The position numbers and the translations under genes were made by a program. A stretch of DNA of 20,000 nucleotides from an uncultured virus (IMG/VR IMGVR_UViG_3300005201_000027) (lineage: Duplodnaviria > Heunggongvirae > Uroviricota > Caudoviricetes): the IMG/VR virus record IMGVR_UViG_3300005201_000027. One strand, 5' to 3'. Below the pieces are notes generated by a model that ran no database searches, was not told the origin of the DNA, and saw only the letters and a program-made list of their open reading frames with translations. Positions 1 to 20,000 of the stretch are shown here, piece after piece (positions within the stretch are counted from its first letter, which is position 1; the number at the start of each line of letters is the position of its first letter).

Positions 1-250
1 CTACTAAACTATTGTGGTAACACAAATAGTGGCAAGACTAACTACCTTGGTATAGTAAAAATGTAAAGGATTGGGAAATCCGCATCTAAGCACCTAGTAG
101 CTAAGAAGCTAGGTGAAAGTTCAGAGCATAGAGCGTGAGTAAGCTAACAATAACCGCTCCACGAGTGCCCGACACTTTACGTGAAGATGTATGCCGAACT
201 TGCGTGAAAACGTAAGAAGTTAGGATAAAAACCCTAACGATAACATTTTG
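1..250 (+). ncRNA. Group I self-splicing intron, 3' portion (5' end outside the window), in the dUTPase gene
   Basis: Q-like AATCCGCATCTAAG (~77-90). R-like GTTCAGAGCATA (~119-130) and S-like AAGATGTATGCC (~184-195) give a compensated P7 pair GCATA/TATGC. P5a-like GTATAGTAAAAA, P7.1 stem GAGCG..CGCTC, P9 stem CTTGCGT-GAAA-ACGTAAG, P9.1 stem GTTAGG..CCTAAC. Terminal G at 250 lies just before the dUTPase frame resumes. Confidence 0.88.
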
Positions 251-418
251 GATTTCGGAGAAGAAATTACAATCAGTCTTGATAATACATCTGACACCGA
301 TTACGTTATTAACAAAGGTGACCGCATTGCACAAGGGTTGTTCCAAAAGTATTTATTAGCAGATGATGACAACGTTACGAAAAAAAGAGTTGGCGGTATC
401 GGGTCAACAGGAAAGTAG
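251..418 (+). CDS. dut: Trimeric dUTPase, 3' exon
   Basis: Translates to DFGEEITISLDNTSDTDYVINKGDRIAQGLFQKYLLADDDNVTKKRVGGIGSTGK*: end of motif III, motif IV (GDRIAQ) and motif V (RxGGxGSTG). Missed by the ORF track. Confidence 0.92.
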   Translation, partial: DFGEEITISLDNTSDTDYVINKGDRIAQGLFQKYLLADDDNVTKKRVGGIGSTGK

Positions 419-428
419 GTTTAAAATT

Positions 429-2525
429 ATGAGTATTTTTTTAGAACTCAACGCTAGTATCACGAAGCGTAGAGAAGACGGTTTTTTTGACCTTGATAAA
501 GACAAGGAAGCTGTAAAGGAATATATGAAACACGTTAAGGAAAACTCTATGAAGTTTCCTGATAGTATCACTAGGCTTAGATGGTTGGTTGATAATAATT
601 ATTATTACAACGTGTTTGAGAAGTACTCAGAGGAAGAGTTGATAGATTTTATTTTCAATACAATTGCGGAGATGCCTGTGGAACACCACGATAGCTTTAT
701 GGGCGCTTCTGCTTTTTATCAAGATTACGCACTAAAGACCAATGACAAAAAGATGTGGCTAGAAAATTACAGAGAGCATTGCCAAATTGTGGCTCTATAT
801 TTAGCAGATGGTAACATTGATTATGCCCTAAATTTAGCTGAAATTATGCTCAAAAAGCAGTACACACCTGCCACACCAGTATTTACAAACGCTGGGCGCA
901 AACGTGGTGGAATGCTAATCTCATGTTTCCTTTTATCCGTTGATGATAGCTTGAATGCAATATTTAATAGCATCTCAACTAGCGCACAGTTGTCTAAAGT
1001 AGGAGGTGGAGTAGCCGTAAATCTTTCTAATATTCGTGCTATGGGGTCTACTATCAAGGATATCGAGGGTGTAGCTAGTGGGGTAATCCCTGTTACTAAA
1101 CTACTTGAAGATACTTTTTCATACGCAAATCAATTAGGGACACGTCCCGGAGCTGGAGTTGCTAATCTTAACATATTTCATCGGGATATACTAGATTTTT
1201 TAGGCACGAAAAAAATAAACACTGACGAAAAGACTAGACTTAAAACTCTATCTATAGGACTAATCGTGCCCGACTTGTTTATTGAACTAGTTAAAGAGAA
1301 CGCAGATATCTTTACGTTCGACCCTTACGAGGTTAAAAAGATTACTGGTAATGATTTTGATTCAATCATTTGGACAAAAGAACTGTATGCACTACTACTG
1401 TTTAAGGGTGCAGGTAAGAAGCTAGATTTAACAGCTAGACAATTACTCACAGAGATTGAGAAAACTAGGTTAGAATCAGGATACCCTTACTATACGTTTA
1501 TTGATAATGCCAACAAAGCACATAACCTAAATGGATTAGGAATGATTAAGCAGTCAAATTTATGTCAAGAGATATTCGAGTTACAAGAAACAACTGTAAT
1601 CAAAGACGTAGGCGAAGCTACTGATTATAAGCGTGACGTTCTATGTAATCTCGGCTCATTAAGTATTCCGCAAGTTATGAAATCAGGAGATTTTCCAAAG
1701 ATTGTGGGAACTGCTATTAGAGCATTATCCCAAGTAAGTAAAATCACGCATATCCCTAACGCTCCGACAATCAACAATGCTAATGATTCTTTACACGCAG
1801 TCGGTCTCGGGGCAATGGGATTACATGGTTATCTAGCAAGCGTTGGAATCAATTACGAATCAGATGAAGCTAAAGATTTTGCAGATGTGTTCTTTGCAAC
1901 AGTTAGATATTACGCTATTAGGGAATCAATGTTAATCGCTAAGGAACTGGGCGAAACATTTGATGGATTTAATAAATCTGATTATGCTAACGGTAAAGTT
2001 TTTGAACCCTACATTGACACATACTATGAAGCTAATTCAATCAAAGTAGCAGAATTGTTTAAAGATATCCATATCCCTACTTGTGTAGATTGGGCAAGGT
2101 TGAAATCAGATGTTAATAAATACGGTATGTACAACGGATACCTTATGGCATGTGCCCCAAATGCAAGCATCTCATACTTATTTGGAATAACACCTAGCAT
2201 CATGCCAATTAATCAAAAGATAGAAACACGCACTAAAGGAAACCGCACTACTTACTTCCCTATGCCTAATCTATCTCCAACCACGCAGTGGTATTATAAA
2301 GAAGCACACAACATTGACCAATACAAACTAATCGACTTAGTAGCAACGATTCAAAAACACGTTGACCAAGGGATTAGCTGTACACTATTTGCACCACGAG
2401 ACGTGAGCACAAGAGATTTAGCCAAATATGCTGTATATGCGCACAAGAAAGGATTAAAGAGCTTGTATTACTTGCGTGTTTATAACAGTGGTGATATCGC
2501 TGAATGCCTATCGTGTAGCGTGTAA
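429..2525 (+). CDS. nrdE: Class Ib ribonucleotide reductase alpha subunit
   Basis: PATPVFTNAG, LISCFLL, GGGVAVNLS, SNLCQEI, CNLGS, KSLYY and C-terminal ECLSCSV motifs. The real start is probably ATG 429 (MSIFLELN), since 363-418 overlaps the dut exon. Confidence 0.96.
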   Translation: MSIFLELNASITKRREDGFFDLDKDKEAVKEYMKHVKENSMKFPDSITRLRWLVDNNYYYNVFEKYSEEELIDFIFNTIAEMPVEHHDSFMGASAFYQDYALKTNDKKMWLENYREHCQIVALYLADGNIDYALNLAEIMLKKQYTPATPVFTNAGRKRGGMLISCFLLSVDDSLNAIFNSISTSAQLSKVGGGVAVNLSNIRAMGSTIKDIEGVASGVIPVTKLLEDTFSYANQLGTRPGAGVANLNIFHRDILDFLGTKKINTDEKTRLKTLSIGLIVPDLFIELVKENADIFTFDPYEVKKITGNDFDSIIWTKELYALLLFKGAGKKLDLTARQLLTEIEKTRLESGYPYYTFIDNANKAHNLNGLGMIKQSNLCQEIFELQETTVIKDVGEATDYKRDVLCNLGSLSIPQVMKSGDFPKIVGTAIRALSQVSKITHIPNAPTINNANDSLHAVGLGAMGLHGYLASVGINYESDEAKDFADVFFATVRYYAIRESMLIAKELGETFDGFNKSDYANGKVFEPYIDTYYEANSIKVAELFKDIHIPTCVDWARLKSDVNKYGMYNGYLMACAPNASISYLFGITPSIMPINQKIETRTKGNRTTYFPMPNLSPTTQWYYKEAHNIDQYKLIDLVATIQKHVDQGISCTLFAPRDVSTRDLAKYAVYAHKKGLKSLYYLRVYNSGDIAECLSCSV

Positions 2526-2573
2526 GATTGAAATTAAGAGGTGCTAATGCTCCTCAGAATGAGGTGATTCAAA

Positions 2574-2948
2574 TTGTTAATAGCATTTGATAGCCGAACT
2601 GGTAACATCAAAAGGTTTGTCCGAAAATTAGATTTAGATTATGTTGACATCAATAATTTAGAAAAAGATTTGGACAATCCTTTTTTGCTTGTTACTTATA
2701 CAGATTCGGTAGGTAAAGTACCACCAACTACTGCTAAATTCCTACGCACGCATAAGCACCTATGCGTAGGTGTAGCAGGTAGCGGAAATAAAAATTGGGG
2801 CTGTCACTACAATAAAGCAGTAGATATAATCAGCAACAAATTAAAAGTACCGATTGTCCATAAATTTGAATTATCAGGTACGAAAGAAGATTTAGAAATA
2901 GTAGGGAGTTGGATTAAGAATTATGAGCAATTACTACAAAACACCTAA
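2574..2948 (+). CDS. nrdI: Flavodoxin-like NrdI
   Basis: FDSRTGNIKRFV, VTYT..G.VP, GVAGSGNKNWG and KFELSGT motifs. TTG start with GAGGTG RBS. Confidence 0.95.
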   Translation: MLIAFDSRTGNIKRFVRKLDLDYVDINNLEKDLDNPFLLVTYTDSVGKVPPTTAKFLRTHKHLCVGVAGSGNKNWGCHYNKAVDIISNKLKVPIVHKFELSGTKEDLEIVGSWIKNYEQLLQNT

Positions 2949-3906
2949 AGCAGTTAATTGGAACAGTCCTAGTGATAATGTTTCTGAAATGGTTTGGGAA
3001 ACGCAGGTAACTCAATTTTGGTTGCCAATGGAGATTAGTGTCAGCAAAGATAAGCAAGACTGGCTAGAATTAACAGTAGCCGAACGTGAAGTTTTCAAAA
3101 AAGTACTAGTGGGTCTTACTATGCTTGACTCTAAACAAGGTGGAGAAACAATGGCAATCATACCGTTGCACATAAATGACCCTATCCAAAAGGCAGTATT
3201 AATCTCATTTGCATTTTTCGAGCAAATTCACGCTAAAAGCTACTCGAATATTTTCTCAACACTAATCCCAACTAATGAAATTGAAGAATTGTTTGAGTGG
3301 GTAGAAACAAATGAGTTTATTAAATTTAAATCAACTGCTATTACTGAGGTGACATTGCAACTCCTCACACTCTATCCAAATCCTGTTGATATCTATTTAG
3401 CTATGTGCGCTTCTGTATTCTTAGAATCATTCTTATTTTACAGTGGGTTCTTCTATCCCTTGTACCTAGGCGGTAAAGGTAAAATGGTAGCGAGTGCGGA
3501 AATGATTAGACTTATCGTTCGTGACGAAAATATCCACGGAACATTTACAGGAGTTTTAGCACAAAATCTATACGAAAAACTTACCCTAGAGGAAAAGAGT
3601 AGAGCTACGGAATATCGAGATAAATTATTTCACGAGCTTTACCCTAATGAAGTCGAATACACTGAATTTATTTATTCTCCTATCGGATTAGAGCAAGAAG
3701 TAATTGAGTTCCTGAAATATAATGCTAATAAAGCTTACATGAATTTGGGATTAGAGCCTGTATTTGATAACGTTTCAATCAATCCCATTGTTGAAAATTC
3801 CTTAAATACAGAAAGTAGCACAATGGACTTTTTCAGCGTGAAAGGCAATAGTTACGTTAAAGCAAGTGTTGTGGAGGATTTAAATGACGACGACTTCGAC
3901 TTCTAA
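2923..3906 (+). CDS. nrdF: Class Ib ribonucleotide reductase beta subunit
   Basis: Ferritin-like ligands LTMLD, EQIHAKSY, LESFLFYSGF and RDENIHG. C-terminal DFFSVKGNSY and acidic DDFDF tail. Confidence 0.96.
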   Translation: MSNYYKTPKAVNWNSPSDNVSEMVWETQVTQFWLPMEISVSKDKQDWLELTVAEREVFKKVLVGLTMLDSKQGGETMAIIPLHINDPIQKAVLISFAFFEQIHAKSYSNIFSTLIPTNEIEELFEWVETNEFIKFKSTAITEVTLQLLTLYPNPVDIYLAMCASVFLESFLFYSGFFYPLYLGGKGKMVASAEMIRLIVRDENIHGTFTGVLAQNLYEKLTLEEKSRATEYRDKLFHELYPNEVEYTEFIYSPIGLEQEVIEFLKYNANKAYMNLGLEPVFDNVSINPIVENSLNTESSTMDFFSVKGNSYVKASVVEDLNDDDFDF

Positions 3907-3997
3907 ACTTAAATGGATTTGTATGACATTGCTTAACGTTGCAATAGTAACAGGAATAATCTTTGCTAGAAATAATAACAGAAACGAGGTATCAACA

Positions 3998-4198
3998 ATG
4001 AACACCACCCCACATAACCTAGGAGGAGTAGCACACTTTACAGTACCGTTTAGTTTCATTGAAATAGAGCTACGGTATTGGCCAATTACTAAATTTAACC
4101 AGTTGGAATTAGTTGACATTCAGGGTAATTCACACTTTGTTGATAAATCTCATGTAATCATTACTCATTACAGGTCGGAGGAATCCGATGGGAATTAA
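3998..4198 (+). CDS. Small hypothetical protein
   Basis: GAGGT RBS before ATG 3998. Overlaps the start of the next gene. Confidence 0.55.
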   Translation: MNTTPHNLGGVAHFTVPFSFIEIELRYWPITKFNQLELVDIQGNSHFVDKSHVIITHYRSEESDGN

Positions 4199-4736
4199 AA
4201 TTGCACTTACAGGATTCAGCGGAAGCGGTAAAGACACCATAGCTGAAATTATGCGAGAAGTATTAGCCGAACACGATAAGAATATTTTTCGCCTATCCTT
4301 TGGCGACGGAATGAAGCAAGCTTTTTTCAATCTGTTCCCACACATCTCACCAGACCCTAAGCCTACTGCTGATTTTGTTAAATTTGGTACCGCTATGCGT
4401 GAAATTGATTCTAAAATTTGGGTCAAGAAATTAGAAGAACGCTATCACCTAACTAATCTCAACAACCAGACTAATTTTGTCATTACCGATTTGCGTAATG
4501 AAGATGAATACGACTGGTGCGTAAAGAATGGATTTAAGATTGTCTTAGTAATCTGTAAAGACGATATTAGAAACAATCGTTGTGCGGAACGTGGGGATAG
4601 GGAAGTACTGAAAAATAACATAGCAGAAACATTTATCTCAAAAATGCTCCTAGATGATGAAATCATTAATCAAGGTAGCATCCAAGATTTAAAGCACGAG
4701 GTGCGTAAAATGCTATGGCGACAGGGGTTGAGTTAA
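4188..4736 (+). CDS. Deoxynucleoside monophosphate kinase (phage type)
   Basis: P-loop GFSGSGKDT plus SFGDGMK, FGTAMR...WV and ITDLR.EDE motifs. GGAGG RBS. Confidence 0.85.
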   Translation: MGIKIALTGFSGSGKDTIAEIMREVLAEHDKNIFRLSFGDGMKQAFFNLFPHISPDPKPTADFVKFGTAMREIDSKIWVKKLEERYHLTNLNNQTNFVITDLRNEDEYDWCVKNGFKIVLVICKDDIRNNRCAERGDREVLKNNIAETFISKMLLDDEIINQGSIQDLKHEVRKMLWRQGLS

Positions 4737-5860
4737 TGGAATTGACAAAAGGATTTAACGACAGTGAATTTGCAGATAGCAGTTATTCGCACACTGCAAG
4801 AACTGCCCAAAAGATTGCTGATAAATTTATCGACCACTTGAATGAGTTCCATACGCTTAACATTCCTGAAAATGAGGCGGTGCTAAAGGATTTGTATACT
4901 TCATATATTGAAGCATTTGATAATCCATTCAAGCTACCTATTGGTCACAAGGATATTCCGATGTTTCGCCCATCTGGTTTAGGTGGGTGTCCGTTAGAAC
5001 ACTATCATAGATTATCGGGTAGCAAGTCCGATTACAAAGATGATTACAAGGAAATTCCCTACCAAAAGCGTTGGAAAGATATCGGGACTTCTTTAGGGGA
5101 CTTAGTACAGAAGTGGGTGTTAGAAACATCTGCTTACTACAATAATCCTACATTTAAATTCGAAGCTAGTCCTCACTTTACAGCTCCGCACTTTGAACAA
5201 TTCTCTACTATATCTAAAGTGTTCGAACATAACGGTAAAGTATTCCGCTTACAAGGCTCTACCGATGGTATTATGATTTACACCAACGAATATGGCGAAA
5301 GATTGCGAGTAGGGTTGGAAGTAAAATCTAAGCAAACCTCATATGCAGTAACTTCTATGCGAAACATGATAGCGCCAAATGCTAAACACGTCACTCAAAT
5401 TACAGGGTATAGCCTAATGTTTGATGTAGATTACTGGATTATCCTGTACGTAAATGGCTCTAAAATGTCGTGGACAATGGATGAAACCAACATTACCAAA
5501 TACCCTGACATTAGAGCGTTTGGGGTATACGTGACGGAAGATATGAAACAAGAGGCTTTGGATAAAATGGCTACAATTCTCGATAACGTCTACACACAAA
5601 CTCCACCTAAGATGGATTTAGACGGTTGGACATTCAATAATTACAAAGAAGCCATTGCTAAATCTTTGTCAGAAGACGAACTGCAAGAGATTAAATCCAA
5701 TTTTGAAGAAATGCCTAAACATATCGTTACCATCAAAACAGGTAAAGAGAGAGCTAACGCTAAACGCAATCAATTAGAAAAAATCTATAACGAAATCTTA
5801 GAAAAACGTGGGGGAAATACTGGTGACGGAACATACAAAAGAAGTTTATCGGAAGATTAA
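4736..5860 (+). CDS. PD-(D/E)XK, Cas4-like exonuclease
   Basis: FRPSGLGGCP, GSTDG, GLEVKSK and HVTQITGY motifs. TAATG coupling to the kinase gene. Confidence 0.75.
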   Translation: MELTKGFNDSEFADSSYSHTARTAQKIADKFIDHLNEFHTLNIPENEAVLKDLYTSYIEAFDNPFKLPIGHKDIPMFRPSGLGGCPLEHYHRLSGSKSDYKDDYKEIPYQKRWKDIGTSLGDLVQKWVLETSAYYNNPTFKFEASPHFTAPHFEQFSTISKVFEHNGKVFRLQGSTDGIMIYTNEYGERLRVGLEVKSKQTSYAVTSMRNMIAPNAKHVTQITGYSLMFDVDYWIILYVNGSKMSWTMDETNITKYPDIRAFGVYVTEDMKQEALDKMATILDNVYTQTPPKMDLDGWTFNNYKEAIAKSLSEDELQEIKSNFEEMPKHIVTIKTGKERANAKRNQLEKIYNEILEKRGGNTGDGTYKRSLSED

Positions 5861-6071
5861 AAATAATACACCGCTTATGCCTATGCAAAAGGTTATAATC
5901 GAACTACATTATGGATTTAAGAAGAAGCCTATGCCATTAGAAGAAATAGCAGAACAACTTAATATGAGTTTATTAGGAGTATCTGTTAATCACGATATGG
6001 CTATACGGACTATGCGCAACACCGCTAAAGAATTAAATCTTAGTTGGAGAGGAGTAAATCTAAATGCTTAA
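5808..6071 (+). CDS. Sigma-70 region 4-like HTH protein
   Basis: LMPMQKVIIELHYG...PLEEIAEQLNMS..GV....DMAIRTMR fits the region 4 pattern. No region 2, so not a full sigma factor. Confidence 0.75.
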   Translation: MGEILVTEHTKEVYRKIKNNTPLMPMQKVIIELHYGFKKKPMPLEEIAEQLNMSLLGVSVNHDMAIRTMRNTAKELNLSWRGVNLNA

Positions 6072-6240
6072 AGTAATCGTATCAAGCCTATTAACAACCG
6101 TATTAATTTTCACGTTAATCACAATTGGTTATAATATCTTGCTTCTTTTTATCGCTAGGGGAGTGGTAGTAAATATCATTCTAAATATACTAGCAATTGG
6201 TGGGTTAGCTTTCTTAGCCACTCTTGCAGAAGAACAGTAA
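6064..6240 (+). CDS. Small two-TM membrane protein (58 aa)
   Basis: MLKVIVSSLLTTVLIFTLITIGYNILLLFIARGVVVNIILNILAIGGLAFLATLAEEQ*, with a GAGGAG RBS. Confidence 0.7.
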   Translation: MLKVIVSSLLTTVLIFTLITIGYNILLLFIARGVVVNIILNILAIGGLAFLATLAEEQ

Positions 6241-6426
6241 ACAAAATAAAAAAATCCTAGTANNNNNNNNNNNNNNNNNNNNNNNNNNNNNNNNNNNNNN
6301 NNNNNNNNNNNNNNNNNNNNNNNNNNNNNNNNNNNNNNNNNNNNNNNNNNNNNNNNNNNNNNNNNNNNNNNNNNNNNNNNNNNNNNNNNNNNNNNNNNNN
6401 NNTACTAGGATTTTTTTATTTTGTTT
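6239..6426. repeat. 24-bp perfect inverted repeat flanking a 140-N gap; probable bidirectional terminator
   Basis: AAACAAAATAAAAAAATCCTAGTA (6239-6262) and TACTAGGATTTTTTTATTTTGTTT (6403-6426), between convergent genes. Confidence 0.8.
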
Positions 6427-6431
6427 TTATA

Positions 6432-6728
6432 TTATTTATTTTTAGGGAACGTCTTAGCTAACGTTTCTTCTAACCATGCCACACCTAAATCACTCCATTT
6501 AAGTGTGTTGCCACTGTTCTTGACATACTCTTTAGCTCCATCAACAGGGACTAATTTAATCTTATCGCCTACTGTCACTTCTTCTAATACACCTGCTTTT
6601 ACTAACGCTTGATGGATAGGTCTTGACGAACCTTTATACCCACTGGCTTCTAATACTTTCTTTGTGCTATGTGGGTATGCTTCATCTCTAGTAGAAAGAT
6701 ATGGGGATAAATCTATTGCTTCTAACAT
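6432..6728 (-). CDS. Hypothetical protein, possibly DNA-binding
   Basis: 98-aa ORF with AGAGGTGA RBS and its own promoter. Confidence 0.7.
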   Translation of the reverse strand: MLEAIDLSPYLSTRDEAYPHSTKKVLEASGYKGSSRPIHQALVKAGVLEEVTVGDKIKLVPVDGAKEYVKNSGNTLKWSDLGVAWLEETLAKTFPKNK

Positions 6729-6747
6729 ATAATCACCTCTTTATTTG

Positions 6748-6785
6748 ATACCTTTATTATAGCATATTAAAGGTATTCTATTCAA
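6748..6785 (-). promoter_or_regulatory. SigmaA promoter overlapped by an inverted-repeat operator
   Basis: TTGAAT-18-TATAAT with extended TG. Inverted repeat ATACCTTTA (6748-6756) / TAAAGGTAT (6768-6776). Confidence 0.7.
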
Positions 6786-6808
6786 ACTAATCAGTACGAC
6801 AAATTATG

Positions 6809-7096
6809 CTATAAATCTAATTGAAGATACTGGATACTATTAGCGATTCTTTCTGATTCTCTTTCTAATCTCAACAGTTCCGCTAGCTTGTCGCCAACAG
6901 ATAATAAATCACCATAGCAGAACATGATAATAAATTTAACATGAGTGTCGCTTACTTTAGTCCTATTCTTAACCCACATAGACATAGTATTTTGTGGGAT
7001 ACCTGTATCTTTAGACAATTCGTAACGTGTTAGCTTGTAAGACTGGCAATAAAGGTCAATCCAATGGGGTGGGGTTAGATTATGTTTTCTATTCAT
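6809..7096 (-). CDS. XRE/Cro-like HTH protein
   Basis: LTRYELSKDTGIPQNTMSMW HTH pattern. Confidence 0.7.
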   Translation of the reverse strand: MNRKHNLTPPHWIDLYCQSYKLTRYELSKDTGIPQNTMSMWVKNRTKVSDTHVKFIIMFCYGDLLSVGDKLAELLRLERESERIANSIQYLQLDL

Positions 7097-8069
7097 GAAT
7101 AGACCTCATATTTTGCATTTCTTCTTTTAAAAACTCTCTACAAGACATCTCAAACAACCGTTGCGCCCACCTTATGAAATTATCCCTGTCTTTTTCAAAT
7201 CCCATTGATACTGAATAGGAATATTCTTTAATGCCTAGATACCTAAACAATCCACTTCGTTCTTCATCTTTGATATTATTCCAATATCTCGAAACCCACT
7301 CTTTAAAATTCTTATTTACGAAAATCGTATCACTATCTAATTCAAATAGCATCGACTTTGGATTCCCATACTTTTTACTAAATGTTTTAGCATTAAACAC
7401 TTCGTGTTCAAACCATTCGGATAAATCTTTAAAGTAGTCCACATAAATTGTTCTACCATTACTCTTAAACAAATCCTCAAACACCTTGTTTCTTCCAATA
7501 GAAAAGTCTTCCGAATACTTAGAAATACCCTCCTCTGCAAATCGTCTCTCTTTGTTGTTTTGAAATACCTTAAAAATAAGAACTTTAACAATCTCACCAG
7601 TTTCTTTATTATATTCATATCCATAATTACCGTCCGATTTTGGTAGTGTGATTATTTTTCCTGTATTATAAGAGAATTTTTCGATATTAATATACCTGTC
7701 GATACTCCACTCATTTTTACTATAATTCAAAGCAGGTAAAAGCAGTAACGGATTTTCTTTGACACGCTCCTCTATTCTCATTTTTTCTATCTCGTCCAAC
7801 TTCTCATTACGTCTTGTGATACCCTCATTAAATCTCATTGTGGAATTTGGTGTATCGTCCACTATAAGTTGTAATTTATCTTTATGCTGAATATCCTTTC
7901 GTGCATTTTCTTCCCAAAACTGTTTTTGTGATTTTTCAAATTCTCTATTAGCTTTACAGCCTGCCCACTTAATAAGACTATCAATTACACCTAGTGACGT
8001 TTTCCTAACAATCCTAGCTCCTAATCTTTCTTTCTTAACAATCGGCACAAACTTAATTCGTCCAAACAT
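7089..8069 (-). CDS. Hypothetical protein (~326 aa)
   Basis: Long ORF overlapping the start of the downstream gene. No motif recognised. Confidence 0.7.
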   Translation of the reverse strand: MFGRIKFVPIVKKERLGARIVRKTSLGVIDSLIKWAGCKANREFEKSQKQFWEENARKDIQHKDKLQLIVDDTPNSTMRFNEGITRRNEKLDEIEKMRIEERVKENPLLLLPALNYSKNEWSIDRYINIEKFSYNTGKIITLPKSDGNYGYEYNKETGEIVKVLIFKVFQNNKERRFAEEGISKYSEDFSIGRNKVFEDLFKSNGRTIYVDYFKDLSEWFEHEVFNAKTFSKKYGNPKSMLFELDSDTIFVNKNFKEWVSRYWNNIKDEERSGLFRYLGIKEYSYSVSMGFEKDRDNFIRWAQRLFEMSCREFLKEEMQNMRSIHE

Positions 8070-8171
8070 TCCCACCACGTCCTTATAATTAATCTCTTTA
8101 CGTCAAACATTGAATTAATAGGTAGGCAACAGCTATCATTGCCCACTATATACTTACCATACTACCACAAT

Positions 8172-8336
8172 TTATTTTTTATTAAGCTTCTCATACTCTT
8201 TGTCGATAAATTTTTCGACCAAATCGGCTTGTGTTACGCCTTTGTGATTGCAAATTTCCCTAAACTTCTTCAAATATTCGGGCTTAATTTTTAGGGAAAG
8301 TCGTGCGCATCTGTTTACTGTAATCGGTCTAGCCAT
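8172..8336 (-). CDS. Ribbon-helix-helix (CopG/Arc-like) DNA-binding protein, 54 aa
   Basis: MARPITVNRCARLSLKIKPEYLKKFREICNHKGVTQADLVEKFIDKEYEKLNKK*: alternating beta strand, helix, G-x-T/S turn, helix. AGGTGGTGA RBS. Not in the ORF track. Confidence 0.8.
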   Translation of the reverse strand: MARPITVNRCARLSLKIKPEYLKKFREICNHKGVTQADLVEKFIDKEYEKLNKK

Positions 8337-8382
8337 TATTTTCACCACCTGTATAAATTATTTGGCATAGGTCTATAATACT

Positions 8383-8757
8383 AGTAAGCTATCACCGCCA
8401 CATTAGGGGGAGACTAGTAGAAAGAACTTTCCTCAAAAGTTTTATTTCCATGCTCTAACTATTTGCGACGTTTCCGCTTAATATAGGGCTTAACGTATTC
8501 CTCACTTACATAGACGACCGCTAACCATTATGAATGACTTTAGGGAATAAGTACCGTGCTTTTCATTCATTAGAACCATTTTCTTATAATTCCCTTTCTA
8601 AATCAGCGATAATTTTAGAGATGTGCCCTTTATCGGTAGCTAACGTCACACGTTCGTTGTTTTGCAATTAAAGTAAGGAATTGAGTCAATACTATTTTAA
8701 GCATAATTTCACCGCCTTTCATTAGAGAATGCCCTAATGTGGCTGTAATAGCTTACT
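8383..8757 (-). ncRNA. Candidate structured RNA closed by a 26-bp long-range stem
   Basis: 8732-8757 and 8383-8408 are complementary at 24/26 positions, and one difference is a G-U pair on the minus strand. Several internal hairpins, no long ORF, strong promoter upstream. Confidence 0.55.
8630..8704 (-). CDS. Putative 24-aa peptide inside the structured RNA
   Basis: GAAAGGCGGTGA RBS followed by MLKIVLTQFLTLIAKQRTCDVSYR*. Confidence 0.4.
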   Translation of the reverse strand: MLKIVLTQFLTLIAKQRTCDVSYR

Positions 8758-8803
8758 CATACCATAACTTACCTCAATACCTAGAAATAGGTATTTTTAT
8801 TTT

Positions 8804-8846
8804 GTCTTGACTTAATCATATCACTAGGAATTTATTAAGTCAAGAC
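8804..8846 (-). promoter_or_regulatory. SigmaA promoter inside a 13-bp perfect inverted-repeat operator
   Basis: TTGACT (8838-8843) -17- TATGAT (8815-8820). Arms GTCTTGACTTAAT (8804-8816) / ATTAAGTCAAGAC (8834-8846). Confidence 0.8.
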
Positions 8847-8861
8847 TTTATTTAATCTAAT

Positions 8862-10232
8862 TTATACGGCTTTACTTAGAATTTCCTCTAATTTTACGTC
8901 TGGTTTGTTTGTCCACCAAGCGGAACTACCTTTTGTAGCTCTACCGCCTTTTGGGCTAAATGTAAATCCTAATTCTTTAAGCCATGTTTGGCTAGAATCT
9001 GCTATTACCCATAATGCACCACCTTTATTACGCTTGTCAACAGTCTTGAAAGCAGGCTTTTGGACTAGTTGCACCACGTTATTTGGCTTTAATTCTTGTA
9101 AAATCGTATCATTAACACTGTTTTCTACACTAATTACGCCATTTTCGGCAGTTAAAGAAATGTTTTTAGTGTCTTTAATACCTTTTTTAGTTTTAATTGA
9201 TGCTGTCTTTAGTCGTTTAGCCCTCATTTTCCGCTTAACTAGTAGCGCATCGACTGTAATAATAGTGTGTTTTGAGATGTTTTCAAGTAATGGGGTAGAG
9301 TTATCTTGCAGTTCTGCTACTGGAATAGGGATATGGGCTAACTCAACAGATGTTTCTACTTCCTTTTTAGGGAAGCGTGTACCGTTTTCCAGTACCTTAA
9401 TCTTATTTTCTAGTCCACGGATATACAAATCCTTTTTATCTACCTTTAACTCCAGTTGCTCTAATTTATGTGATAATGTCTTATTGTCATCATTAGCACG
9501 CTCTAACATTGCCTTTAATGCCTTGTTATTATCTTTGTACCGCCCCAATTTATTGACTAAATCCATTCTTTCAAAGGTCATTTCATTCGTGTCACAATCT
9601 AAGAAAAGCATTTCCTCTAAACGGTTAAAATCAGCCCATAGATTAGAGTTTTCTGATATTAATTCTTTGTTTTGAGATTCTAGGACTAAATTTCTTGCCT
9701 CTAATTTCTCTAATTTTCCCGTTAATTCTTTACCCTCATTTTCTGCTGTTGCTAGGCTACACTCTAAATCTTCTATCATTATAGGGCTAATACTGTTGTT
9801 TTCACTCTTTAATACCAGATTATCCCGAACGTATTGGGCACGTTCGTAAGCATATAGATTATTTGGAAGTTTTTCCATGATAATATCAACCAATTCCATA
9901 CACTCTTTCATGTGATTGTCGTTAACAAAACCTAGACCCATGTCGTGGCTATCCATATGCTTATTGTAATTCCCTTGAAAATCTTCTTTAAATCCAGCAC
10001 TAGCGATAGGGGATAACTCATAGTACCCACTTGCTAGACTTTCCATCACCTCATAGGCGCTATCGCCTACCATACTTTCAAGTGCTCTAATGTCGGCAAT
10101 CTCTTGTACCCAACTTGTGTCCTCCATATCGGAAAACATTTCTTGTAAGTTGGTAGCATACTCTAACAGTTCCGCTTTCTTTAATTTCTTTAATTCCACA
10201 CCGTTTAGTAACTGTTCTTTTGTCATATTCAC
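8862..10232 (-). CDS. Large coiled-coil hypothetical protein with a Trp/Gly-rich C-terminal domain
   Basis: Heptad-rich middle. C-terminal DKRNKGGALWV..GFTFSPKGGRATKG..AWW. AAAGGTGG RBS before GTG 10232 or ATG 10226. Confidence 0.8.
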   Translation of the reverse strand: MNMTKEQLLNGVELKKLKKAELLEYATNLQEMFSDMEDTSWVQEIADIRALESMVGDSAYEVMESLASGYYELSPIASAGFKEDFQGNYNKHMDSHDMGLGFVNDNHMKECMELVDIIMEKLPNNLYAYERAQYVRDNLVLKSENNSISPIMIEDLECSLATAENEGKELTGKLEKLEARNLVLESQNKELISENSNLWADFNRLEEMLFLDCDTNEMTFERMDLVNKLGRYKDNNKALKAMLERANDDNKTLSHKLEQLELKVDKKDLYIRGLENKIKVLENGTRFPKKEVETSVELAHIPIPVAELQDNSTPLLENISKHTIITVDALLVKRKMRAKRLKTASIKTKKGIKDTKNISLTAENGVISVENSVNDTILQELKPNNVVQLVQKPAFKTVDKRNKGGALWVIADSSQTWLKELGFTFSPKGGRATKGSSAWWTNKPDVKLEEILSKAV

Positions 10233-10326
10233 TATAATTACCACCTTTATTTTTATTTTAGAATTACATTGTATATAAGTAATTCAATCGTTAGGACATA
10301 ACAGGTATGCCCATACTATCAATCAC

Positions 10327-10398
10327 TTATAAGAAACTTGCTAACACAATACCGATACCGCTTAGTAAAATCATTGCGGTTACTTTGTTGTCGCTCAT
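10327..10398 (-). CDS. 23-aa hydrophobic peptide
   Basis: GAAAGGAC RBS followed by MSDNKVTAMILLSGIGIVLASFL*. Confidence 0.5.
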   Translation of the reverse strand: MSDNKVTAMILLSGIGIVLASFL

Positions 10399-10414
10399 TT
10401 ATTACACGTCCTTT

Positions 10415-10618
10415 CTAGTCCCAATTTATGTTAAATGCTTTTTCTACCTTGATACTACAATTACTAACAAAGTCGCCCACTGCTTTATTTGTATCCTGTT
10501 CATAGACGTTTCCGACATATTTAGAATCAGAATCTCTAAACCAAACTCTTACATAATGTTTGGAAGCATCATATTCCGAACCATTCCACATATCAAGATT
10601 TAAATAAGTCTCATACAT
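10415..10618 (-). CDS. Hypothetical protein
   Basis: GAGAGG RBS. Abuts the upstream stop codon. Confidence 0.7.
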   Translation of the reverse strand: MYETYLNLDMWNGSEYDASKHYVRVWFRDSDSKYVGNVYEQDTNKAVGDFVSNCSIKVEKAFNINWD

Positions 10619-10987
10619 TTAGTTAACCTCTCTTTCTTTTACTACTTTAGATAAGAATCGTTTTAAGTTAGCGCCACTAGGCTTAATTACATATTGATAC
10701 CTACCGTCTACTACCGTATCGGGCAACAGTTCTGGACAAGTAAAGCCGTCTGCTAATGTTACTTTTAGTCCCCACGTTTTCCAACCGTAAATTAATCCGT
10801 TTTTATAATCCTGTTTTTTCATAGCGGTTAAGCTATAAATTAGGTGGTCATACTTTTTAGGAATATGGTGAGCTCCAACACTGCTATATAAATCATTTCT
10901 ATCCACCACATTATAAATGGTGGCATTAATCATAGGTTTATTCCCGTGTCCGCTATCTACTGCTATCTCATTCATGTTAATTTTCAT
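10619..10987 (-). CDS. Hypothetical protein
   Basis: AAAGGAAGTG RBS before ATG 10987 (MKINMNE). Confidence 0.75.
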   Translation of the reverse strand: MKINMNEIAVDSGHGNKPMINATIYNVVDRNDLYSSVGAHHIPKKYDHLIYSLTAMKKQDYKNGLIYGWKTWGLKVTLADGFTCPELLPDTVVDGRYQYVIKPSGANLKRFLSKVVKEREVN

Positions 10988-11067
10988 GTTAACACTTCCT
11001 TTTCGACATTCTGTTTTTAATTTTTGTGATATAATATAGGTACACATATTTAATGGAGCGTGATACA

Positions 11068-11247
11068 ATGTTAGACTTAATTTTTAATCATTCTAAACTG
11101 TTGCTAGGCTTTCTTTTTATGCTATTCGGATTAAGTGGATTTATAGGAATAGAAAGAGCGTTGCCCATACTGCTATTCCTATATTTCCCCTTTATAGCTT
11201 TTGCATTATGGGATTTATTTACTGAAATACTTGAAAATCTTTTCTAA
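11068..11247 (+). CDS. Counter-oriented two-TM membrane protein (59 aa)
   Basis: GGAGCGTGA RBS, extended -10 TGATATAAT at 11027-11035, very hydrophobic sequence. Confidence 0.6.
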   Translation: MLDLIFNHSKLLLGFLFMLFGLSGFIGIERALPILLFLYFPFIAFALWDLFTEILENLF

Positions 11248-11466
11248 CAATTCTATCAATGGTAGGATTGTTTTTCTTTTTATCTTCATAACACGCTTAT
11301 CACGACTATATAAGAACCATTCAACAGTGAACAGCAATCCGATACCCATAAACATTAAAAACATAATTTGTGCCGACATTGTTATAAGTCTTATTGGTTG
11401 TGGTTGCCATACCCTACAAATTTCCGATATACCATACATATAGCATTCCTCTAATTCTACCCACAT
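11215..11466 (-). CDS. Single-TM protein with a basic tail
   Basis: AAAGGACGTG RBS. TM segment IMFLMFMGIGLLFTVEWFLY. Confidence 0.5.
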   Translation of the reverse strand: MWVELEECYMYGISEICRVWQPQPIRLITMSAQIMFLMFMGIGLLFTVEWFLYSRDKRVMKIKRKTILPLIELLEKIFKYFSK

Positions 11467-11762
11467 ATTAACACGTCCTTTCCTGTTACTTTTACATACC
11501 CTTGTTTAATCATTGCCTCATATAGCGAGGGCATTGTATGGGGTGCTCTTAATTCAACCGCTGGTTTATATGCAATCTTTTCACCGCTAGGACGTTCCGC
11601 ATACTTTAACATTTCACCATTTAACATGTGGTAGGTGGTAACCTCATACATTCCACCTACCAGTTTTATTTCTCTAACCACGGTATCATACATCTTTCCC
11701 ACCTCTTGTTTTACTACCCATGTTCCCACATATTTGTCATTATTCATATTAACATTATTCAT
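11457..11762 (-). CDS. Hypothetical protein
   Basis: AAAGGAAGTG RBS, 101 aa. Confidence 0.75.
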   Translation of the reverse strand: MNNVNMNNDKYVGTWVVKQEVGKMYDTVVREIKLVGGMYEVTTYHMLNGEMLKYAERPSGEKIAYKPAVELRAPHTMPSLYEAMIKQGYVKVTGKDVLICG

Positions 11763-11844
11763 ATTAACACTTCCTTTATAGTTTTATTTGAACCGTAATG
11801 GATTCAATGGATAGGGCAAACGATTTGCCCTACCTATCAAGCCA

Positions 11845-12309
11845 CTACTTTAATTTAATTGCTTTTAGATAATCTTCCATTAGTTCGTCACGGTATTCCC
11901 ACAATTTATCTAAATCCCATTTATAAAACATAGGGGCACACACTTCACAATAATCTTTTTCCGTACAATTTTCTGGGTATAAATTTCCTTCTATTTTGTT
12001 TAGTAGATATTCTAATTCCACAATATCTTTAACAGCATGAGCTTTTACTATAATGCTATTGTAAATTCTCACCAACGCTTTAATTATAGTATCCTCACAT
12101 ACTTTTAACCCGTCCAGTTCACACGCTACTTTTAGTTTTTCTTCCACCTCATATGTGGGGATTAATTGGTAGAATGAAGCGCCTTGATACATTTTCTTTA
12201 AAGCATCGTAATTTGACATTTCACCACGCAAATATTTTAATGTTTCTTGATTTTCTAAAATGCTTGCCATACCCTCAATTTCAATGATAGTGTTGATTAA
12301 ATTTGTCAT
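11845..12309 (-). CDS. Hypothetical protein
   Basis: AAGGAGG RBS, 154 aa. Confidence 0.8.
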   Translation of the reverse strand: MTNLINTIIEIEGMASILENQETLKYLRGEMSNYDALKKMYQGASFYQLIPTYEVEEKLKVACELDGLKVCEDTIIKALVRIYNSIIVKAHAVKDIVELEYLLNKIEGNLYPENCTEKDYCEVCAPMFYKWDLDKLWEYRDELMEDYLKAIKLK

Positions 12310-12381
12310 ATTGTTTTCCTCCTTGTATTTAAGTTACTTATAAAGTACTTTTATAGGTTATTTTTTAGTAGCCGTTTCCAG

Positions 12382-12567
12382 CTACTTTTTTACCGATTTT
12401 CTTACTCTAATTTCCGTTCCATCAAAACTTAATTCAACGTCCCTATCTGATTCGGTTATACCCATATTTTCAATCCACATTAAAGGAATAGGCAACCTAA
12501 ACGATAGTGATTTTAATTCTTTACCCGTTTTGACAAGGTTTAATTTACTGACTTTCTTTACCGCCAT
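12382..12567 (-). CDS. AbrB/MazE/SpoVT-like regulator (cassette B)
   Basis: FRLPIPLMWIENMGITESDRDVELSFDGTEIRVRK swapped-hairpin pattern. TAATG-coupled to the upstream peptide. Confidence 0.85.
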   Translation of the reverse strand: MAVKKVSKLNLVKTGKELKSLSFRLPIPLMWIENMGITESDRDVELSFDGTEIRVRKSVKK

Positions 12568-12665
12568 TACTGTAACAACTCCATCACGTTCCGAATAATC
12601 GCAACAATAATGATTACAAGGGCTATTGCTAGTAAAGCTATTTGTAAATTTAATTTATGTCGCAT
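12567..12665 (-). CDS. 32-aa hydrophobic peptide (cassette B, peptide 2)
   Basis: GAGGTGA RBS followed by MRHKLNLQIALLAIALVIIIVAIIRNVMELLQ*. Confidence 0.7.
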   Translation of the reverse strand: MRHKLNLQIALLAIALVIIIVAIIRNVMELLQ

Positions 12666-12688
12666 ATTCTCACCTCATATGTTATAAT
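12660..12688 (+). promoter_or_regulatory. Antisense sigmaA promoter (cassette B)
   Basis: TCGCAT-17-TATAAT with extended TG, followed by hairpin AGGGGAATAAAATCCCCT (~12693-12710). Confidence 0.6.
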
Positions 12689-12715
12689 GATAAGGGGAAT
12701 AAAATCCCCTCACCA

Positions 12716-12898
12716 CTATTTGTTATTGCTACTATTTATCCACTCTAATATCCAACGGATAATAGTACCAATTGACACGGCTATTGCAAACCAATCTCTT
12801 AACCGTGTCCGTAAACTTTCTTTAGGCGCTTGCTTTTGGTTATTTGCGGTAACCTTTTGTTTAGCGCCCTTTTTGTGTTTATTTTTACGTCTAGGCAT
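12716..12898 (-). CDS. 60-aa basic peptide with a C-terminal membrane helix (cassette B, peptide 1)
   Basis: AAGGAGGTGA RBS followed by MPRRKNKHKK...DWFAIAVSIGTIIRWILEWINSSNNK. Confidence 0.75.
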   Translation of the reverse strand: MPRRKNKHKKGAKQKVTANNQKQAPKESLRTRLRDWFAIAVSIGTIIRWILEWINSSNNK

Positions 12899-12922
12899 TT
12901 CGCTCACCTCCTTATACTTAAC

Positions 12923-12959
12923 ATTATAGCACTTATAAAGTTACTTGTAAAGTACTTTT
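12923..12959 (-). promoter_or_regulatory. SigmaA promoter with a repeated operator box (cassette B)
   Basis: TTTACA-17-TATAAT with extended TG. Box AAGTTACTT(G/A)TAAAGTACTTTT occurs at 12938-12959 and 12331-12352. Confidence 0.8.
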
Positions 12960-12979
12960 TAATATTTTTAAAAATAATT

Positions 12980-13417
12980 CTATCGGCAAACTTCACTTAA
13001 ATGATTAATCCCTAATTCTTGCCATACGTTCACATTATAATATGTGGATAGGTTATGCGCATAATCTACCGTCCACGTTGGAAGCATATACCGACCGCCA
13101 ACGTATTCACAACGAATATTACTTGCCACCTCATACCATTGTTGGGCATAAGTGGATACTTCAACGCTTGCATTACCGAACACGTTGGCATAAATAATCA
13201 TACCGATAAAAATTAATAAGGGTGCTAGCAATACGGCGTTATGCCAGTCGTCACCGTTACCACCTAAGAAAGTATTTCCCTTTGCTGCTGCTGCTTTAGG
13301 TTTAGTCGTTGTGTTCTTGCTTGCTTCCAATTTGTTAGCAACTGCTTCCACAACGTCACCAACAAAAATTTTAATGTCTAGCCATAAGATTTCTAATTTT
13401 AATTTTAAGATTGTCAT
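12980..13417 (-). CDS. Hypothetical membrane protein
   Basis: AAAGAGG RBS. Central TM segment AVLLAPLLIFIGMIIYANVF. Confidence 0.75.
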   Translation of the reverse strand: MTILKLKLEILWLDIKIFVGDVVEAVANKLEASKNTTTKPKAAAAKGNTFLGGNGDDWHNAVLLAPLLIFIGMIIYANVFGNASVEVSTYAQQWYEVASNIRCEYVGGRYMLPTWTVDYAHNLSTYYNVNVWQELGINHLSEVCR

Positions 13418-13465
13418 AATAATTACCTCTTTCATTGCGCCTATGCGCTCTTTTTAATTGTTAAG

Positions 13466-13605
13466 CCTAGGCTTAATAATGGGAACAACTAGCAAGCGCA
13501 AAGCATTGTTATACAAGTTGTTCCCACGGTTAAAACTAGGATTTTATTTAAGTAGTTGAACCACGTTCCCAACAGTTTGAATTATTTGGGTGGTTAGAAC
13601 GTGGT
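13466..13605 (-). other. Two long imperfect hairpins in a leader region
   Basis: CCTAG..TGGGAACAACT / AGTTGTTCCCA..CTAGG (13466-13540) and ACCACGTTC / GAACGTGGT (13560-13605). Confidence 0.6.
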
Positions 13606-13692
13606 GCCATTGTATCGCTATCGGCTTGCTATTCGGTTGAGAAAGAACACTCATTTGATAGTGGTGCAAGACCTTTTAAAAAAATTTGTTTG

Positions 13693-13881
13693 TTACAAAT
13701 CTTTCTTTTTTTCAATCTTAATACAAGACCCGTCAAACGATAGTGTTATATCTCTATCGTTCTCACTTAATCCCATATTTTCACACCACGTTTTAGGTAG
13801 GTTAGTTCTGAAGTTTTTCGTTTCAAAACCCTTTTTATTCTTTGTCTTGTAGACAAGGGCTTTTATTGTACGTTGTTCCAT
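13693..13881 (-). CDS. AbrB/MazE/SpoVT-like regulator (cassette A)
   Basis: FRTNLPKTWCENMGLSENDRDITLSFDGSCIKIEK, a clear paralogue of 12382-12567. GAGGTGA RBS. Confidence 0.85.
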   Translation of the reverse strand: MEQRTIKALVYKTKNKKGFETKNFRTNLPKTWCENMGLSENDRDITLSFDGSCIKIEKKKDL

Positions 13882-13900
13882 TCCGTTCACCTCTATACTT

Positions 13901-13929
13901 ATTATAACATAGAGAGGGTAGTAGTGCAA
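13901..13929 (-). promoter_or_regulatory. SigmaA promoter for the AbrB-like gene
   Basis: TTGCAC-17-TATAAT with extended TG. Shares TTGCACTACTAC with the promoter at 14400-14428. Confidence 0.8.
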
Positions 13930-13999
13930 GACTTATTTTAATCTTTTTTGTAAATATTCGCCACCACACTAGCTAAAGCATGGTAGCAAGTGTTTACCG

Positions 14000-14083
14000 C
14001 TAACCGATTAGCAGAACAACAATAACACCGATTAGCAATAGGACAAATCCTAGAAAAGTTGATATAATAAACTTCTTTTCCAT
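14000..14083 (-). CDS. 27-aa hydrophobic peptide (cassette A, peptide 2)
   Basis: GAAAGGGTGA RBS followed by MEKKFIISTFLGFVLLLIGVIVVLLIG*. Confidence 0.65.
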   Translation of the reverse strand: MEKKFIISTFLGFVLLLIGVIVVLLIG

Positions 14084-14111
14084 TGCAATCACCCTTTCTA
14101 GGTGCTATAAT
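14083..14111 (+). promoter_or_regulatory. Antisense sigmaA promoter (cassette A)
   Basis: TTGCAA (14083-14088) -17- TATAAT (14106-14111) with extended TG. Confidence 0.7.
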
Positions 14112-14141
14112 TAGATACAGCACCCTTTTTTAATTTTGGTG

Positions 14142-14342
14142 TTACCCATTAGAAGCAAGCCATGCACCAACTATCATTCCGATAATTGGGCCCAGTGCCG
14201 TCAACACTATGGCTACCCACGCTATGGGTTTAGTTTTGGAGGTGTCCGAACTTTCAACCTTGATAACGAAAACGTGGGTAGACTCCATTTTAACGTTATG
14301 GTTTAGGTTGATTGTGGGAACCTCTTTTTTAGGTTCAACCAT
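14142..14342 (-). CDS. 66-aa peptide with a C-terminal TM helix (cassette A, peptide 1)
   Basis: GGGGTGA RBS. Ends IAWVAIVLTALGPIIGMIVGAWLASNG. Confidence 0.75.
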   Translation of the reverse strand: MVEPKKEVPTINLNHNVKMESTHVFVIKVESSDTSKTKPIAWVAIVLTALGPIIGMIVGAWLASNG

Positions 14343-14399
14343 TTTTTCACCCCCATTCTTATTAAGTTGTAAGTAGCTGTATTGCCTCGCTATACTAAT

Positions 14400-14428
14400 A
14401 GTATACCACGTTTTGTGTAGTAGTGCAA
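14400..14428 (-). promoter_or_regulatory. SigmaA promoter heading the leftward early region (cassette A)
   Basis: TTGCAC-17-TATACT with extended TG. Confidence 0.8.
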
Positions 14429-14529
14429 TACCTTTTACAACAAATTCTAAAAAAACTTTTCCCCACGTTTAAAATATGCCGATGTGCGCACGTGTATATA
14501 TAAGGATAGGGTGAAGAGTTAAAGCCACA

Positions 14530-15150
14530 ATTGGGATTAATTGGGATAGATGGAATATATTAGGAACACCCAACTAGGAATAATTTTAGGGAACACGTTC
14601 GGGGAATGTTAGGGATAGTATTAAGGTAGAGCGGTAAGGCAAATATTATGACCGTTGGAGTGTGGCAACGTTTTGGGTTATGAGTTGGGGCGACTTTGCT
14701 TTTAACGGTGGTAATACTATCACGTCGCACATGGTAGCGCTATCCCATATGCATAATAATCACATGGAAAGTATGCAAAACTGCATTAAAAATGATGCAA
14801 AACGAACACAAGTTTATTCAACATAAGAGAGGTTATATTGAATATAGATAATTATGTGGTGAATGTCCGCCACGGGGTAGGGGGTAGGGGTCTTTAAATT
14901 TGTTCAGGAACAGCTCTTATAGTCAATATTCACAATTTTTCTAAAATTCAAAGCAACAATTTTCCCAACCCCGATACGACAATTTTTCAGACAAAATTTT
15001 CCTTAAAATTATCCCTAATCATTTCCAAAACTTTCCGAAATTTTAAATCGAAGATTCAATTCAAAGCTTTAAACCCAAAGGGGTAGGGGCATCCCCTGCG
15101 CCCACGCTCCGCCGAACAGCTAATCGAAATTTAAATTTTCAAAATTTCTA
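14530..15150. other. Non-coding region with phased motifs and G-runs; candidate terminus or packaging region
   Basis: T(T/A)GG(G)A motifs about 10-15 bp apart at 14531-14615, GGGGTAGGGGGTAGGGG at ~14874-14890, AATTTTCC-like tracts about 11 bp apart at ~14935-15050, second GGGGTAGGGG at ~15080. Confidence 0.45.
14816..14843. other. dif-like tyrosine recombinase site (11-6-11)
   Basis: ATTCAACATAA-GAGAGG-TTATATTGAAT. The arms are 1 and 2 mismatches from the XerD arm TTATGTTAAAT. Confidence 0.6.
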
Positions 15151-15152
15151 TT

Positions 15153-15284
15153 TTAAGGATTCTTCACAGGTAAATAAAATCCAATCTCTGGGAAATTGAA
15201 TGTATCTAAGACCTCTTCTAATTTGTTTCTGTACAACCGTTTACCTACACCTGCTCTGCCATATCTTTTCATAGGTTTTGGCAA
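15153..15284 (-). CDS. Small basic hypothetical protein
   Basis: AGGAGGTGA RBS followed by MPKPMKRYGRAGVGKRLYRNKLEEVLDTFNFPEIGFYLPVKNP*. Confidence 0.6.
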   Translation of the reverse strand: MPKPMKRYGRAGVGKRLYRNKLEEVLDTFNFPEIGFYLPVKNP

Positions 15285-15296
15285 CACAATCACCTC

Positions 15297-15596
15297 CTAA
15301 TCCTCAATTGGAACGTGACGACTACCTGAATCGTGATATTTGATAACAAGCTCCAGATAATTTTCGTGGCAAGCATCGTGAAATTCAAAGTGTCTAGCTG
15401 TGTGCAATATTAACGCTAAATGTTCGTCATCGTCAATATCCTTAATCTCGTCCCAAATATCTGTACACATTGATGATAATTCCTGTTCATAAGCTTCTCT
15501 GCAAAAGGAACGCCTAAGTTTAGATTCTTTTATATGGGCATATTTTCTATAATCAGGAATCTTATCCTCTCTTATGTTGTTTATTCTAAAAATCAT
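15297..15596 (-). CDS. Hypothetical protein
   Basis: 99-aa ORF with ATGA overlap to the upstream gene. Confidence 0.65.
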   Translation of the reverse strand: MIFRINNIREDKIPDYRKYAHIKESKLRRSFCREAYEQELSSMCTDIWDEIKDIDDDEHLALILHTARHFEFHDACHENYLELVIKYHDSGSRHVPIED

Positions 15597-15757
15597 ATAA
15601 TCAATCCTAAAATAAAATTTATAATCAAAATAGATACACCGCTTACCAATTCTATAATTACAGCCTGATTCAAATTATTCGGTATACCCATAATCCTAAC
15701 CACGATTATCAAGACGATAAACGTAGTAACTGATTCTAATATGACCTTTCTAAGCAT
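15593..15757 (-). CDS. Small two-TM membrane protein
   Basis: MLRKVILESVTTFIVLIIVVRIMGIPNNLNQAVIIELVSGVSILIINFILGLII*. Confidence 0.55.
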   Translation of the reverse strand: MLRKVILESVTTFIVLIIVVRIMGIPNNLNQAVIIELVSGVSILIINFILGLII

Positions 15758-15774
15758 CGCTTGACGTTCCGTTA

Positions 15775-16149
15775 CTAAACATGTTTAACAGCGGAATATA
15801 ACGTTTCGAATACTTCTTGTACAACGTCTGTCGGAACGTAAGTGCAGATACCTCCTGAACCGTAATCTTTAAGCATTTCTCTCACCTCATCTTCCTGTAA
15901 ACTATCTCGTTCTAAGAAATTGACCGTAACTTCCCAAGTCTTATACCCATCCCATGTTGCTAAATTCTCCTTGGGATAACAATAATGACCACAGCTTGCC
16001 TGAATCGCCAGCCTAGCCAAAACGTGCTCCCAATCGTTGGCAAAGAAGATAGGCTCATTGACCCTGATTGCATCCTGTGGCAAATCTCCTGCGTAACATC
16101 TTTGTAAGTAATCCGTAAATCTAGGTGTGTCCATTGTGCTCCAACTCAT
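15775..16149 (-). CDS. Phage hypothetical protein
   Basis: GGGGTGA RBS. LAIQAS..HYCYPK...Y..WEV and YVP motif pattern. Confidence 0.7.
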   Translation of the reverse strand: MSWSTMDTPRFTDYLQRCYAGDLPQDAIRVNEPIFFANDWEHVLARLAIQASCGHYCYPKENLATWDGYKTWEVTVNFLERDSLQEDEVREMLKDYGSGGICTYVPTDVVQEVFETLYSAVKHV

Positions 16150-16285
16150 TATCTTCACCCCTGTTCAATTCTGATTTAATCGTATCTTGCCACCATATCG
16201 GAATTTGTACGAATGCGATACGCTCACCATCGAACCCATACTTGCCCATAACCTTGACAATATCCTCGTGACTAATATTTTCCAT
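16121..16285 (-). CDS. Small hypothetical protein
   Basis: GGAGGG RBS before MENISHEDIVK. Confidence 0.6.
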   Translation of the reverse strand: MENISHEDIVKVMGKYGFDGERIAFVQIPIWWQDTIKSELNRGEDNELEHNGHT

Positions 16286-16418
16286 GAAAATCCCTCCGTC
16301 AAGGTCATTATTGCCAATATTGGTGATATTTATACACAGAATCGCATAATGTTTATTGGGCACATTGATTTGCATGAGGGGTTAGCATTACCCCGATGAC
16401 TCACACCTACATTGCTAC

Positions 16419-16515
16419 AAGCCCCATATTAGCCCGTAGAGCTATTTTTATCCTCGCCCCTTATATTTTCTAGGGTTTGGGTGAAAGCTGTCTCTACGGG
16501 CTTTTATGGGGGTTT
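16419..16515. other. Long imperfect hairpin
   Basis: CCCCATA..AGCCCGTAGAG / CTCTACGGGCT..TATGGGG with an inner CCCT/AGGG stem. Confidence 0.65.
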
Positions 16516-17096
16516 TAGGCTACGTTTCGTTTGAACATTGTCCTGATTTCTTCAATAAGCTGTTCCGAATCCTTGAAGAACCTGATTCGCTTAAACCATA
16601 GCAAAGCCTTGGCATATTCTTTTTTGTTCATAAATTCCGTAGCTTCATCATATATTCTCTCAACGTCTGCCATCATCTCGGTCTGGCTACGTTCTGACAC
16701 CACTTCCTCTGGGAAGAAGAGATTGGGTTTAGGATTAGGTGAAGAGGCAGTTATCATCAACTGTTCTAACTCACTACGCCCCCAAAGGCTCACATTAGCC
16801 GTCTGTGCTAAGTTTAGTGCCTGTCGGGTATATGAACTGGTTGTTATGACCAAAGCCCTGTCAGCGCCGTAATATAGCTTTCCAGCGATAACCTCTTGTA
16901 CTCCTCCGACACTTACATTAGATTTATAGCGTTTAGCTTGAACGGCAATCTTCTTGTCACCCTCGTACAATATTAAATCAACTCCGTAATCACCAGAGCC
17001 TTTGGTCACTTCTCCTCGATAACCGATTCGCTTAAATAGCCCCATCAAGTATTTTTCAAATTCGTGTCCATCCATTCCGTCAAAATTATAGCTCAT
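16515..17096 (-). CDS. Mrr-family (Mrr_cat) restriction endonuclease-like protein
   Basis: MDGHEFEKYL, GSGDYGVDL, AVQAKRY, VQEV..G..YY.A and VITTSSYT.QA motifs, plus a helical TPR-like tail. Confidence 0.88.
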   Translation of the reverse strand: MSYNFDGMDGHEFEKYLMGLFKRIGYRGEVTKGSGDYGVDLILYEGDKKIAVQAKRYKSNVSVGGVQEVIAGKLYYGADRALVITTSSYTRQALNLAQTANVSLWGRSELEQLMITASSPNPKPNLFFPEEVVSERSQTEMMADVERIYDEATEFMNKKEYAKALLWFKRIRFFKDSEQLIEEIRTMFKRNVA

Positions 17097-17220
17097 GTTT
17101 TCTCTCCGTCCATTGATGTGATTTTTGTCTCCATTTGATTTTACCACAGATTCGGGGGCAGGTGTTGTCTAAAATGTTTTTCAAAAGGATTTATGAAAAT
17201 TTTCATTTTGCGAAGCTGTT

Positions 17221-17645
17221 ATTAAATAAATTATAAAAGAATAAGACTTATAAAAGAATAAGACTTATAAAGATATGAAAAGTCGATTTACCAGATTGTG
17301 GTGTAGCCAGATTGTGGTAAATCGACTTCTGGATGTTGTGGATAAGTGTATAAATCGCTATGTTAGCGCTCTTAATCGTTGGTAATAGCCAGAAGTCGTA
17401 TTTCAACNNNNNNNNNNNNNNNNNNNNNNNNNNNNNNNNNNNNNNNNNNNNNNNNNNNNNNNNNNNNNNNNNNNNNNNNNNNNNNNNNNNNNNNNNNNNN
17501 NNNNNNNNNNNNNNNNNNNNNNNNNNNNNNNNNNNNNNNNNNNNNNNNNNNNNNNNNNNNNNNNNNNNNNNNNNNNNNNNNNNNNNNNNNNNNNNNNNNN
17601 NNNNNNNNNNNNNNNNNNNNNNNNNNNNGTATTTCAACTTCTGGT
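17221..17645. other. Candidate plasmid-type replication origin
   Basis: AT-rich 17-mer TTATAAAAGAATAAGAC x2 plus a partial copy (17231-17273). CCAGATTGTGGT x2 inside inverted repeat AGTCGATTTACCA/TGGTAAATCGACT. Perfect DnaA box TGTGGATAA at 17337-17345 with an adjacent 8/9 box. CCAGAAGT(C/T)G x3 and GTATTTCAAC flanking the gap. Confidence 0.65.
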
Positions 17646-17651
17646 CAAAAT

Positions 17652-17671
17652 AAAAAGCCCAAAGTGGGCTT
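17652..17671 (-). terminator. Intrinsic terminator after the initiator gene
   Basis: AAGCCC-ACTTT-GGGCTT followed by a T-run on the minus strand. Confidence 0.6.
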
Positions 17672-18158
17672 AAACGTCATTCATCCAATCTCCGTTAACA
17701 ATGTAATCGTAATCAGGGTCATTTTTATCCACCTGAACTACTGCTTCATTTTCTTCAATCTGCTTTCTTGGCGACAAGTTTCCTGTGCTTTCTTGGATTA
17801 GTCTTGGGATTCCATTAGAGTCTACTTCTATCGGTTCATCCCAGAACACCCATTTCCACTGGTATACTTTGCCTGTGCTTCCACAACGGAGACTAATCTT
17901 GTGCAGGTATTTTTTTTCTTGAAGCTCTTTGGTGTACTTTTTGACAGCGTATAGAGATTCGTTTGACATTGAAACGAGGATTTTATCAGTACACGGAAAG
18001 TCTTCCTTATTTGACATTAAGTAAGCTAGTACACCTCTTGCCGCATAAGATAGCTCCTTGTTCCTTAAAACCTTAGTATGAATCTTTGTGTAATCTGTTT
18101 CGTGGCTGAATGCACGAGAGCCAACTGATGGCATAAATTTTTCATCTTCTTTTTTCAT
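17670..18158 (-). CDS. Winged-helix replication initiator/replisome organizer-like protein
   Basis: YTKIHTKVLRNKELSYAARGVLAYLMS...VKKYTKELQEKKYL is the typical N-terminal wHTH of phage initiators. AGGAGG RBS. Confidence 0.75.
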   Translation of the reverse strand: MKKEDEKFMPSVGSRAFSHETDYTKIHTKVLRNKELSYAARGVLAYLMSNKEDFPCTDKILVSMSNESLYAVKKYTKELQEKKYLHKISLRCGSTGKVYQWKWVFWDEPIEVDSNGIPRLIQESTGNLSPRKQIEENEAVVQVDKNDPDYDYIVNGDWMNDV

Positions 18159-18227
18159 TTACATTTCCTCCTAGTCTGGTAAGACAAGGATAGGAAGAAC
18201 CTTATGAGAAATATTTCCAATAGGGTA

Positions 18228-18330
18228 TTTACAAATAATCCTATATGGGGTACAATAGTCCCATAAGGTTCTTCCTTTTCCGATACCGATACAGTGCTAA
18301 GTTTGGCGACCTACACTGTATCGGTATTTT
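18228..18330 (+). ncRNA. Candidate countertranscript (antisense RNA) to the initiator leader, with its promoter
   Basis: TTTACA (18228-18233) -17- TACAAT (18251-18256), then a 14-bp stem (18283-18296 / 18314-18327) ending in Ts. Confidence 0.6.
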
Positions 18331-18492
18331 GCGTTTACCAGAAATTTTTCTAAATAAATTGTACCATATTTTGACAAAACTGTGGGAGTATTCCCTCCGA
18401 CAAATTTCGCCAATGTTAAATTTGCACAAATTATCCGATTTAATTTATATAATACATGAATTCCGACCAAATGTAAAGCCTAACCAATAGAG

Positions 18493-18912
18493 TTAGGCTT
18501 TTTTCTTTTCTGCAATTTCCAACAAATCCTTGTTTCCAGACAAACATTTGACGATACATTCAACAGCGTGCAACTCCTTTTTATCGAGCTGAACAATCAT
18601 TTCGAACAATTCCTTGATTAATTTGTCTTTTGCTAATTTATTGTCTTTAAGGGCTTCTTCCCAGAGCTTGGAATCACTTTGGCTACGATACATTGCGCCA
18701 GTTCCCTCATCAAACCATTCCTTACGGATATTAAATCTCTCTATAATATGGGATGCAAATTCTTTTTTCAAAGGTGTTCGTAAAAGTTCCACGTTAACAA
18801 TCTTCCCACGACTTACCCCGAGCTTTCTTCCAAATTGTGTTTGGGTGAATTTCTGGTCTTCCCTAATCTTCCTCACTCTATCAGCGTGTTCTTTCGAATA
18901 TCCGTAATCCAT
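18493..18912 (-). CDS. XRE-family (CI-like) repressor
   Basis: RVRKIREDQKFTQTQFGRKLGVSRGKIVNVE HTH and FNIRKEWFDEGTGAM signature. GAGGGAG RBS. Confidence 0.88.
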   Translation of the reverse strand: MDYGYSKEHADRVRKIREDQKFTQTQFGRKLGVSRGKIVNVELLRTPLKKEFASHIIERFNIRKEWFDEGTGAMYRSQSDSKLWEEALKDNKLAKDKLIKELFEMIVQLDKKELHAVECIVKCLSGNKDLLEIAEKKKA

Positions 18913-19182
18913 TAAACCCAGCTCCCTCTAAATGTGCAAATATCACTTACTGCTATTTTAGCACGGAAAGACTTTACTTAAAGGATTTTCAAATAATCAG
19001 AATAATTTCGGGAGGTATGCGCAAATTAATTAACGAAAGGTGTGAATAACACCTATCTGAAAAAGCTTGTCGCCTCAGCACATCAACTCAAACACTAACC
19101 CCAAATATTCTTAAAAATATGGTATAATTAACCTAGGGATAATTCCCTTTCTATATATATGCAACAGTTTAGGAGGTCAAAT

Positions 19183-19503
19183 ATGAGCAATAAATCTCCA
19201 ATCAAGACGTACAAGCACGCTTCACTCAAAGTCGGACAAACAGTTGCCATCAAACGTGGTGACGTTAAAATAGATTTGCTCTACATTGACCCAAAGACTG
19301 GTAACAAGAGGGTGAGATATACTTCTTGCGTAGAACCGTTTGAGACAAGGAATTGTACGATACGGTCATTCGAGGGTTATGTATCTAAAGCTAAGGCGCA
19401 ACAACTGCAACCAAATATTTCCGCAGAGCCTGTGAAGATAACCGTGGAAGCAAATGGACAGAAATTTACACTCACCGTTCCGCCAAGATTGGAGGTGTGC
19501 TGA
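19183..19503 (+). CDS. Hypothetical protein divergent from the repressor
   Basis: AGGAGG RBS. Extended -10 TGGTATAAT at ~19120. Confidence 0.75.
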   Translation: MSNKSPIKTYKHASLKVGQTVAIKRGDVKIDLLYIDPKTGNKRVRYTSCVEPFETRNCTIRSFEGYVSKAKAQQLQPNISAEPVKITVEANGQKFTLTVPPRLEVC

Positions 19504-19643
19504 TGGTACTGTTAGATGAAACATTAGAGCTAGGTCAGATATTCCTACAACTGTACCGAGCAGAAGTTAAGCCGGAGGATTTGAAGAAGGTGATTAGCCA
19601 GTACGAGAATTTCTATATAAATTTCCCAGAGAATTTGGATTGA
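19503..19643 (+). CDS. Small hypothetical protein (46 aa)
   Basis: GGAGGTG RBS and TGATG coupling. MVLLDETLELGQIFLQLYRAEVKPEDLKKVISQYENFYINFPENLD*. Confidence 0.7.
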   Translation: MVLLDETLELGQIFLQLYRAEVKPEDLKKVISQYENFYINFPENLD

Positions 19644-19683
19644 CCTGTTAAATAGATGATTTTATTAAATTTCCAGATATTAG

Positions 19684-19723
19684 GTGGATTTAAGCTTATT
19701 TTAAAGCTTAAATCCACTTTTTT
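19684..19723 (+). terminator. Intrinsic terminator
   Basis: 14-bp stem GTGGATTTAAGCTT/AAGCTTAAATCCAC followed by T6. Confidence 0.85.
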
Positions 19724-20000
19724 GCATTTATTTTAAGTTTTTTTCTAAAATGACTTCCAATAGACTGCCATTTTTGTGTTTATATAGTAGAGCCCCTTTA
19801 GTACTAACGTTAGAAAAATCAAATAGCTAAATGAGCAATAAGAAAAAAGTAGCGGATAAGAGAAATATGAACAATAAATTAGTATATAAAGCTTAATACT
19901 AAATCCTAATAAATAATAAACAGTAATAAGATTTAGTAATTAAATTTAAAATAGATATTAGTATTAAGGATTAAATTTCATATAAAGATTATTATTAACC

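Follow-up and report, generated by a model that had tools for sequence, protein, structure and literature searches.

An orphan phage locus on the minus strand of the window (the whole stretch of 20,000 nt that was analysed) is a self-contained unit made up of a putatively repressor-controlled promoter, an untranslated rod-shaped RNA and a tiny ribbon-helix-helix (RHH) gene, and its sequence structure is real. In transcript order, the unit comprises a palindrome together with the promoter, a 5' hairpin, a long-range stalk with a 323-nt interior, the RHH gene and a terminator-like hairpin (Table 1). All features listed in a preliminary description of this DNA were found where that description had placed them. 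Our leading, still tentative reading is that the rod acts in cis, as a structured leader or processing domain within an RHH-autoregulated unit. We favour this reading because the stalk exceeds what shuffled sequences produce, the domain folds with a z of -7.33, the frames are non-coding, the unit is bordered by a promoter and a terminator-like hairpin, the encoded protein matches an RHH family and the Shine-Dalgarno sequence (SD) of a short ORF is sequestered in the predicted folds.

Table 1. Features of the locus, listed in the order of the minus-strand transcript
Feature	Position	Strand	Details
Putative operator	8804..8846		perfect 13-bp inverted repeat, 17-bp spacer; spans promoter -35 to about +5
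Sigma-A-type promoter	8815..8843	-	-35 TTGACT 8843-8838, TG 8823-8822, -10 TATGAT 8820-8815
5'-proximal hairpin	8776..8795	-	8 bp, 4-nt loop, dG -7.5
Stalk 5' arm	8732..8767	-	inverted-repeat search, fold, shuffle tests
Local hairpin	8709..8749	-	formed partly from the 5' arm, base-pairs with the short ORF's SD; dG -14.7
24-codon ORF with stop	8630..8704	-	candidate; SD-like GGCGGUG 8716-8710
Rod interior	8409..8731	-	5' strand 8731-8635 pairs with 3' strand 8526-8449
Stalk 3' arm	8373..8408	-	inverted-repeat search, fold, shuffle tests
Bare TATAAT	8374..8379	+	directed into the 3' arm; candidate antisense start only
RHH gene, 54 aa	8172..8336	-	SD 8351-8344; PF10723
Terminator-like hairpin	8122..8146	-	3' of the RHH gene; 10 pairs, 4 G-C, weak T-tail

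No ungapped inverted repeat of the 20-kb window ranks above the stalk. With a scoring of +1/-2 and a span of up to 700 nt it reaches a score of 30 on the minus strand, whereas the maxima of 100 dinucleotide shuffles of the whole window had a mean of 18.7 and a largest value of 23; counting Watson-Crick pairs only, the stalk scores 20 against a shuffle maximum of 17. The complementary 5' and 3' arms of a 26-bp stalk that had been described before (8732-8757 and 8383-8408) were confirmed: both fit their common consensus without a mismatch, the window contains no further copy of them, and none of 200 shuffled sequences contained two matches to this consensus. When G-U pairs were allowed, the helix extended to 36 positions, 34 of which pair (29 Watson-Crick and 5 G-U pairs, with 2 mismatches), the longest uninterrupted runs being 12 and 13 bp. 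Its mean pair probability is 0.97, and the duplex has a dG of -48.1 kcal/mol as minus-strand RNA versus -37.3 kcal/mol as plus-strand RNA. The positions of the stalk that are not Watson-Crick paired consist of 5 G-U, 0 A-C and 2 other combinations (one-sided binomial 5/5, p = 0.03), which favours selection acting on the minus-strand RNA. A second count of G-U versus A-C, taken from a global alignment of the arms (10 versus 1), was discarded because the interior aligned poorly, with 36 transversion-type mismatches and 31 gaps.

Folding of the domain as minus-strand RNA gave -130.9 kcal/mol, a value equalled by 0 of 100 shuffles, and folding as plus-strand RNA gave -103.5 kcal/mol (z -3.99). Within the rod, the apical part (8634-8530) forms three hairpins, and a side hairpin lies at 8448-8420. 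The rod was still an independent domain when the 694-nt transcript was folded, with the SD of the RHH gene open in the centroid structure. Some of the folding results speak against the leader reading. Taken without the stalk, the interior is moderately structured on the minus strand (z -2.39, matched or bettered by 3 of 100 shuffles) and has a z of -0.46 on the plus strand. Strong folding is also not unique to the locus, which ranks third on the minus strand among 367 segments of 431 nt (residual z -3.3); two overlapping segments at 18101-18581 outrank it and 13901-14331 ranks just below, these two regions folding at z -6.35 and -6.05, respectively. The difference in energy between minus and plus strand is about -27 kcal/mol at the locus (window mean -8.1, sd 14.5, extreme -42.6) and is unremarkable, because the minus strand is G-rich throughout the window. 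Since the entire minus strand folds better, strand asymmetry was rejected as stand-alone proof of an RNA.

Terminal inverted repeats around some 320 bp are also the typical look of an element that acts at the level of DNA, which could be a foldback or MITE-like insertion, an inverton with repeats of 26-36 bp that flips the leader located between promoter and RHH gene, or a hairpin involved in replication or recombination. The plus strand, too, beats its shuffles, and both strands fold as single-stranded DNA (-59.6 and -51.4 kcal/mol). However, MITEs are recognised by multiple copies and target-site duplications, whereas the window contains a single arm pair without a second copy of either arm, and neither a target-site duplication nor a flanking direct repeat was seen at the arm ends. 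Searches with the stalk arms as exact DNA patterns, which find near-identical arms only, returned 0 matches in viral, metagenome and genome contigs. No recombinase or transposase was present among the 30 proteins scanned, which cover 20 of about 65 kb, and the 5 G-U versus 0 A-C positions of the stalk again favour selection on a minus-strand RNA. A replication origin was dropped as a candidate, as there are no iterons and the gene for a DnaD-like initiator lies 9 kb away. We regard a DNA-level element as the least probable of the explanations considered here.

The region is non-coding in every frame. At least 11 stop codons, of at least two kinds, interrupt each of the six frames of 8349-8861, which rules out stop-codon recoding. 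The only ORFs of at least 20 aa in the region have 23-45 codons, and the 323-nt interior lacks a credible ORF, in agreement with the earlier description of about 320 nt with only tiny ORFs. About 440 nt of untranslated leader precede the RHH gene, and the non-coding stretch measures about 510 nt. Such a stretch might have no function of its own: an inverted duplication in decay, or what a lost gene has left behind, could simply be transcribed ahead of the RHH gene as its leader. The orphan status of the locus, the lack of conservation that would indicate constraint and the weakly structured interior would fit this, and the region 8704-8502 contains three short ORFs, each in its own frame, which might be gene fragments. 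Yet these fragments match nothing, either singly or as a 39-aa +1 read-through of the first two, for which no Pfam or PDB match was found at E up to 10, and a winged-helix pseudogene broken by frameshifts was rejected for this lack of matches. Junk of 0.5 kb is rarely kept in phage genomes. The 5:0 excess of G-U over A-C and the double sequestration of an SD are likewise unexpected under neutral decay, and we consider a locus without function quite unlikely.

The sequestered SD belongs to the candidate 24-codon ORF, whose ATG is preceded at 5 nt by the SD-like GGCGGUG; the SD of the RHH gene has the same format. Rod formation pairs this SD and also the UG within the start codon AUG, and the six SD bases 8715-8710 have unpaired probabilities of 0.01-0.19. 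In all nascent prefixes, until the 3' arm has been made, the local hairpin with its CAUUAG/CUAAUG core is predicted instead. The alternative pairing CATTAG/CTAATG, to which the preliminary description had drawn attention, is the core of a hairpin of -14.7 kcal/mol that dominates the prefix folds. The mutually exclusive switch proposed there gains some in silico support from these folds, since the SD is sequestered by the local hairpin in the nascent RNA and by the rod in the full-length RNA.

This arrangement raises the possibility of an RNA-gated type I toxin, in which the mRNA of the 24-codon ORF would be kept inert by the co-transcriptional hairpin and then by the stalk, with an antisense RNA starting from the plus-strand TATAAT. 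In the excerpts of the literature considered here, type I toxin mRNAs are described by a 5' hairpin, a 5'-3' long-distance interaction and SD/anti-SD pairing (PMC8594479, PMC6733600, PMC5416894), all of which are present in the locus. As far as the excerpted accounts go, the likeness to hok/Sok and aapA1/IsoA1 comprises the 5'-3' interaction, the 5' hairpin, an SD sequestered by a transient hairpin before the final fold takes over, and the 24-codon ORF (PMC8594479, PMC6733600, PMC5416894). An ORF of 20-60 aa, a sequestered SD and a 5'-3' interaction, by which a type I mRNA may be recognised, were thus all found in silico, but the RNA does not stand alone as a short mRNA: it continues into the regulator gene rather than ending past the rod at a terminator, in contrast to the toxin mRNAs as portrayed in these excerpts. 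The locus further differs from the two systems, as portrayed there, in that its peptide is not hydrophobic, no credible antisense gene was found and the peptide has no homology to a toxin family. No uninterrupted hydrophobic run of the peptide exceeds 3 residues, its helical hydrophobic moment (0.232) is at the level of shuffled peptides (mean 0.249; 52% of 2000 shuffles at or above 0.232), and neither Pfam nor NCBIfam gave a match. An amphipathic, PSM-like peptide was rejected by the same hydrophobic-moment test. Concerning the antisense RNA, the TATAAT hexamer is present as previously noted, but it has neither a -35 nor a TG, and none of the sites reported by the promoter scan is a plus-strand promoter within 8370-8800. 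The sole candidate for an antisense terminator, at about 8425-8441, is a weak A-U hairpin with one G-C pair. Motifs of the form GG[N]GG[T/A]G, moreover, are found inside genes as well. The non-hydrophobic, non-amphipathic peptide and the bare TATAAT as antisense promoter weaken the earlier proposal of an RNA-gated toxin, and we judge a hok/aapA-like gated toxin to be rather unlikely and weaker than the leader reading.

The upstream border of the unit is formed by a promoter lying inside a 13-bp inverted repeat, as had been described. The arms of this palindrome (8804-8816 and 8834-8846) are 100% complementary and 17 nt apart, and the promoter scored 10/12 in the promoter scan, with a spacer of 17 nt and a TG preceding the -10 (TTGACT-17-TGnTATGAT). 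It is one of two extended -10 matches with a score of 10/12 within 6300-10500. The A-rich/GTCTTG context of its -35 and the TGn extended -10 are shared by two other promoters on this strand, at 13932 and 14431. Two points again count against the leader reading: promoter-like matches as a class are not enriched (22 found versus 16.5 +/- 4.1 expected), and a 13-bp palindrome alone is about as strong as the top inverted repeat that chance would yield in 20 kb (mean maximum 12.8). The palindrome is notable because it is placed over the promoter, not by its length. Its arm sequence occurs in two exact copies and in one copy with 2 mismatches at 8680-8692, the latter not being significant. From the spacing of the promoter elements, transcription is predicted to start at about 8808. 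The short hairpin that follows was likewise recovered with 8 bp and a dG of -7.5; the plus-strand version of this hairpin has a T-run after it.

At the other end, the presence of an RHH gene after the structured RNA was substantiated by a match of its protein to PF10723 with 27.3 bits (cut-off 21; 3.6e-6). Weaker RHH matches were obtained with RHH_9 and RHH_10, both below their cut-offs, and with Arc-like and CopG-like PHROGs; a weak match concerned ParG (E 0.26), and the RepA-type regulator model NF010256 was matched at 5.2e-7, below the cut-off of that model. Control circuits with RHH proteins are known from the immI region of P22, where Arc and Mnt act together with sar RNA, from pMV158 with CopG and RNA II, and from R1 with CopB, CopA/CopT and the leader peptide tap. 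The locus resembles them in its small RHH protein, which is similar to plasmid copy-control repressors, in the palindrome over -35 and -10, and in a structured leader with a short ORF. In contrast to these circuits, the leader precedes the RHH gene instead of following it, and no replication initiator was recognised downstream, where the encoded 329-aa protein has no family match and a poor model. An antisense RNA is at most a candidate here.

The RNA had been called undescribed, and the Rfam scan agrees with this, since Rfam 15 gave 0 matches at gathering score for the whole window. A permissive scan of 8100-8950 (E up to 10) returned only Aar on the plus strand (18 bits versus 60 required, E 6.1) and Six3os1_3 (12.4 bits versus 40, E 1.8). 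No tRNA or tmRNA was found. Collecting homologues by way of the RHH protein, as the preliminary description had proposed, yielded no usable relative, and the same holds for both neighbouring proteins and the DNA of the locus in the collections searched. Neither phages nor plasmids gave a blastn match to 8100-8900, a 43-nt RNR match was all that megablast with the complete window detected, and tblastn of the 460-aa protein against phages found nothing, while tblastn of the RHH protein returned two records (E 0.2-0.6). Searches for related loci in viral contigs with the 460-aa, 329-aa, RHH and exonuclease proteins gave 0 confirmed relatives, and a word-based protein search recovered the window's own proteins only. 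Exhaustive HMMER searching with the RHH protein detected three proteins, namely the query itself, a 1523-aa repeat protein that we judged to be spurious, and a 53-aa RHH protein with 48% identity (E 6.7e-4). The single viral locus to which an alignment of the locus RHH with this 53-aa protein led falls within an 888-aa ORF and was rejected as spurious. Nine metagenome loci found with the 53-aa protein as query were set aside as well, as they belong to another RHH family and all nine lack a long upstream gap; immediately upstream of them lies a divergent ORF of about 370-400 aa in 6/9 and of about 150-206 aa in 2/9, the contig being too short in the remaining one. Synteny with the nearest GenBank phages (exonuclease about 40% identity) was discarded because the gene order differs. 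For the leader reading, this lack of homologues is a drawback, as the RNA evidence rests on one sequence.

Another possibility is a trans-acting stable RNA, in which the stalk would serve for maturation as in rRNA precursors and a rod of about 330-380 nt, released by cleavage, would act on a target of host or phage, for instance as a decoy, a sponge or an anti-defence RNA. A compact phage genome spends about 510 nt of non-coding sequence here, the RNA has its own strong promoter and ends paired by the stalk, and no known family is matched. Long non-coding RNAs of Gram-positive-type phages are represented by GOLLD and ROOL, which the locus RNA resembles in this respect (bioRxiv 10.1101/2024.12.08.627333, PMC5737381; both in excerpt). 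It differs from GOLLD and ROOL, as far as these excerpts describe them, in that it has no Rfam match to either, forms a simple rod in place of an ornate multi-domain fold, has no relatives and is joined to a downstream gene. A trans-acting role is further disfavoured by the little structure of the interior beyond the rod (z -2.39), the lack of conserved relatives in phage, plasmid, viral-contig, metagenome and genome collections, the lack of a terminator or separate 3' end, and the fact that no target can be named. We consider it, like the gated toxin, an explanation of low probability. The broader proposal of a phage RNA module appears doubtful: here an RHH-autoregulated precursor with a 36-bp stalk cut by RNase III would either release a stable trans-acting rod of about 330-380 nt (decoy or anti-defence) or gate a short toxic or regulatory peptide by two-stage sequestration of its SD.

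Under the leader reading, the locus would be a unit running from promoter to terminator, placed in the early block on the minus strand of an orphan Firmicutes-type phage of about 65 kb. Transcription would be driven by the host-type extended -10 promoter in the palindrome, where the 54-aa RHH protein probably binds and represses its own promoter. The mRNA would begin at about 8808, and its first 440 nt or so would form the rod domain, consisting of the 5' hairpin, which may act as a 5' stabiliser or as a plus-strand terminator, followed by the 36-position helix enclosing 323 nt. According to the folding predictions, the 24-codon ORF would be silent, its SD being paired first by the local hairpin and, once the rod has formed, by the rod's 3' strand. 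The stalk may then be the entry site for a double-strand-specific RNase such as RNase III, and cleavage would part the rod from the RHH message, thereby fixing the 5' end of this mRNA and governing its stability and yield. Both RNase III cutting at the stalk and RHH binding at the palindrome are predicted from the sequence.

With at least about two helical turns of nearly uninterrupted double-stranded RNA in a region predicted to be transcribed from an upstream promoter, the stalk has the features of an RNase III-type substrate. RNase III stalks are known from rRNA precursors and from intercistronic sites in T7 RNA and in the early RNAs of the Bacillus phages SP82/SPO1, and in phages such sites usually take the form of local hairpins some 50-100 nt in size. 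The likeness lies in a long, near-continuous helix that flanks a transcribed segment of a phage early transcript, with other long intergenic stems on the same strand. The stalk of the locus differs in that it encloses 323 nt of non-coding RNA which is not a known stable RNA, and in that its cleavage is a prediction. If the rod is functional, it would show that a phage can couple an RNA domain with long-range end pairing to an RHH autoregulatory circuit, and it would make two-stage SD sequestration amenable to study in a setting other than the known type I toxin families. The orphan status of the phage limits this value, and generalising awaits relatives or transcripts. This strand block contains further long intergenic stems that are not terminators, one at 16518-16415 and another at 13543-13463, which is consistent with phage early transcripts that carry double-strand processing sites.

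The upstream gene on the minus strand, which encodes a 460-aa protein, terminates at 8862, and 8336 is the start of the next credible gene. Each of the six frames of the interval 8349-8861 has 11 or more stops, of two or more kinds, and the ORFs of at least 20 aa there all comprise 23-45 codons. The features of the module, from a palindrome with its promoter to a ribbon-helix-helix (RHH) gene and a terminator-like hairpin, are listed in the table. All coordinates and features of the preliminary description were recovered, with a stalk longer than the 26 bp it gave. The element matched no described RNA family.

Features of the module and their positions in the window
Feature	Position	Strand	Details
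Perfect 13-bp palindrome	8846-8834 / 8816-8804		17-bp spacer
Promoter	inside palindrome	minus	TTGACT-17-TGaTATGAT
8-bp hairpin	8795-8776	minus	
Stalk helix	8767-8732 with 8408-8373	minus	36 positions: 29 Watson-Crick, 5 G-U, 2 mismatches; dG -48.1
Interior, 323 nt	8409-8731	minus	5' strand pairs on with 3' strand to three-hairpin tip (fold)
54-aa RHH gene	8336-8172	minus	
Terminator-like hairpin	8146-8122	minus	after RHH gene

The stalk, a long-range helix, is clearly above chance. It is the top ungapped inverted repeat in the window (span up to 700 nt), scoring 30 where 100 dinucleotide shuffles of all 20 kb reached at most 23; for Watson-Crick pairs only, the respective scores were 20 and 17. 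The 431-nt RNA folds with -130.9 kcal/mol (z -7.33; 0 of 100 shuffles as good), and the rod of stalk and enclosed interior is still a separate domain in the fold of the 694-nt transcript. The interior without the stalk gave a z of -2.39, and 3 of 100 shuffles folded equally well. Among 367 windows of 431 nt scanned, the locus ranked third on the minus strand. Folding that is nearly as strong elsewhere in the phage (18120-18600, z -6.35; 13880-14340, z -6.05) is due to several local hairpins, not to one long-range helix. Under the alternatives (ALTERNATIVES) we considered a foldback or MITE-like element; however, this repeat has no further copies and no target duplication. The arms may also belong to an inverton, a reading assessed from 20 kb of the ~65-kb contig.

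The minus strand of the locus folds better than the plus strand by ~27 kcal/mol. As this is only ~1.3 sd from the window-wide mean of the minus-plus gap (-8.1, sd 14.5), the strand asymmetry alone is weak evidence. The G-U excess inside the stalk is a better strand argument, suggestive and not decisive: in a DNA repeat under neutral decay G-U and A-C are expected equally, and the non-Watson-Crick positions were five G-U, no A-C and two others (5/5 G-U, p = 0.03 by our own arithmetic).

Prefix folding placed part of the 5' arm, before the 3' arm exists, in a local hairpin at 8749-8709 (dG -14.7). This hairpin contains the CAUUAG/CUAAUG pairing proposed earlier and also pairs the Shine-Dalgarno (SD)-like GGCGGUG of a 24-codon ORF within the rod (ATG 8704). 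In the full RNA, the stalk showed a mean pair probability of 0.97 and the SD pairs with 8470-8465, its six paired bases 8715-8710 having unpaired probabilities of 0.01-0.19. Since the SD is paired at both stages, the ORF is predicted to be closed throughout. Such closure of the SD at successive stages is described for hok and aapA1 mRNAs (PMC8594479, PMC6733600 and PMC5416894). In contrast to the type I toxin picture, the encoded peptide is neither hydrophobic (runs of at most 3 residues) nor amphipathic (moment not above shuffles), and the RNA continues into the RHH gene without terminating first; the promoter scan listed no plus-strand promoter inside the element. The peptide had no family matches, and searches with the short ORFs of the region as possible gene fragments gave no support for a gene scar.

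Because the remaining type I toxin features do not fit, we prefer the plainer reading of a structured cis-acting leader. Its long double-stranded stalk would serve as a processing and stability site, probably cleaved by RNase III, within an RHH autoregulatory unit; the short ORF would be under type I-toxin-like SD gating, either as a silent by-product or as a minor regulatory device. This mechanism as a whole is tentative, somewhat short of probable. With a statistically real stalk, the module would combine known kinds of element (structured leader, RHH autoregulation, SD gating) in a new variant. Further long non-terminator stems between same-strand genes, at 16518-16415 and 13543-13463 on the minus strand, are in line with a processing site. 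Their arms measure 27 and 28 nt and their loops 50 and 25 nt, respectively, and no U-tract follows. This exceeds the size of ordinary terminators; the stems may be processing sites for a double-strand RNase. A processed RNA acting in trans is the boldest reading left, and a possible one.

The transcript would start near 8808, ~7 nt after the -10, so that the palindrome arms cover the -35 and the -10/+1, the classical repressor position. The RHH protein matched PF10723 (27.3 bits; Pfam threshold 21), is similar to Arc-like and CopG-like repressors and showed a match below cut-off to a plasmid RepA-type copy-control regulator. Palindrome position and repressor similarity make autoregulation a reasonable inference. 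Promoter-like matches as a class are not enriched in the region (22 versus 16.5 +/- 4.1 expected), and the two occurrences of TTGAC-N-TAnnAT in the window were equalled in 47 of 200 shuffles. The minus strand has an A-rich/GTCTTG -35 context followed by a TGn extended -10 again at 13932 and 14431, and in decayed form at 13672; by their motifs, the promoters at 8843, 13932 and 14431 seem to form one family of early promoters of the host type. The minus-strand copies at 13932, 14431 and 13672 have in common an A-rich/GT(C/A)TTGCAC -35 region and the TGn extended -10, which is lost at 13672; each of the two intact ones has a small palindrome of its own across the -10, and the 8843 promoter is a variant. 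They lie in a region with few credible ORFs (13436-15152), which also contains a C-rich CCCCTA-type run near 14880.

Searches of GenBank phages, PLSDB plasmids, IMG/VR contigs, JGI metagenome contigs, one genome per prokaryote species and libraries of 5.8 billion and 1.84 billion proteins revealed no relatives of the module DNA, the RHH protein or the two flanking proteins; the sole distant RHH match led to nothing but a different RHH family, one lacking a long leader.

The window comes from a contig of 65,124 nt, on which its own proteins are recorded, and has the look of a Gram-positive-type phage. The plus-strand block reaches ~6240 (NrdI, both class I ribonucleotide reductase subunits, dNMP kinase, Cas4-like exonuclease, sigma-70 region-4 protein), and the minus-strand block spans ~19 kb down to 6432 (XRE-type regulator, DnaD-like initiator, Mrr-like nuclease, many small orphans). 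The closest GenBank phages (46-68 kb) infect Paenibacillus, Bacillus, Listeria and Enterococcus; exonuclease identity is only ~40% and gene order is not alike. A replication origin at the module is unlikely, with no iterons and the initiator gene 9 kb away. The Mrr-type restriction endonuclease domain protein lies in the early block (16515-17147, minus; PF04471, 9.7e-30). The orphan 460-aa protein (8862-10244, minus), directly upstream of the module, has a coiled-coil-like character over most of its length. At its C-terminus, residues 361-434 match the C-terminal part of the Zorya defence protein ZorC (PADLOC PDLC00613, E 5e-7), and it might serve as a DNA-binding domain or mimic a component of host defence.

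Within the module, the core of the 3' stalk arm (8387-8399) recurs as a direct repeat, 85% alike, in the 5' half of the terminator-like hairpin (8131-8143). The 5' arm could in principle pair with either, which may reflect an antitermination-type alternative or chance. A perfect 10-bp A/U-rich complementarity between 8351-8360, just before the RHH SD, and 8858-8867, at the 460-aa stop codon, would enclose the entire module in any read-through transcript and is at chance level for the window. Upstream of the DnaD-like/replication-initiator-like gene (17670-18158), ~330 non-coding nt (18160-18490, minus; z -6.35) contain a terminator, a hairpin of 15 bp and, immediately ahead of the SD, a stem of 18 bp enclosing ~45 nt; this stretch is a candidate for an origin or a leader. 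Exactly where the gene blocks converge, a perfect 24-bp inverted repeat (6239-6262 / 6403-6426) flanks a masked N run of 140 nt (6263-6402); an A-tract lies to one side of the repeat and a T-tract to the other. It has the appearance of a bidirectional terminator or of a further long-range stem, and 12 nt of its T-rich tail are shared with the tail that follows the hairpin at 8776-8795.
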